From assembly GCA_964350885.1 (NCBI GenBank), contig CAYGKV010000001.1:4073-68072 (forward strand): a DNA stretch of 64,000 nt. The letters run 5' to 3'. Below are positions 1 to 64,000 of this stretch, in pieces. The position numbers and the translations under genes are program-made. The notes under the pieces are model-generated. The model made no database searches. It had not been told where the DNA came from and saw nothing but the letters and a program-made list of their open reading frames with translations. Source of the stretch: an uncultured Candidatus Saccharibacteria bacterium (GTDB taxonomy: Bacteria; Patescibacteriota; Minisyncoccia; Phycocordibacterales; UBA2100). Within the stretch, counting starts at the first letter, position 1. Each line of letters starts with the position of its first letter.

Positions 1-8
1 CCGCCGCG

Positions 9-242
9 ATGATCGCGATGTGTCTCGTCTCTCCGATTGTACTCGGAAGTGTTGCGCATCGGTGGATGTTTAAGACGGCGCACTACGAAGTATCGTGGAA
101 GACGATCCTTCTTGGAGTTGCGCTGTACTTTGCGCTCGGCATGATCCCTTTCGCCGGAGATATCGCACAGTTCTTACTCATGCTTCTCGTACTAGGAGCC
201 GCACTGAAAATCAAAAAAGATGCAATCAAGGAGTGGCGGTAG
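9..242 (+). CDS. small hydrophobic membrane protein (possibly N-terminally truncated by window edge)
   Basis: ORF in frame with window start; two predicted TM helices (ILLGVALYFALGMIPFAG, FLLMLLVLGAAL); no recognisable family. Confidence 0.3.
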   Translation: MIAMCLVSPIVLGSVAHRWMFKTAHYEVSWKTILLGVALYFALGMIPFAGDIAQFLLMLLVLGAALKIKKDAIKEWR

Positions 243-259
243 GATGCTACAATTCGCAG

Positions 260-625
260 ATGCGGTCTATCGTTGTCGCGGTGTCGTTTTTTCTCCTCTT
301 AGGTCTCACCAATCTAGCGAGCGCCTACTACTATGACGACTCCGTCATCATCGAAATAGGAGATGGTACGCCGCCTGAACCAAGTACGCCGCCGGGAGGA
401 GATTCTCCACCGGAGAGTGGGGGATCAGGGTCGGGGGAATCTGGAGTCGATGGCACGAGCACGCAAGGCGGAAACGGCACAGGCGGACAAGGAAGCAGTG
501 GAAATCCAGATGGCAGCTCGGGCATCTCTGTGGGAGCGGGTAACAACTCTTCGGGTGAGGGGGGGGTACCACGTCGAATAATTCTGGAAGTGCAACTACC
601 GACCCGCTGTTTGATCTACTGGTAA
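260..625 (+). CDS. secreted Gly/Ser/Thr/Pro-rich protein, N-terminal part (signal peptide MRSIVVAVSFFLLLGLTNLASA); interrupted by frameshift at G8 tract 559-566
   Basis: ATG at 260 with hydrophobic signal peptide, long low-complexity GS/PT linker; reading frame terminates 60 nt after homopolymeric G run. Confidence 0.5.
   Translation: MRSIVVAVSFFLLLGLTNLASAYYYDDSVIIEIGDGTPPEPSTPPGGDSPPESGGSGSGESGVDGTSTQGGNGTGGQGSSGNPDGSSGISVGAGNNSSGEGGVPRRIILEVQLPTRCLIYW
559..566. repeat. homopolymeric G8 tract at frameshift point between the two secreted-protein ORF halves
   Basis: ggtgaGGGGGGGGtacc; a 9-G version would fuse frame +2 (…SSGEGG) to frame +1 (TTSNNSGSATTDPLF…) with no stop. Confidence 0.6.
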
Positions 626-642
626 CTCAAGGGGCGATTACG

Positions 643-1218
643 TTGCAAAATCAAAATGGGAATTCTCTCTCCGTCGGCACAGGCGGGGTGACAAGTGATG
701 CTGTCGGTAGTGGGGTAACAACGATCGGCGCGGCGAAGTTGCGCGCAACGCTTCGAGGCAAAGATAATTTCAGAAACATTCTCGATGATTACAGTAGCGG
801 ATATCGCGCGGGAAAATATCGGATGCTCTCAGCTCGCGATGTGGGACTCGTCGGTGCCTCAGCGATACTCGAAGATATCAATATAGACGCAATCACTTTC
901 GGCGCTACAAAATTCGAAATGGTATACCGGGCGCGAGGGTACCTCATCGGTTTTATTCCAAAGACGTTTCCCGTCCGAATTGCGGTCGATCCTCAGACGA
1001 CTGTTGCGACTGATCGGGTAGTACTCACCTTGCCGTGGTATCGGTTCTTACTGCGTAAACTCTTTACCTCTTCCGTGCTCGCTCGGGAGATCGATGCGGT
1101 CGTCGTGGCAGACGAGCGTTTGCCTGGCGACACATTGGCCGATGTGCAAGCACGTCTCTTCGAAGAGATATCCTCTACACTGAAGAAAAAAGTGGGAACG
1201 ATCGGGGTCAATCAATAA
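643..1218 (+). CDS. C-terminal part of the frameshifted secreted protein (frame +1 open from 559)
   Basis: ORF continues the G/S/T-rich character (NGNSLSVGTGGVTSDAVGSGVTTIG) then a globular C-terminal domain; TTG at 643 is probably not a real start. Confidence 0.45.
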   Translation: MQNQNGNSLSVGTGGVTSDAVGSGVTTIGAAKLRATLRGKDNFRNILDDYSSGYRAGKYRMLSARDVGLVGASAILEDINIDAITFGATKFEMVYRARGYLIGFIPKTFPVRIAVDPQTTVATDRVVLTLPWYRFLLRKLFTSSVLAREIDAVVVADERLPGDTLADVQARLFEEISSTLKKKVGTIGVNQ

Positions 1219-1413
1219 CCCAACTCCGAGTAAATTCTGTATCATCGGGCCCGTCCTTTTTCCGGTCGTCTACTTTCTTCGGAGGGATGGGCGAGGATGG
1301 GGATCTTTTTGCCGCTTTTCGCGCTTTCTCGTTTTCGAGCCACTCCTCATGCTCCATGTTTCGCATAGTATATATTGTATCGCAGCTTTTGCCTCTTGTG
1401 CTAGCATGGGCCA

Positions 1414-2388
1414 ATGCTAGTAGATGAAATAACAATTGAGCTCCACGCAGGAGATGGTGGCAAGGGTGCCGTCGCTTTCCAGAAGGTCCGGCTTGCCCGC
1501 GGTCCTACGGGGGGAGATGGGGGCAATGGTGGCAGCATCTATTTTGAAGGCGTCTCCAATCCGAGCGCACTCTCGGTGTTTGCTCATAAAAAGATAATTC
1601 AGGCGGAAAATGGCAGAGACGGTCGCGGGCAGTTTCTCGACGGCAGAGGAGGCGCCGATCTTATACTGAAGATTCCTATTGGCACGCGCATACACAATGT
1701 CAGTACTGGATATGTGCAAGAGATGGACGAGGTGGGACAGCGCATCTTGGCGGCAGGAGCGGGGATCGGAGGACGGGGGAATTTCAAATTCCGTTCATCA
1801 ACCAACACGAGCCCGATGGAGGCTGAGCCCGGATTAAAGGGCGATACATGCGCCTATAGACTTGAGCTCCGCTTGATTGCTGATGTCGGATTTGTCGGTT
1901 TGCCAAATGCGGGGAAGTCGAGTCTTTTGAATGAATTGACTGCAGCAAAGAGTCGCGTCGCGGGATACGCATTCACGACACTCGAACCTCACCTCGGCGC
2001 GTACTACGAGATCATTCTTGCCGATATCCCAGGACTTATCGAAGGGGCTTCGGAAGGTAAAGGGCTCGGTGTCAAATTTCTCAAGCATATCGAGCGCACG
2101 AAAGTTCTATTTCATCTCATTTCCGCAGAATCCGACGATGTGGCGAAAGATTATGAAGTTATTCGAAACGAGCTGGAGAGCTACAATCCGATGCTTACCA
2201 AGAAAATTGAATATGTGTTTCTCACAAAAACCGACGCTGTCACACCGGAGGAAATAAAGAAGAAGTTACAAGCACTCAAGAAAAAGAAATTAAAACCAAT
2301 CCCCATCTCAATTCTCGATGAAAAGAGCCTCATGGAAGTAAAAAAGATACTCAATAAGATAAAATCCGCGAAACTGGGAAAAGCATAA
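1414..2388 (+). CDS. obg: GTPase Obg/CgtA
   Basis: Obg-fold glycine-rich N-terminus (GDGGKGAVAF, GGDGGNGGSIYF, GRDGRGQF); G domain motifs GLPNAGKSSL, DIPGLIEGA, TKTD. Confidence 0.92.
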   Translation: MLVDEITIELHAGDGGKGAVAFQKVRLARGPTGGDGGNGGSIYFEGVSNPSALSVFAHKKIIQAENGRDGRGQFLDGRGGADLILKIPIGTRIHNVSTGYVQEMDEVGQRILAAGAGIGGRGNFKFRSSTNTSPMEAEPGLKGDTCAYRLELRLIADVGFVGLPNAGKSSLLNELTAAKSRVAGYAFTTLEPHLGAYYEIILADIPGLIEGASEGKGLGVKFLKHIERTKVLFHLISAESDDVAKDYEVIRNELESYNPMLTKKIEYVFLTKTDAVTPEEIKKKLQALKKKKLKPIPISILDEKSLMEVKKILNKIKSAKLGKA

Positions 2389-2412
2389 AGGTAGTTTCTC
2401 GGGGATTTTCCA

Positions 2413-2483
2413 GTTTACACGCTGCTGCCTGCGACGAAGCCGGTAGTCCAGCAGAGCTGTAGCGAGTAGCCGCCGGAGAGGGG
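2413..2483. repeat. direct repeat copy 1 (~70 bp, ~93% identical to 3047-3116), non-coding relic of flavoprotein 3' end
   Basis: gtttacacgctgctgcctgcgacgaagccggtagtccagcagagctgtagcgagtagccgccggagagggg aligned by eye to copy 2. Confidence 0.65.
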
Positions 2484-2497
2484 AAAATGAATGAGGC

Positions 2498-2752
2498 CTA
2501 CCGATATGCATCCTTGCGATTCTTAATGGCGTACACGAAGATTGTCGAGGTTTCGATGTCAAAAAGTATGCGATAGTTTCCGACCCGCTTGCGGTACCCG
2601 TGCAGGGGAAGCTGTAATTTCTTTATTTGCCGGAGTTCAGACGAGAAATCCACAAGCTCGCGCAATGCCTCGCCCACCCGAATCTTTTCCTTCGGAGGTA
2701 AAGCATCAAAATTCTTCACGGCACTTCCAAACAAAACCACCTTATACACCAT
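2498..2752 (-). CDS. type II toxin, RelE/ParE family
   Basis: 85 aa from MVYKVVLFGSAVKNFDALP…GYRKRVGNYRILFDIETSTIFVYAIKNRKDAYR, matching the RelE/ParE signature (RVGdYRiiy…v.ilri.hRkdvY); starts 5 nt after antitoxin stop. Confidence 0.75.
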   Translation of the reverse strand: MVYKVVLFGSAVKNFDALPPKEKIRVGEALRELVDFSSELRQIKKLQLPLHGYRKRVGNYRILFDIETSTIFVYAIKNRKDAYR

Positions 2753-2984
2753 AACGCTTGAGGATCTTTTCAAGCGGAGTACCGCGTTCGCCCGCATGCT
2801 TCTTTTTGAGTCGCATGAGTTCGAGCGAGTCTTCAAGGTCCTCAAGGTCGCGCTGGTTCATGATGGTGGCGACGGGTATTCCACTTTTTTCGAGAGTGAT
2901 GCGCTCCCCGTTCATTACACGTTCAATAACCGCGCCGAGGTTAATGCGCGCTTGCGTAATGGCCATAACAGTGGTGTCGGACAT
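2742..2984 (-). CDS. type II antitoxin, Phd/YefM family
   Basis: 80 aa; ITQARINLGAVIERVMNGERITLEKSGIPVATIMNQRDLEDLEDSLEL resembles the Phd/YefM N-terminal fold; located upstream of the toxin. Confidence 0.7.
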   Translation of the reverse strand: MSDTTVMAITQARINLGAVIERVMNGERITLEKSGIPVATIMNQRDLEDLEDSLELMRLKKKHAGERGTPLEKILKRYGV

Positions 2985-3046
2985 ATATTGATTGATGTTA
3001 AGTACTACTCATCAACTATACTCAATGCATGCCCGCTGTCAATAAC

Positions 3047-3116
3047 GTTTTACACGCTGCTGCCGGCGACGAAGCCGCTGCTCCAGCAGAGCTGTAGCGA
3101 GTAGCCGCCGGAGGGG
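3047..3116. repeat. direct repeat copy 2 (covers last ~21 codons and stop of flavoprotein gene)
   Basis: gttttacacgctgctgccggcgacgaagccgctgctccagcagagctgtagcgagtagccgccggagggg. Confidence 0.65.
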
Positions 3117-4282
3117 CGGTTGATGTGTAGCACATCGCCGATGAGATAGAGGTTAGAGATTTTGAGACTACGCATAGTGCGCGTATCTACTTCCGTGAGC
3201 GGCACGCCGCCGTCGGAGACGATGGCGCGATCGAAGCCCATCAATCCTTCAATCGTCGCTGGAGCTGACTTAAGAAGGTGAACGAAGCGTTTGCGATCTT
3301 CTTTGGTGAGGCTATGGGCTTTGAGCGAAGGGTTTGGCAAGTTCAGTAGTGAGGTATACGCGCGACTCATGCCGGCCGGTACAATTTCGTCGACAACATT
3401 TTTGAAATCCTTATTCTTACTCGCTTCAATGGCGGCGAGGACGCGCTTTTCGAGCACAGCAAAATCGGTGTCGGGAAATGCGTCGATGGCGCAAGTGACG
3501 GTACCGCCCGATAGAAGATCGTGTACCTGATGAGCGCAGTTCAATATGAGAGGGCCGGAGAGCCCAAAGTGAGTAAAAAGGAGCCGCCCTTTTCTTGCAA
3601 ACGCTCGTTTGCCGTCGACGAAGAAAACAATCTTCATATCAGGCAACGTAATGCCAGCGAGTTTTTTTACCCATGCATCATCTACGCGAAGCGGGACAAG
3701 GGTCGGAGTCGATGGGATTACAGTGTGACCAAGGGCGGGGAGCCAATTGAATCCGTCGCCCGTCGAGCCCGTCTCGGGATGCGATGCGCCGCCTGTTGCG
3801 AGTACAAACGACTCAGCAGTAAACATCCCCTTAGTGCTCACGACATCAGTAATACGGCCGTCTGTAGCATTGAGTTTTTCCACAGTCACGCCCGTCAATA
3901 CCTCGACGCCATGCTCGGCAAGATAGGTCTTGAGCGTTTTGGTAACGTCGGTCGCTTTCTGTGTAACAGGGAATGCGCGGTTTCGTGCTTCGATGACGAG
4001 AGGCAATCCGCGTGAAGCGAAAAAATCAAAGGTGCTCTGCACGCCAAATTGGGAGAAAGGGGAGTAGAGAAATTGTTCTGCGGCGCCGTAATTTTTCAAG
4101 AGCGCACGCACATCTAATTCCGCGTTTGTGATATTGCACCTGCCTCCGCCGGTCGTATCGAGCTTTTTCCCAAGCTTTGCGTTTTTTTCGATAAGTAAGA
4201 CCGATTTACCGCGCTCGGCTGCTATACCCGCAGCAAACATGCCCGCGGCCCCGCCGCCGATCACAATGACATCGTACTTCAT
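3050..4282 (-). CDS. NAD(P)/FAD-dependent oxidoreductase, HI0933/BaiN-like flavoprotein
   Basis: MKYDVIVIGGGAAGMFAAGIAAERGKSVLLIEKNAKLGKKL…GGGRCN Rossmann dinucleotide fold; chosen start is the internal Met (ORF track extends to 4456). Confidence 0.8.
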   Translation of the reverse strand: MKYDVIVIGGGAAGMFAAGIAAERGKSVLLIEKNAKLGKKLDTTGGGRCNITNAELDVRALLKNYGAAEQFLYSPFSQFGVQSTFDFFASRGLPLVIEARNRAFPVTQKATDVTKTLKTYLAEHGVEVLTGVTVEKLNATDGRITDVVSTKGMFTAESFVLATGGASHPETGSTGDGFNWLPALGHTVIPSTPTLVPLRVDDAWVKKLAGITLPDMKIVFFVDGKRAFARKGRLLFTHFGLSGPLILNCAHQVHDLLSGGTVTCAIDAFPDTDFAVLEKRVLAAIEASKNKDFKNVVDEIVPAGMSRAYTSLLNLPNPSLKAHSLTKEDRKRFVHLLKSAPATIEGLMGFDRAIVSDGGVPLTEVDTRTMRSLKISNLYLIGDVLHINRPSGGYSLQLCWSSGFVAGSSV

Positions 4283-4325
4283 TATACCCGCTTGCATTAG
4301 GAATATATAGCACGTAATTTGATTT

Positions 4326-4514
4326 TTGTCCCAAGACGTGGTATTATCGCACCTCATGAATATCCCCACAAAAACCTTCCAAAGGAACGGCAAATGGGTG
4401 GAAAAGACCAGCACGGTGAAGGTAGCGGTCTGTGCGTGCAAAAACAAGTACATCAAGACCCGTGAGAATCAACGACAGTGCATCCGGTGCATTTATAAAT
4501 CCGCGCGGATCTAA
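4326..4514 (+). CDS. small Cys-containing hypothetical protein (possible zinc ribbon)
   Basis: 62 aa ORF in a 300 bp intergenic gap; VCACKN…CIRC motif; no family recognised. Confidence 0.2.
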   Translation: MSQDVVLSHLMNIPTKTFQRNGKWVEKTSTVKVAVCACKNKYIKTRENQRQCIRCIYKSARI

Positions 4515-4539
4515 AATCCTAGGCTTTCTCTGATACAGT

Positions 4540-5295
4540 ATGGGACATCGCGTTCTTTTTCATAAAACGCGCTCGTATATGGCCACGCTAAAACAGCTGA
4601 AAGAATATATTGAACCGGGGATTTTCTATTTTGCGCTTGCGATCATCGTCGTAGTTATGATTTTCGTGCGAGAGCCGCTCGGTCTTCCCGGGATTGATTT
4701 TTTTGCCGGAATCGCGAAAGATTTCTTTGAACGATACGGCCTCATCACGCTCTACGTCTCGGCGGTGATCGAGAGTCTTTTCATGATCAGTTTCTACTTT
4801 CCAGGATCGCTCATCGTCGCTCTCGCAATCCTCGTGTCCGATAGAAGCGTCGCAGCCTTGGCGGTTATTGTGCTAATCGGGTGGGCGAGCGTGCTCACCG
4901 CGACCGCGATCAATTATTGGCTCGGGAAAGAGGGTTTTTATCGGCTTCTTCTGAGGCTCGGTTCGGAGGACACGCTTCACTCTATGCAGGCGTACCTGGA
5001 GAAACGTGGACGATGGGCTGTCTTTTTCTCCGCGGTGCATCCCAACCTTCTCGCCATCGCAACTATTTGTATGGGTATCGCTCGGACGGGTTTTGTAAAG
5101 ACGATGGCATTCTCTTTCATTGCTATAGCGTTCTGGATACCAGTGCAAGTGTACATTCTTGGTTTTGTACTTCCGGATCCAAATGAGAGCATGGCGCTCT
5201 TGCAATGGCTCATCGCCGCTCTCTTCGTCTTCGGTGGAGTCCGGGCGGTGCGAAAAAAACAGGGTGATGTACACTCAAGCAGCATTGGCGTATGA
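4540..5295 (+). CDS. DedA/VTT-domain family membrane protein
   Basis: ERYGLITLYVSAVIESLFMISFYFPGSLIVALAIL typical DedA core; multiple TM helices; alternative start at 4579. Confidence 0.7.
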   Translation: MGHRVLFHKTRSYMATLKQLKEYIEPGIFYFALAIIVVVMIFVREPLGLPGIDFFAGIAKDFFERYGLITLYVSAVIESLFMISFYFPGSLIVALAILVSDRSVAALAVIVLIGWASVLTATAINYWLGKEGFYRLLLRLGSEDTLHSMQAYLEKRGRWAVFFSAVHPNLLAIATICMGIARTGFVKTMAFSFIAIAFWIPVQVYILGFVLPDPNESMALLQWLIAALFVFGGVRAVRKKQGDVHSSSIGV

Positions 5296-5579
5296 AAAGA
5301 AATATCAAAAAGACGGCATTTTTCGCGGCGGGAGTGTTCTTCTTACCACTCGGGATTCTCGGTCTCGCACTTCCCTTTTTGCAAGGATTTTTATTTATTG
5401 CTATCGGACTCATTTTCCTTTCGATTTCCTCTCCTCGCGCACGCTCGTGGATCGAATCTCATACGACGCGGTACCCGAACGTACATGCAGTAATGGGGCG
5501 GATTGAGAAGTGGATCGTGGGCATTGTTGGTCCGCTCGACACAGAGAAGACAGAGGGAGAAAACAAAAGGAATTTCTAA
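5292..5579 (+). CDS. small membrane protein, PGPGW/YbaN-like
   Basis: 95 aa, two TM helices with LALPFLQGFLFIAIGL motif; ATGA overlap with dedA-like gene. Confidence 0.4.
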   Translation: MKRNIKKTAFFAAGVFFLPLGILGLALPFLQGFLFIAIGLIFLSISSPRARSWIESHTTRYPNVHAVMGRIEKWIVGIVGPLDTEKTEGENKRNF

Positions 5580-5605
5580 ACATACGCTCCGTAAAACGCG
5601 GTAGA

Positions 5606-8284
5606 ATGGAGGGCGTGACGTATTGGCATACACGATCAGTGCCCTTGGTACTCGACGAGCTCCGTACAAGCGAGCGCGGCCTCACAAGCGCTGAAGCAGC
5701 GAGACGTCTTCTTGAGTGGGGGAGAAATGTGTTGCCTGAAAAGAAACCTGACAGCACGATTCAGATTTTCTTTCGCCAGTTTCGTAGCCCCCTTATCTAC
5801 ATTCTTTTGGCGGCTGCGGCGGTTGTTTTCATCATGGGTGAGTACGTTGATGGCGCGATCATCCTCGCAATTTTGATTTTCAATGCCATCGTGGGGACGA
5901 TTCAGGAAGGGAGAGCGCAAAACACTCTCCGCGCTCTCCGACATCTCGTCGAGACGAAGGCAATCGTGGTGCGAGACGAGAAAGAGCTCATCATTCCCGA
6001 CGCTGAGGTGGTGGTTGGCGATATTCTTATGTTGGTCGAAGGAGCGAAAATCGCGGCGGACGCGCGGCTTATTGTTGCGAGGAGTCTTCGCAGCGACGAA
6101 TCCACCCTGACCGGGGAGTCCGTTCCTGTCGATAAACTTCACGATGTTGTTCTTGCGAAAGACAAAGCGACAGCCGAACAGATCAATATGATTTTCAAGG
6201 GTACAAATATTGTGGCGGGTAGCGGAAGGGCGGTTGTGGTCGCGACCGGAGTGAAGACCGCGATCGGGAAGATTGCACAGGCGCTCTCTTCGATTGAATC
6301 TGAAGTCCCCCTTAAATCGAGCATCGAGCATCTCTCGCGAGCGATCATCGTTATCGTGCTTTTCATTGGATCAGCTATTTTTGTACTGGGAATTATCGAA
6401 GGGTACTCAATGCGTACGATGTTTTCTACCGTAGTATCGCTTGCCGTTTCTATCATTCCGGAAGGGTTACCCATCGTCATGACCCTCATACTCGCGACGG
6501 GTGTATGGCGCATGTCTAAGCGCAACGCGCTTGTGAAAGAGCTTCAGGCGGTCGAAGCTTTGGGACAGGCAAATGTAATCGCCGTCGACAAGACGGGCAC
6601 CATCACACGCAACGAGCTTGTCGTCCAGGAGGTGTGGGTCGATGGGCAGCTCTTTCACATCGACGGGGTAGGGTATGAACCGAAAGGAGTAGTGCAACTG
6701 AATGATGCGGAGATTGATCCTGCGGAGAGTCCAGCGCTCCTCTATGCAGGCAAGTGCGCTGCATTTTCAGCAAGCGGACGAACGCTCTATTCAGAAGAGG
6801 AAGCTCGCTGGCGTGTTTTGGGAGATCCGACAGAAGCGGCACTGTTTGTCTTCGGTCAAAAGATTGGTTTCCATAAAGATACTCTTGAGCACACGTCGCC
6901 TCTTCTCGGAGAGATTCCGTTCGATTACCGATTGAAATACCACGGCACGCTCCATAACCACGAGGGGAAGAAGTTTCTCACGGTTGTCGGCGCTCCAGAG
7001 GAGATACTGGGACTTTCTAGCACGATATGGCACGAAGGTGCCCACCATCCGCTTGATCAGGGGAGTCGAGAAAGAATCGAGAAGATAGTCGAAGGCATGT
7101 CGTCGAAAGGCTTGCGCGTCATCGCGTTTGCAGTCGATGATCGTTCTCCGATATCGGATCTCAGGCCGGAGCATATTCGAGGCTTACAATTCATCGGTTT
7201 ATACGGAATGAAAGACGCGCTTCGGGAAGAGGTGAAAGATGCGATGTCTCGGGCAGAAGATGCAGGAATCCGCGTGGTCATGATCACGGGCGATCACGTG
7301 CTCACTGCGCGCGCTATTGCAAAGGAAGCGGGGATCTATCATGCCGGCGATCATGTACTCACGGGGCATGAGATAGATGGGCTCTCCGAAGAGGATCTGG
7401 CGCTCCGGCTTGCGAAGACATCGGTATTTGCACGCGTTACTCCCGAACATAAATTGCAAATCATCAACGCCTACAAGCGGCGTGGAGAAATCGTCGCCAT
7501 GACTGGAGATGGAGTAAACGACGCTCCCTCGCTCGCCGCCGCGGACTTGGGTGTCTCTATGGGTCGGATGGGTACAGAAGTTGCCAAGGAAGCTTCCGAC
7601 ATCATTTTGCTCGACGATAATTTTGGGAGCATTGTCTCTGCCGTAGAAGAAGGACGGAGCATTTACCAATCCATTCGAAAAGTCATCCTCTATCTTTTCT
7701 CGACGAGCGCTGGAGAGACACTCACTCTAATCGGGGCGTTGCTGCTCGGATTACCCCTACCACTTCTTGCTGCGCAGATTATTTGGCTCAACTTTGTGAC
7801 GGACGGATTTTTGGATGTTGCGCTTGCTATGGAGCCGAAAGAGCCAGGGCTCTTGAAAAGAGCGTTTGCGCGGCCTAAGAGATATCTCGTAGATTGGCGA
7901 ATGGGCAGGAGGATTGCCTTGGTGTCGGTCGTCATGATGTGCGGCACACTCTATTTGTTCAAAGACTATGTCGGTGTTGACATGACGAAAGCGTGGACGA
8001 TCTCACTCACCACACTTGCGGTATTTCAGTGGTTTAATGCATGGAACTGTCGATCAGATACGAAGTCAATATTTCAAATGAATCCTTTTTCAAACATGTA
8101 TCTCATTGGTGCCACCGCGATTGTCATCGTGCTGCAATTTTTGGCACTCCACACACCATTTTTGCAATCGATTCTCCACACGACTCCGCTTTCATGGAAT
8201 GAGTGGGTGATGATACTTGTGATCGCTTCGTCTATTATCGTTGCAGAGGAGGTGCGCAAATCATTCGCGCGTTTTCGAGCGTAA
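5606..8284 (+). CDS. cation-transporting P-type ATPase (P2-type, Ca2+/Mg2+-like)
   Basis: TGES, phosphorylation motif DKTGTIT, hinge TGDGVNDAPSLAAADLGVSMG, 10 TM organisation; start chosen at MEGVTYWH. Confidence 0.88.
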   Translation: MEGVTYWHTRSVPLVLDELRTSERGLTSAEAARRLLEWGRNVLPEKKPDSTIQIFFRQFRSPLIYILLAAAAVVFIMGEYVDGAIILAILIFNAIVGTIQEGRAQNTLRALRHLVETKAIVVRDEKELIIPDAEVVVGDILMLVEGAKIAADARLIVARSLRSDESTLTGESVPVDKLHDVVLAKDKATAEQINMIFKGTNIVAGSGRAVVVATGVKTAIGKIAQALSSIESEVPLKSSIEHLSRAIIVIVLFIGSAIFVLGIIEGYSMRTMFSTVVSLAVSIIPEGLPIVMTLILATGVWRMSKRNALVKELQAVEALGQANVIAVDKTGTITRNELVVQEVWVDGQLFHIDGVGYEPKGVVQLNDAEIDPAESPALLYAGKCAAFSASGRTLYSEEEARWRVLGDPTEAALFVFGQKIGFHKDTLEHTSPLLGEIPFDYRLKYHGTLHNHEGKKFLTVVGAPEEILGLSSTIWHEGAHHPLDQGSRERIEKIVEGMSSKGLRVIAFAVDDRSPISDLRPEHIRGLQFIGLYGMKDALREEVKDAMSRAEDAGIRVVMITGDHVLTARAIAKEAGIYHAGDHVLTGHEIDGLSEEDLALRLAKTSVFARVTPEHKLQIINAYKRRGEIVAMTGDGVNDAPSLAAADLGVSMGRMGTEVAKEASDIILLDDNFGSIVSAVEEGRSIYQSIRKVILYLFSTSAGETLTLIGALLLGLPLPLLAAQIIWLNFVTDGFLDVALAMEPKEPGLLKRAFARPKRYLVDWRMGRRIALVSVVMMCGTLYLFKDYVGVDMTKAWTISLTTLAVFQWFNAWNCRSDTKSIFQMNPFSNMYLIGATAIVIVLQFLALHTPFLQSILHTTPLSWNEWVMILVIASSIIVAEEVRKSFARFRA

Positions 8285-8293
8285 CGATCGGAT

Positions 8294-9571
8294 ATGTCTG
8301 CAATAAAAATGCTCGGTGATCAAATGTTTGCGTCACTCAAGATACGAAATTACCGGCTGTACTTTATCGGACAGGGGTTGTCGCACGGAGGAAATTGGAT
8401 GCAAATCGTCGCGTTGAGCTGGCTCGTGCTTCAGCTTACAGGGTCGGGCACTGCGCTCGGTAGTGTGCTCGCCGTTCGCTTCATGCCGATGCTTTTTGGA
8501 GGCCCGTTTGCTGGTATCGTAGTCGACAAATTCAATAAAAGGCACATTCTCTATGTCACGCAAACGTCATTCGCGTTTCTCGCGTTCGTGTTGAGCGTAT
8601 TGGTTTTTACAGACACTATTCAAATCTGGATGCTCTTTATAATCGCGATGGTCTACGGCCTTGTCGACGCAATCGATAATCCGACTCGACAGACGTTTGT
8701 CCACGAAATGGTAGGACGGGAGAATATTCGCAATGCGGTCTCACTCAATTCGACCGAGGCAAATATTGCGCGCGCAATCGGCCCTTTGATTGCGGGTTCT
8801 CTCATCGCGGGTGTAGGTATCGCGTTCTGTTTTTTGGCGAACGCGATTTCTTTCATCGCAGTGCTTTTTGTGTTATCGCGTATGCACAGAAAAGAGTTTC
8901 TGATTGAGAAGCAAGAGCATAAGCACATCGGACACATGTGGGAAAGTGTTTCGTACGCGGCATCGATGCCTCTCATTCGCACAGTCTTGATTGCCATGGC
9001 CGCTATCGGTACCCTTTCGTATGAATTTCAAGTAAGTCTCCCGCTGCTTGCCCAGAATACTTTCAATGGTGTGGCCGCAGATTATGCCGCCCTCCTCTCC
9101 GCTATGGGCGCAGGCTCTGTCGCGGGAGGGCTTTTTTCTGCAATCCGACAAAAGATCGAGCTGCGTGAATTCACCATTTCGGCATTCTTATTTGGATTCG
9201 CGATATGTATCACCGCAATCATGCCGACGCTCTCGCTTGCCGTAATCGGCATGATATTCGTTGGTTTTTTCTCTATCAATCTAACGTCGCTTGGAAATAC
9301 AATGATACAACTTGAGGCTGCACCGCACATGCGTGGTCGTGTAATGTCACTCTGGTCTACTGCGATTTTCGGTTCGACCTTGATCGGCGCACCGATCATT
9401 GGGTTTGTTGGAGAATTTGCGAATGCACGCTGGGCGCTCGCTGCGGGAGGTTTTGCTGCAATTGCTGCGGCCGCCTATACGATGAAGGCACTTCCGGACA
9501 GGGAACTACGGGCAGTCTCCGAATATCCTCGGCTAGAGGATACGGTGGTCGCTGAGAACACAAAAGTCTAA
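8294..9571 (+). CDS. MFS transporter
   Basis: 12 TM-type hydrophobicity, MFS-like loops ([13 protein letters not shown]), ~425 aa. Confidence 0.7.
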
Positions 9572-9588
9572 TATATTATAATTCGCAC

Positions 9589-10878
9589 ATGAAGATACGC
9601 ACTGTCCATGCACGAGAAATTCTTGATTCGAGAGGGAATCCGACCATCGAGGCCGATGTGACTCTTGAGAATGGCGTGATTGGTAGGGCGGCAGTGCCCT
9701 CGGGCGCTTCGACGGGAGCGCACGAAGCACATGAACTTCGCGATGGTGATGCGAAGCGATACGGTGGAAAGGGGGTATTGAAAGCGGTAGGGTATGTGAA
9801 CGGAGAAATTGATCGTGCCGTTTCCGGTATGGATGTCGAAGATCAAAAGGGGATCGACAAAAAACTCATTGCACTCGACGGGACAAAAAATAAATCGCGA
9901 TTGGGCGCGAATGCGATTCTTGCGGTGTCGCTCGCGGGCGCGCGCGCCGCTGCAGCGGCGCGCGCCGTCCCTCTCTACGAATATGTCCGCACGTTGAGTT
10001 CTAAAAAAAAGGAACTCACACTCCCCCTCCCGCAATGTGATATTTTGAACGGAGGGGCACATACGGACTGGCAATCCACAGACTTGCAGGAATTTATGAT
10101 TATGCCGGTTGGTGCTCCTACTTTCCGCGAAGCGTTGCGCATGATGGCGGAAGTATTCCACGCGCTCAGGAAGATACTCAAATCAAAAGGATACGGCACT
10201 TCTGTGGGAGATGAAGGAGGTTTTGCTCCGGCTGTGCGCGGCGGCAACGAAGAGGCGCTTTCGCTCATTGCGGAAGCAGTCGCATCGTCTGGGTATGCAC
10301 TTGGTGAAGACATCGCGATAGCTCTCGATTGCGCTGCGTCCGAGCTTTATGAAGACGGGCACTACTGGTCGCACATGGAAAAAAAGAAATTTACAACGGA
10401 CGAAATGATCAATTGGTACAAAAAAATGTGCGTGCAGTATCCTATTGTCTCGATTGAAGATGGTCTTGCGGAGGATGATTGGAGTGGCTGGAAGAAGATG
10501 ACGACAGCGCTCGGCGATTCGACCCAGCTCGTGGGCGATGATCTTTTGGTCACTAATGTAGAGTTTCTCAAGCGCGCAATTAAAGAAAGATCGGCCAACG
10601 CTATCCTCATCAAGGTAAATCAAATCGGGACGCTTACTGAAACCATTGCTGCGGTCGATATGGCACATGAGGCCGGGTGGCGCTCTGTCATGTCGCATCG
10701 TTCAGGAGAAACGGAAGATACGACGATCGCGCATCTCGCGGTGGGGCTTGGCACGGCTCAGATAAAAACCGGATCGGTGAGTCGGAGTGATCGCACAGCA
10801 AAATATAATGAACTATTACGGATAGAAGAGCTTCTGGGGGACGCCGCGCTTTTTGCCGGGAACAACGTGTTCAAATAA
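9589..10878 (+). CDS. eno: enolase (phosphopyruvate hydratase)
   Basis: [24 protein letters not shown]…; conserved enolase signature throughout, 429 aa. Confidence 0.95.
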
Positions 10879-10881
10879 TGT

Positions 10882-11514
10882 ATGGTCTATCTGCTCCTCG
10901 TTCGCCACGGAAAATCTGAATGGAACAAGACAGGTCAGTGGACAGGGCACACCGACATCGATTTGGCAGAGGAGGGGATTCGCGAGGCGGAGGCGGCAGC
11001 GGAAGCGGTGAGAGACATCCCTCTAGATTGCGCTTTCATCTCTGATATGAAGCGAGCGCAGCAGACGTTTGTAGAGATATGCCGCGTACTGGATACGCCA
11101 CGCATGAAAAGCGTGATCGACCCGGCGCTCAAAGAGCGCCACTATGGCATCTACACTGGGAAGAATAAGTGGGAAGTGCAAAAAGAAATCGGAGAGGAGG
11201 CGTTTCAAAAATTACGTCGAGGATGGGATGTGCAAATTCCTGAGGGAGAAACTCTCAAAGATGTCCATGCTCGCGTGGTACCTTACTATGAAAAAAATAT
11301 CAAACCGTTGCTCATGGAAGGAAAAAATCTTCTCGTCGTGGCGCACGGGAATTCCTTGCGTGCGCTCGTAAAACACCTAGAGAATATCCCGGAAGAAAAA
11401 GTCGCCGAATTGGAAATAGGGACGGGCGAGGTGTATTGCTATGAATTTGATGCGGTTGGGAAAATCCGTGCAAAAACCGTTCGGGCAGCGAACCTCGAGA
11501 AAGGCAAGATTTGA
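10882..11514 (+). CDS. gpmA: histidine-phosphatase family phosphoglycerate mutase (dPGM-like)
   Basis: LLLVRHGKSEWNKTGQWTGHTDIDL (RHGxSxWN catalytic His motif); immediately downstream of eno. Confidence 0.7.
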   Translation: MVYLLLVRHGKSEWNKTGQWTGHTDIDLAEEGIREAEAAAEAVRDIPLDCAFISDMKRAQQTFVEICRVLDTPRMKSVIDPALKERHYGIYTGKNKWEVQKEIGEEAFQKLRRGWDVQIPEGETLKDVHARVVPYYEKNIKPLLMEGKNLLVVAHGNSLRALVKHLENIPEEKVAELEIGTGEVYCYEFDAVGKIRAKTVRAANLEKGKI

Positions 11515-11560
11515 ACTTGAAAATATTGACACTCTAATTTTAGCGTTGTAATATACTCGC

Positions 11561-14029
11561 ATGAAAGGAATCAAGGTCCTCAAATTTGGAGGGACTTCAA
11601 TGGGCTCTGCGGAAGCGATTCTTCGAGTAATAGGAATTGTGAAGAAGCCGCAACACGATGCACGAATCGCGGCGGTCGTAGTCTCCGCGATGAGCGGAGT
11701 TACCGATCACCTCATTGATATTGCCTCACGCGCAGCGGCGAAAGATGCGTCGTATAAGAAGATCATTCGCGATATCGAGAAGCGACACATCGCTACTGTG
11801 AACGCACTCATCTCTGAACCCAATCGCGCCGCTGCTATTGAAAGCGTGAGAGAGCTCATTGATTCGCTGGAAGGTCTTGCTCGCGGAGTGTATCTTGTCG
11901 GAGAGCTTTCTCTTGGGGCATTGGATTACATCATGAGCTACGGCGAGCGACTCTCCGCGCATCTCCTCACGGATGCCTTGTGTGATAGGGGTGTTCGTGC
12001 TGAATATCTGAATGCACGCAATATTATCACGACGGATGGGACGTTTGGCGAGGCGGTAGTCAATTTCCCCATGACCAATAAGGCAGCGCGAGCATATTTC
12101 AAGAAGCATCCGAAGCTCCAGATCATGACCGGCTTTATTGCCTCAACGCAAAACAGAGCGACGACGACTCTGGGGCGCGGGGGGAGCGATTACTCGGCTT
12201 CGATATTGGGCGCGGCACTGAAGGCGCGTTCGATCGAGATATGGACAGATGTCTCCGGCGTTATGACGGCCGACCCGCGGAAGGTCAAGGATGCGCTACC
12301 GATTCGCTCTCTCAGCTATCTCGAGGCTGCCGAAATGTCGTACTTTGGCGCAAAGGTGATTCATCCTCCTACCATGCGTCCTGCGATGCAGAGCACTATT
12401 CCGATTCACATAAAAAACACGTTCAAACCTGACGCGTCCGGGACGATCGTGAGCAAAAAGACAGAAGATCTGGGGACGCACATCAAGGGTATTACCTCGG
12501 TCAATAATATTGCCATCCTTCAGGTAGAGGGCGGCGGATTGGCAAGTGTACGCGGTGCATCCGGCAGACTGTTCGGCTCCCTCGCTCGTGCAAAGGTCAA
12601 TGTCATTTTAATTACACAGGCATCATCCCAACACTCGATATCGTTTGTTGTCGCAAGTAATGAAGCGGAGCGTGCGCGTGAGGCTATAGAAGAAGAATTC
12701 GTACTTGAACGCCAGTCTCGTCTCGTTGATCCTGTGATCATCACACGCGAACTCTCGATTCTTGCCATCGTGGGCGAGGGGATGAAAAATCGGCGAGGAA
12801 TTGCCGGGAGATTCTTCCAGACGCTCGGTCAGAACGGAATCAATATTATTGCGATTGCCCAAGGATCATCGGAGCTCAACATCTCGGTCGTAATACAAAA
12901 GGAGGACGAGATGAAAGCGCTCAATGCTGTGCACGCAGCTTTTTTCTCTCCCGAGCAGTCGATCGTCAATGTCTTTATGGTGGGTACCGGTGTCGTTGGT
13001 TCTGCCCTCCTCAAGCAAATCGCCCAACAGAAGGAGCTCCTCGAACGAGATCATGGATACGTCGTCCGTTTGATCGGGCTTGCTGACGAGCATCGCATGG
13101 TATTTGACGATAATGGCGGCATACCAGCTTTCGAATGGCAATCGTATCTCAAAGCATCGAAAACAAAAATGAATATTCGTACATTCATTGAGACCATGAA
13201 AGCAAAAGAGCTCCAAAATAGTGTTTTCGTTGACTGTACGGCAAGCGAACAAATCGCTACGCATTACATCAGCGTGCTTCGCGCGGGCATATCCATCGCT
13301 ACTCCAAATAAGTACGCGAACTCTGGTTCGTACAAGCGGTACCTTGCTCTCAAGACCGCGGCGGCCAAGTACGGCGTAAAATTCCTATATGAGACCAACG
13401 TGGGCGCGGGTCTTCCCGTCTTGGGGACTCTAAAAGACCTCATTCTATCGGGAGATCGTGTGACAAAGATCGAAGCGGTGCTTTCGGGGACACTGAGCTA
13501 CGTGTTTGATAATTTCAAGGGGGCGAGGTCTTTTAGTGAAATTGTGATGGAAGCACGAAAACTTGGATTTACAGAGCCAGATCCGCGTAACGATTTGAGT
13601 GGGCTTGATGTCGCGCGCAAGATTCTCATCCTTGCCCGCGATATGGGAATACCTCTTAAGCTCAAAGATGTGAAGGTTGAGAGTCTTCTCTCGAGAAAAT
13701 GCCGCCAGTCGCCCTCGGTAGAAAAATTCTTCGAGCAACTCAAGAAAGAAGATCCTACCTATGAGACGAAGAAACGCGCAGCTGAAAAAAGTGGCAAAGT
13801 ACTTCGGTATGTCGCGACGCTGAATAAGGGAAAGGCGAGTGTATCGCTCCAGGCAGTGGATGCACTCCATCCTTTTTATGTTCTCTATGGCAATGACAAC
13901 ATCATCGCGTTCTTTACAGAACGGTACCAAAAATCACCACTCGTGATCCAGGGGCCAGGCGCGGGCGCGGAAGTCACAGCAGCGGGAGTGTTTGCAGACA
14001 TATTACGCACGGCTGTTGTTACAATGTAG
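11561..14029 (+). CDS. thrA: bifunctional aspartokinase / homoserine dehydrogenase
   Basis: N-terminal KVLKFGGTSMGSAE kinase motif, ACT region, C-terminal NAD-binding VFMVGTGVVGSALL and HSD catalytic domain; 822 aa. Confidence 0.85.
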   Translation: MKGIKVLKFGGTSMGSAEAILRVIGIVKKPQHDARIAAVVVSAMSGVTDHLIDIASRAAAKDASYKKIIRDIEKRHIATVNALISEPNRAAAIESVRELIDSLEGLARGVYLVGELSLGALDYIMSYGERLSAHLLTDALCDRGVRAEYLNARNIITTDGTFGEAVVNFPMTNKAARAYFKKHPKLQIMTGFIASTQNRATTTLGRGGSDYSASILGAALKARSIEIWTDVSGVMTADPRKVKDALPIRSLSYLEAAEMSYFGAKVIHPPTMRPAMQSTIPIHIKNTFKPDASGTIVSKKTEDLGTHIKGITSVNNIAILQVEGGGLASVRGASGRLFGSLARAKVNVILITQASSQHSISFVVASNEAERAREAIEEEFVLERQSRLVDPVIITRELSILAIVGEGMKNRRGIAGRFFQTLGQNGINIIAIAQGSSELNISVVIQKEDEMKALNAVHAAFFSPEQSIVNVFMVGTGVVGSALLKQIAQQKELLERDHGYVVRLIGLADEHRMVFDDNGGIPAFEWQSYLKASKTKMNIRTFIETMKAKELQNSVFVDCTASEQIATHYISVLRAGISIATPNKYANSGSYKRYLALKTAAAKYGVKFLYETNVGAGLPVLGTLKDLILSGDRVTKIEAVLSGTLSYVFDNFKGARSFSEIVMEARKLGFTEPDPRNDLSGLDVARKILILARDMGIPLKLKDVKVESLLSRKCRQSPSVEKFFEQLKKEDPTYETKKRAAEKSGKVLRYVATLNKGKASVSLQAVDALHPFYVLYGNDNIIAFFTERYQKSPLVIQGPGAGAEVTAAGVFADILRTAVVTM

Positions 14030-14032
14030 GAT

Positions 14033-15127
14033 ATGAAGACAAAAATTCCTGTTGGTATTTTGGGGGCGACCGGTATGGTTGGGCAACAGTACATCCACTT
14101 GCTCGCGGATCATCCGTGGTTTCGGGTCGCGTACGTTGCGGCTTCTCCACAGTCAGCGGGAAAAAAATACAAAGACGCTCTAAAGAGTGGTTGGATTGTT
14201 GGGGGAGAAATGCCCACGGATGTAGCAGAGCTTATCGTGCACGATGTTGCCGATGCGGGAAAAGCAAAAGATGAATGCGCGTTTGTGTTTTCTGCCTTCG
14301 AGATGCCAGATAAAGATGCGATCAGGGCAGCAGAAGATTCTTACGCCGCGGCGGGCATGCCAGTTTTTTCGAATGCCTCGGCTCATCGGCATACCGAAGA
14401 TGTGCCGATGCTCATACCGGAGATCAATGCCGATCATTTGGATATAATTCCGGAGCAGCAAAGAACTCGTGGATGGGAGAAAGGGTTTATTGTCGTAAAG
14501 TCGAATTGTAGTTTGCAGAGCTACCTTGCTCCAATCTATGCGCTCATGCAGGCTGGATATGTAATCGATAAGGTTGCCGTCACGACCATGCAGGCTACTT
14601 CGGGAGCAGGATATCCTGGTGTCGCTTCGCTGGACATTATCGACAACGTCGTCCCATATATTGGTGGTGAAGAAGATAAGAGCGAAGAAGAGCCTTTCAA
14701 AATTCTCGGCAATATCCATGAAGGAAAATTTGTGCCGCATAAAGGGATGGCGATCTCGGCGCAATGCAATCGGGTTCCTGTCTCAGACGGGCACCTAGCG
14801 TGCGTCAATATTTCATTCAAAGGCAAAAAGCCATCGGCAGAGCAGATAAGAGAAATTTGGGCAAAATTCCGTGGAGAGCCGCAAAAGCTCGATCTCCCTC
14901 TCGCCCCGAAGCAACCCATCATCTACCGCGACGAGCCGAATCGCCCGCAACCCAAGAAGGATCGCGATCTCGACAAGGGGATGGCGGTATCGGTAGGTCG
15001 CCTGCGCCCGTGCCCTGTATTTGATTACAAATTCGTCGCACTCTCGCACAACACCATTCGCGGAGCGGCCGGCGGCGGCATCTTGACCGCGGAGCTCGCC
15101 TTCAAAAAAGGATTTCTCAACGTGTAG
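14033..15127 (+). CDS. asd: aspartate-semialdehyde dehydrogenase
   Basis: GILGATGMVGQ NAD(P) motif, active-site KSNCSLQSY, 364 aa; adjacent to thrA. Confidence 0.85.
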   Translation: MKTKIPVGILGATGMVGQQYIHLLADHPWFRVAYVAASPQSAGKKYKDALKSGWIVGGEMPTDVAELIVHDVADAGKAKDECAFVFSAFEMPDKDAIRAAEDSYAAAGMPVFSNASAHRHTEDVPMLIPEINADHLDIIPEQQRTRGWEKGFIVVKSNCSLQSYLAPIYALMQAGYVIDKVAVTTMQATSGAGYPGVASLDIIDNVVPYIGGEEDKSEEEPFKILGNIHEGKFVPHKGMAISAQCNRVPVSDGHLACVNISFKGKKPSAEQIREIWAKFRGEPQKLDLPLAPKQPIIYRDEPNRPQPKKDRDLDKGMAVSVGRLRPCPVFDYKFVALSHNTIRGAAGGGILTAELAFKKGFLNV

Positions 15128-15132
15128 GTGGG

Positions 15133-16590
15133 GTGAGATATAATGACCTCGCTATGGTAGCACCATTAAAGAACATCCCGACGATTTTTGTAGCGTTTGG
15201 GGCGACGGGGGATTTGATGAAGCGGAAAGTGTTGCCCGCAATCTACTACTCATACAAGCACGCCGAGCTTCCGACAATGTTTCGTGTGATAGGATTTTCT
15301 CGCCGGGAGTGGAGTGATGATGAGTTTCGTGTGTTTGTGAAGGGCGTTTTGGAAGAGCATGCCGGTGAAAAAATCACGGACGATACTCTCAAGCCATTTC
15401 TTGACGTTTTTCGATTCCAGCGCGGGACGTTTGAGGATGCGGAGAGTTATACGGAATTGAAAAAAACGTTTGATGCGTGCGATGCGGAGTGGGGAGTTTG
15501 TTCCAACAAACTCTTCTATCTGTCTGTGGCACCGGAATTCTACGAGACGATATTAAACGAGCTCGCACGTTCGGGACTTTCTGATTCCTGTGCTCCGGGG
15601 CAAGGGTGGACACACATCATTGTGGAAAAACCGTTTGGAATGGATTCGCAGACGGCGAAGCAGATTGATGAATTACTCGGGAAGCTCTTTACCGAAGATC
15701 AGATCTATCGCATCGATCACTACCTCGCGAAGGAGATGTTGCAAAATATTCTCACATTCCGTTTCTCGAACAATTTGTTTGAATTAGCCTGGGACAATCG
15801 ACTGATCGAGAGTATTCACGTTCGCGTCTTGGAGAAAATCGGTGTCGAGAAGCGCGGGTCTTTTTATGACGGCGTAGGCGCTCTGCGCGATGTAGGGCAA
15901 AATCACCTCTTGCAGATGCTGGCACTCGTCACCATGGAGCATCCGGAGAGTTTCGAGGCCAGTGCAATCCAAGAGAAGCGGGCGGAAATCCTTGAATCCC
16001 TCGACATCCTTTCAGATGATGCCGTCAAAAAGGCGACGTTCCGTGGTCAGTACGACGGGTATCGTGATATTGAAGGAGTCCTCCCAAGCTCCGATACCGA
16101 GACGTATTTCAAGATTCGCGCCACGATGTCGTCCCCTCGATGGAAGGGCGTGCCCATGGTAATAGAAAGCGGCAAAAGACTCGGCGAACCTCTAAAAGAG
16201 ATCGTGGTCACCTTCAAGCATCCGATGCCATGTTTGTGTCCACCGAATGGCGAGCACCACAAAAATGAAATCATCTTTCGCATGGAACCGCGTGAGGAGA
16301 TTCTCATCGAATTTTGGTCGAAGAGCCTTGGGTTTACCTTTGCGACGGAGCGGCGTGAATTTCACTACATGCTCCGCGAGCAATCGGCCCATGTACCGTA
16401 CGTGGAAGAATACGCCAAGCTTCTTCTCGATTGTATTCGTGGTGATCAGACGCTCTTTATCGGTACCGAGGAAATCCGCGCAATGTGGCGATTCGTTGAT
16501 CCGATTTTGGACGCGTGGAAAAGGAATGTTAGAGTGCTCGAGACGTATAGACCTGATACGAAGGAAATTTTAACGAAACGAGGGAATTGA
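15133..16590 (+). CDS. zwf: glucose-6-phosphate 1-dehydrogenase
   Basis: FVAFGATGDLMKRKVLPA (GxxGDLA) and RIDHYLAKE motifs; 485 aa. Confidence 0.88.
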   Translation: MRYNDLAMVAPLKNIPTIFVAFGATGDLMKRKVLPAIYYSYKHAELPTMFRVIGFSRREWSDDEFRVFVKGVLEEHAGEKITDDTLKPFLDVFRFQRGTFEDAESYTELKKTFDACDAEWGVCSNKLFYLSVAPEFYETILNELARSGLSDSCAPGQGWTHIIVEKPFGMDSQTAKQIDELLGKLFTEDQIYRIDHYLAKEMLQNILTFRFSNNLFELAWDNRLIESIHVRVLEKIGVEKRGSFYDGVGALRDVGQNHLLQMLALVTMEHPESFEASAIQEKRAEILESLDILSDDAVKKATFRGQYDGYRDIEGVLPSSDTETYFKIRATMSSPRWKGVPMVIESGKRLGEPLKEIVVTFKHPMPCLCPPNGEHHKNEIIFRMEPREEILIEFWSKSLGFTFATERREFHYMLREQSAHVPYVEEYAKLLLDCIRGDQTLFIGTEEIRAMWRFVDPILDAWKRNVRVLETYRPDTKEILTKRGN

Positions 16591-16594
16591 TTTT

Positions 16595-17518
16595 ATGGAA
16601 ATTTTGATGAGAAGGGAAATCGCAGTGGTTGGTCTTGGGAAAATGGGCAGCAACATTGTTCGCCGTCTTTTAGAAAAGGATTGGAAGGTGCGTGGATACG
16701 ACCCCTCCGAATCGGCGCTTCTGCGTTTGCGTGACGAGGGGATGCATGAGGCTGTCTCTCTTTCTGCGCTTATTGGCCAGACGGAGACTCCGCGGATCGT
16801 CTGGCTTATGGTGCCAGCGGGCAAAATTGTCGATGATGTGCTGTTTGGAAAAGAGGGCATCGCAAAATCGCTCACCAAGGGAGACACGATCATCGACGGC
16901 GGCAATTCGTACTATGAGGATTCGATTCGTCGCGCCAAAAAGATTCACAAGCTGGGCCTGAAATACATCGATGTCGGGTTTTCTGGCGGACCGCGCGGTG
17001 CGCGTGAGGGAGGGTGCTTGATGGTCGGTGGTGACGAGGCATCCTTCCAGGCACTCGAACCGTTGTTTAAAGATCTTGCTGCCGATGGTGCGTATCAGTT
17101 TTTCAAAGGCTCTGGGGCGGGGCATTTTGTCAAAATGGTGCACAATGGAATCGAGTACGGAATGATGCAGGCTCTCGCGGAAGGTTTTGCTCTCCTCAAG
17201 AAATCAAAATACAAGCTCGACCTCACGCGCGTCGCGGATATTTATAGTCACCAGAGCGTCATAGAGTCGCGTCTCGTCAGGTGGATGAAAAGTGCATTTG
17301 AAGAATACGGGGAAAATCTTGCAAACATATCCGGTTCTGTCGCGCATTCTGGAGAAGGTGAGTGGACGGTAAAGACGGCAAAGAGGCTCGGCGTGTCGGT
17401 CAAAATAATCGAAGATGCGTTCACGTTTCGTGTGCAATCCAAGAAGAAGCCGAGTTATACAGGGAAGCTCCTCTCTGCGCTCCGAGGTCAGTTTGGCGGA
17501 CACAGTGTAAAGAAATAG
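16595..17518 (+). CDS. gnd: 6-phosphogluconate dehydrogenase (decarboxylating), short YqeC-like form
   Basis: AVVGLGKMGSNIVRRL NAD-binding, 6PGDH core (GNSYYEDS, VHNGIEYGMMQ); follows zwf. Confidence 0.7.
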   Translation: MEILMRREIAVVGLGKMGSNIVRRLLEKDWKVRGYDPSESALLRLRDEGMHEAVSLSALIGQTETPRIVWLMVPAGKIVDDVLFGKEGIAKSLTKGDTIIDGGNSYYEDSIRRAKKIHKLGLKYIDVGFSGGPRGAREGGCLMVGGDEASFQALEPLFKDLAADGAYQFFKGSGAGHFVKMVHNGIEYGMMQALAEGFALLKKSKYKLDLTRVADIYSHQSVIESRLVRWMKSAFEEYGENLANISGSVAHSGEGEWTVKTAKRLGVSVKIIEDAFTFRVQSKKKPSYTGKLLSALRGQFGGHSVKK

Positions 17519-17685
17519 GTACAAGCGGTTACCAATCGTGGGACTTCGAGTTCTTCTGATTGAAAATGACCGTCGTGATATACAGTACATTCATGAACGT
17601 TTCGGCAAATAATCTTCATCATACTGGCCTTATCTCGAAGGTCGGTGTTTGCCATTCCTAATTTTCTCTCAATTGAATGTCAAAA

Positions 17686-17714
17686 GCGGGCCTTTGAGGC
17701 CCGCATTGCTTTCG
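17686..17714 (+). terminator. GC hairpin gcgggcctttgaggcccgc followed by T-rich tail
   Basis: read directly from sequence; lies between gnd and hisG. Confidence 0.35.
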
Positions 17715-17745
17715 TGTGAAGGCACTGGAACCTGATCTTTAGGAT

Positions 17746-18672
17746 ATGAAAATGAACGAACTTGCTCACGCGCATCCGACGCTGCTCGGTATCCCGGCGG
17801 GGAAAAGCCTGGAGACAGGAACGCTCGATATGTTGTCTCAGGCGCACATCACAGTGCGTCGGGGTCACGAACGGAGCTGCACGGCGAAGATCGAAGGCTT
17901 TCCCGGCATTCAGCAGGCGGTCTTCATCAAGCCGAGCCAGATCCCTGCCCTCGTCGCCGACGGGGCGGTGCCCATCGCTCTCACGGGCGAGGACACGGTC
18001 ATCGAAAGCGGCGCCGACGTGGAAACGTTGACGACGCGCTCGTTCAGCAAGGCGACGGCGGGCGGCACCCGGTGCGTGCTCTTCGCACGCGAAGGATTCG
18101 ACGCGGATATCCTCGAAGGAGGGCCTCAGCGCCAACGTGAGCGGTCGATCACCGTGATCTCCGAGTATCCGAAGGAGACGCGGTTGTTCCTGGAGAACCA
18201 CGGCGTGAATGCCGAGGTTGTCCCGTGCTCCGGTTCTGCAGAGGCGCTCGTGGTCATCAAGAAGTACGACTACGGGGTCGCGCTGACCGAGACGGGCACG
18301 AGCTTGCAGGTGAATCGGCTCAAAGAAGTCGAGACCATCTTCACGTCGAAGACGGTTCTCATCGCCAACAAAGCGGCGATGCAGAACGGGGTTATCCGCG
18401 AACGCGCTACGTTCCTTGCAAGCCTGCTTGCGGGTGTGCTTGAAGCCCGCGATAAAGTCTACATCACGATGAATGCGCGGATCAACAGTCTGGGGGCGAT
18501 CAAGAATATCCTTCCGTCGCTGAAGAGTCCGACTGTCCAGCAACTCGCTGAAGAAGGCTTCTGCGCCATCTCGTCAGTCGTTCCTGTAGAAGGACTGGTC
18601 GAGCTCAAATTCTGTCTCAAAGCACTTGGAGCGGAAGGCATAGTCGAGTTCAATCATTCTTCGATCGTCTGA
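17746..18672 (+). CDS. hisG: ATP phosphoribosyltransferase, long form with C-terminal regulatory domain
   Basis: Collinear with E. coli HisG: LLGIPAGKSLETG (RIAMQKSGRL), IPALVADGAVPIALTGEDTVIE, GSAEALVVIKKYDYGVALTETGTSLQVNRL, C-terminal regulatory domain; no other his genes in the window. Confidence 0.8.
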   Translation: MKMNELAHAHPTLLGIPAGKSLETGTLDMLSQAHITVRRGHERSCTAKIEGFPGIQQAVFIKPSQIPALVADGAVPIALTGEDTVIESGADVETLTTRSFSKATAGGTRCVLFAREGFDADILEGGPQRQRERSITVISEYPKETRLFLENHGVNAEVVPCSGSAEALVVIKKYDYGVALTETGTSLQVNRLKEVETIFTSKTVLIANKAAMQNGVIRERATFLASLLAGVLEARDKVYITMNARINSLGAIKNILPSLKSPTVQQLAEEGFCAISSVVPVEGLVELKFCLKALGAEGIVEFNHSSIV

Positions 18673-18710
18673 ACTCCCTATGGCAAGGTCTTACCTTGCC
18701 GTGAAAACAA

Positions 18711-18747
18711 AGCGGGCGCGCCATAAGCGCGCCCGCGCTTTTTGTTG
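18711..18747 (+). terminator. strong rho-independent terminator (agcgggcgcgcc-ataa-gcgcgcccgcgc + TTTTTG)
   Basis: read directly; 39 nt after hisG stop. Confidence 0.6.
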
Positions 18748-18917
18748 CACGAAAAGAATGCCGTGATACGATGCGGACATGCAGGCAATGATTTCAATTT
18801 CAAATATGCGAGCCCGACGAGCGGTTTCTATTGAGGTTGTTTAGAGCGTTTGTAATCCCATTCAAACTTTCCAAAGCGGCCTCAATCAAGAGGCCGCTGT
18901 TCTTTTAGGGGGAGGCG

Positions 18918-19433
18918 ATGAAAGAAGTGAAGATGCTTTCTGATCGCCTCAAGGCGACAAGGAAGTTTTACGCTCCGCGTATCGAACCGGAGAATCTCGG
19001 GACGGCCATTCGCGAAGGTCGCGCAGCGATTCGCCGACTAGACGATAGAATCGAAGCCTTCGCGGCCCTTTGGCCCACAAACGATCCAGGGTGGTATGAG
19101 TTGGGTACCATCTGGGTAGGCGAGAGATTGCGTGGCAACGGATTGCGCCAGGACCTCATGGCTGAGGTCGTTGCACTGACTCCTGCTGGTCGGGGACTAT
19201 TCATGTTCACCCCTAATGAGGCGATCATGGACTCTGCGGTCAAGCTCGGGTTCGTTTTGGTGACGACCGATACGCGTCCAGATGTTCTTCTCTGGGGATC
19301 GCGGCTCGGGATCGCGGAGCGATTGCGCGAATCCATCAATGCGAACACCCCCAGAGCCTCGTGTGACGTGTCCACCGAGGGAATGCGTCGGCTCTTCATA
19401 CGGGATGCAGACAACAGGGGCGCACGTGGATGA
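18918..19433 (+). CDS. putative GNAT-family N-acetyltransferase
   Basis: motif-A-like IWVGERLRGNGLRQDLMAEVVAL; preceded by hairpin and AGGGGGAGG RBS; weak assignment. Confidence 0.4.
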   Translation: MKEVKMLSDRLKATRKFYAPRIEPENLGTAIREGRAAIRRLDDRIEAFAALWPTNDPGWYELGTIWVGERLRGNGLRQDLMAEVVALTPAGRGLFMFTPNEAIMDSAVKLGFVLVTTDTRPDVLLWGSRLGIAERLRESINANTPRASCDVSTEGMRRLFIRDADNRGARG

Positions 19434-19457
19434 TTCCGCGTGCGCCCGCACTTTTTT
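19418..19457 (+). terminator. hairpin gggcgcacg…cgtgcgccc + T6 overlapping GNAT stop
   Basis: read directly; followed by TATAAT-like box before purF. Confidence 0.45.
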
Positions 19458-19479
19458 CTGATATAATACTTCCTTCTCT

Positions 19480-20949
19480 ATGGAACTACCCGGAGAGAAG
19501 TGCGCAGTATTTGGAGCCTACGGAAAAGGGCTCGATGTTGCGCGCCTCTCCTTCTTCGGCCTCTTCGCTCTTCAGCATCGCGGACAAGAATCTTCCGGTA
19601 TTGCGACCGCGGACGGCGATACGATTACCGTACACAAGGGGATGGGGCTCGTCTCGCAGGTTTTTAATGACGATCTTGTCGGGAGCCTAAAGGGGCACGT
19701 TGCCGTGGGGCACAATAGGTATTCAACGACTGGCGGCTCGAAAGTGAAGCATGCCCAGCCTATGCTCGCCGCAGGAGCCTCTTCTTTGCAAAAACTCTCA
19801 TACGAGGATCCGCACCCCAGCCTCAATGATTCGATATCGCTGTGTTCTGGTCCCGATGACGGAGCGATCGCGCTAGCGCACAACGGAAACCTCCCGATCA
19901 CAGACAAGCTTGCCGAATTTCTTAATTCCAAAGGTGTCGATTCCGCAGAATTTTCAGATTCGCGAATGATGGTGGAGGCGATTGCGGCGCGCATGCGCGA
20001 AGGAATTGATCTCCCCTCGGCTATCAAAGATGTGTACCCGCTTTTCACCGGAGCTTTCTCGCTACTCATCATGTCAAAAGATACTCTGATCGCGGTGCGA
20101 GATCATTGTGGTATCCGCCCGCTTGCGCTTGCGAAATTAAATGGCGGATACATTATCGCGTCGGAGACGTGTGCGTTTGCCCCCATCGGAGCTGAGTTTG
20201 AGAGAGAAATCAATCCGGGAGAAATGGTGATCATCGATGAGAAGGGAATGCGTGCCGAACAGATTGCGCCGCCTGACCCTAAGCTCGATATTTTCGAGTT
20301 CGTTTATTTCGCGCGTCCCGACAGTCAGATCCTGGGGAAGTCGGTATATGAGGTCCGCCGCAATTTTGGTGTTGAACTTGCCAAAGAGTATCCCGTCAAG
20401 GCCGATGTCGTCATTCCGGTGCCCGAGACTGCCATTGCGTCTGCCATTGGTTACGCGCAAACGCTCGGAATTCCTTTTGAGATGGGGTTAACGAAGAACC
20501 GTTACATCCATCGCACATTCATCACGCCAGAGCAGCATGTGCGCGAGCAGGGAGTAAAAGCCAAGCTCACGCCCATTATCGAGGTTGTCCGGGGGAAACG
20601 CGTTGTCGTTTTTGATGATTCTATTGTACGCGGGACGACCTCACAGCAGATCGTCAAAATGCTTTTTGATGCTGGAGCATTGGAGGTCCACTGTCTGGTC
20701 GCTTCGCCCCCAGTCAAATTCCCCGATTTTTACGGCATCGACACACCCAAGCAGTCCGATCTCATTGCGGCGACCAAATCTGTGGAGGAGATAGAAAAAT
20801 ATCTCGGGGCGACCTCGCTTCGCTACCTTTCATACGAAGGCATGATCCGTGCTACCGGCCTTTCTGAAAACCAATTCTGCACCTCCTGCTTCACCGGCGT
20901 GTACCCTATAGATATTGGAGAACGAGCGAAGGAAATAAAAAAAGTGTAA
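19480..20949 (+). CDS. purF: amidophosphoribosyltransferase
   Basis: N-terminal propeptide then Cys nucleophile (CAVFGAY), Ntn glutaminase domain, PRTase motif VVVFDDSIVRGTT; C-terminal Cys cluster. Confidence 0.9.
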   Translation: MELPGEKCAVFGAYGKGLDVARLSFFGLFALQHRGQESSGIATADGDTITVHKGMGLVSQVFNDDLVGSLKGHVAVGHNRYSTTGGSKVKHAQPMLAAGASSLQKLSYEDPHPSLNDSISLCSGPDDGAIALAHNGNLPITDKLAEFLNSKGVDSAEFSDSRMMVEAIAARMREGIDLPSAIKDVYPLFTGAFSLLIMSKDTLIAVRDHCGIRPLALAKLNGGYIIASETCAFAPIGAEFEREINPGEMVIIDEKGMRAEQIAPPDPKLDIFEFVYFARPDSQILGKSVYEVRRNFGVELAKEYPVKADVVIPVPETAIASAIGYAQTLGIPFEMGLTKNRYIHRTFITPEQHVREQGVKAKLTPIIEVVRGKRVVVFDDSIVRGTTSQQIVKMLFDAGALEVHCLVASPPVKFPDFYGIDTPKQSDLIAATKSVEEIEKYLGATSLRYLSYEGMIRATGLSENQFCTSCFTGVYPIDIGERAKEIKKV

Positions 20950-21068
20950 AAACTGTTAATGCGGTAAGTGTGGATAACTAGTTTTTTGCTTTAAAATACG
21001 GGGGAAAAGCACGAGTCCTAGTCGTAAAACGTGCCCGCCAGACACGCAGAAGATATACAATTAACGCT

Positions 21069-21272
21069 ATGAGTGATGAAGTAGTAGAGCCAACCAAATT
21101 TCGTGGCTTGAAGAAAGAGCACGCTGGAAAGTGGGTGGTTGCTGACAGCAAAACTGGAAAAATACTTCTTGCTGCCGATTCTCTTGCGGAATCTCTAAAA
21201 AAGACTGACTCGGTTAAGAGAAGAAGGGTCTTTAAAGCACTCGGTCAATTCTATGCTGGTGCCGCTCTCTAA
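21069..21272 (+). CDS. small hypothetical protein (GKWVV…DSKTGKIL motif), partner of downstream protease
   Basis: 67 aa; stop overlaps downstream start (TAATG); local GC ~45%. Confidence 0.4.
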   Translation: MSDEVVEPTKFRGLKKEHAGKWVVADSKTGKILLAADSLAESLKKTDSVKRRRVFKALGQFYAGAAL

Positions 21273-21715
21273 TGAGATTTAGGACCAAGGAAGTTGAGTC
21301 ACCCGATAACCCTTCGGAGTATCTGAAGACCCCTTGGGGCACGACAGTAAAAAGACCCGAAATTGATATCGAATTGTTGGATTCTGATGAAGATTCGTTA
21401 TTCGACCTTTCCGCAATCATAGATTCAGGAGCTGACATTACGATGGTTAACGCCGAGTACGCACTATCTTTGGGAGTATCTCTTCATAAAATACCAGATG
21501 TAGACGTTAAGGGTGTCACGGTAGTCGCAAAAGGAAAGCCCGCCATCATAAAGGTGCATCTCACCAAACTCGGTGATACGCTAGATTTACCGGTGCTTTT
21601 TATCGATAAACCAACCGTAAATATACTTTTAGGACGCGAGGTCTTTTTTCAAAGGTACAAAATTCGTTTCTGTATTTCTGAAGGTTTCTTCGAGATTAAG
21701 CGCATATCAGGGTGA
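21272..21715 (+). CDS. retropepsin-like (clan AA) aspartic protease
   Basis: SAIIDSGADITMVN – the D-S/T-G-A catalytic motif in typical retropepsin context, 147 aa single-lobe size. Confidence 0.55.
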   Translation: MRFRTKEVESPDNPSEYLKTPWGTTVKRPEIDIELLDSDEDSLFDLSAIIDSGADITMVNAEYALSLGVSLHKIPDVDVKGVTVVAKGKPAIIKVHLTKLGDTLDLPVLFIDKPTVNILLGREVFFQRYKIRFCISEGFFEIKRISG

Positions 21716-22028
21716 GAACAAATCCCTCTAAAGAAAGAATCTAAGAGGTCATTCTCGGGATGATGCCCTTTCCACAGGATATATCTCAGCGGTGCCCTCC
21801 TTCCTTGCTTTTTATGAACTCTGTCCCAAAGACGCATCGGTGGGTTGCTAGCTCTGTTTAAGTGCGGTTGTCCGTTTCAATCCCGTCTACTAAGGATCGC
21901 ACACCCGATTTTCAGCGCCTTCGCCGCATCTCAGCGGCAAGAGATGTTTGAGCTGGTGGCATATTGCCAGCGAATCGCGCATGAGTCAACGCGTGGACAG
22001 GAAGGTGGAATACGGGTAATCTGCTCGC

Positions 22029-23279
22029 ATGTCATTCAAACAACCGTATCTGCCAAGTGAGAAAATATTAAAAAATTACGCCGATGTGCTGGTGAATTTT
22101 GCACTTGGCGGCGGAAAGGGAATTAAGAAAGGGGAGGTCGTGCGTGTATCGGCGAGCGAATCAGCGAAGCCGCTGTACCTCGCTGTCTGTAATGCGATTA
22201 TTGATTCGGGAGGTCATGTGCTGTCCAATTATGGACCGGATGACGAAAAGGGCGACAAACGCCGGAATGAAAGCTTCACGCGCCATTTCTACGAACATGC
22301 TGAGCCACACCAGTTGAATTTTTTCCCGGCGAAGTACTTGAAGGGGATTGTTGAACAAATGGACCATTCGGTCTTTTTGCTTGCCGAGAAAGATCCTCAT
22401 GCGCTCCAGGGTGTTGACCCAAAGAAAATAATGCAGCGTGGCCTCGCACTCAAACCGTTTATGGATTGGCGGCATAAGAAAGAGTGGGCGGGCAAGTTTA
22501 CCTGGACGATAGCGCTCTATGGCACGCCCGCCATGGCTAAGGAAGCCGGTATTTCTGAGAAAGAATATTGGGATCAGATAATCAAGGCGTGTTTCCTGGA
22601 CGAGAAAAATCCGATAGCGAAGTGGAAGGCCGTGTATCGCGATATCGAGAAATACCGCAGTCGTCTCAACAAGCTCTCGCCGCATATCGATAGATTGCAC
22701 GCCGTGGGCCCCGACATGGACATGTGGTATACGCTTGGCGAAAGGCGCGCATGGCACGCGGGGAGTGGAAGGAATATTCCAAGTTTCGAGATATTTACCT
22801 CGCCCGATTGGCGTGGCACCAATGGTTGGATACGGATCAATCAGCCCCTCTATCGTTATTCCAACAAGATCACTGGCATCGAACTTGTGTTCAAAGATGG
22901 AGTTGTTGTAAAGAGCTGCGCTAAGACCAACGAAAAATTACTGAAAGAAATGATTGCTACAAAAGGAGCAAACAAAATCGGCGAGTATTCACTGACCGAC
23001 AAACGCCACTCTCGCATCACAAAATTCATGGCGGAGACGCTCTTCGATGAGAATATGGGAGGTCGTTATGGCAATTCCCACATCGCGCTCGGTATGAGCT
23101 ACCGCGATACGTACGCGGGCGACGTGTCCAAACTCACCGACAAAGAGGCAAAGCGCCTTGGCTTCAACGACTCATCAGTCCACACGGACGTCGTCTCGAC
23201 GACCGACCGCACCGTAACCGCGCATCTGAAAGATGGCACGACGAAGGTCATCTACAAGGATGGGATGTTTGTCTTGTAA
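22029..23279 (+). CDS. aminopeptidase, M29 (AmpS/aminopeptidase T) family
   Basis: TLFDENMGGRYGNSHIALGMSY and SSVHTDVVSTTDRTVTAHLKDGT align with the AmpT C-terminus; 416 aa. Confidence 0.75.
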   Translation: MSFKQPYLPSEKILKNYADVLVNFALGGGKGIKKGEVVRVSASESAKPLYLAVCNAIIDSGGHVLSNYGPDDEKGDKRRNESFTRHFYEHAEPHQLNFFPAKYLKGIVEQMDHSVFLLAEKDPHALQGVDPKKIMQRGLALKPFMDWRHKKEWAGKFTWTIALYGTPAMAKEAGISEKEYWDQIIKACFLDEKNPIAKWKAVYRDIEKYRSRLNKLSPHIDRLHAVGPDMDMWYTLGERRAWHAGSGRNIPSFEIFTSPDWRGTNGWIRINQPLYRYSNKITGIELVFKDGVVVKSCAKTNEKLLKEMIATKGANKIGEYSLTDKRHSRITKFMAETLFDENMGGRYGNSHIALGMSYRDTYAGDVSKLTDKEAKRLGFNDSSVHTDVVSTTDRTVTAHLKDGTTKVIYKDGMFVL

Positions 23280-23282
23280 TCC

Positions 23283-23945
23283 ATGACGACAAAGACCGTT
23301 TATTTCGTCCGGCATGGGGAGAGCGAAGCTAACGCGGGACCTACGTGGGGAGACGAAACGTCCCCAATATCTTCCAAAGGAAAAGGTCAAGCGGAAGTTG
23401 TTGCCGAGCGAATGGCGAAGTTGCCCGTCGATGTAGTCATCTCAAGCACATTTGAAAGAGCAGTCGATACTGCGCGCATAATTGCACAGCGCATCGACAA
23501 AAAGACGAAGCAATCGAGCCTATTTGGGGAATATAAACGTCCATCTATATTGCACGGCAAAGTTCGCAAAGATCCTTCGGCAATGGAAATCACTGACGAG
23601 GTCCGGAACAACTTTCACGTACCCGGGTACAGGTATTCCGATGAGGAAAACTTCGACGACTTTAAAAAGAGGGCACTCGCGTGTCTCGATTACTTGGAGA
23701 AGCAAGAGGAAGAAAACATTGTTGTCGTGACTCACGGGTTTTTCCTTCGAGTACTTATGGCGGCTGTTGTCTTCGGCGACGAGCTTACAGGGAAAGAATG
23801 TGAACATTTCATACGCTCTTTTCGAATGGATAATGTTGGCATAACCATTGTGCGCCTTAGGAATGCTCCGTATCGACTACCTACTGGAGAGCCGGGGTCT
23901 AAGTGGGAACTGAAAGTCTGGAACGACCACGCGCACTTGGGGTAG
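23283..23945 (+). CDS. histidine phosphatase family protein
   Basis: VYFVRHGESEAN catalytic RHG motif; 220 aa. Confidence 0.65.
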   Translation: MTTKTVYFVRHGESEANAGPTWGDETSPISSKGKGQAEVVAERMAKLPVDVVISSTFERAVDTARIIAQRIDKKTKQSSLFGEYKRPSILHGKVRKDPSAMEITDEVRNNFHVPGYRYSDEENFDDFKKRALACLDYLEKQEEENIVVVTHGFFLRVLMAAVVFGDELTGKECEHFIRSFRMDNVGITIVRLRNAPYRLPTGEPGSKWELKVWNDHAHLG

Positions 23946-23965
23946 TGTGGTATCATATTCATCCC

Positions 23966-24508
23966 ATGAGATTTTCTATTCCCGAAGGCACGATCAAGTT
24001 TGTAATTGGTTGGACAGCGATATTCTTGTTTCGCCTGATTCCCTTCCGGCCGCCAAATTTTGAGCCGATGCTGGCGACTGTGATGCCTTTTTCCAAACGC
24101 TACGGGCTCGTGGGCAGTTTTCTTTTCGGGTTTTTGGGGATTGTGTTTTATGATGCAGTTACATCAGGGTGGGGGAGTTGGACATGGGTAACCGCCGTTT
24201 GCTACGGACTCCTCGGTGTTGCCGCGCACTACTTTTTCAAAAACCGCGCGGCATCGGTCAAGAATTTCCTTGTGTTCGGTATCCCGGCGACGATCGTTTA
24301 TGATGCGATTACGATGATGATAGGGCCGATTTTCCAGAGTCAGTCGTTTGCGGTCGCTCTTGCGGGCCAGATCCCCTTTACCCTCATGCACCTCCTCGGC
24401 ACGGTAGTTTTCTCGGTTCTCTTGAGCCCAGCGCTCTACCGATGGGTGGTGCAAAATAAGGTATTCGAGCTCTCGTGGGGAGGGCGGGTTGCGGCAAGTG
24501 TAAAATAG
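23966..24508 (+). CDS. membrane protein, possibly ECF-transporter S-component-like
   Basis: ~180 aa, 5-6 TM helices; start chosen at MRFSIPEG after upstream gene stop; family uncertain. Confidence 0.35.
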   Translation: MRFSIPEGTIKFVIGWTAIFLFRLIPFRPPNFEPMLATVMPFSKRYGLVGSFLFGFLGIVFYDAVTSGWGSWTWVTAVCYGLLGVAAHYFFKNRAASVKNFLVFGIPATIVYDAITMMIGPIFQSQSFAVALAGQIPFTLMHLLGTVVFSVLLSPALYRWVVQNKVFELSWGGRVAASVK

Positions 24509-24528
24509 TCTACACTTTACCTTTAATG

Positions 24529-25437
24529 CACCACCTCGTCCGGACACAGCAGTTCACCAGGGCCTCGCTGAAGCAACTCTTCGAGCTTGCCGACAAACTG
24601 GAGAAAGAAAAAGACGACAGTCTCAAAGGCAAGATAATGGCATCGCTCTTTTTTGAACCATCCACGCGGACGCGCTTTTCTTTTGAATCCGCGATGATGC
24701 GTCTTGGCGGCGATGTGCTCACGACCGAGAATGGCCGCGAATCTTCTTCATCGGCAAAAGGCGAGACCCTCGAAGACACGATCCGGGTGATGAACTACTA
24801 TGCGGACATCATCGTCATGCGCCACCCCGAGGAGGGCGCATCGGAGCGCGCTTCCAAGGTATCGGACATACCGGTCATCAATGCAGGTGACGGCGCAGGA
24901 CAGCATCCGACACAAGCGCTCCTCGATCTCTACACCATCCAGCGCGAGCACGGGAGTGCCGACGGCATATCGATCGCATTCGTCGGCGATCTCAAATACG
25001 GGCGTGCCGCGCGTTCGCTTGCGTACCTCCTCGGCAAATTCGATGATGTGAAGATAACGTTTGTGTCAGATCCAGAATTACGAGCCGGAGATGACATCAA
25101 GGCATACCTCAAGAGGCACAATACCCACTTTGAAGAAATCGAGGATATGGAGGCCGCCATGAAAAAGGTTGATGTCGTGTACCAAACGCGTATCCAGAAA
25201 GAACGCTTCAAAAGTGAAGACGAATACAAGCGTCTCAAGGGGCACTATGTCATCGATCGCAAGCGAGCTGATTCAATGAAAAAAGGCGCTATCATCATTC
25301 ATCCGCTTCCTCGTGTTGGCGAAATAATGCCGGAAGTCGACGATTCACCGCACGCCGTCTATTTCCGCCAAGTCGGTTATGGTCACTCCGTCCGCATGGC
25401 CCTCTTGAAAACGATGCTAAACGGAAAGAAAACTTAG
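24529..25437 (+). CDS. pyrB: aspartate carbamoyltransferase catalytic subunit
   Basis: STRTR carbamoyl-phosphate motif, HPTQALLD, HPLP; ~300 aa. Confidence 0.85.
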   Translation, partial: HHLVRTQQFTRASLKQLFELADKLEKEKDDSLKGKIMASLFFEPSTRTRFSFESAMMRLGGDVLTTENGRESSSSAKGETLEDTIRVMNYYADIIVMRHPEEGASERASKVSDIPVINAGDGAGQHPTQALLDLYTIQREHGSADGISIAFVGDLKYGRAARSLAYLLGKFDDVKITFVSDPELRAGDDIKAYLKRHNTHFEEIEDMEAAMKKVDVVYQTRIQKERFKSEDEYKRLKGHYVIDRKRADSMKKGAIIIHPLPRVGEIMPEVDDSPHAVYFRQVGYGHSVRMALLKTMLNGKKT

Positions 25438-25985
25438 CCTCTGTTCTCGAGTTTTCGGAAGATAGTAATTCCGAGCCACACAAAAATCCCGCCGAGGAAA
25501 AGTCCTGCGATGACATCGCTCAGGTAATGTACTCCGAGATAAAGGCGGCTAAACGCAATGCTCATAATAAGCGCGCCGAGACCAAGAGTTAGAAAGGTAC
25601 GGAAGGTTGATGGGGGAACGAGATGCCAGATGAGATAGATACAAAATCCGTAAAAGGCGGTTGCGATCGTTGCGTGCCCGCTCGGGAGCGAAAATCCGCT
25701 TTCAATATACGCTTGATATGCAACGGGGGGACGAGCACGTTGAATCAAATGTTTAAGCGTGTACATTGAGCCCACTCCTCCCAAAGAGCTTACAACGAAG
25801 CCAGCAAGATATGCGTAGCGCTTTTGCGAGGCGAGGAAGATGCTTATACAAACGGCAAGGCTGCAGATCAAAATGGCGCCCCCCATCTCGCTTACACCGA
25901 GTAAGAAATTCGTCGTGTAAAAATCGCGATGGGTGTACAGAGATTCGAGAACTCGCGTATCGAGCGACGAAATAATGTCAATCAT
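25434..25985 (-). CDS. PAP2-family lipid phosphatase
   Basis: KHLIQRARPP…SLPSGHATIATAFYG = PAP2 motifs (KxxxxxxRP, PSGH, SRxxxxxHxxxD-like). Confidence 0.7.
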   Translation of the reverse strand: MIDIISSLDTRVLESLYTHRDFYTTNFLLGVSEMGGAILICSLAVCISIFLASQKRYAYLAGFVVSSLGGVGSMYTLKHLIQRARPPVAYQAYIESGFSLPSGHATIATAFYGFCIYLIWHLVPPSTFRTFLTLGLGALIMSIAFSRLYLGVHYLSDVIAGLFLGGIFVWLGITIFRKLENRG

Positions 25986-26362
25986 GCGAGAGGGAGTAGA
26001 TAGGGAATGAATATGGTACTGCCAATCGTGAGCGCGGTTATCGCCGACAATAGTACCGCTGCGGCGGCGAGGTCTTTGATTTTTGCGATATGGGGATCAT
26101 GGTCACTCTTCACCATGTCGCAAAATTCTTCGAGCGCGGTATTGAGCGCTTCTGTAGCAAGAACAAAACCAATCAAAAAGATAATCACTACAAACTCAAT
26201 GCGCGTGAGTGGAAGTATGGACGCCGCTGCTATGGCAAGAGCACCACATACGACTTCGATCTTGAAATTCATCTCTTCACGCCATGCGATATTGACACCG
26301 CGCAGGGCGTGCCGAAAGCTTCGTACCTTCTTTTCAAGCATATGTGCTATTGTATACTCCAA
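25982..26362 (-). CDS. dgkA: diacylglycerol/undecaprenol kinase DgkA family
   Basis: 3-TM ~120 aa, ATEALNTALEEFCDMV (LNTAIE motif). Confidence 0.7.
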   Translation of the reverse strand: MEYTIAHMLEKKVRSFRHALRGVNIAWREEMNFKIEVVCGALAIAAASILPLTRIEFVVIIFLIGFVLATEALNTALEEFCDMVKSDHDPHIAKIKDLAAAAVLLSAITALTIGSTIFIPYLLPLA

Positions 26363-27126
26363 AGGACATGTTTGAAATACTCACCGCGTCGGTCCTCGTC
26401 ATGCTCGTCTCTCTTTCGGGCAAACTGATTACGATTCGACAAGTCGGGCCATTTTTCCAAAGAAACCTTCACTTTCTCGTTAGCTTTGCAGCCGGGGTGA
26501 TTTTTGTTGTTATGTATCGGCTTGTCGCAGAGATTGTCGAGCACACGGGGTCGCTCGTGGGAGGACTGCCATGGATACTTGTGGGTGGACTCGTCGTCTT
26601 TACTGCATTTCGGTACCTTCCGCATTTCCACCATCACCACGATGCCAGTGCGAAAGGTCACACGCATTCCCGGATTGATGCCAGCCGGATCTTGTTTAGC
26701 GATGGAATCCACAACGTTGGTGACGGTGTCGTGATCGTCACTTCATTTGCCGCCTCCCCTCTCTTGGGGATTGTGAGTACGGTGAGCATCATGGTACATG
26801 AAATGCTCCAAGAGATATCGGAGTTTTTTGTCCTTCGCGAGGCTGGCCTCTCTACACGAAAGGCGCTTATGTATAACCTCCTCACCTCATCGACCATCCT
26901 CGTTGGTGCACTCGGCGGGTTTTTCCTTCTTGAGAGATTTGAAGCTCTCGAGATACCCCTTCTCGGTTTTGCGGCTGGGTCGTACCTCATTGTTGTCTTT
27001 CACGATCTCATCCCACATTCTCTCGGAATGGCGAACGAGCATGGCCACCACCTTAAGCACGCTCTATTTTTCGTTGCAGGCATTGCGCTTATGGGGCTTT
27101 TTGTAGTTCTCCTCCCGTCGCACTAA
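26344..27126 (+). CDS. zupT: ZIP-family divalent metal transporter (ZupT-like)
   Basis: His-rich loop HFHHHHDASAKGHTHS, HNVGDG and HEMLQE/HDLIPHS metal-binding motifs in TM4/5. Confidence 0.7.
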   Translation: MLLYTPKDMFEILTASVLVMLVSLSGKLITIRQVGPFFQRNLHFLVSFAAGVIFVVMYRLVAEIVEHTGSLVGGLPWILVGGLVVFTAFRYLPHFHHHHDASAKGHTHSRIDASRILFSDGIHNVGDGVVIVTSFAASPLLGIVSTVSIMVHEMLQEISEFFVLREAGLSTRKALMYNLLTSSTILVGALGGFFLLERFEALEIPLLGFAAGSYLIVVFHDLIPHSLGMANEHGHHLKHALFFVAGIALMGLFVVLLPSH

Positions 27127-27198
27127 ACTCGGGAAAAGTCGCGAGGAGAAGGTCAAACGTTGACATGATTGTCAATGTAGTGTAATGTATTTCCTCGT

Positions 27199-28854
27199 AT
27201 GAATCCTAAAATACTGTTGATTAAAGCCGTTTTTTACGTGCGGCGAGACAGTCCTCGACTTTGGACATATATAAAGACACTAGGGTGGAAGAGGGGATCA
27301 ATTGCCTCGGCTGTTGTGATTGTCGCGATTGGCGGGATCGTTTTTGCAACACGGCAAACCGCCCCCGCAGCATTTGCTATTCCTTCGGAGAAGACAGTTC
27401 GACTGAAAAGCGTCGCTGAACTTTCGTCGCAAAGCTCACCGCTTTCAATCGTCGGCCAAGTAACATCAAAGTCTGAAGCGACTGTTCGGTCTGAGCGTTC
27501 AGGCCAAGTGGTCGCGATATACAAAGCGCTTGGTGATAGTATTTCTGCGGGCACTGTTGTTGCGGAGATTGAAAATGCGTCCGAGCGGGCAGCAGTCCTT
27601 CAAGCGGAAGCGGGCGTAGACGCAGCTGAAGCAAACCTCATGAAAGTGACCGGCGGAGCACGGAGCGAGCAGCTCGCCATTCTCGAATTGGGGGTCACCA
27701 ACGCGTCAGCATCTCTCCAGGCCTCGCGCTCGACCGCGTTGAATGCGATTCTATCTGCGTACGCTACAGCTGACAGCTCCGTTCATAGCACGGCAGACAA
27801 GATGTTCACCAACCCAGGTAAGACAGGTTCGACGTTCAACATCATTTCGTCGGACTCGCAATTGACAAATCGCATTGAAAATATGCGCAACACGGTCGAA
27901 CAATATCTCACGCGCCAAGAATTTATGGTAAACACACTTACGAGCGCATCAGACCTCGATAGCGAACTCGTGAAAGCCCAAGAAGAAATGCGTGAAATTC
28001 GAACGTTTTTGGACATGATCGTTTCCGCACTCAACAAGGGAATTTCATCGGGAATCTCGGGTACTACAATCGCCGCACATCTTGCCGAGGCTACCGTTGC
28101 GCGCTCGTCTCTCAGTGGCTCTTTGGCGGCTCTCTCTGGGGCAGTGCAGGGGATTGCCTCTAGCGAATCTGTGCTCGCTGTTTCGAAGAAAAATCTTGAA
28201 CAAGGCATCGTCGGGGGGCAAGCGGAAGATGTGGCCGCGGCACGGGCGGCGCTAAAACAAGCACAGGGCGGCTTGGCCGCGGCACGAGCGAATCTGCAAA
28301 AGACGATTATTCGCGCTCCAATCTCCGGTACGATTAATTCCTTTTCGTTGAAGCGCGGAGATTACGTCCAAATGTCTTCTCCCGTGCTCACGGTTGCGAA
28401 TAATGGGGCATTGGAAGTCGTAGCGTATGTATCCGAAGTAGATGCTCGCGAGCTTGCGGTAGGACAAAAAGCAACGCTCGACCAGGCGATTGGCGTTGTG
28501 ACGCGCATCGCCCAAGCTCTCGATCCGCTCACGAAAAAGATTGAGGTTCGCGTCGGTGTGAGCGATCCCACAGGCCTCATTAATGGTCAGTCGGTCTTGG
28601 TCGCGATCCAGCGCACATCGGCTCTCTCCGGAAGCGTGGCACGAATTACCATACCGATTGCCGCGATCAAGGTTGAATCGGATCGCGAGGTCGTTTTTGG
28701 GGTTACGCCCCAAAATACGCTCATCGCGTACCCTGTCGTCCTCGGCGCTCTCCTCGGGGAAAGGGTCGTGGTGGCCTCTGGTATTTCTGGCGACATGAAT
28801 ATCGTTATTGATGCTCGTGGATTGCGGGAGGGGGAAAGGGTGAAAGTACAATAA
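27199..28854 (+). CDS. efflux RND periplasmic adaptor (HlyD/MFP family) with extended coiled coil
   Basis: N-terminal TM anchor, biotinyl-lipoyl-like (VVAEIENA), long alpha-helical hairpin, beta-barrel C-terminus; precedes RND pump. Confidence 0.7.
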   Translation: MNPKILLIKAVFYVRRDSPRLWTYIKTLGWKRGSIASAVVIVAIGGIVFATRQTAPAAFAIPSEKTVRLKSVAELSSQSSPLSIVGQVTSKSEATVRSERSGQVVAIYKALGDSISAGTVVAEIENASERAAVLQAEAGVDAAEANLMKVTGGARSEQLAILELGVTNASASLQASRSTALNAILSAYATADSSVHSTADKMFTNPGKTGSTFNIISSDSQLTNRIENMRNTVEQYLTRQEFMVNTLTSASDLDSELVKAQEEMREIRTFLDMIVSALNKGISSGISGTTIAAHLAEATVARSSLSGSLAALSGAVQGIASSESVLAVSKKNLEQGIVGGQAEDVAAARAALKQAQGGLAAARANLQKTIIRAPISGTINSFSLKRGDYVQMSSPVLTVANNGALEVVAYVSEVDARELAVGQKATLDQAIGVVTRIAQALDPLTKKIEVRVGVSDPTGLINGQSVLVAIQRTSALSGSVARITIPIAAIKVESDREVVFGVTPQNTLIAYPVVLGALLGERVVVASGISGDMNIVIDARGLREGERVKVQ

Positions 28855-28869
28855 ATAGAGAATTCACGC

Positions 28870-31800
28870 ATGTTGCCACTCTGGAAATTTTTTGTAGAAA
28901 AGCGGCAGTTTACCCTCCTCGTCATATTCGGGTTCTCGATCGCGGGAATTGTCGCCATGTTTGGAATGACGAGAGAGTCCACGCCCGAGATACAAATACC
29001 CGTTGGGGGTGTCACGGTCGTCCTCCCAGGCGCTTCACCGGAAGATGTGGAGCGCCTCGTCACCAACAAGTTGGAAGAGCGCCTCGCGAATCTTCCCGAC
29101 CTCAACAATCTTACGTCTTCTTCACGGGAAGGCATGTCGATCGTTATCGCAGAGTTCAATGCGTCGGCTGATATACCAACATCCATTCAAAAGCTGAAAG
29201 ATGAGGTAGACAGTGCGGTGCCCGATTTACCCGCGGAAGCAAAAACGCCGATTGTAATTGAACAGAATTTTTCAGATCAGCCGATACAGTTGATATCGGT
29301 AAGCGCTGATTTACCGCCCGCGCAATTTGCGCAGCTTGCAGAAGATGTAAAGCGAGAGTTGAAAAGCGTGAGAGGCGTATCGCGTATCGACGTCTCCGGC
29401 GTGCGTGATCGAGAGATACAAGTCGTGGTACGGAAGGAAGATATCTCACGGCTCGGCATTTCACTTCCGCAGATTATCGGGGCTATCGCCTCGGCGAATG
29501 TTTCCCTGCCAATCGGATCAATAACCATCGACAATATTTCATACGCCGTGGCATTTCGCGGGAGTCTTGATTCCGTTGATGATATTGGGAGTGTCGCAAT
29601 ACTCAACGTCGGCGGACAGGTGATCTACCTGCGCGATATTGCTGATGTCTCTGATGGGGTACAAAGGGCGACATCGTACTCTCGCATTTCTGTTGCAGGA
29701 GAACCATCGCGGCAAGCAATGACGCTGAGCGTGGTGAAAGTCCGCGGTGAGGATATTACGAAAGTGACTAAAGCGGTAAAAGAAAAACTAGCCGAACTGC
29801 AGACGGGAATTCTTTTGGGGAGTGACGTGGTCATCTCCTATGACGCGGGCGATGATATACGCAAGAACCTCCGAGAACTCACCCAAACAGGCCTTGAGAC
29901 GGTGGCCTTGGTGATGCTCGCATTGCTTGCGACCATCGGGTGGCGTGAGGCGCTTGTTGCGGGAGTCTCGATCCCTCTTTCGTTCCTCATCGCATTTATC
30001 GGGCTCCTCTACAGCGGCAATACACTCAATATCGTCTCGTTGTTTTCTCTGATTCTTGCAATCGGGATTCTCATTGACGCGGGCATCGTGATCGTCGAGG
30101 CGATACATACGAGGACGCGACTCTATGGAGATAAACATCGGGCCGCGATCGAAGCGCTCCGCGAGTACGGGTGGCCGCTCATTGGTGGCACTATGGCGAC
30201 GATCGCATTTTTCGTACCGCTCTTCTTTATTTCTGGCATCGTCGGGAAATTCATCGCATCGATCCCGTTCACGCTCATTTTCGTTCTCCTCGCGTCCATT
30301 TTCGTGGCGCTCGGGCTCGTTCCTACGATCGCCAACATGATGGCGGCCAAAGAAGAATCCGAGCTCATGAAAAGCCAGGAGGAGTATGCGGAGCGCGCTC
30401 GTGTCTGGTACGCCGGACACCTTAGAGTGTTTCTCCAGAATCGTCGCATGCAAAACAAATTTCTTTGGGGAATGCTCGCATCGCTCATCGTCGCGTTTCT
30501 TCTCCCGATGCCGTTTGTGGGGCTCTTGAAGGTCTCTTTTTTTCCACAAGACGACAGCGAATTCCTTTACGTCGACATAGAAATGCCTCAGGGCACTGAC
30601 CTCAATCGCACTGACCTTGCGACACGCGCAGTGGAAGAGCAGCTCTTCGGCGACGAGCGGTTTTCTTCGGTCATATCGACGGTAGGGGGTCTCAGCGCTT
30701 TTTCGAGCTCAGACGGCTCAATACGCGCCGATGCGCGTTTTGCCAACGTTACGATCAATTTGGTGAAGGACAGGAAGGAAACTTCGAGCGAGATTCTTGC
30801 GAGCGTGAAGGATAAGCTTGCCTCCGTGCGAGACGCTGAGATTCGGGTGGGGGAACCATCGGGTGGCCCGCCGGTCGGTGCCGCGGTTGTCATAAAATTC
30901 CTTGGGAAAGATAGAGAGGAGCTGAATGCCGTTGTGGCACGCGCACGAGATGTGCTCGAACGAACTGAAGGTGCCACCGCCGTCAATTCATCAAACAAGT
31001 ACGACGGTACGCAATTTGTGCTCTCCATCGAACGAGGAAAATTGGCGCAGCTCGGACTTTCGCCATCGGGCGTTGCGGCGACCCTGCGCACCGCGGTCTC
31101 CGGCGTAACCGCTACATCGCTCACGGGAGGGCAGAAAAATGTCGACATTGTTGTTTCTCTCAATCTCAATCCGGATTTCGTGGATCCACACAATGCTTCA
31201 TACGCATCAGTCGAAAGTTTGCGACAAATTCCTCTCATCACTCCATCAGGGCAAACGGTTCTTCTTGGATCGGTGGTATCGGAGTCGATCGCGAAGAGTG
31301 ATACGGCGATTGCACACGAAAACCGTGAGCGTGTCGCCTCTCTCACAAGCGATGTTCTTCCCGGATACACACCCGCCGAGGTACTTGCTGCATTCAATTC
31401 CGAATTCAAGCCAGAGGAATTAGACCTTGGCGTTCGTATGGTGGTCGGTGGAGAAAATGAAGAGACCAACAAATCATTTGCCGAAATGGGGTATGCGATC
31501 ATCGCCGGTGCTGTGCTCACGTTTGTCATTCTCGTCCTCTCCTTCAATTCCTTCCGGTTTGCCGGCTTCCTCCTTCTCCTCGTGCCACTCTCACTTATCG
31601 GTGTCTTTGGCGGTCTCGCGCTTACGCTCCAGCCGCTCTCATTTCCTTCTCTAATGGGTGTGATTGCGCTTGCGGGCGTCATCATCAATCACGCGATTAT
31701 TCTCATGGATGCTTTCATCGTCCGGCTGCGTGAGGGGGAAGGGCGGGCGCTCATAGACATCGTCATTGATTCCGCGGTGTCGCGTTTGAGACCAATTATT

Positions 31801-31983
31801 CTCACGACGGTCACAACAGTCATCGGTATGGTGCCATTGGTGTTTGCTTCGGCGCTCTTCGGGCCGCTTGCGCTCGCGATTCTCTTCGGATTATCCTTCG
31901 CGATGGTTCTTACGCTCGTCCTCATTCCCGTCCTTGTATATCGATGGCCGGGTAAGATTCCTCCAGGCGTTCGGCGATCGTAA
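28870..31983 (+). CDS. RND-family efflux transporter permease (AcrB/HAE1-like)
   Basis: 1037 aa, 12 TM with two large periplasmic loops; no outer-membrane factor gene adjacent. Confidence 0.85.
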   Translation: MLPLWKFFVEKRQFTLLVIFGFSIAGIVAMFGMTRESTPEIQIPVGGVTVVLPGASPEDVERLVTNKLEERLANLPDLNNLTSSSREGMSIVIAEFNASADIPTSIQKLKDEVDSAVPDLPAEAKTPIVIEQNFSDQPIQLISVSADLPPAQFAQLAEDVKRELKSVRGVSRIDVSGVRDREIQVVVRKEDISRLGISLPQIIGAIASANVSLPIGSITIDNISYAVAFRGSLDSVDDIGSVAILNVGGQVIYLRDIADVSDGVQRATSYSRISVAGEPSRQAMTLSVVKVRGEDITKVTKAVKEKLAELQTGILLGSDVVISYDAGDDIRKNLRELTQTGLETVALVMLALLATIGWREALVAGVSIPLSFLIAFIGLLYSGNTLNIVSLFSLILAIGILIDAGIVIVEAIHTRTRLYGDKHRAAIEALREYGWPLIGGTMATIAFFVPLFFISGIVGKFIASIPFTLIFVLLASIFVALGLVPTIANMMAAKEESELMKSQEEYAERARVWYAGHLRVFLQNRRMQNKFLWGMLASLIVAFLLPMPFVGLLKVSFFPQDDSEFLYVDIEMPQGTDLNRTDLATRAVEEQLFGDERFSSVISTVGGLSAFSSSDGSIRADARFANVTINLVKDRKETSSEILASVKDKLASVRDAEIRVGEPSGGPPVGAAVVIKFLGKDREELNAVVARARDVLERTEGATAVNSSNKYDGTQFVLSIERGKLAQLGLSPSGVAATLRTAVSGVTATSLTGGQKNVDIVVSLNLNPDFVDPHNASYASVESLRQIPLITPSGQTVLLGSVVSESIAKSDTAIAHENRERVASLTSDVLPGYTPAEVLAAFNSEFKPEELDLGVRMVVGGENEETNKSFAEMGYAIIAGAVLTFVILVLSFNSFRFAGFLLLLVPLSLIGVFGGLALTLQPLSFPSLMGVIALAGVIINHAIILMDAFIVRLREGEGRALIDIVIDSAVSRLRPIILTTVTTVIGMVPLVFASALFGPLALAILFGLSFAMVLTLVLIPVLVYRWPGKIPPGVRRS

Positions 31984-32260
31984 GTTCTCCCCACGGGTGC
32001 CCTTCCGTTCGCTTGCTCGACACGGTAGACTTCCGCAATGTCCATTAAAACAAATGAAGAAAAGAGCGGAGTTGTGCATTCTACGCAAGTAATCTTTGGA
32101 AAAATATTGGAATCACGGACGAGCTCGAACATCTTAATCATAGTCCTTATTCTGCTGGCTGCACTGCCACTTTTTGGTGTGGGTATCATGACGACTAGTG
32201 CCGCAGCTCCGCAGGACATCGAGGATAATTAAGCACGACTCTCACATTGTGGTGAGAATT

Positions 32261-32269
32261 TGCTATCAT
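32261..32269 (+). promoter_or_regulatory. extended -10 element (TGcTATCAT) 9 nt upstream of lysS ATG, suggesting a (near-)leaderless transcript
   Basis: read directly from sequence; no SD between box and ATG. Confidence 0.25.
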
Positions 32270-32278
32270 GTGTCTACC

Positions 32279-33736
32279 ATGAGCGAGCACGATATACGGA
32301 CAGATCGTCTACGAAAGCTGGGGATGCTGAAATCCGTGGGGATGGATGGGTATCCTGCGCGTACAAAGCGCGACACCTCAATCACTGATTTTCTTGTCGA
32401 CTTCGACGCTCGGGAGGCGAGTGGAAAACCGCAGACAATCGCTGGAAGACTTATGTCGAAGCGCGGTCAGGGCGGGATCATGTTTGCAGATATTTTCGAC
32501 GGAGAGAAGACGCAACTCGTATTTCAGAAAGCGGATATGGATGAATCGATGTTTACGTTGTTCGCCGATGCGGTAGACACCGGTGATTTTTTGGAAGCGA
32601 CGGGTAGCGCCTCTAAGACGAAGCGCGGCGAACGCTCTCTCAAGGTGACGCATTGGAAGATGCTCGCAAAAGCGCTCTTGCCAATCCCGACCGAATACTT
32701 CGGCATCAAGGACGAAGAATTAATATTGCGCCAACGGTATCTCGACATTCTCTTGAACGAAGAGGTGCGGAAGATGTTTGAGCGCCGAGCTACATTTTGG
32801 CAATCCGCACGTCAATTTTATCTCTCCCGTGGTTTTCTCGAGGTGGAGACTCCCGTCCTCGAGACGACGCCTGGTGGAGCTGATGCTCGGCCGTTCAAGA
32901 CACATCACAACGCGCTCGACATTGACGTATATTTGCGCATTTCGGCTGGCGAACTATGGCAGAAAAAACTCCTCATCGCGGGGTATCCGAAGGTATTCGA
33001 GATCGGTCGTATTTTCCGCAATGAGGGTCAATCGCGCGAGCACCTCCAAGATTATACGCAACTAGAGTCTTACGAGGCGTTTTCTGACGCTAAGGAGGGA
33101 ATGGAATTTGTAAAAGAACTCTACCGCCATATCGCCAAAGAAACATACGGCCAATATTCTTTCACAATAGGTGATCATGAGGTTGATTTGGCAGACGATT
33201 GGGCGATCATTGATTTCGCGTCTTCTATCAAGCAGCGATATGGAATCGACCCCATTTCATGCAGCGAGGAAGAGGCAGTATCTGCTGCGAAAAATGCAGG
33301 GGTGAAGTTTGGCGACGTGCCCAACAAAGCCCGCGCCGTTGATCATTTGTGGAAGCAGATCAGAAAATCGATCACGGGGCCGGCATTTTTGAGGGGGGTG
33401 CCTGTATTTCTAGAGCCGCTCGCAAAACGGGTGGAGGACGACGAATCTATCGTCGATAGATTTCAAGTTATTTTGGCGGGAAGCGAAATGGGTAAGGGTT
33501 ACAGTGAGCTCAACGATCCGCAAGATCAGCGTGCGCGGTTTGAAGAGCAGCAAAAATTGCGCGATGAAGGCGACGACGAAGCGCAGCGTCTTGATGAAGA
33601 GTACATCCGCGCCATGGAATTTGGCATGCCGCCAGCTTTTGGCTTCGGTGTCTCTGAGCGCCTCTTCTCTTTCCTCGAAAATCGCCCAGCGCATGAGACA
33701 CAACTCTTCCCGCTCCTGCGCCCTAAATCAGAGTGA
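32279..33736 (+). CDS. lysS: lysine--tRNA ligase (class II)
   Basis: OB-fold anticodon-binding N-terminus, class II motifs (FRNEG, GGADARPF), 485 aa from MSEHDIRTDR. Confidence 0.9.
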   Translation: MSEHDIRTDRLRKLGMLKSVGMDGYPARTKRDTSITDFLVDFDAREASGKPQTIAGRLMSKRGQGGIMFADIFDGEKTQLVFQKADMDESMFTLFADAVDTGDFLEATGSASKTKRGERSLKVTHWKMLAKALLPIPTEYFGIKDEELILRQRYLDILLNEEVRKMFERRATFWQSARQFYLSRGFLEVETPVLETTPGGADARPFKTHHNALDIDVYLRISAGELWQKKLLIAGYPKVFEIGRIFRNEGQSREHLQDYTQLESYEAFSDAKEGMEFVKELYRHIAKETYGQYSFTIGDHEVDLADDWAIIDFASSIKQRYGIDPISCSEEEAVSAAKNAGVKFGDVPNKARAVDHLWKQIRKSITGPAFLRGVPVFLEPLAKRVEDDESIVDRFQVILAGSEMGKGYSELNDPQDQRARFEEQQKLRDEGDDEAQRLDEEYIRAMEFGMPPAFGFGVSERLFSFLENRPAHETQLFPLLRPKSE

Positions 33737-34284
33737 TGATTTCCGGTGAACGAAATCAAATCGCGGTATTCGGGGGTGGTTGCTTTTGGTGCACGGAGGC
33801 GGTCTTTCAAACGCTGAAAGGTGTTGAGAAAGTAGAATCCGGCTACGCCGGAGGGGAGAAGGAAAATCCGTCATACGAAGCCGTAAGCAGTGGAAACACC
33901 GGCCATGCAGAAGTTATTCGTGTCACGTACGATCCCGCCGTAATTTCGTACGAAGATTTACTCACTGTCTTTTTCGGCTCGCACGACCCTACGACTCCGA
34001 ATCGGCAGGGGGCGGACGTGGGGGAGCGATATCGTTCGGTTATTTTGTATGAGACTGAGGGGGAGAAGGTGACTGCTGAACGCGTCGCGAAAGAGATTCA
34101 AGATTCTCTGAAAGATGGGACCCGCGTGGTCACGCAAATTGTCCCCCTCGGAAAATTCTTTACCGCAGAGTCATACCATCAAAATTATTTCAAAACCAAT
34201 ACCTCGGCACCGTATTGCCAGCTTGTTATCGAGCCAAAAATAGAGAAGGTGCGCAAACAATTTGCCGAACTCGTAAAGCAGTGA
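33733..34284 (+). CDS. msrA: peptide-methionine (S)-S-oxide reductase
   Basis: FGGGCFWCTEAVF active-site motif; ATGA overlap with lysS. Confidence 0.9.
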   Translation: MMISGERNQIAVFGGGCFWCTEAVFQTLKGVEKVESGYAGGEKENPSYEAVSSGNTGHAEVIRVTYDPAVISYEDLLTVFFGSHDPTTPNRQGADVGERYRSVILYETEGEKVTAERVAKEIQDSLKDGTRVVTQIVPLGKFFTAESYHQNYFKTNTSAPYCQLVIEPKIEKVRKQFAELVKQ

Positions 34285-34727
34285 TGATCTCAATGTTACG
34301 AATCGATTTTGAGAAGCTCGTTACCGAAGGGTATGAAAAATTACCCGAGTGGGTGCGATTGAAGATACGAAACGTCGCGCTTCTCGTCGAGGACGAGCCA
34401 TCGAATGAGGATCGAAAGACGGAAGGGTTGGCCGACGACGAGACGTTACTCGGACTGTACAAAGGTATTCCACTCTCGGAGCGCGGAGAGCTTTATGGCG
34501 TAGGGATGACCATGCCGGATACCATTACGCTCTATCAAAAACCTATCGAAGAGGCCGCCTCAGAATTATGGATGTCCGACATCCATAATTCTGGGGTGCA
34601 AACTTTTCAGGACGCAGTCAAGAGCGTGGTAGCCGACACTGTCTGGCATGAATTCGCTCACCATTTTGGTATGGATGAGGGGGAGGTGAGGAAGCGCGAG
34701 CAGGAGCGTTTTGGGGATGTGGTATAA
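34284..34727 (+). CDS. zincin-like metallopeptidase family protein (DUF1025-type)
   Basis: HEFAHHFG HExxH motif near C-terminus; start overlaps msrA stop (TGATG). Confidence 0.55.
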   Translation: MISMLRIDFEKLVTEGYEKLPEWVRLKIRNVALLVEDEPSNEDRKTEGLADDETLLGLYKGIPLSERGELYGVGMTMPDTITLYQKPIEEAASELWMSDIHNSGVQTFQDAVKSVVADTVWHEFAHHFGMDEGEVRKREQERFGDVV

Positions 34728-34737
34728 ATATGGAATG

Positions 34738-35985
34738 ATGAAACTTTCGGAGATTCTGCGCACAAGGGGGCTCGTGCACCAATTCTCGTCCGAAACCCTG
34801 GAAGAAATTACCGACGGTAAAAAACGCACCCTCTATATCGGCGTCGACCCGACGGCTGATTCCATCCACGTCGGCAACCTCGCAGCCTACATGCTTTTAC
34901 GGCGCTTTGCCGACGCTGGGCACAAGGTAATCCTCCTCGTGGGGGGAGGCACGGGCATGATTGGTGATCCGAAACCCGATGTGGAGCGGCCGCTTCTCGA
35001 TAAGGATACGATTACTGCGCGCGTGGAAAAGTTGAAAATGCAGGTGACGAAACTGTTCGGCGGTATAGAAGTCGAGGTTGTCAATAATGCCGATTGGCTC
35101 GAAAAGCTTAGTCTCATAGAATTTTTGCGCGATATCGGCAAATACTTCACGGTAAACAATTTGGTCAAGAAAGATGCGATAAGTGCGCGCATGAAGAGCG
35201 CGGAGGGAATTTCATTTACCGAATTCTCCTACCCACTTCTTCAGGCATACGACTTTTGGCATCTCTTTACCGAACACGCCTGCGACGTGCAAATCGGTGG
35301 CTCCGATCAGTGGGGCAATATTGTGTCGGGAGTAGATCTCATACGGCGGAAGGAAAATAAAATCGCCTATGCGCTCACGATTCCGATTATCACAGACAAG
35401 GCAACTGGCAAGAAATTTGGAAAAAGCGAGGGAAATGCCGTGTGGCTCGACTCCTCGATGACCTCTCCCTACGTCTTTTATCAATTTTGGCTCAATACAA
35501 GCGACGAAAGCGCGAGCGACTACCTCAAGATATTCACACTCCTTTCCGATATGGAAATCGGTGCTGTGACGGAATTACACCGACGCGATACAAAAGGCCG
35601 CCATGCCCAGAAGACTCTTGCGCGCGAACTCACTACGCTCGTGCATGGAGTTGATGAGGCGGGGAGAGCGGAACTAGTAACACAAGTGTTGTTTGGAGAA
35701 GAAGACCTCTCTGTGCTCGATACCGAAGCTGTTGCGACGTTGCGCGCAGCAGCACCTCTCTATGAAGTGCAGGCAGACACGCTTCTTCTCGATGCATTGG
35801 TAGGTGCGAAGCTTGCGAGCTCGAAGACCGAGGCGCGTCGTTTTATGAAAGAGAAAGCAGTGTTTCTCAATGACGAGTGTGTGACGGATATTGAAAAGAA
35901 GTTCGATTTGAAAGATTTTCAGAATGGTATTGCTCTTCTAAAGCGTGGGAAGCGCAACGTCTGTGTTTTGACTCTCAGGCAATAA
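34738..35985 (+). CDS. tyrS: tyrosine--tRNA ligase
   Basis: HIGH-type motif (DSIHVGNL), KMSKS-type (KKFGKSEG), C-terminal S4 domain. Confidence 0.9.
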   Translation: MKLSEILRTRGLVHQFSSETLEEITDGKKRTLYIGVDPTADSIHVGNLAAYMLLRRFADAGHKVILLVGGGTGMIGDPKPDVERPLLDKDTITARVEKLKMQVTKLFGGIEVEVVNNADWLEKLSLIEFLRDIGKYFTVNNLVKKDAISARMKSAEGISFTEFSYPLLQAYDFWHLFTEHACDVQIGGSDQWGNIVSGVDLIRRKENKIAYALTIPIITDKATGKKFGKSEGNAVWLDSSMTSPYVFYQFWLNTSDESASDYLKIFTLLSDMEIGAVTELHRRDTKGRHAQKTLARELTTLVHGVDEAGRAELVTQVLFGEEDLSVLDTEAVATLRAAAPLYEVQADTLLLDALVGAKLASSKTEARRFMKEKAVFLNDECVTDIEKKFDLKDFQNGIALLKRGKRNVCVLTLRQ

Positions 35986-36028
35986 ACAGCAGGTACCATT
36001 TTTTGATCAACCCTGATACAGTACTCTC

Positions 36029-38044
36029 GTGAATGAGTTCAAAATCGTATCAAAATACAAGCCGGCCGGCGATCAACCGGCCGCTATCAAAGCCCTCGTG
36101 AAGGGCCTTAAGGCAGGTATGCGTGATCAGACGCTCTTGGGGGTTACGGGCTCGGGCAAGACTTTTACGGTTGCAAACATCATCGAAAAGACGCAAAAAC
36201 CAACGCTCGTGATCGCTCACAACAAAACACTTGCCGCGCAGCTAGCCGCCGAGTATCGTGAATTTTTTCCTGATGCCGCGGTGCACTATTTCGTCTCGTA
36301 CTACGATTACTACCAGCCGGAAGCGTATGTGCCGGTGACCGACACATACATCGAGAAGGAGGCGATGGTCAACGAAGACATCGAGCGCCTGCGGCATGCG
36401 GCGACGCAAGCGCTACTCACGCGTCCCGATGTCATCATCGTTGCCTCAGTGTCGTGTATCTATGGATTGGGAAGCCCTGAGGAATATAAAAAGGTGAATT
36501 TGAAAATCACGGAAGGTGAGCCGACGACTCGCGCTACACTCGCTCGGAAACTGATCGCGATGTATTTCGAACGTGTCGCCGGAGACCTTTCTCCCGGTAC
36601 GTTTCGTGCGCTCGGGGCTGCGGTCGAGATCATGCCCGCAAGCGAACGCGTCATCTATCGCATAGATCTCACGGGAGGCAAAATCGCTCGGATCGAAGAG
36701 ATAGATGCTCTCACGCGCGGTATCCAAGGTGTACATGACGCGACGTTCATTTTTCCCGCAAAACACTACGTAACGCCGAAAGATGTGCAGGATGCTGCGT
36801 TGGCAGAAATGGAGATCGAACTTGCTCAACAGCTAAAGAAGTTTGCCGCAGAAGGAAAGATTTTGGAGGCCGAGCGCTTGAAACGTCGGACAAGGCAAGA
36901 TATTTCAATGATACGCGAGTTTGGTTTTTGTAATGGGATTGAGAATTATTCTCGGCACTTCGACAGGAGGGAGCCAGGCGAGCCGCCCTACACGTTGCTC
37001 TCGTATTTTCCGAAAAAGAGGGATGGTTCTCCCGATTTTTTGACCGTGATCGACGAATCGCATGTTACCGTCTCTCAAATTGGAGGTATGTACGCAGGGG
37101 ATCGTTCTCGAAAAGACATGTTGGTCGCGCACGGATTTCGCCTCCCGAGCGCAGTTGATAATCGTCCGCTCACGTTTTCCGAATTTCGAGAGCGTGTGGG
37201 GCAGACGATCTACACATCCGCGACTCCAGGAAAATTTGAACTTGAGCAGAGTGGCACTCCTGTCTCGCAGATTATCCGCCCCACCGGTCTTGTTGATCCG
37301 CAGATAGAGGTACGCCCAATTGTGGCTCGAGGAGAATATGTGGGGCAGGTCAAAGATTTTATTGCGGAGGCAGAGAAGGTGACTGCGCGCGGGGCTCGCT
37401 CCATGGTGACAGTCCTCACAAAGAAAATGGCGGAAGATCTAACGGCTTTTCTTGCCGAGAAAAAAATAAAGGTGCGCTACATCCACAGCGATGTGAAAAC
37501 GATAGAGCGTATCGAGATTCTCACCGATTTCCGTAAGGGCGTATTTGATATTCTTGTCGGTGTAAACCTGTTGCGCGAAGGATTGGATTTGCCCGAGGTC
37601 GAACTTGTGGCGATCTTGGACGCGGACAAGGAAGGATTCTTGCGTAGCGAGACATCACTCATCCAGACTATCGGACGTGCTGCACGAAATGTTTTGGGGC
37701 GTGTCATTCTGTATGCCGATACGATGACTGGTTCTTTGGAGCGGGCGATCGGGGAAACCAATCGTCGCCGCGCCATTCAAGAAGAGTACAACAAAAAGCA
37801 CAACATTACACCCCAGACTATTCAGAAGCGTATTCATGATATCGTAGGCGACATTCAACGCGCGCGCACGCGCGCAGTGGGCGAGCTTGCAGAATTAGAC
37901 AAGGCGGCGTACAAGGGGGACATCAAAAAACTCATCAAAGACAAGAAAAACCAAATGCGCGAAGCTGCCGACAAGTTGGATTTTGAGACCGCGGCTCTTT
38001 TGCGCGATGAAATACACACATTGGAAACAAGAGGTAAGAAATAA
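36029..38044 (+). CDS. uvrB: excinuclease ABC subunit B
   Basis: GVTGSGKTFT Walker A, helicase motifs, C-terminal UVR domain (LDFETAALLRDEIHTLE); GTG start. Confidence 0.95.
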   Translation: MNEFKIVSKYKPAGDQPAAIKALVKGLKAGMRDQTLLGVTGSGKTFTVANIIEKTQKPTLVIAHNKTLAAQLAAEYREFFPDAAVHYFVSYYDYYQPEAYVPVTDTYIEKEAMVNEDIERLRHAATQALLTRPDVIIVASVSCIYGLGSPEEYKKVNLKITEGEPTTRATLARKLIAMYFERVAGDLSPGTFRALGAAVEIMPASERVIYRIDLTGGKIARIEEIDALTRGIQGVHDATFIFPAKHYVTPKDVQDAALAEMEIELAQQLKKFAAEGKILEAERLKRRTRQDISMIREFGFCNGIENYSRHFDRREPGEPPYTLLSYFPKKRDGSPDFLTVIDESHVTVSQIGGMYAGDRSRKDMLVAHGFRLPSAVDNRPLTFSEFRERVGQTIYTSATPGKFELEQSGTPVSQIIRPTGLVDPQIEVRPIVARGEYVGQVKDFIAEAEKVTARGARSMVTVLTKKMAEDLTAFLAEKKIKVRYIHSDVKTIERIEILTDFRKGVFDILVGVNLLREGLDLPEVELVAILDADKEGFLRSETSLIQTIGRAARNVLGRVILYADTMTGSLERAIGETNRRRAIQEEYNKKHNITPQTIQKRIHDIVGDIQRARTRAVGELAELDKAAYKGDIKKLIKDKKNQMREAADKLDFETAALLRDEIHTLETRGKK

Positions 38045-38065
38045 CGACTTACGGTATCGTTGATT

Positions 38066-38106
38066 CACCCACCAAACCTACGCTATAGCGTAGGTTTGGT
38101 GGGGTG
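38066..38106 (+). terminator. near-perfect 18 bp stem-loop downstream of uvrB (no T-tract)
   Basis: cacccaccaaacctacgc-tata-gcgtaggtttggtggggtg read directly. Confidence 0.4.
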
Positions 38107-38127
38107 CGTGTGTCGCGTGTATCGGGA

Positions 38128-38133
38128 TATAAT
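38128..38133 (+). promoter_or_regulatory. TATAAT -10 box 6 nt upstream of murB ATG (leaderless arrangement)
   Basis: gggaTATAATgcgcggATG read directly. Confidence 0.25.
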
Positions 38134-38139
38134 GCGCGG

Positions 38140-39060
38140 ATGCTGGAAATAAAGGAAAATGTACCACTGTCGCCGCTCACCACTTTTGAGATTGGTGGCA
38201 AGGCGCGATATTTTGTGGATGTCGCGAGTGATGATCAGATTCGTGAGGCGTTGCATTGGGCACACGATGTTGGGGTCCGGCCAATCATTCTTGCCGGAGG
38301 CAGCAACGTGCTTGTGCCGGATGAGGGCATCGAAACGCTCGTCATGCGTATCGTCAGCAAGCATATCTCTTTTGTGGATCAAGAACTTGATGCGGATGCT
38401 GGCTGCAATCTCTTGGGGCTTATTCGTGAAGCGGGGAAGCGGGGGCTTGGCGGGTGGGAAAAGCTCGCGGGGATTCCAGGTACGATCGGTGGCGCGGTAC
38501 GAGGCAACGCCGGCGCTTTTGGGCCGGAAATCAAAGATTTTGTGCACAAGGTGCGAGCGATCAATATGAATACAGGGAGGACAAGAGAATTTGAGAATAC
38601 AGAGTGTGGTTTTCAGTATCGCAATAGTTTTTTCAAACAACATCCAAAATGGCTCATCACGCGTGTGTACCTGCATTTGGAAAAAGTACTCCCAGCAGAA
38701 AGCGCCAAACTCATCGAGGAGACAATTGTCGAACGCGAGAGGCGTCATCTCCAAAATGTCAGGGCCGCTGGCTCATTTTTTATGAATCCTACGGCACCTA
38801 AAGAAATCGTTGACATGTTTGAAAAAGAGAAAGGTGTGAAATCTCGGGAGAGTCGTGTTCCTGCGGGCTGGCTTATCGAAAAGGCGGGCATGAAAGGCGT
38901 CACCGTTGGAGGTGCAATCGCCAGCCTCCAGCATCCGAATTACATCGTGAATCAGGATAATGCCACCGCAAAGGATGTCAAAACTCTCGCGGAGAACGTG
39001 AAAATCGCGGTGATGTCCCGATTTGGTGTCGACTTGCACGAAGAGGCTGCAATTTTGTGA
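38140..39060 (+). CDS. murB: UDP-N-acetylenolpyruvoylglucosamine reductase
   Basis: FAD-binding domain (ILAGGSNVLVPDEG), MurB C-terminal domain; ~306 aa. Confidence 0.85.
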   Translation: MLEIKENVPLSPLTTFEIGGKARYFVDVASDDQIREALHWAHDVGVRPIILAGGSNVLVPDEGIETLVMRIVSKHISFVDQELDADAGCNLLGLIREAGKRGLGGWEKLAGIPGTIGGAVRGNAGAFGPEIKDFVHKVRAINMNTGRTREFENTECGFQYRNSFFKQHPKWLITRVYLHLEKVLPAESAKLIEETIVERERRHLQNVRAAGSFFMNPTAPKEIVDMFEKEKGVKSRESRVPAGWLIEKAGMKGVTVGGAIASLQHPNYIVNQDNATAKDVKTLAENVKIAVMSRFGVDLHEEAAIL

Positions 39061-39117
39061 ACGTGCTATAGTGGCCCGTACCAACCCCTAGCGCAAAGCG
39101 GGGGTCGAGGTCATATT

Positions 39118-41739
39118 ATGGAAGACAAAATTGTCGTAAAAGGCGCGAGAACACACAATCTCAAAAACGTGAGCGTGGAAATACCGCGCAATAAAATGGT
39201 CGTGTTTACAGGGCTTTCTGGGAGTGGGAAGTCGTCTCTGGCATTCGACACTATTTTTGCAGAGGGGCAGCGCAAATATGTGGAATCGCTCTCCGCCTAT
39301 GCTCGACAATTTTTACGACAAATGCAGAAGCCCGATGTCGATGAGATCACTGGTCTTTCGCCAGCAATTTCTATTGACCAAAAATCTCGTTCCAATAATC
39401 CGCGCTCGACGGTCGCGACCATCACGGAGATTTACGATTACTTACGCGTACTCTATGCACGCGTCGGTAAACCGCATTGCCCGACGTGTGGCAGGGAAGT
39501 GCGCAAGCAATCCAACGAAGAAATTTTGGAATCAGTGTTGGATATCGTCGAAAACTCTCGAAAGTCTGATGTTCGACTTCGTAAGTCGAACATCCTTACA
39601 AAAGGGGTGTCAGCTGCCAAAATACGCATAAGTTCGCCGGTGGTTGTTGGCCGAAAAGGCGAATATTTCCAACTCCTCTACGACATGCTCAATAAAGGTT
39701 TTGAAAAAGCGATCGTCGATGGAGAGGAAAAATCCTTGCGCGAACGCATAGACCTCAAAAAACATTTTAAGCACAATATCGATATTGTCGTTGACGAAAT
39801 ATTCGTTTCTGAATTTACCGACGATGCGAAAGCTGCGCGCGAGCGCGCGAGCGAAGCGATTGAGCGAGCTCTCTCGGAATCCGAAGGCCTCGTCAAAATC
39901 ACCGATGCAAGCGGAGAGAGCCGGATTGTTTCGGCCAAGTTCATGTGCCCGTATGATGGTTTTTCATTCCCCGAAATCGAGCCTCGCCTTTTCTCATTCA
40001 ATTCTCCGTATGGGGCGTGTTCTGAATGTAAGGGGCTTGGCAGTAAGTATTTTTTCGGAGATGAGCCATGTGACATGTGTAAGGGTGCCCGATTGCGACC
40101 CGAAGCGCTCAATGTGTTTTTGGGAAAAGTGCAGGGAGAACCTGGCGCGGGAGGGGTAACGGGGATGGACATTGTGCGACTTTCCTCGCTCTCGATAGAA
40201 GACGCGCAGGCTTTTTTTGCAAAGTTGAACCTCTCGAAAAAGGAACAAGAGATTTCTCGCGTCGTCATAAAGGAAATTACGAATCGTTTGCAATTCATGT
40301 TGAATGTCGGTATAGAGTATCTAACGCTCGATCGAAAAGCAAACACGCTCTCGGGCGGCGAAGCGCAGCGCATCAGGCTTGCCTCTCAGCTTGGGAGCGG
40401 GCTCGTAGGCGCGCTCTACGTGCTCGACGAGCCGACGATCGGGCTCCACCAGCGCGACAACGACAAGCTCATACAAACGCTCAAACGCCTCCGCGATCTT
40501 GGGAACACCGTGCTCGTCGTCGAGCATGATGAAGACACCATCTTCGCATCTGATTACATAGTAGATCTGGGGCCGGGCGCGGGAGTGCATGGAGGCGAGA
40601 TCGTCGTCTCGGGCTGGCTCGAGGATTTGCTTACTGCAAAAACCAATAAATCGAGTTCACGTACACTCGCATATCTGCGCGAGGAAGCACGAGTGGAGCG
40701 CCCGGAGAAACCTCGGACAGCCGATCGCGGATCGATCAAGATACGAGGAGCCAATAAGTTCAACATATCAAACCTCAACGTAGATGTACCGCTTTCGAAG
40801 TTTGTCGCTGTTTCGGGAGTTTCTGGTTCGGGCAAATCCACATTTCTCTACGAGATACTTCACCGTAATCTCCAAGCACGCTTCGATAAGCGATATCGCA
40901 CGGCAAAAATCTATAATTGCAAAGAATTTAGTGGTACCGAATATCTCGGTCGGGCCATATTGATTGACCAATCTCCCATTGGTCGCACGCCGCGGTCGAA
41001 TCCCGCGACCTACACGGGTGCCTGGACACATATACGCGATATGTTTGCGATGAACGAAGAATCGCGCGCGCGCGGATGGGGGCCGGGCAGATTTTCCTTC
41101 AATGTGAAAGGGGGACGCTGCGAAGCGTGTCAGGGCAATGGTCTCGTCGCGGTCGAGATGCACTTTCTCCCCACTGTTTACGTGACATGTGATGTGTGCA
41201 ATGGCAAACGTTTTATGAAAGAAACGCTCGAAGTAAAGTATAAAAAGAAAAACATTCACGATGTGCTTTCTATGACCGTCGAAGAGGCGAATATCTTTTT
41301 TGAAGACATTCCCGCTGTTGCCGACCGCATGCAGAGTTTGATTGATGTGGGGTTGGGATACCTTGAGCTCGGGCAAAGCGCCACGACTCTCTCCGGCGGA
41401 GAAGCACAACGTGTGAAAATAGCCTCTGAACTTTATCGACCGCATATCACAAAAAGTATTTATTTGCTCGATGAGCCGACGGTCGGACTGCACTATGACG
41501 ATGTCGCCAAACTCATCGACATTCTGCAAAAGCTCGTAGAGAGGGGAAATACAGTGATCACGATTGAGCACAATCTCGATGTCCTTAAGTGCGCGGATTA
41601 CATCATCGACATGGGCCCCGAAGGTGGCGCGGGAGGAGGCAAAATCGTCGCAAAAGGCACCCCCGAGGAGGTCTCAAAAACCGACGGTTCGCATACGGGG
41701 TATTACTTAAAGCGAGTTCTTAAGAAGAAACAGCATTAG
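39118..41739 (+). CDS. uvrA: excinuclease ABC subunit A
   Basis: two ABC ATPase modules ([19 protein letters not shown]), LSGGEAQR signatures, CxxC zinc fingers. Confidence 0.95.
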
Positions 41740-44700
41740 GTTGAACGATATTCGCTCCACGATTTGGTTTTTAGTCCGTCTCCCTTTATCTCCGCAAGTG
41801 CCGTGACGAAGGCTTCGGCGAGTTGTCGGTTGGTAATGAGAGGGATATTCATATCGACGGCTCTTCGGCGAATGATAAAACCATCGGTCGATTCGCCGCC
41901 GAAGGCGTGCGTGGGGATGTTGATAATGAGGTCCACGAGGGCATTCGATAGCAATTCTGAGATGTTCGGAGTCTTGTCGTGACTTATTTTGTAGACCTTC
42001 TCGCATTCGATATTATTCGCGAGAAGGAAATCTGCGGTGTGCTCCGTTGCGAAGAGTTTGAATTTCATATCAGAGAGAATTTGCATTGCAGGCAAGAGCT
42101 TAATCTTGTTTTCTTCCTGACCGAGAGACACCAGTATGTTTTTCTTGGGCAAGCGGAAACCGGCCGCGAGCATGGATTTGATGAGTGCTTCGGAGTAAGA
42201 ATCTCCAAGGCACGCCACTTCGCCCGTCGAAGCCATCTCTACATGTGATCGTGGGTCTGCGCCTTTGATGCGGCTGTATGAGAATTGAGGTGATTTTACC
42301 GCGACACAATCCAATTCCACGGTACGGTATTCTCCCGCGATATCGTAGCCTAAGAGTGCGCGCGTCGCGATTTCGATAAAATTGTAGCCCGTCGCTTTCG
42401 AGACAAACGGGAAACTGCGCGAAGCGCGCAAATTGCATTCGATGACGAGGAGGTGATTGTCTTTGGCGATGAATTGAATATTAAACGGACCGGTGATCGC
42501 GAGCTTCTTCACGATCTCTCTCGTAATGTGTTTTGCGCGGCGGATGGTCTCGAGGTAGGTGCGTTGCGGGGGCAAAACGACCGTGGCATCGCCCGAGTGC
42601 GTGCCCGCGTTTTCGATGTGCTCGGTGATGGCGTAAATCGCGAGCTTTCCCTTTGCCGCCACGCCGTCGATTTCGATCTCGCGCGCATTCTCGATAAATT
42701 TTGAAATGACGACGGGATGGTCTGCAGAGACTGCAGCGGCGCGCTCGAGGTACTTGCTGAGAGATTTTGCATCGTATGAGACGTTCATTGCAGAACCAGA
42801 AAGTACGTACGACGGTCGAACCAGGACAGGGTATCCGATCTTTTCGGCGGTCTTGAGTGCCGCGGCGGTAGTAGTCAATTCTGCCCACGCTGGTTGATCT
42901 ACCTCGAGCTCGTCGAGCAATTTCGAGAAAATATGGCGATCCTCGGCGCGGTCAATGTCCGATGGGTTCGTCCCTAACACGTGCACGCCATTACGCTTGA
43001 GTGGGAGCGCAAGGTTGTTGGGAATTTGGCCTCCTGTCGAGACGACGATCCCGGTCGGCTTCTCAAATTCGACGATGTCGAGGATGCGTTCGAGAGAGAG
43101 TTCTTCGAAATAGAGTCGGTCCGAGACATCGTAATCGGTCGATACGGTCTCCGGGTTGGAATTGATCATGATCGTTTGGCGGCCACTTGTTTTCAATGTT
43201 TTTAGAGCTTGCACGCACGACCAGTCGAATTCGACTGAAGAGCCGATGCAGTACGGTCCGCTCCCGAGTACGGCAATTTGTTTTTTTCCCCGCTCCACAT
43301 CGTGCTCCGTGCCGTGATATGTCATGTAGAGATAGTTGGTTTCCGAAGGGAATTCGCCGGCCAGAGTGTCGATCCGTTTAATGACAGGAAATACTTTGAA
43401 TTTCTTCCGAAGTGAACGAACGTGCGCCTCAGTCGTTTTCTTTCCGCCCGAGGCGGATCGGCCTTGGGTCGAAATAACTGCAATTTGCCTGTCTGAAAAG
43501 CCGAGTTTTTTGGCGTTTCGGAGCGTCTCTGTATCAAGGCGTCGCTTTACCATTTCTCGCTCGAACGAGATGATGTTTTTCATCTTCTCCAAAAACCACG
43601 GATCAATTTTTGAAAGCGCATGGATTTTCTCCACGCTCACATTGGCGTGCAGTGCTTCAGCGAGCGCAAAGAGGCGGCGTGTCGTTGGGAATTTGATCTC
43701 TTTCTCATAGTCGAGGATTTTGAAATTACCATTCCTGTGCGCGGTAAATCCGTCGGCGCCGATATTTTGCATGCGGAGCGCCTTCTGAAGCACTTCTTCA
43801 AAACTCCGGCCGATAGCCATAACTTCTCCCACGCTTTTCATTTCTGTGCCGATGCGCGTGGCCGCTTTTTCGAATTTTGCGAGATCCCAGCGGGGGAGTT
43901 TGAGGACGAGATAATCGAGCGCCGGCTCGAAGCATGCGGTTGTGCCTGTGATTGCATTCTTCAGCTCGGGGAGCGTATACCCGAGCGCCAGTTTGGCAGC
44001 AACGAAAGCAAGTGGATATCCAGTCGCTTTAGAGGCGAGTGCTGAAGATCGCGAAAGGCGCGCGTTGACCTCGATCACACGGTAGTCTCCGGTCACAGGG
44101 TTCAGGGCATACTGGATGTTGCATTCGCCGACGATTCCAAGATGGCGGATCGTGCGTATTGCGATTTCGCGCAAGCGATGGTATTCCTCGTTGGAAAGGG
44201 TCTGAGATGGGGCAACGACTGCGCTCTCACCTGTGTGCACTCCCATTGGATCAATATTTTCCATATTGCACACAGTGATGCAGTTGTCGGCGCGGTCGCG
44301 CACAACTTCATATTCGACCTCTTTCCACCCAGTCAAATTTTCTTCTATAAGAACTTGCGGAGTAGAGCGGAATGCTTCGGTAAGTTTTATCGAGAGTTCT
44401 TCAGCGGTTCGCACGACACCAGATCCTTCACCACCGAGGGCAAAACCGGAGCGCATCATAACGGGGTATCCTATTGTTGCTGCCGCCGCGAGCGCCGCCT
44501 CGGGATTCGCTGTGGCAGAACTTCGTGCAGTTTGAACATCGATTTCGGAAAGTCGCTTCACAAAGAGCGCGCGGTCTTCAGTGTCGCGTATGGTTGAAAC
44601 AGGTGTTCCGAGTACGCGCACGCCATATTTTTTCAACACGCCCGTCTTTTCAAGTGCGAGACCGAGGTTGAGTGCTGTCTGTCCGCCAAATGAAAGGAGA

Positions 44701-45062
44701 ATGACATCGGGGCGTTCTTTGCGGATAATCTGCGTTGCGAAGTGCTCTGTAAGCGGCAGAAAATAAATCGTATCAGCAAGCTTCTCGTCCGTTTGTACGG
44801 TTGCGATATTTGGATTCATGAGAACTATCTGGATACCCTCTTCCTTGAGCGCTTTGATGGCTTGTGAGCCCGAATAATCAAATTCTCCGGCTTGGCCGAT
44901 TTTGAGTCCGCCGGAGCCGAGGAGAAGCACTCGACGGACCCGCCTCTTCGGCGTCGCTGTCTGCCGCTGCTGCGGCAGCGCTGCCTCTCGCGCCGTCGCG
45001 CTACGAGACACGCCGGAAGAGGCGGGTCCGCGCTCGTTAGAATCGATTAAATGCGAAGTCAT
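41736..45062 (-). CDS. carB: carbamoyl-phosphate synthase large subunit
   Basis: two ATP-grasp halves, GQAGEFDYSGSQ, MGS-like C-terminus; start chosen at ATG forming ATGA overlap with carA stop (ORF track runs further upstream, antisense into carA). Confidence 0.93.
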   Translation of the reverse strand: MTSHLIDSNERGPASSGVSRSATAREAALPQQRQTATPKRRVRRVLLLGSGGLKIGQAGEFDYSGSQAIKALKEEGIQIVLMNPNIATVQTDEKLADTIYFLPLTEHFATQIIRKERPDVILLSFGGQTALNLGLALEKTGVLKKYGVRVLGTPVSTIRDTEDRALFVKRLSEIDVQTARSSATANPEAALAAAATIGYPVMMRSGFALGGEGSGVVRTAEELSIKLTEAFRSTPQVLIEENLTGWKEVEYEVVRDRADNCITVCNMENIDPMGVHTGESAVVAPSQTLSNEEYHRLREIAIRTIRHLGIVGECNIQYALNPVTGDYRVIEVNARLSRSSALASKATGYPLAFVAAKLALGYTLPELKNAITGTTACFEPALDYLVLKLPRWDLAKFEKAATRIGTEMKSVGEVMAIGRSFEEVLQKALRMQNIGADGFTAHRNGNFKILDYEKEIKFPTTRRLFALAEALHANVSVEKIHALSKIDPWFLEKMKNIISFEREMVKRRLDTETLRNAKKLGFSDRQIAVISTQGRSASGGKKTTEAHVRSLRKKFKVFPVIKRIDTLAGEFPSETNYLYMTYHGTEHDVERGKKQIAVLGSGPYCIGSSVEFDWSCVQALKTLKTSGRQTIMINSNPETVSTDYDVSDRLYFEELSLERILDIVEFEKPTGIVVSTGGQIPNNLALPLKRNGVHVLGTNPSDIDRAEDRHIFSKLLDELEVDQPAWAELTTTAAALKTAEKIGYPVLVRPSYVLSGSAMNVSYDAKSLSKYLERAAAVSADHPVVISKFIENAREIEIDGVAAKGKLAIYAITEHIENAGTHSGDATVVLPPQRTYLETIRRAKHITREIVKKLAITGPFNIQFIAKDNHLLVIECNLRASRSFPFVSKATGYNFIEIATRALLGYDIAGEYRTVELDCVAVKSPQFSYSRIKGADPRSHVEMASTGEVACLGDSYSEALIKSMLAAGFRLPKKNILVSLGQEENKIKLLPAMQILSDMKFKLFATEHTADFLLANNIECEKVYKISHDKTPNISELLSNALVDLIINIPTHAFGGESTDGFIIRRRAVDMNIPLITNRQLAEAFVTALAEIKGDGLKTKSWSEYRST

Positions 45063-46108
45063 ATTTTGTTTTTTAAATCCTGAAGGAATTGGTCGAAAAT
45101 CCATGCTGTGTCCGTAGGTCCCGGCGACGCTTCGGGATGGAATTGTACGGAAGACCACGGCTTGCTTGTGTGTCGGATTCCCTCGTTGCTTCCATCGTTC
45201 GCATTTGTAAACCATTCTTCCCACCCGACGGGCAAGGAAGTGGAGTCGACAGCGTAGCCGTGATTTTGAGATGTAATGTAGCAACGACCTGTTCGCGTCT
45301 CGATGCATGGTTGGTTCTGAGAACGGTGCCCATATTTGAGTTTGTATGTTCGCGCTCCTGCCGCGAGAGCGAGGAGTTGGTTGCCGAGACAAATTCCCAG
45401 GATTGGTTTGTCGCTCGCCATCGCTTTTTGGATGTGTCCGATCGTCGCCACACACTCCGTAGGATCTCCGGGCCCGTTTGATACAAACAACGCGTCGTAT
45501 TCGTCGTTTGTAAAATCATAATCCCACGGTACGCGAGTGAATGTCACTTCGGGTCGCGCTAGCAGACGAATTTGATTTTCCTTCATGCCGCAATCAATCC
45601 CGATGATCTTTATCGGCCCGTTGCCATAGGTGTGTTTCTTTTTGGTACTTACGCGGGCGACTAGGTTTTCTTCGTTCGGTTCCTTGAGCTGCATGTTCGA
45701 CCTCGTAGGTCGAACATCTTCAATGCGACCCAACATTACGCCGCGCTCGCGCAAGCGTTTGGTGAGCGCACGAGTGTCGATACCGGTGATTGCCGGTACA
45801 CCGGATTCTTTGAGCCACTCGGCGAGAGAATGTTTTGCGTCGTGATGTGAATACTTCTCAGAATATTCTGAGACGATCAGCCCTGCCAACTGCACCTTCC
45901 CTGATTCCCAAGTCTTTTTGTCGGGGACTCCGTAGTTTCCGACAAGTGGGTATGTGCATACAAGAATCTGACCTGCATACGATGGATCAGTAAGACTCTC
46001 CACATACCCTGTCATGCCAGTATTGAAAACGACTTCTCCGGTCGCTTGGACGGATGCGCCAAAACTCTCTCCTTCAAATACAGCGCCGTCTTCAAGGAGT
46101 AGCTTCAT
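45059..46108 (-). CDS. carA: carbamoyl-phosphate synthase small subunit (glutamine amidotransferase)
   Basis: class I GATase triad context GICLGNQLL, CPSase small N-domain. Confidence 0.9.
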   Translation of the reverse strand: MKLLLEDGAVFEGESFGASVQATGEVVFNTGMTGYVESLTDPSYAGQILVCTYPLVGNYGVPDKKTWESGKVQLAGLIVSEYSEKYSHHDAKHSLAEWLKESGVPAITGIDTRALTKRLRERGVMLGRIEDVRPTRSNMQLKEPNEENLVARVSTKKKHTYGNGPIKIIGIDCGMKENQIRLLARPEVTFTRVPWDYDFTNDEYDALFVSNGPGDPTECVATIGHIQKAMASDKPILGICLGNQLLALAAGARTYKLKYGHRSQNQPCIETRTGRCYITSQNHGYAVDSTSLPVGWEEWFTNANDGSNEGIRHTSKPWSSVQFHPEASPGPTDTAWIFDQFLQDLKNKI

Positions 46109-46258
46109 AAAGCAAGAAAAAACCCGCGAGGAGCGGGTTGAACGATCAGATATAAAAATACACCCTGGTGGGTGTTCTTTGCGCGAATCTTCCTGGGGGT
46201 CATTAAAAGAACAGTATAGCCGATTTCAATTTTTTGTCAATGTCAGTATACTCACCCA

Positions 46259-47473
46259 ATGACTCGAGAAGAATTGCGGAAATTTACACTGCCGGATCAT
46301 CCTGGAGTTTATTTTTTCCGCGACACGAAGAAGAGGATTCTCTACATCGGTAAAGCCACCTCATTGCGCGATCGCGTGCGGAGTTATTTTTCTTCGGATC
46401 TCGGAGCAGGAAGAGGTGAGAGGGTTGTCGCCATGGTTGCCGAGGCCGCATCGATCTCGTACCAGAAAACAGATTCTGTGCTCGAAGCGTTGATGCTTGA
46501 AGCAAATTTGATCAAAAAACACCAACCCCCCTACAATGTCGATCAGAAAGACAACAAAAGCTGGAATTACGTCGTCATTACCAAAGAAGATTTCCCGCGA
46601 GTTCTTGTTGTTCGTGGGCGTGAACTCTTCCAAAAATCGGGATTTACGAAATCCCGATATGTATTTGGGCCGTTTCCTCACGGGAAGCAATTGCAAGAAG
46701 CGCTCAAGATCATTCGTAAGATTTTTCCGTATGCGGATGCGTGCGTCGCGGGAGTTGGGAAGCCGTGCTTCAACAGGCAGATTGGGTTGTGTCCCGGTGT
46801 GTGCTCGGGAGAAATCTCGAAAGATAAGTATGCGCGCACGATTCGCAACATCCGCCAGCTGTTCTCGGGTAATTTTAAGGGGCTCAAGAGCCAGCTCGCT
46901 CGGGACATGAAAATGGCAGCAGGTGCCTTGAAATTTGAAGAAGCCGCGCGGATTCGTCATCAAATACGCGCGCTCGAACATATTCGCGATGTATCGCTCA
47001 TAAGGGGAGAGCAGATTTCTGCGGGAGGCGGTGTGCGTATTGAGGCATTTGATGTCGCGCACACATCAGGTAGTGAAACGGTCGCTGCCATGACCGTAGT
47101 ACATGGTGGCGAAACGATGAAGGTGGCATATAGGAAATTTAAAATACAAACAGCGACCAACGATGACGTCGCCGCCCTCGGAGAAGCGCTCACGCGGCGA
47201 CTCAATCATCCCGAGTGGCCCCTGCCGCGCGTGTTTGTGGTGGATGGGGGGAAGGGGCAGCTACGCGCAGCGGAGCGGGTTTTGAAGCAAGCAGGAATCA
47301 TGGTGCCGCTCGTCGGCGTTGTGAAAAGTGAATTTCACAAGCCGGAGCGTTTGATCGGCGACAAACGGATGATCGAAGCATACGAAAAGGATATTTTACT
47401 CGCAAACAGCGAGGCGCATCGATTTGCGATTCAGTGGCATCGGATTCGACGTCGGAAAGCGATGGTACAATAA
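46259..47473 (+). CDS. uvrC: excinuclease ABC subunit C, short form lacking C-terminal (HhH)2
   Basis: GIY-YIG (GVYFFRD…LYIGKA), UVR domain (FEEAARIRHQIRALEHI), RNase H-like endonuclease domain (IEAFDVAHTSG…VVDGGKGQL); only 404 aa. Confidence 0.75.
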   Translation: MTREELRKFTLPDHPGVYFFRDTKKRILYIGKATSLRDRVRSYFSSDLGAGRGERVVAMVAEAASISYQKTDSVLEALMLEANLIKKHQPPYNVDQKDNKSWNYVVITKEDFPRVLVVRGRELFQKSGFTKSRYVFGPFPHGKQLQEALKIIRKIFPYADACVAGVGKPCFNRQIGLCPGVCSGEISKDKYARTIRNIRQLFSGNFKGLKSQLARDMKMAAGALKFEEAARIRHQIRALEHIRDVSLIRGEQISAGGGVRIEAFDVAHTSGSETVAAMTVVHGGETMKVAYRKFKIQTATNDDVAALGEALTRRLNHPEWPLPRVFVVDGGKGQLRAAERVLKQAGIMVPLVGVVKSEFHKPERLIGDKRMIEAYEKDILLANSEAHRFAIQWHRIRRRKAMVQ

Positions 47474-47477
47474 AAAG

Positions 47478-48446
47478 ATGGCACGAATGAGTGTTGGCGT
47501 TTTGCGCGGAGGAACATCGAGTGAATACCCTCTGTCGCTGAAGACAGGAGCAGCGATGCTCGCAGCTCTCCCCGGAGATCGATTCGACACGCGAGATATT
47601 TTTGTAGACAAACGCGGGTACTGGCATTCACGTGGGATTCCGATCGACGCAGCGCGAGCTCTTTCTCAAGTCGATGTCGCGCTCAATGCGCTTCACGGAG
47701 GCGTGGGAGAAGATGGTTCGGTACAGCGAATTCTCGAACGAGCGGGTGTCCCTTACATTGGCTCTTCTGCTCTACCCTCGTCTCTTTCTCTCAATAAGAT
47801 CCGCGCTCGCCAAGTCTTGCAAAAAGCCGGCATCCGCATGCCCCGCGCAATCTCATTTTCTACCCGCAATTCTCTCAATACTGTCGAAATGGCCCGAATT
47901 ATATTCGCACAATTTGGCCCACCGTACGTCGTGAAGCCGCCGAACGAGGGAGCTTCCCATGGCATCCGCGTAGCCGCGCACCTCGTCGAGTTGCCCGATG
48001 TTCTCGGTGATGTACTCGATGCCTATGGCGCCGCGCTCGTTGAAGAGTTTGTGCGCGGGCAAGAGGCGACCGTGGGTGTAATTGAAGATTTCCGAGGGGA
48101 AGAGATGTACACATTACCGCCAACACACGTCATTTTACCCGAGGGCGCGCGCTTCATGGATCCGCTTCATCATGAAGAGGGAAGTCTGCGACACATCGTA
48201 CCGAGCAACTTCAGTCACTCGGAAAAACAAGCTCTTGCAGATATCGCACGTGCAGCGCATAAGGCACTTGGCATGGGGCATTTTTCTCGAGCAGATATCA
48301 TACTCACCTCGCACGGGCCATACCTGCTTGAAGTAAATTCTATCCCCGGACTCTATCCCGGTGCCGCCTTCTCGCACATGCTCGAATCGGTGGGTTCCTC
48401 CGTGCGTGAATTCCTAGAACATGCTATTAACCTGTCTCGACATTAA
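47478..48446 (+). CDS. ddl: D-alanine--D-alanine ligase
   Basis: N-terminal MSVGVLRGGTSSE, ATP-grasp fold (EEFVRGQEATVGVI), C-terminal NSIPGL. Confidence 0.85.
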   Translation: MARMSVGVLRGGTSSEYPLSLKTGAAMLAALPGDRFDTRDIFVDKRGYWHSRGIPIDAARALSQVDVALNALHGGVGEDGSVQRILERAGVPYIGSSALPSSLSLNKIRARQVLQKAGIRMPRAISFSTRNSLNTVEMARIIFAQFGPPYVVKPPNEGASHGIRVAAHLVELPDVLGDVLDAYGAALVEEFVRGQEATVGVIEDFRGEEMYTLPPTHVILPEGARFMDPLHHEEGSLRHIVPSNFSHSEKQALADIARAAHKALGMGHFSRADIILTSHGPYLLEVNSIPGLYPGAAFSHMLESVGSSVREFLEHAINLSRH

Positions 48447-48454
48447 GTCCCTTA

Positions 48455-49732
48455 TTAATCTCCAGACACTATTAGAAATGGTCCCGAACCTGATCTCGAG
48501 ATAACAATACCATTCTTATCTTTTTGCGTGATGCTAATGCGATACGAAGCTGAAACGGGCACGTTTGAGGGAATTTTTATCTGAATCGAGGGTGTGTTCG
48601 GCTGAAAACTTGTGATGCCATACTCGGTCGAATCATCGTCGGCTTTTATGGAAGCAGAGATCGTACTTACTACCCCTGTGTTGAGATTTGATTCAAGATA
48701 TACATTGAGTGTATCTCCGATAAATGCTGCTTGGGAGCCGCCAACCAATCTCATGAGTTCATATCCTGGTATCTGGCTTTCGGTGTATCCGCGAACGCTA
48801 AGCCGCGAAATAAAAATTGATGGATTTTTGGCATAGTCACATGCGCCATCATACAATTTCACAGCTTTTGCTGACGAGAAGTAACATGAATTGGGGTATG
48901 TCTTTGGAGAGTTTCCACTTCCATCATATCCGCATATCGGCGCACTATCGGTTGGGCAACTCGTAACAGCCGGATCGTTGCCTGGGACGACAATACGAAA
49001 GCCGCGAGTTTCGGCGGAAGCAACGGTTGTTGGTCTCGGGCCTTGGCAAAATCCAAGACATGCGTCTGAAGGCGTATAAACGACCGCCTTAATTGCGAGT
49101 GGACGATTAAAACTCTCTGTCGAACAAAAGCTTAATCCATCAGAGAAACCGGAACAGAGCATTTTTTCTGGTTCGGGGATTTTCCAAGTGTATGAGCCAA
49201 GGTTGGGATTAAGTTGTCCTTTGATTACGATCCCATTGCTTGCCATAAGATACATTGTCGCGTTCTGCGGAATGCCTTGCGCGTTCCACCGTATCGTCAT
49301 CGAGTCGCCGATGCGAAACGTCTCGTCACCGGAAGGATAGTTGAACGATATGGATGCAGCGCCCGGTAGTGCGACTGAGGGCTTTGTGCCGCAGCGCGTC
49401 GCGATTGCGGCACGTGTTTTGGGGCCAATGACACCGTAGCCTGTCGAAACAGCGTTGCCGTATGAGACAATCGAATTTTGCGCCTGCCATTTTTGCACGG
49501 CTGCTTCTGTCATTGGTCCAAAGAATCCAGTTGCCAGGTCGTTTCCCAAGGATTCCTGCGCAATCAGGAATTTCTGAAGGGAGATTACGTCGTTGCCTCG
49601 ACTGCCGCGCGCAAGTGTACGATAGAGATTTGGACAAGAATCCGTCGTTGTTATTGCACTTGCAAGCATAGGAACAAGCAAATTGGAAACCAAAAGAGCA
49701 GCAAGGAGATTTTGCTTTTTCATGTTGTACAT
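48455..49732 (-). CDS. secreted protein with peptidoglycan-binding (PG_binding_1) domain and Cys-containing Kazal-like segment
   Basis: signal peptide MYNMKKQNLLAALLVSNLLVPMLASA; RGSRGNDVISLQKFLIAQESLGNDLATGFFGPMTEAAVQKWQ = PG-binding repeat; CPTDSAPICGYDGSGNSPKTYPNSC resembles Kazal core PxCGxDGxTYxNxC. Confidence 0.6.
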   Translation of the reverse strand: MYNMKKQNLLAALLVSNLLVPMLASAITTTDSCPNLYRTLARGSRGNDVISLQKFLIAQESLGNDLATGFFGPMTEAAVQKWQAQNSIVSYGNAVSTGYGVIGPKTRAAIATRCGTKPSVALPGAASISFNYPSGDETFRIGDSMTIRWNAQGIPQNATMYLMASNGIVIKGQLNPNLGSYTWKIPEPEKMLCSGFSDGLSFCSTESFNRPLAIKAVVYTPSDACLGFCQGPRPTTVASAETRGFRIVVPGNDPAVTSCPTDSAPICGYDGSGNSPKTYPNSCYFSSAKAVKLYDGACDYAKNPSIFISRLSVRGYTESQIPGYELMRLVGGSQAAFIGDTLNVYLESNLNTGVVSTISASIKADDDSTEYGITSFQPNTPSIQIKIPSNVPVSASYRISITQKDKNGIVISRSGSGPFLIVSGD

Positions 49733-49776
49733 TGTCTCATTTGCAACCCCCGTTTTCAACGTCACTACGCTTATTT

Positions 49777-49799
49777 GGTGGATCAGCGGGGGATCGGTC
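49777..49799 (-). other. relic copy of tRNA-Ala 3' end (acceptor/T-arm, ~19/23 identical)
   Basis: ggtggatcagcgggggatcggtc vs tRNA 3' segment tgtggaccagcgggggatcgaac. Confidence 0.4.
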
Positions 49800-49912
49800 A
49801 CGCATAATTCTTTCGCCGTCGCACAAGAATTTCCGCTACCCCGACTCGGCCTCCCCACTGTTGACTCACAAAAAATATTCGCTCGACGCTTCACGTCGAT
49901 CGCATTATTTTG

Positions 49913-49984
49913 TGGACCAGCGGGGGATCGAACCCCGGACCTCCTCATTGCAAATGAGGCATTCTACCACTGAACTACTGGCCC
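49913..49984 (-). tRNA. tRNA-Ala (anticodon UGC)
   Basis: GGGCCAGTAGTTCAGTGGTAGAATGCCTCATTTGCAATGAGGAGGTCCGGGGTTCGATCCCCCGCTGGTCCA: cloverleaf folds, anticodon loop UUUGCAA, G3:U70 Ala identity pair, discriminator A, no encoded CCA. Confidence 0.88.
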
Positions 49985-50035
49985 AAATTTTACTTTCCTT
50001 CGACAGTTCTCTAACTTATTACGCACAGAGCCGGT

Positions 50036-50060
50036 GCTTCTACCACTGAACTACTGGCAC
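50036..50060 (-). other. relic copy of tRNA-Ala 5' half (acceptor + D-arm, ~22/25 identical), not foldable into a full tRNA
   Basis: GTGCCAGTAGTTCAGTGGTAGAAGC on minus strand; downstream sequence lacks anticodon/T arms. Confidence 0.4.
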
Positions 50061-50144
50061 TTCTGCTCTGTTATATCAGAGAAATGACAAACTGGGAATC
50101 ATAGACGATTGGCACGTTGCGTAGGTATCTGGTAATCTGAGCAC

Positions 50145-51350
50145 ATGAAGTCCAATACGGTAAAAGCGCTGACGCTCGATATCAAACAGGATGGATGGGA
50201 GAAAAGTCGTGGATTTGTGATGCGTGAGGTTCCCATGCCCGTTTTGGATGAAAAGAATAATACAGAAGATGCGCTCGCAGTCATTCTGAAGATCAGGTAC
50301 GCCGGCGTGTGCGGTACTGACCGCGGGCTGTGGAATCGCGCCGTTTTTAAAGATTATGTACATGATTCACTTGCGCGGGAGAAGAAGACCACGCGCATCA
50401 TGGGCCATGAGTTTGTGGGGGAAATAATCGAAGTCGGCTCGATGGTTCCGCGTTTGTATAATGATCCGGATGAGAAAAACCGCGTAAAGATACAGGTCGG
50501 CAGCCTTGTCTCGGGAGATTCGCATGTGACCTGCGGCAGATGCTATCAGTGCCGTATTGGAGAACAGCATGTGTGCATCAATGAAGGGATCTTGGGTATC
50601 TCAATGGACGGCATCTTTGCAGAGTATGTGAAGATCCCCGCCAAGAATCTGTGGGCAATCGACGAGAGCCGCATTCGCCCTGAGATTGCCGCTATCCTCG
50701 ATCCGTTTGGGAATGCGGTACACGCGACGACCATCGTCGATTTCCGAGGGCAGCGCGTAGCGGTATTTGGGTGCGGCCCTATCGGTATGTTCGCAATATT
50801 GCTTTTGCGAAGTTTCGGGGCAGTGAAGATTATCGCTGTCGATGTAAACAAAGCGAATCTGGTGATGGCGAAACAACTAGGCGCGCATGAGACTATTCTT
50901 ATTGAAAGCAAGAAGAAACAAAACGAATGGGAACACGATCCCGAAGTCGTCGCCCGCATCATGGAGCTGACGTATGGAAAAGGCGTCGACATCTCAATGG
51001 AAATGGCAGGACCGGCAGCGTCGGTCAACAACTGCATCGAGAGCACTCGTCGGGGCGGACATGTCATTTTGTTTGGCCTCAAAGATGGGGATATCACCAT
51101 TCCGAAGTTTTCCCGTGCCATCGTACGCGGATTGACTTTCCACGGGATTATCGGGCGCAACATTTTCAAGACGTGGCAAATCGCCCAGCGTATGCTCTCC
51201 GACAAAACCAACGGCATTCAAGATGCAATATGGAAGGTAATCCTGAAGGAGGGCAAGGGGACACTCTATGATTTCAAATCTTTTACGCCCGAGAGTTTCG
51301 AAAAGGCCATGAATGAAAACCCTAAGATCGTGTTTAAGATCAATGGGTAA
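50145..51350 (+). CDS. tdh: L-threonine 3-dehydrogenase (Zn-dependent MDR family)
   Basis: GVCGTDRGLW, GHEFVGEI, structural Zn Cys cluster (CGRCYQCRIGEQHVC), ILDPFGNAVHA identical to the TDH motif, operon with kbl. Confidence 0.8.
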   Translation: MKSNTVKALTLDIKQDGWEKSRGFVMREVPMPVLDEKNNTEDALAVILKIRYAGVCGTDRGLWNRAVFKDYVHDSLAREKKTTRIMGHEFVGEIIEVGSMVPRLYNDPDEKNRVKIQVGSLVSGDSHVTCGRCYQCRIGEQHVCINEGILGISMDGIFAEYVKIPAKNLWAIDESRIRPEIAAILDPFGNAVHATTIVDFRGQRVAVFGCGPIGMFAILLLRSFGAVKIIAVDVNKANLVMAKQLGAHETILIESKKKQNEWEHDPEVVARIMELTYGKGVDISMEMAGPAASVNNCIESTRRGGHVILFGLKDGDITIPKFSRAIVRGLTFHGIIGRNIFKTWQIAQRMLSDKTNGIQDAIWKVILKEGKGTLYDFKSFTPESFEKAMNENPKIVFKING

Positions 51351-51356
51351 ATCCGT

Positions 51357-52541
51357 ATGTACGCAAATCTCAAGTCGATTCTCGAAACGGAACTCGCGAC
51401 AGCAAAAGAGAATGGCACGTACAAGCAGGAGCGCGTACTCGAATCTCCGCAGGGGCGTGAAATAACCGTCGGAGGGAAGAAGTATTTGAATTTTTGTGCA
51501 AACAACTATCTCGGACTCTCCGGCACGGAGCTCTTGCAAGAGGCATCGGAAAAGGCTGTCGAGAAGTGGGGGTACGGCCTCGCATCAGTGCGATTTATTT
51601 GCGGGACGCAGGTAGTTCACAAAGATCTCGAGCGAGCTGTCGCACGATTAGTCGGCACGGAAGATGCCGTTTTGTACTCCTCGTGTTTTATGGCCAATGT
51701 GGGGCTCTTTCAGACCTTTTTTGGCGATCAAGATGCGATTATCAGCGATGAGCTCAATCATGCGAGCCTGATAGATGCGATCCGACTTACAAAATCGGAG
51801 CGCCATGTCTACAAACACATGGATATGGCGGATCTCGAAGAAAAATTGAAAGTGACAGTGGGGAAGCGCTTTCGTGTGATAGCGACCGACGGCGTGTATA
51901 GCATGGACGGTGATATTGCGCCATTGAAAGAAATTTGTGATTTGGCCGACAAATACGACGCATTGGTGATGGTGGACGATGCGCATGCCGTTGGCGTCAT
52001 GGGAGAGACAGGCGGTGGTACTCCGGAAAGCTGTGGCGTCCTGGGGCGCGTGGATTTTATCACCGGTACATTCGGCAAGGCGTTCGGCGGAGCGGGTGGA
52101 GCATTCACCGCGACACACAAAGAGGCGGCAGAGTATCTGCGCAACCGTTCGCGCTCATACTTATTTTCAAACTCGCTCGACACCGCTGTCGTCGGCACAT
52201 CACTCTTTGTGATCGACTATGTAAAATCACATCCCGAAATCCGTGAGCGCTTATGGACGAACACAAAACTTTTTCGCGAACTAATGAAGAAAAATGGTTT
52301 CAAAGTCCCCGATGCGCAGCATCCAATTACACCAATCATGCTTGGCGATGAGAAAAAGGCGGTGGATATGGCGAAGGCGCTATTCGATGAAGGGATCTAT
52401 GTGATCGGATTTGCATTTCCCGTCGTCCCGAAAGGCAAAGCACGCATTCGCGTGCAGGTCTCCGCCGCACACACTAAGGAAGATATCGAGACGGCGGTCG
52501 CAAAATTCACAGAAATAGGCAGGAAGTTTGGGGTTGTGTAA
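51357..52541 (+). CDS. kbl: glycine C-acetyltransferase (2-amino-3-ketobutyrate CoA ligase)
   Basis: PLP-dependent alpha-oxoamine synthase fold, NFCANNYLGLSG, lysine motif region TFGKAFGGAGGAF; 394 aa. Confidence 0.85.
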   Translation: MYANLKSILETELATAKENGTYKQERVLESPQGREITVGGKKYLNFCANNYLGLSGTELLQEASEKAVEKWGYGLASVRFICGTQVVHKDLERAVARLVGTEDAVLYSSCFMANVGLFQTFFGDQDAIISDELNHASLIDAIRLTKSERHVYKHMDMADLEEKLKVTVGKRFRVIATDGVYSMDGDIAPLKEICDLADKYDALVMVDDAHAVGVMGETGGGTPESCGVLGRVDFITGTFGKAFGGAGGAFTATHKEAAEYLRNRSRSYLFSNSLDTAVVGTSLFVIDYVKSHPEIRERLWTNTKLFRELMKKNGFKVPDAQHPITPIMLGDEKKAVDMAKALFDEGIYVIGFAFPVVPKGKARIRVQVSAAHTKEDIETAVAKFTEIGRKFGVV

Positions 52542-52563
52542 GGAACCTCACTCTCCCCTAGAG

Positions 52564-52662
52564 GGACTGCTGTTTGTCACCAGTCGCTTCGCTCCTGGAC
52601 AAACAGGGAGCCCTACAGGACTGCTGTTTGTAGCCACGCATGGCGTGGACAAACAGGGAGCC
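52564..52662. repeat. two tandem palindromic repeat units (GGACTGCTGTTTGT…ACAAACAGGGAGCC) immediately downstream of kbl
   Basis: unit 1 52564-52612, unit 2 52618-52662; each is an imperfect hairpin with shared arms and variable centre. Confidence 0.5.
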
Positions 52663-52772
52663 TTGACAATTATTCGTTTTCCCCGATGATTGTGGGGAAT
52701 GTAAGTTTTCCATACAAAAGCGTGGAAAGGTTGGTTTACATTATTTTAGAGGAAACACATACACAAAGAATC

Positions 52773-53114
52773 ATGGCTAAGAAGCTATACGTCGGCGGGC
52801 TGCCCTACAGCACGACCGATACAGAGCTCAAAGACGCTTTCGCGCAGTGCGGAGCCGTCGAGTCTGCTGTTATCATCATGGACAAGATGAGCGGCCGCTC
52901 GAAAGGTTTCGGTTTCGTGGAGATGTCATCTGATGAGGATGCACAGAAGGCGATTGAGATGTGGAACGGGAAAGATTTTGGTGGACGCTCGCTCACGGTA
53001 AATGAAGCGCGCCCAATGGAAGATCGCCCGCGACGCGATTTTCGTAGCGGCGGTGGCAGTAGCGACCGTGGCGGTTACGGAGGAGGCGGAGCACGAGGAG
53101 GAAAGAGCTGGTAA
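52773..53114 (+). CDS. RRM-domain glycine-rich RNA-binding protein
   Basis: RNP2 KLYVGGL and RNP1 KGFGFVEM motifs, C-terminal RGG/GGYGGGG tail. Confidence 0.85.
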   Translation: MAKKLYVGGLPYSTTDTELKDAFAQCGAVESAVIIMDKMSGRSKGFGFVEMSSDEDAQKAIEMWNGKDFGGRSLTVNEARPMEDRPRRDFRSGGGSSDRGGYGGGGARGGKSW

Positions 53115-53135
53115 GCTCTTTCTATATCTCCATCA

Positions 53136-53160
53136 AAAAGCCCCTTCGGGGGCTTTTTGA
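53136..53160 (+). terminator. rho-independent terminator aaaagcccc-ttcg-ggggcttttt
   Basis: read directly, 22 nt after RRM gene stop; preceded by second hairpin gaaagagct-ggta-agctctttc. Confidence 0.65.
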
Positions 53161-53285
53161 TTTCCGTCGCCACATATCCACACGTGGTGAATGGAGAGTC
53201 GTCGGTCTCGTTCATAATGATGTACTACAACGTTATGCGATCTCAATTTGCGCACGAACCTGCACCGAGGAATCCTCGAGGGTCT

Positions 53286-54437
53286 ATGAGAGCGCTCGCC
53301 ATTCACCGATTTCTCCTGCGTCTTGCGTTTGCGGCAGTGCACGTGTTTGCGTGGGTATTTGTATTTCAGTATTTTTACTCTCTTGAATTGAGCGTTGCGA
53401 CTGCGCTCATACATACGGCGCTTTTCTACACGCTCTCGCAGGCAATTGCATGTCTTGTCACTCCGATTGCAGCGCGCTTCTTGCGCGGAGGAGTGCGGCG
53501 GCTCATGTTTTTGGGGGTATTGTTTGCGGCCGCCGCCTTCGTCGTACTCGGAGCTGCTCTTGAGGGATTCTGGCCTCTTGAGTATATGGGTGCTGCCATC
53601 GCCGCGTTTGCCGTCTGCATGGGCTTTTACCGAGCGCTGTATTGGATTCCATACGAAGTGGAAATATCGGGAGAAACGAGAAAACGCCCTTCCGTTTTTT
53701 GGGAGATATTGATCGCCGTCTCGCCGCTTGTGGCGGGCCTCTTGATAGCGAGCGCAGGAGAAATATCGGGATGGGTTCTCTATAGTGGTGCGGGGATTGT
53801 ACTCCTCTCCTTGGTACCGATTCTCTCGGTGCGCGACATACATGAGCGATTCTCCTGGGGGTACCGCGAGACATTCACAAAGCTCTTTACTATCGAACAT
53901 CGACACATCGCGACGAGCTCGTTTTTGGAAGGAGTGTCGGGCGCTGCGCTACTCTTTTTTTGGCCCCTTGCGGTGTTTCTCATCGTCGAATCTTCGTACG
54001 GAATGCTCGGCATCATTCTCGCGTTTACTTTTCTGATGGCGATCCTTACACGTGGTGCCGTGCGGAAGGCTCTGCGTCGCCTCGGCCTCGCTAGGTCAAG
54101 GACTCTCGACGTGGTGTTCGCTGCTAGTCCATGGTTGTTTCGAATTGTTGTGGGGACTCCCTTTGCGATCATGCTCGTCGATTCGTATTTTTATACGACT
54201 ACGCCACGCCGCCTCGGTGTCGATCCACTAGTATTTGAACAAGCAGCAGATGGTGGTTCGTATGTAGACGAATACACGGCGCTCAAAGAAATCGCACTTG
54301 CGCTCGGGAGAACGGTCATCAGTATCTTGGGTGTGACGACCGCGCTCTTCATGCCAATCCCGGCCGTATTTATCTCGATTTTCGTTGCAGCCGGCCTGTG
54401 TACCGTCGCGGGTGTTCTGTGGTTGCGCTCAAATTAA
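53286..54437 (+). CDS. polytopic membrane protein, MFS-like
   Basis: ~10-12 TM helices, loop ARFLRGGVRRLMFLG reminiscent of MFS motif A; start uncertain (ORF opens at 53157). Confidence 0.4.
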   Translation: MRALAIHRFLLRLAFAAVHVFAWVFVFQYFYSLELSVATALIHTALFYTLSQAIACLVTPIAARFLRGGVRRLMFLGVLFAAAAFVVLGAALEGFWPLEYMGAAIAAFAVCMGFYRALYWIPYEVEISGETRKRPSVFWEILIAVSPLVAGLLIASAGEISGWVLYSGAGIVLLSLVPILSVRDIHERFSWGYRETFTKLFTIEHRHIATSSFLEGVSGAALLFFWPLAVFLIVESSYGMLGIILAFTFLMAILTRGAVRKALRRLGLARSRTLDVVFAASPWLFRIVVGTPFAIMLVDSYFYTTTPRRLGVDPLVFEQAADGGSYVDEYTALKEIALALGRTVISILGVTTALFMPIPAVFISIFVAAGLCTVAGVLWLRSN

Positions 54438-54483
54438 AAAAGAGAGCGGGACGAATGTCCCGCTCCAGATTTTCTTCATATCG

Positions 54484-54870
54484 TCAGATCAGTCGGAGGT
54501 ACCCATCTTGATCCAACACGGGATTTCGAGGCGGCTTTTGACCAGCTGATTTCCGTAAAGCCTTTTGGAAACCCTTCCGACGACGGAAGATCTCCATCAT
54601 GGCGTCACGATAGGCCATTCCGAGTTCCCTCGTCGCTTTGTTGACATCGGGAACAAACTCGCGAACGACTGTGCCCGTCAGCAGCGCAAGTTCACATTTC
54701 GGAGTGCGCCGTTTTGCAATCTCGATCGAGATGGCGCGAAGGAGAAACCAATCCACCCACAACGTTTTCTTCGGCGGCATGAGATGGGCATATGCGGGAT
54801 GATCTCTCAGAAAGCCGAGGCCTGCCGCCAGTTCGGTGTTTCCAGCAGGCTGGTAAAACTCTCTTTTCAT
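54484..54870 (-). CDS. hypothetical basic protein (128 aa), downstream partner of cryptic pair
   Basis: ORF with ATG overlapping upstream stop by 1 nt (TAATG); no motif recognised. Confidence 0.4.
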   Translation of the reverse strand: MKREFYQPAGNTELAAGLGFLRDHPAYAHLMPPKKTLWVDWFLLRAISIEIAKRRTPKCELALLTGTVVREFVPDVNKATRELGMAYRDAMMEIFRRRKGFQKALRKSAGQKPPRNPVLDQDGYLRLI

Positions 54871-55214
54871 TAGATGACCCTCCTCTTTCCTCGTTTGTCA
54901 GCAGAAGCACGCACAGGATGTTCGCGATTGTTCAGGATTTTGACGAGAAGCCGCCAATATGCTCTGAATACTTTCTGCCGCCTTTTCCGTTCCCCCTGTG
55001 TTCCGATATAAAGTTCGGAAATAGTGTAGCGGACCGCACCGCACTTACCCACGCGGGGGAGTTTGTTAAGAGTGAGGTTAAATGCCCTCAGTGCGAGGTC
55101 AGGCTTGATGTACTGCCTGTCCTCTTTTGAAAGCGAGTCAAGAGCAGTGCCGACCTCGCCATCTTGGATGTGTATGTGCAACATGACTGCCTCCTCTCGG
55201 CGTCTGGGTTCCAA
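54870..55214 (-). CDS. hypothetical basic protein (~105-114 aa), upstream partner of cryptic pair
   Basis: ORF; Lys/Arg-rich C-terminus (KRRQKVFRAYWRLL…KRGKRR), possible nucleic-acid binding. Confidence 0.4.
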   Translation of the reverse strand: MEPRRREEAVMLHIHIQDGEVGTALDSLSKEDRQYIKPDLALRAFNLTLNKLPRVGKCGAVRYTISELYIGTQGERKRRQKVFRAYWRLLVKILNNREHPVRASADKRGKRRVI

Positions 55215-55258
55215 CTCTTTACTTCTACGACTATTCCACGAAATTCAATGTTGCGCAA

Positions 55259-55711
55259 TTAATGCAATAGTTGGGCGACGACCTGCTTTACATCGTTTCC
55301 ATCAGCGCCGCCGGCGAATTCTTTCATTACGGCACCGGTCAGTTTGCCTGCGCCTGATGCGTCAGTCACTCCCAGTTCAGCCATTTTTGCGCGCGCGACC
55401 TTCTCGATCTCTTCGCGGCTTGCCGTTTGGGGTAAATACGTCTCTATAATTTTGAGTTCGTTGGATTCTTTCTCAGCGAGCTCCGGTCTGCCGCCTGCTG
55501 CGAATTGCTCTGCAGAATCTTTCCGCTGCTTGGCGAGCCGCTTCAATACAGATACAGCATCGGCATCAGACATTTCTTCTGTCGGTTTGCGGCCTTTGGC
55601 GACCAGTTCGTTGGTAAAAGCAGAAAGCGCTCCGCGCAACGTATCGCGCTTTAGATCGTCCTTCGCCTTCATAGCCGCGACCATATCTGTCCGAATTTGT
55701 TGGGTCAACAT
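55259..55711 (-). CDS. GatB/YqeY domain protein
   Basis: 150 aa, LKRDTLRGALSAF…LAKQRKDSAEQF typical YqeY. Confidence 0.75.
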   Translation of the reverse strand: MLTQQIRTDMVAAMKAKDDLKRDTLRGALSAFTNELVAKGRKPTEEMSDADAVSVLKRLAKQRKDSAEQFAAGGRPELAEKESNELKIIETYLPQTASREEIEKVARAKMAELGVTDASGAGKLTGAVMKEFAGGADGNDVKQVVAQLLH

Positions 55712-55752
55712 GTTTTAAGTATACCAAGAGCGCCCCATGATACAATCGCCCC

Positions 55753-56829
55753 ATGGAATGGGTCGTCGTCGTTCTTCTGGTCGCAATACTCGGACTCCTC
55801 GTATTTCTTTTTTGGCGTCGGCCGGATACCAAACAAGATGTGCAGAGCCTCATGCTCTTGCAAAATCAGATGCAAGAGCTTTCTCGTGCGATGGAAGCCA
55901 AGCTCGGGGAGGGAACGACCCGGATGTTTGAGAGCATGAAAACCCAATTTGGCGAGTCGCAGCGGCTTGCTTCAGACATTCGTGATCTAGTAGCAAAGCA
56001 GCTCACAGAAGTGCGCGTGGAGCAGACGAAAACCAATGAATCCACGACACGCTTTATGGTGATTGCCGAACAATTGGCCAATCTTGAAAAAGTGCTCAAA
56101 CACCAAAAGCAGCGTGGCAACCTCGGTGAAGCTTCGCTCGAGCTTATCCTCTCCAACATTCTGCCGCCCGGATCATACGAGATGCAGCATCAATTTCCTG
56201 GTGGAGAGACGGTGGATGCCGTCATTATTACGAAAGAGGGCGTGATACCGATCGATGCGAAATTTTCGCTCGACAACTATCAGCGGCTTGTGAGCGCGAT
56301 TGATGACACCCAGCGTGCTGAATTGGAAAAACAATTCAAAAATGACCTCAAGCTGCGGATCGACGAGACTTCCAAATATGTGCGCCCCAAAGACGGTACG
56401 CTACCGTTTGCCTTTATGTACATCCCCGCAGAGGCTATCTACTACGACCTCCTCATCAACGAGGTGGGCTCGGTCAAGGTAAATACGCGCAATCTCATTG
56501 ATTATGCCTACAACGAAAAAAGAGTCATCATCGTTTCTCCGACCACGTTTGCGGCGTACCTCCAATCAGTCCTATACGGTTTCAAGGCGTTCAAAATAGA
56601 GGAAACAGCGAAAGATATAGCCAAGAATGTCGAGGCGCTTGGCCGACACCTCAATGCGTATCAGGAGTACTACAAAAAACTCGGCGCGTCACTCTCCACT
56701 ACGGTCAATCATTTCAACGCGGGTTCCAAGGAACTCGGCAAAATCGACAAAGATGTACTCCGTATCACGGGCGAGTCGGCAGCGCTCGATGCGCCGCTTT
56801 TGGAGCGGCCGGTTGCAGCCGACGAGTAA
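55753..56829 (+). CDS. rmuC: DNA recombination protein RmuC
   Basis: N-terminal TM helix, long coiled coil, C-terminal RmuC nuclease-like domain (FAFMYIPAEAIYYDL). Confidence 0.8.
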   Translation: MEWVVVVLLVAILGLLVFLFWRRPDTKQDVQSLMLLQNQMQELSRAMEAKLGEGTTRMFESMKTQFGESQRLASDIRDLVAKQLTEVRVEQTKTNESTTRFMVIAEQLANLEKVLKHQKQRGNLGEASLELILSNILPPGSYEMQHQFPGGETVDAVIITKEGVIPIDAKFSLDNYQRLVSAIDDTQRAELEKQFKNDLKLRIDETSKYVRPKDGTLPFAFMYIPAEAIYYDLLINEVGSVKVNTRNLIDYAYNEKRVIIVSPTTFAAYLQSVLYGFKAFKIEETAKDIAKNVEALGRHLNAYQEYYKKLGASLSTTVNHFNAGSKELGKIDKDVLRITGESAALDAPLLERPVAADE

Positions 56830-56849
56830 TCGATGTATAGTGCTGCCAC

Positions 56850-57170
56850 ATGGCTAAGATTGCGATTATCGAGACGGGCGGAAAGCAGTACGTCGTAACA
56901 AACGACAGCGTTTTGGATATTGAAAAAATCACCGGAATCACCGGTGCTGGGGCGAAGATTACATTTGACAAAGTATTGCTAACCGACGATGGAAAAGAAA
57001 TGAAGGTGGGCACGCCATACCTCGCGGGAGCTACCGTATCAGCCGAACTTGTGGAAGAGGGGCGCGATTCAAAAGTCACGGTAATACACTACCGTCCCAA
57101 AAGTCGCCACTTCAAAAAAGCGGGCCATCGCCAACCGTACGCGAAAGTAAGGATCACCGCCCTTACGTAA
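56850..57170 (+). CDS. rplU: 50S ribosomal protein L21
   Basis: MAKIAIIETGGKQYVV…, 106 aa. Confidence 0.9.
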   Translation: MAKIAIIETGGKQYVVTNDSVLDIEKITGITGAGAKITFDKVLLTDDGKEMKVGTPYLAGATVSAELVEEGRDSKVTVIHYRPKSRHFKKAGHRQPYAKVRITALT

Positions 57171-57198
57171 ATCCAAGAGGTTCCGCCTCTTTGGTTTA

Positions 57199-57795
57199 TT
57201 AGTGTCTGTTTTCTAGCGCGCTTTTTATAGTTTCAGGGTCGGCGTATTCAAGCTCGCTTCCAGTCGAAAGCCCACGGCCCAACGTGGTTATTTTTAATGA
57301 TTGAGATACGGCCCCCATTAATTTCTCGCGCACGTGGATTGCGGTCACATCTCCTTCGGGGTTAGCAGGGAAGGCGAGGATTACCTCGCTAAGGCCGGGC
57401 CTTGCCGCGATTGAAGCTAATAATTGCTTGATGCGCAACCCGTTGGTTTTTTCCGATGCGAGCGAGATAGTACCACCAAGAACAAAATAATGTCCCCGAA
57501 ATGTGCCGCTTCTCTCGAGTGCGGCCAGGTCTGCATCGGAAGCGATAACAGCGAGGACTTTTTCATCCCGTTCTGGATTCGAACACGTGCTGCACACCTT
57601 CTTCTCGCCTCCATGAAAGCGCATGCAAGAGGAACACTGAAAGACCGAATCTGATAGTGTCTCCAATAGGTCGATAAGCTCTTTTCGTATTGCGGCATTA
57701 CGCAAAAGAAATTGCACGAATCTCTGTGCCTGGCGCGGTCCGATACCGGGAAACCGTGCGAATATGGAAGTCAGGCGCTCGATCGCATCGGTCAT
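57199..57795 (-). CDS. recR: recombination protein RecR
   Basis: HhH N-terminus (RFPGIGPRQAQR), C4 zinc finger (CSSC…CSTC), Toprim domain. Confidence 0.9.
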   Translation of the reverse strand: MTDAIERLTSIFARFPGIGPRQAQRFVQFLLRNAAIRKELIDLLETLSDSVFQCSSCMRFHGGEKKVCSTCSNPERDEKVLAVIASDADLAALERSGTFRGHYFVLGGTISLASEKTNGLRIKQLLASIAARPGLSEVILAFPANPEGDVTAIHVREKLMGAVSQSLKITTLGRGLSTGSELEYADPETIKSALENRH

Positions 57796-57798
57796 GTC

Positions 57799-59265
57799 TT
57801 AGAAAGGGGAAGGTTCGACCTCCGCTTCTGGAGTGAAGTCGCCGAAATCGCTTTTTTCGATAGAGCGGAAGGTCGTCTTTTCTTCATCAAAACGCAACTC
57901 CACTTTGCCCGTAGGCCCATTGCGGTGTTTTTCGATGAGAATCTCCGCGATGTTGTTTTTTTCAGCGCCAGTGTCGGCGTTCATTTTGTCTTCCCGGTGA
58001 ATAAACATTACTACATCCGCGTCTTGTTCAATCGATCCGGAGTCGCGGAGATCGGAGAGTCGTGGTCGTCCACGACGCTGCTCTACTGCGCGAGAAAGCT
58101 GCGAGAGCGCAAGTACTGGCACGTCGAGCTCGCGGGCCATCGCCTTCAGCGATCTGGATATCTCTGTAATTTGTTGAACCAGGTTATCATTTCCGCGAGA
58201 ATGCGTCGGGGTGATGAGCTGGAGGTAATCGACGATGATGAGCCCCAGATCTTTTTCCAGTTTGAGTCGCCGCGCGACGGAGCGCATTGAGAGTACGGTG
58301 GCACTCGGCTGATCGTCAATGAATATCGGAGCTTCCGATAGGGAAGCCATACCTTCCTGGAGGCGTTCGAAGTCATCTTCTTTCTTGATTTTACCTGTAC
58401 GCAGCTTCCACGAATCGACGTTGGATTGGGCGGAGAGCATGCGATCGGTGAGTTGCTGCGAACTCATTTCGAGGGAGAAGATTCCGACTGCGGTTTTGTG
58501 TTTGATGGCAGTTTTTCGTGCGATATCCAAAGCGAGCGCGGTCTTTCCCATCGAAGGACGGGCGGCTAGAATGATGAGGTCGGATTTTTGAAAACCGGAC
58601 AAGCGGCTATCTAATTCGGGGAAACCAGTGGGCACGCCACGCATTGCCAGCTCATTTTTCTGCAGATGCTCAAGCCGCTCCCACGCTTCGGCGAGCTCTT
58701 CCCGAATCATGCTGAACTTTCTCAACGATGGTGCATTGGCGACGGAAAAGATCGCCTGTTCCGCTTCTTCGAGTATATCTTCAACCTGTCGATCTTCACT
58801 GTATCCGAGCTCACTAATCTGCCATCCGACAGACAAGAGAGAGCGAAGAATAAATTTACTCTGGACTATATCCGCGTAATGTTTTGCGCTTCCCGGAGAC
58901 GCGGAAGCGGCCACCAATTCCGAAAGGTACGCAGAACCGCCGACATCGCTCAACTGCCCAAGATCTTTGAGTCTGCTCGATACCGTGATCAAATCGATCG
59001 GCTGTCCTTTCTCATAGAGAGCGAGCATTGAATCAAACACGATACGATTTTGTCCGGCATAAAATGAATCAGCTCTGACAACATCAGCCACTTCATACAT
59101 CGCCTCGGCATTTATCATGAGGGATCCGAGTAATGCGCGTTCGGTATCGAGACTCTGTGGAGGTACGCGCAAACCAGAACTCGTTTGCACAGGGCTTTGG
59201 ATCCCTTGTGAGATGTCGCCTCTACGCGACGTTTTGTTTTTGTTACGATCATGGAAAGAGGCCAT
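57799..59265 (-). CDS. dnaB: replicative DNA helicase DnaB
   Basis: N-terminal DnaB domain (ERALLGSLMIN), Walker A ARPSMGKTALAL, RecA-like C-terminus; no intein. Confidence 0.92.
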   Translation of the reverse strand: MASFHDRNKNKTSRRGDISQGIQSPVQTSSGLRVPPQSLDTERALLGSLMINAEAMYEVADVVRADSFYAGQNRIVFDSMLALYEKGQPIDLITVSSRLKDLGQLSDVGGSAYLSELVAASASPGSAKHYADIVQSKFILRSLLSVGWQISELGYSEDRQVEDILEEAEQAIFSVANAPSLRKFSMIREELAEAWERLEHLQKNELAMRGVPTGFPELDSRLSGFQKSDLIILAARPSMGKTALALDIARKTAIKHKTAVGIFSLEMSSQQLTDRMLSAQSNVDSWKLRTGKIKKEDDFERLQEGMASLSEAPIFIDDQPSATVLSMRSVARRLKLEKDLGLIIVDYLQLITPTHSRGNDNLVQQITEISRSLKAMARELDVPVLALSQLSRAVEQRRGRPRLSDLRDSGSIEQDADVVMFIHREDKMNADTGAEKNNIAEILIEKHRNGPTGKVELRFDEEKTTFRSIEKSDFGDFTPEAEVEPSPF

Positions 59266-59498
59266 GCACAGATTCTAGCATTTCTAGGGTACTAGTCTGT
59301 GAAGGGAAACTACCCGTTATGCCGTATAACCCTTTGATAAGGTGTTTACAACGCTGGGGATATGTATCTCCGTCGCCTTCTCTTAGGTCGCGGCCATGTC
59401 CTTGACTCCAAGAGGTAAGTTTGATACAACGTAAACCACAGGAATAAAAATAGTCAAACTACCCAGAAAACCTATATTTTGCAACAAAAAACATCAAT

Positions 59499-60518
59499 AT
59501 GCTCTCATTTTCACCAAAATTAGTCTCAAAAGAGCTTATTGCGGGGCTTCCAGAACGCTCTCGCAGTGTGCTCAATGATCGATTCGGTCTCTTAAAAGGC
59601 AAGCGTCGCACACTCGATGCGATAGGTCAGGAATACAATATTACCCGTGAGCGCGTACGTCAGATCGAGAATCACAGCATCTCTACGGTGCGTGATTCGG
59701 ATGCATACAAAACGCTTACGGAGAGTTGGGAACATTTAAAAGCAGTTATTGCTACTCTCGGTGGAGTTCTCTCTGAGCAAACAATTTTACAGGAGCTCGC
59801 AAAAAACGAGGCGGATCGGAGTCACATACTGTTTCTGCTTACCGTCGGACATCATTTTACTGACCGACGCGAAGACAACGACTTTGCAGCTCGTTGGCAT
59901 GTGGACGAGCAGCTTGCGGAGCAGGTGGAAGCTGCACTCGCTAGTCTCTATGAGGCAATCGATGACGACAAGCTTATTCCAGAAGAAGAATTTTTAGAAT
60001 CTTTTGCAAAACACCTCAAACAGGCAGGGGTAAAAAATAGGCCTCCCGAAGTTATTTCGCGTTGGCTTTTGATATCAAAACGGATTGGACGCAATCCTCT
60101 CGGCGAGTGGGGTAAACAGGATTCGCCGCACGTACGAATCAAGAACACGCGAGATTTTGCGTACCTGACGCTCAAGCGCCACGGTTCCCCGATGCATTTT
60201 ATTGAGGTCGCCAAAAACATCGAGAAGCTTTTTAGTCGCAAGACACATCCCGCGACGACGCACAACGAACTCATCAAGGATAATCGGTTTGTGTTGGTTG
60301 GTCGCGGACTCTACGCACTCAAGGAGTGGGGATATCAATCAGGCGTTGTCCGCGACGTTATTGTCAGCATTTTAGAGCGCGAAGGACCGCTTACGCGAGA
60401 CGAGATCATCGAGCGAGTGAAGCGGGAGCGATATGTGAAAGACGCGACCATTGCCGTCAATTTGCAAAATAGCATGTTCGTCAAGAATTCTGACGGTAAA
60501 TACGGGCTTGCGAAATAG
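59499..60518 (+). CDS. sigma-70 region 4-like HTH / HARE-HTH fusion protein
   Basis: N-terminus: ERSRSVLNDRFGL…TLDAIGQEYNITRERVRQIENHSI (sigma r4 HTH). C-terminus: HFIEVAKNIEKLF…FVLVGRGLYALKEW (HARE-HTH/RpoE-delta-like). Confidence 0.5.
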   Translation: MLSFSPKLVSKELIAGLPERSRSVLNDRFGLLKGKRRTLDAIGQEYNITRERVRQIENHSISTVRDSDAYKTLTESWEHLKAVIATLGGVLSEQTILQELAKNEADRSHILFLLTVGHHFTDRREDNDFAARWHVDEQLAEQVEAALASLYEAIDDDKLIPEEEFLESFAKHLKQAGVKNRPPEVISRWLLISKRIGRNPLGEWGKQDSPHVRIKNTRDFAYLTLKRHGSPMHFIEVAKNIEKLFSRKTHPATTHNELIKDNRFVLVGRGLYALKEWGYQSGVVRDVIVSILEREGPLTRDEIIERVKRERYVKDATIAVNLQNSMFVKNSDGKYGLAK

Positions 60519-60630
60519 TACTTCCAGCGATTTGCTTTAAAATTTACAAATATCTCTCGTGGGTTCTTTTTTTCTATCCCGCAGTTCTGAATAAAATAGG
60601 CGAAATTAGGGCTCGAGGTATAATCAGAAA

Positions 60631-60852
60631 ATGGAAAAATGGCCGGTCTTCAAGCCAGAATCGGATATTGACAAGGGGTTACCCGCCAACCTTCCCACGC
60701 TTCAAGAAATCATCGAAAATTCGCATTTGAGCAAGACTGATTTTGATGAATCAAGATATCGAGAATATATACAATCTTTTCAGGAAAGAGTGCGGCTGTT
60801 GCGGGAGCAAGAAACACACCGCCGGAGGTTTTTGCGTTCATCGCAACGATAA
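60631..60852 (+). CDS. small hypothetical protein (73 aa)
   Basis: ORF only; charged, no TM. Confidence 0.25.
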   Translation: MEKWPVFKPESDIDKGLPANLPTLQEIIENSHLSKTDFDESRYREYIQSFQERVRLLREQETHRRRFLRSSQR

Positions 60853-60955
60853 TGTTTACAATCGCTAGGCGATGCAAGAAAGACAACTGGATGGCACCTT
60901 TTTTATGTCAAGATGTTGATAGTGGAGTAACCATGTAGTAAGAAGATGTTACAAT

Positions 60956-62374
60956 TTGTCGGTGATTCATGAGTTTGAACAAAAAGGAATCGTCACCTCA
61001 GAGGGTTTTCGTTTGGCAATATCGTCCCTGCTCAGTTTTGATTTGCACGGTGTTGTCGACGGTTATCTCGGGAGTTACTGGGGCATTTCTCGGTGCCTTA
61101 CACTGAGCATCTTTTTTTTCGGTTTACTGATGATTTTGTCGACACAAATACCAAACCTCTTCATTTTTGCGTCGGGATGGCTCTTTGGTACGGCACCGGT
61201 CTGGATTCCTGTGATTACTCTTATGTCTGCGTGGTATGTGTGGTTGTGGTACGTGCGAAGTGCATATATCGCGAAGCAAGTACCCATTCTTCTCGAAGTG
61301 AAGATGCCTCGAGAGATCAATCGATCCCCGCGCGCAATGGAAAATGCACTCTCCAAGCTGTGGACGGATTCTGGCGAGACGACATTTTACAATCGATCAT
61401 GGCAAGGCCAATGCCGTCCCTACTTTTCACTTGAGATGGCGTCTTTTGGCGGTGAAGTTCACTTTTATATTTGGTGTTGGAAAAATTGGCGGCCGACGGT
61501 CGAATCTATGATGTACGCATACTATCCAGAGGTTGAACTCGTAGAGACAGAAGATTATGCGTCGAAATTTAAATATGATCCTGAGAAGTACGATTCCTTT
61601 CCTACCGATTGGCGTTACGAACCGCGCAACGATGCCTATCCCATTCGAACGTATGTCGAATTTGAACTCGATAAGGATCCGAAAGACGAGTACCGAGTAG
61701 ATCCTCTTGCACAGGTTTTGGAGAGATTGAGCACACTAAAGCCGAGCGAACAAATGTGGGTCCAGATTATCATCACGATGAGTCGGGATACGCGTCGAGT
61801 AAAAGACGGCGCGTGGTGGCAAACGGAACCTCGATTCGAGTCGTTGATAAAAGAAGAGGTTGAGAAACTCCGTAAGGAAACATCCTCCCAATCAGACTCT
61901 CCCGATGAACGATGGAAAGCGTACGCTCGTGTTCCTCTATTCCGGTATACGGAATTGGTCAAAGCCATGGATCGCAATATGGGTAAACACCCGTTCAACG
62001 TCGGCATGCGCGGCATTTATGTTGCAGAATCCAAAGACTTCAATGCGCCGAGCTATACAGGGTTGCGATGGATATGGAGACCCTTCGGCAATCCCCAGTA
62101 CATGAATCAAATGCGCCCGCGCCGATGGGGGAATCCATTCGATTGGCCGTGGCAAGATTACAAAGACGTGCGATGGAATCTCATGATCAGGCGCGCGCTT
62201 GATGCATATCGCAGACGCTCGCATTTTTATTCGCCTTGGATCTTTCCGCACAACATGATGTCGACCGAAGTGATAGCAACTATGTGGCATCCACCGAGCG
62301 CCTCTGTCGCAGCTCCTGGTCTTGAGCGCATCGCAGCCAAGAAAGCAGAGCCACCACCAAATTTACCTAAATAG
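60956..62374 (+). CDS. membrane-anchored hypothetical protein with Trp/Tyr/Arg-rich extracytoplasmic domain
   Basis: two N-terminal TM helices (LSIFFFGLLMIL…, VWIPVITLMSAWYVWLWYV) then ~380 aa soluble domain with many W (WRPFGNPQY, WGNPFDWPWQDY); GTG start, contains in-frame T8 run at 61112-61119. Confidence 0.45.
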   Translation: MSVIHEFEQKGIVTSEGFRLAISSLLSFDLHGVVDGYLGSYWGISRCLTLSIFFFGLLMILSTQIPNLFIFASGWLFGTAPVWIPVITLMSAWYVWLWYVRSAYIAKQVPILLEVKMPREINRSPRAMENALSKLWTDSGETTFYNRSWQGQCRPYFSLEMASFGGEVHFYIWCWKNWRPTVESMMYAYYPEVELVETEDYASKFKYDPEKYDSFPTDWRYEPRNDAYPIRTYVEFELDKDPKDEYRVDPLAQVLERLSTLKPSEQMWVQIIITMSRDTRRVKDGAWWQTEPRFESLIKEEVEKLRKETSSQSDSPDERWKAYARVPLFRYTELVKAMDRNMGKHPFNVGMRGIYVAESKDFNAPSYTGLRWIWRPFGNPQYMNQMRPRRWGNPFDWPWQDYKDVRWNLMIRRALDAYRRRSHFYSPWIFPHNMMSTEVIATMWHPPSASVAAPGLERIAAKKAEPPPNLPK

Positions 62375-62398
62375 GTTTTCCACCTCACACGACATCAC

Positions 62399-63433
62399 AT
62401 GGAACCTTTCTTTAGGCGTCTGCAAAAATTACTGGACACAGGACATTTCTTAATTCACAACCTCGAAGAGCGTTCTCAGGAAGGCGTAAATCGCCGCACC
62501 ATCATCATCATTTGTGTCGCAGGATTTTTGTCGGCAATTGCATATTTGTTTGTAATCCGACCCCCCCACAATTTTCCCATCGACACACTCGTCTCTGTGA
62601 AAGATGGATCATCACTCGAGAGTGTTGCGCGAGATATGCAAACAAGCGGTGTCGTTCGCTCCGGCGCGCTCTTGCGGGCACTCGTGTGGGCAATGGGAAA
62701 TTCGCGATCCGTGCGCGCCGGAGATTATCTTTTTAAAAAACCGGAGGACATTTTCTCGGTTGCGCGCACTCTCGCATTGGGTCGCTATGGGCTCGAACCC
62801 TTTAGAATTCGAATTCACGAAGGAGCGATGACGAAAGAAATGGTCGATTTATTTGATAAACGACTCGAACGGTTTGATGGGGATCGTTTTCTCCGCGAAG
62901 CGCAGTCGCATGAAGGGTACCTCTTTCCCGACACATACTTTTTCATGCCAAACGCGACAGATGAGACGGTAATTCAGACACTGCGGCAAAATTTTGACCA
63001 ACAGATTGCCACTATTTCTTCAGAACTCGCGAGTTCTACACGCACTCTTTCCGAAATCGTCACTATGGCTTCAATCGTCGAGCGCGAAGCGCGCGACCCA
63101 AAAGACAGGCGCATGATTGCGGGAGTCTTGTGGAACCGCCTTGCACGCGACATGCCGCTCCAGGTGGATGTCACGTTTCTCTACACCATCGGCAAAGGCA
63201 CGTTTGATCTCACTATGACGGATCTCGTCAGCGACTCTCCGTACAACACATACAAAAACAAAGGACTTCCGCCGACACCAATAGGGAGCCCATCTTTGGA
63301 CTCCATTCTCGCTGCGGCACAGCCGACAAAGAACAACTATCTGTACTACCTCGCGGACAATACGGGCGTGACGCACTTTAGCAAAACCTACGCAGAGCAT
63401 CTCCGCAAAAAACGCCTGTATTTGGGCACGTGA
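62399..63433 (+). CDS. mltG: endolytic murein transglycosylase MltG (YceG family)
   Basis: N-terminal TM helix, YceG core (VTIHEGAMTKE, GYLFPDTYFF, LPPTPIGSPS). Confidence 0.8.
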   Translation: MEPFFRRLQKLLDTGHFLIHNLEERSQEGVNRRTIIIICVAGFLSAIAYLFVIRPPHNFPIDTLVSVKDGSSLESVARDMQTSGVVRSGALLRALVWAMGNSRSVRAGDYLFKKPEDIFSVARTLALGRYGLEPFRIRIHEGAMTKEMVDLFDKRLERFDGDRFLREAQSHEGYLFPDTYFFMPNATDETVIQTLRQNFDQQIATISSELASSTRTLSEIVTMASIVEREARDPKDRRMIAGVLWNRLARDMPLQVDVTFLYTIGKGTFDLTMTDLVSDSPYNTYKNKGLPPTPIGSPSLDSILAAAQPTKNNYLYYLADNTGVTHFSKTYAEHLRKKRLYLGT

Positions 63434-63449
63434 TAGTGTATTGTGCCTG

Positions 63450-64000
63450 GATGTCAGAAAAGGTCTTCGTAGGACTCTCGGGTGGCGTGGACAGCGCCGT
63501 ATCGGCTGCGTTATTGAAGAGTCAGGGATACGACGTGACAGGTGTGTTCATAAAAATCTGGCAACCAGAATTTATCGAATGCACATGGAAAGAAGATCGG
63601 CTTGATGCAATGCGGGTGGCCGCGGCCTTGGGAATTCCATTTCGAGAAATAGATTTGTCGGAAGAGTATAAGAAAGAAGTGATCACAGACATGCTCTCTA
63701 ATTATTCAAAAGGACTCACGCCAAATCCCGATGTTCTCTGCAATCAACACATAAAATTCGGCGCGTTTCTCGATTGGGCGCTGAAGGAGGGAGCCGATAT
63801 GGTGGCGACCGGGCACTATGCGCGGGTGAGAAAGGACGGGGGAGCGTATTCGTTGCTACGTGGGAAAGACTCACATAAAGACCAGTCGTATTTTTTGTGG
63901 AAATTGGATCAGAATGCGCTGCGACACACCATCTTTCCTCTCGGTGAATACACGAAACCGGAAGTGCGTGATCTCGCCAAAAGATATGCTCTACCTAACG
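63450..64000 (+). CDS. mnmA: tRNA-specific 2-thiouridylase MnmA (3' truncated by window end)
   Basis: PP-loop VGLSGGVDSAVSA, CNQHIKFG, ATGHYAR. Confidence 0.88.

Follow-up and report, generated by a model that had tools for sequence, protein, structure and literature searches.

A predicted membrane-anchored, ATPase-less DUF8128/VirB4-N-terminal-domain-like protein encoded beside mltG in Paceibacteria

Patescibacteria (CPR) make up a large share of bacterial diversity, and the majority of the genes conserved among them lack an assigned role. Parts of secretion systems are among the known proteins closest to the one considered here. In the inner-membrane complex of type IV secretion systems (T4SS), the N-terminal domain of VirB4 is the VirB3-binding part; it is cytoplasmic and membrane-proximal, and VirB3, a protein of two transmembrane (TM) helices, wraps it (PMC9259494). 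TrsD/TraD of pGO1/pSK41-type Gram-positive conjugation is encoded as a separate protein that shows a remote relationship to the VirB4 N-terminal part and is abundant in Patescibacteria (PMC12102498). Thousands of orphan VirD4-like genes, distant from virB4 and possibly exapted, are also present in Patescibacteria, and lytic transglycosylases are regular accessories of T4SS (PMC12102498).

The gene compared with these systems (herein X) lies between a putative regulator gene and mltG in the window, the 64-kb stretch of DNA that was analyzed. The features of this conserved region are as follows (window coordinates):

59499 through 60518, + strand: gene for a 339-aa protein with Sigma70 region 4 and HARE-HTH domains (Pfam Sigma70_r4, E 9.8e-13; HARE-HTH, E 9.5e-10)
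60947 through 60955, + strand: extended -10 promoter TGtTACAAT of the putative X-mltG operon, 6 nt before GTG 60962 (read from the sequence)
60962 through 62374, + strand: gene X, 470 aa from GTG 60962 (472 aa if TTG 60956 is used)
61091 through 61255, + strand: TM hairpin (hydropathy), aa ~46-64 and ~68/80-100 as counted in the 472-aa form; the short loop on the outside is uncharged
61112 through 61119, + strand: T8 run, in frame, coding for FFF inside TM1
61268 through 62326, + strand: α/β domain, predicted cytoplasmic, aa ~105-457, with DUF8128 homology (alignments, hhalign, HMM, and structure searches)
62312 through 62371, + strand: C-terminal peptide (A)PGLERIxAKKAEPPxNLPx-COOH, disordered and family-invariant, a putative docking motif
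62399 through 63433, + strand: mltG, YceG-family endolytic transglycosylase (Pfam, NCBIfam), 24 nt 3' of X

The + strand ORF at 60956 through 62374 (472 aa) is present as originally described, together with its Trp-rich composition (5.1% Trp) and the two segments that had been singled out, WRPFGNPQY...DVRW and EVELVETEDY. Its length needs revision: TTG 60956, the start behind the 472-aa figure, abuts the -10 box (60950 through 60955), too near for inclusion in the transcript, and is therefore unlikely to be used, and GTG 60962, which gives 470 aa in agreement with the database protein P0001, is probably the real start. In Kaiserbacteria relatives an equivalent TGnTAnnnT, followed by 5 to 8 nt and a start codon, precedes X; a TAnnnT match lies ahead of 72 of 95 X genes, a count that stands without a control set for comparison. 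The layout of a -10 box, 6 nt, and a start codon is common to many genes within the window. As read from these sequences, the mRNA of X is most likely leaderless and driven by its own extended -10 promoter. The 24-nt gap between X and mltG holds no promoter-like element, and the two genes are probably cotranscribed; the sigma-r4/HARE-HTH gene is a separate transcription unit.

The large ORF reads as a real gene, with a dN/dS of 0.11 against an 86%-identical orthologue. Clustered at 50% identity, the homologs of X (E ≤ 1e-3) form over 1300 groups, which places X in a large Patescibacteria family as a conserved, putative membrane protein of Paceibacteria. Species-representative genomes were searched with a seven-sequence X alignment, yielding 586 matching stretches; the best 80 of these 586 are all of the X type, and X in these distant Paceibacteria loci is only 29 to 39% identical to the window protein. 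The gene is intact and full-length at all 80 or more loci examined; the disruption in relatives that would have spoken against the original prediction is not seen. Residues invariant across the family (E114, E160, D200-Y201, D249-P250, Q270, R352, R421, and E438) are retained among sequences sharing just 26 to 40% identity. A Trp-rich motif at aa ~372-407 (xPRRWxNPFDYPWQD) is specific to X, with FDYPWQD conserved throughout the family. No paralog of X was found in 94 loci and the window, and tblastn of X against plasmid and phage collections gave chance matches only.

The gene directly 3' of X is mltG, as first proposed: the product scores 256 bits against PF02618 (cutoff 32.4; E 4.9e-76) and 205 bits against TIGR00247 (cutoff 103.4; E 1.1e-60). 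The neighborhood, whose conservation had been proposed as a check, is conserved as well, with the order sigma-r4/HARE-HTH gene, X, mltG kept in ~75 of the 80 distant Paceibacteria loci while other neighbors vary (mltG directly 3' of X in 78/80; the sigma-r4/HARE-HTH gene immediately 5' in 75/80). The shortest possible gap between X and mltG is 3 nt at the median, and in 78 of 84 cases it does not exceed 50 nt. The pair is set in a larger housekeeping block with LeuRS, MnmA or RNase T, ATP-cone/Mrr, UDG, and AlaRS, and the adjacency of X and mltG could in part reflect general synteny and not shared function.

Upstream of X, the window carries an insertion with the following features:

60580 through 60940, no strand: lineage-specific intergenic insertion of ~360 bp (DNA alignment with four relatives)
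60619 through 60624, + strand: perfect TATAAT hexamer of leaderless type, 6 nt before the ATG of the 73-aa ORF (read from the sequence)
60631 through 60852, + strand: charged orphan ORF of 73 aa (14 K/R, 13 D/E), coding status uncertain

The 73-aa ORF had been grouped with X as one block. Both ORFs exist, yet they do not form a conserved block: the corresponding gaps of the four aligned relatives, including the 86% relative, measure only 60 to 117 bp and lack the insertion with its ORF, and blastn finds the insertion only in three 100%-identical contigs (L012 through L014). It is single-copy, with no Rfam match and no notable repeats, and promoter and terminator scans of it gave nothing beyond chance. 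On sequence grounds we regard the 73-aa ORF as a strain-specific orphan outside the conserved X-mltG unit. That it is a genuine young leaderless gene, possibly regulator- or toxin-like, that arrived with the insertion is possible, though rather unlikely. The perfect TATAAT, 6 nt, and ATG repeat the layout of real genes in this genome, the ORF takes up most of the insertion, and its sequence is identical across four assemblies. Against this, it has no homolog among 5.8 billion proteins, only noise among Pfam and PHROG matches, and no called gene on record; in the gene tables of three assemblies whose X is identical, no entry stands between X and the HARE-HTH gene. Its codon score is borderline (0.076 per codon; real genes have a fifth percentile of 0.081, and off-frame chunks have a 95th percentile of 0.052) and no better than that of two other frames.

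X had been described as matching no known family. Scans of Pfam, NCBIfam, and PHROGs with X and ten distant relatives did return noise only, and a sequence-profile search of the PDB with X gave no match; profile comparison nevertheless shows its soluble part to be homologous, over the entire length, to the N-terminal DUF8128 region of patescibacterial VirD4/TraG/HerA-type ATPases. Using hhalign, the X family profile aligns with an intact ATPase at a probability of 99.9% (E 6e-33, 307 columns), residues 105 through 472 of X matching residues 44 through 350 of this protein:

L112:7134 through 9470: L112 ATPase, 778 aa, database name [quoted passage not shown]

Beyond the aligned part, the L112 ATPase carries TrwB_AAD_bind/DUF87 (365 through 464) and TraG-D_C (628 through 706). 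The X HMM also finds colinear matches in two fragments of the fused gene type (L096 and L097), for which precomputed matches to PF26449 (DUF8128), DUF87/TrwB_AAD_bind, and TraG-D_C exist. The DUF8128 label for X itself leans on precomputed PF26449 matches to family members that are only "faint" or "weak"; the local Pfam gives no DUF8128 match for X or for the fused protein, the model evidently being absent there. We found no literature on DUF8128.

In the fused ATPases as in X, an N-terminal TM anchor leads into the same domain of ~300 aa (colinear with X 105 through 472); they also have in common the motifs LLEIxxPR, FSxEIxxxxxxIxFY, YPxxEIxEVxxY, DPL, and SEELATIFHFP, and a junction peptide rich in proline. 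Both kinds of gene are chromosomal core genes amid a housekeeping context. X differs in its own Trp-rich motif, in its usually two TM helices, and in having no P-loop, TrwB_AAD_bind, or TraG-D_C; neither a Walker A motif nor a Pfam ATPase domain is present. X adjoins mltG, whereas the fused genes are flanked by ribonucleotide reductase/PduO on one side and XerC/FtsB on the other, and mltG is not near them. Set against type IV coupling proteins (VirD4/TrwB/TraG) more broadly, X is predicted to have their N-terminal TM anchor and cytoplasmic soluble part, but not their P-loop (Walker A/B; TrwB_AAD_bind, T4SS-DNA_transf, or TraG-D_C). The sequence comparisons thus show X as a stand-alone, ATPase-less homolog of the DUF8128 module that precedes the P-loop in such coupling protein (T4CP)-like ATPases.

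X terminates exactly at the junction where the fused homologs (L095 and L112) continue into the P-loop domain. Its last residues form the C-terminal peptide, in which P467, L470, and P471 are invariant among 45 diverse X sequences and which the fused forms conserve less strictly than X does; residues 458 through 472 have a pLDDT below 50 in the predicted model. The position and conservation of this peptide speak for a split coupling protein, with X as the membrane/N-terminal half of a T4CP-like translocase and an ATPase half that is encoded elsewhere and docks on PPxNLP; the pair would transport DNA or protein through the membrane, and MltG would open the wall locally, like VirB1 in T4SS. The orphan VirD4-like genes far from virB4 and the transglycosylase accessories of T4SS introduced above (PMC12102498) would fit such an arrangement. 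However, split genes usually remain adjacent, and while tblastn with the N-terminal half of the fused protein finds X in every one of the 95 sequences (the window and 94 loci), its ATPase half finds nothing in the same 1.28 Mb (94 loci ± 8 kb and the 64-kb window). MltG is moreover a universal housekeeping enzyme, and the surroundings are those of housekeeping genes, not of a T4SS. We consider a split coupling protein unlikely.

The AlphaFold2 (AF2) model of X has a pLDDT of 77.6 and a pTM of 0.74. Foldseek with this model returns TrwK chains as its top eight matches (6% identity; global TM-score ~0.33); because there are no ATPase-only matches and EccE is matched as well, we infer that the TrwK match falls on the N-terminal domain. 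As modeled, the X domain shows the fold of the VirB4 N-terminal domain, which is also that of EccE. X would then resemble a VirB3-like hairpin joined to a domain like the N-terminal one of VirB4 (TrwK of plasmid R388). At 6% identity there is no detectable sequence homology with VirB4: comparison of the X profile with pGO1 TrsE (VirB4) by hhalign was negative, and X has neither the C-terminal hexameric ATPase nor a CagE_TrbE_VirB/AAA_10 Pfam match. No T4SS cluster genes (VirB3/B6/B8 and others) surround X in the 80 loci and the window.

EccE of ESX/type VII systems (EccE3, 6lar_G; EccE5, 7b9f_E) resembles X in having two N-terminal TM helices and an ATPase-less cytoplasmic α/β domain. It comes from a different phylum and shows no sequence similarity to X, which has no Pfam EccE match, is larger, and ends in the conserved C-terminal peptide; none of the other ESX genes (EccB/C/D, MycP) was found near X in the loci and window examined. 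TrsD/TraD embodies the same concept as X: it is like the N-terminal part of VirB4, stands free, and lacks an ATPase. TrsD is ~227 aa long and usually adjoins virB4, whereas X is ~470 aa long and adjoins mltG; when the X profile was compared with pGO1 TrsD by hhalign, the probability was 0.3%, in a test of low power that used a single sequence. Taking sequence and model together, X is classed as a membrane-anchored, ATPase-less DUF8128/VirB4-N-terminal-domain-like protein.

The membrane anchor of the original prediction is borne out by an N-terminal hydrophobic hairpin at ~aa 46-100, where the AF2 model has helices at 46-64, 68-78, and 80-107. The side of the membrane on which the large domain had been placed is not. 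A Trp/Tyr/Arg-rich, ~380-aa extracytoplasmic domain, binding the wall or sensing the envelope for MltG, would suit the aromatic-rich composition and the adjacency of mltG. The TM number is even, though, and the short loop between the helices is uncharged, with a mean of 0.33 K/R against ~4.2 around the membrane exit ahead of the domain; K/R residues are clustered past TM2, as the positive-inside rule demands. In the fused homologs the same domain leads directly into a P-loop ATPase and no TM helix intervenes; the domain in X is therefore cytoplasmic by prediction. Its fold, moreover, matches cytoplasmic domains (VirB4 N-terminal domain, EccE), and X contains no peptidoglycan-binding Pfam domain. 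The evidence strongly suggests that X is a hairpin-anchored inner-membrane protein whose ~350-aa domain faces the cytoplasm, and a wall-binding or sensor role for an extracytoplasmic domain is very improbable.

The T8 run within TM1, which had been flagged as a potential slippage site, is indeed present and in frame. Its length is eight in the window, L012 through L014, and L007, six in L010, and four in L008 and L001: it is identical and in frame in four same-population assemblies and in the 86% relative, with synonymous decay farther out. A phase-variable tract would vary in length, and among the assemblies compared there is no sign of such a slippage switch. A candidate attenuator made of a terminator-like hairpin and the T8 run (61089 through 61119) was rejected; such elements are as numerous as expected from shuffled sequence, and relatives do not conserve the run.

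That X is what remains of a decaying T4CP-like ATPase gene, with no function of its own, as the missing catalytic domain that defines its relatives might suggest, is barely credible given the low dN/dS, the intact full-length gene in 80 or more loci, the invariant residues that persist at 26 to 40% identity, and the conservation of position, promoter, and FDYPWQD motif.

We think it probable, with some reservation, that X is an ATPase-less, DUF8128/VirB4-N-terminal-domain-like docking platform in the membrane that faces the cytoplasm and has its own leaderless promoter, shared with mltG. For its binding partners and biological role we infer the following. As a platform on the cytoplasmic face, X would bind partners through its VirB4-N-terminal-domain-like domain together with the invariant, disordered C-terminal PPxNLP peptide. 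Candidate partners would be the short cytoplasmic tail or the TM helix of bitopic MltG, further proteins of the envelope, or an ATPase acting in trans; X would in this way couple a cytoplasmic component to the cutting of peptidoglycan strands. Compared as a possible ligand of X, the cytoplasmic tails of MltG are variable outside Kaiserbacteria and not conserved across Paceibacteria; a model of sequence-specific tail binding is therefore unsupported. A farther-reaching version, which we regard as doubtful, is that a secretion-type ATPase module that lost its motor became part of the housekeeping wall machinery of Paceibacteria, with X as a receptor on the cytoplasmic side that positions or gates MltG, or docking a trans ATPase at an opening made by MltG. 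The docking version would be a minimal envelope-crossing device of ultra-small bacteria; if true, either version would reveal a previously unrecognized tie between secretion-system parts and the termination of peptidoglycan strands.

The analysis by itself settles no long-standing question. A conserved "hypothetical" protein of Paceibacteria gains a probable origin and a predicted topology, and, held beside mltG over deep divergence, a firm genomic partner. DUF8128, the VirB4 N-terminal domain, and EccE now appear connected, as membrane-platform modules of different secretion systems, a link that bears on the evolution and exaptation of secretion machines.

The gene upstream of mltG (herein X) lies in the following arrangement:

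59499-60518, + strand: 339-aa protein with Sigma70 region 4 and HARE-HTH (Pfam domain matches)
60631-60852, + strand: 73-aa ORF (read from the sequence)
60947-60955, + strand: extended −10 element of X, TGtTACAAT (read from the sequence), with a GTG start at 60962
60956-62374, + strand: X, 472-aa ORF (read from the sequence)
62399-63433, + strand: mltG (MltG/YceG), 344 aa (Pfam E = 4.9e-76; TIGR00247 E = 1.1e-60)

Both ORFs of the original prediction, the hydrophobic N terminus of X, the peptide segments quoted from it, and an in-frame T8 run at 61112-61119 are present in the sequence. Trp accounts for 5.1% of the residues of the 472-aa ORF. The original prediction is thus largely borne out as an observation, but two of its three points, the two-gene block and the slippage site, fail, and its topology needs reversing. 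The closest database proteins to X come from Candidatus Kaiserbacteria and Parcubacteria, which places the window in the Patescibacteria (CPR). Another envelope protein in the window (497 aa; 48455-49948, − strand), with PG_binding_1 and a Kre9/KNH-like Ig-like domain, is unrelated to X.

Direct family scans of X (Pfam, NCBIfam, and PHROGs) gave no match; some homologs carry faint or weak precomputed matches to PF26449 (DUF8128). A pattern scan recovered a partial ORF on a viral contig in which the X-type C-terminal motif (SEELATIYHFP...KRAPAPAQIP) runs on into a Walker A ATPase (RHMYIIGKTGTGKS). Querying with this fragment returned proteins with PF26449, PF10412 (TrwB_AAD_bind), and PF01935 (DUF87), “HerA-like ATPase” among their names; their loci encode DUF8128, DUF87/TrwB_AAD_bind, and TraG-D_C pieces in series, and the X-family HMM hits the pieces of the fused gene in colinear order. 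Against an intact 778-aa ATPase of this type (L112:7134-9470), the X profile aligns with an hhalign probability of 99.9% and E = 6e-33; residues 44 through 350 of the ATPase correspond to X residues 105 through 472, and the ATPase domains begin past residue 350. X has no Walker A motif, and the fused protein's ATPase half found no match in the window and 94 Paceibacteria loci (1.28 Mb in total). X therefore represents these ATPases' N-terminal module in a stand-alone, ATPase-less form, ending exactly at the domain junction. The earlier reading, which matched X to no known family, thus gives way to homology with DUF8128. Common ancestry links the membrane-proximal modules, the motor domain having been lost from X or never present; the junction peptide, disordered in X (pLDDT below 50), is more conserved there than in the fused ATPases, and a Trp-rich motif specific to the X family, PRRWxNPFDYPWQD, has been gained. 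X adds a new, ATPase-less form to the DUF8128/VirB4-NTD-like modules without constituting a novel type of system.

At L112 and 44 similar metagenome loci (L099-L177), the fused DUF8128-TrwB/TraG-type ATPase (∼780 aa) is highly conserved, with 75 to 85% identity over the query fragment. Its context is fixed and of housekeeping type, comprising ribonucleotide reductase, a PduO-type adenosyltransferase, and a 115-aa ORF overlapping the ATPase start; a XerC-like recombinase and then FtsB/DivIC follow, and the locus lies outside any T4SS cluster. Many database entries are fragments of 85 to 258 aa, even on long contigs (L096, L097, and others), which appear to stem from frameshifts in gene calls on error-prone assemblies and which conceal the full-length architecture from word-based searches. 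The “viral” contig L095 (IMGVR_UViG_3300009537_000513), in which a CPR ATPase fragment is joined to high-GC phage-like structural genes and the ATPase ORF stops abruptly after 171 aa, is probably an assembly chimera.

An AlphaFold2 model of X built with 41 homologs has a pLDDT of 77.6 and a pTM of 0.74. The top eight Foldseek matches are all chains of TrwK, the VirB4 of plasmid R388 (probability 0.97 to 1.0); ATPase-only structures (VirB4 C-terminal domain, TrwB, and FtsK) are missing from the matches listed, so we infer that X matches the VirB4 N-terminal domain. In VirB4, the outer subunits are bound by VirB8 tails (PMC9259494). X resembles a VirB4-NTD-type domain with a VirB3-type hairpin attached, and its overall plan is like that of EccE, a membrane component of type VII secretion (ESX). 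The number of TM helices in X is even, the loop between helices is short and uncharged, and a K/R cluster follows TM2; in the fused relatives, no TM segment separates the homologous domain from the cytoplasmic ATPase. The large domain is therefore predicted to be cytoplasmic, the reverse of the extracytoplasmic wall-binding or sensor domain first proposed.

The X family is large: of its 1334 HMMER matches among 1.84 billion cluster representatives (E ≤ 1e-3), 982 reach E ≤ 1e-10; the top 150 span 190 to 500 aa, and nearly all their alignments reach query residue 471 or 472. Species-representative genomes hold at least 586 relatives, the best 80 of which share 29 to 39% identity with the window protein and are all from Patescibacteria (Paceibacteria, Taylor-, Zambryski-, and Kaiserbacteria) except for one contig labeled Thermodesulfobacteriota; the remaining 506 may include fused-type proteins. 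The exception, L040 (JBBDIN010000155.1; 10.8 kb), has HARE-HTH and X arranged as is typical of Paceibacteria and is probably a binning error. X has a dN/dS of 0.11 against an 86%-identical ortholog. Across 45 diverse sequences, 13 positions do not vary; they include E114, E160, D200-Y201, D249-P250, Q270, R352, R421, and E438 and, at the C terminus, P467, L470, and P471.

The adjacency to mltG holds widely, with mltG directly downstream of X in 78 of the 80 distant loci. Upstream, across Paceibacteria, X is adjoined in 75/80 loci (e.g., L015:6870-7940) by the Sigma70 region 4/HARE-HTH gene, whose ∼340-aa product has an unusual architecture, with Sigma70 region 4 N-terminal to an RNA polymerase-delta type HARE-HTH. 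Less constant neighbors are LeuRS (65 loci), ATP-cone/Mrr (46), YchF (40), and AlaRS (30); DnaB and RecR adjoin the locus in Kaiserbacteria only. A leucyl-tRNA synthetase upstream of the three genes (L027:3945-6800) has a NUDIX domain (aa 393 through 508) inserted after its editing domain. A few genes downstream of mltG in relatives (e.g., L001:10010-10912 and L016:11221-12090), a PD-(D/E)XK nuclease is encoded along with a protein that has ATP-cone and Mrr_cat (restriction-endonuclease-fold) domains, a pair kept in 46/80 distant loci and several Kaiserbacteria relatives.

Many first genes in the window show TGnTAnnnT, then ∼6 nt, then the start codon, a layout that points to leaderless transcripts. 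Such −10 boxes, often extended, stand upstream of 9589, 14033, 36029, 46259, 50145, 55711 (−), 55753, 59265 (−), and 60962, among others, and genes that head transcription units show no Shine-Dalgarno spacing, so mRNAs without a leader seem to prevail in this genome. For X, the GTG at 60962 gives a 470-aa product, that of database protein P0001, and Kaiserbacteria relatives have an equivalent arrangement; a looser TAnnnT match occurs at 72/95 X genes, a count with no control set. The X stop and mltG start are 24 nt apart with no −10 element between them, and the shortest possible gap, taken over 84 genomes, is 3 nt at the median and does not exceed 50 nt in 78. This short gap, free of a −10 element, makes cotranscription likely, and the X-mltG partnership is, on this genomic evidence, deeply conserved as an apparent operon.

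The 73-aa ORF had been grouped with X as one block. In all relatives examined, including one with an 86%-identical X, the HARE-HTH gene and X are separated by 60 to 117 bp; the window gap is longer by ∼360 bp, and the extra DNA, which contains the ORF, is single-copy and otherwise confined to three assemblies carrying an identical X. The ORF and X thus form no conserved unit. The gene tables of those assemblies show no gene between the HARE-HTH gene and X, the ORF is absent from recorded gene calls, and it has no homolog among 5.8 billion proteins. Its codon-usage score (0.076 per codon) falls between real genes (5th percentile, 0.081) and off-frame sequence (95th percentile, 0.052) and does not exceed that of two other frames. 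What speaks for the ORF is a perfect TATAAT 6 nt 5′ of its ATG, a layout used by genuine genes of this genome. That it is a real, very young gene seems rather doubtful, and either way it has no bearing on X.

The T8 run, proposed as a slippage site, codes for three Phe residues (FFF) in TM1. Its length is unchanged in three independent assemblies and the 86% relative but falls to T6 in a relative at 78% and to T4 in two at 71 to 77%, with no sign of phase variation. Toward the 5′ end of X, a 7-bp hairpin followed by the T8 (61089-61119) has the look of an intrinsic terminator; three such matches were found against 2.4 expected by chance, and the T run is not conserved, so this candidate was rejected.

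The analogy to EccE and the VirB4 N-terminal domain suggests that X would act as a cytoplasmic-face platform binding membrane partners, and its C-terminal peptide might bind a soluble one. The most obvious candidate partner would be MltG, which is bitopic with a short cytoplasmic tail; MltG tails, however, lack conservation across the class. Since the surrounding block consists of housekeeping genes, the X-mltG link could be organizational instead of physical. The main rival, in which an ATPase encoded elsewhere docks on the C-terminal peptide and reconstitutes a translocase, we consider unlikely; a 2025 survey counted 5,713 VirD4-like genes in Patescibacteria, mostly distant from virB4 and possibly exapted (PMC12102498). 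TrsD, a VirB4-N-terminal-like protein that stands alone, is noted in the same work (PMC12102498); the X profile showed no similarity to pGO1 TrsD, a weak test with a single TrsD sequence. For X, a conserved CPR “hypothetical,” the analysis thus supplies an origin and a topology as well as partners that can be tested.
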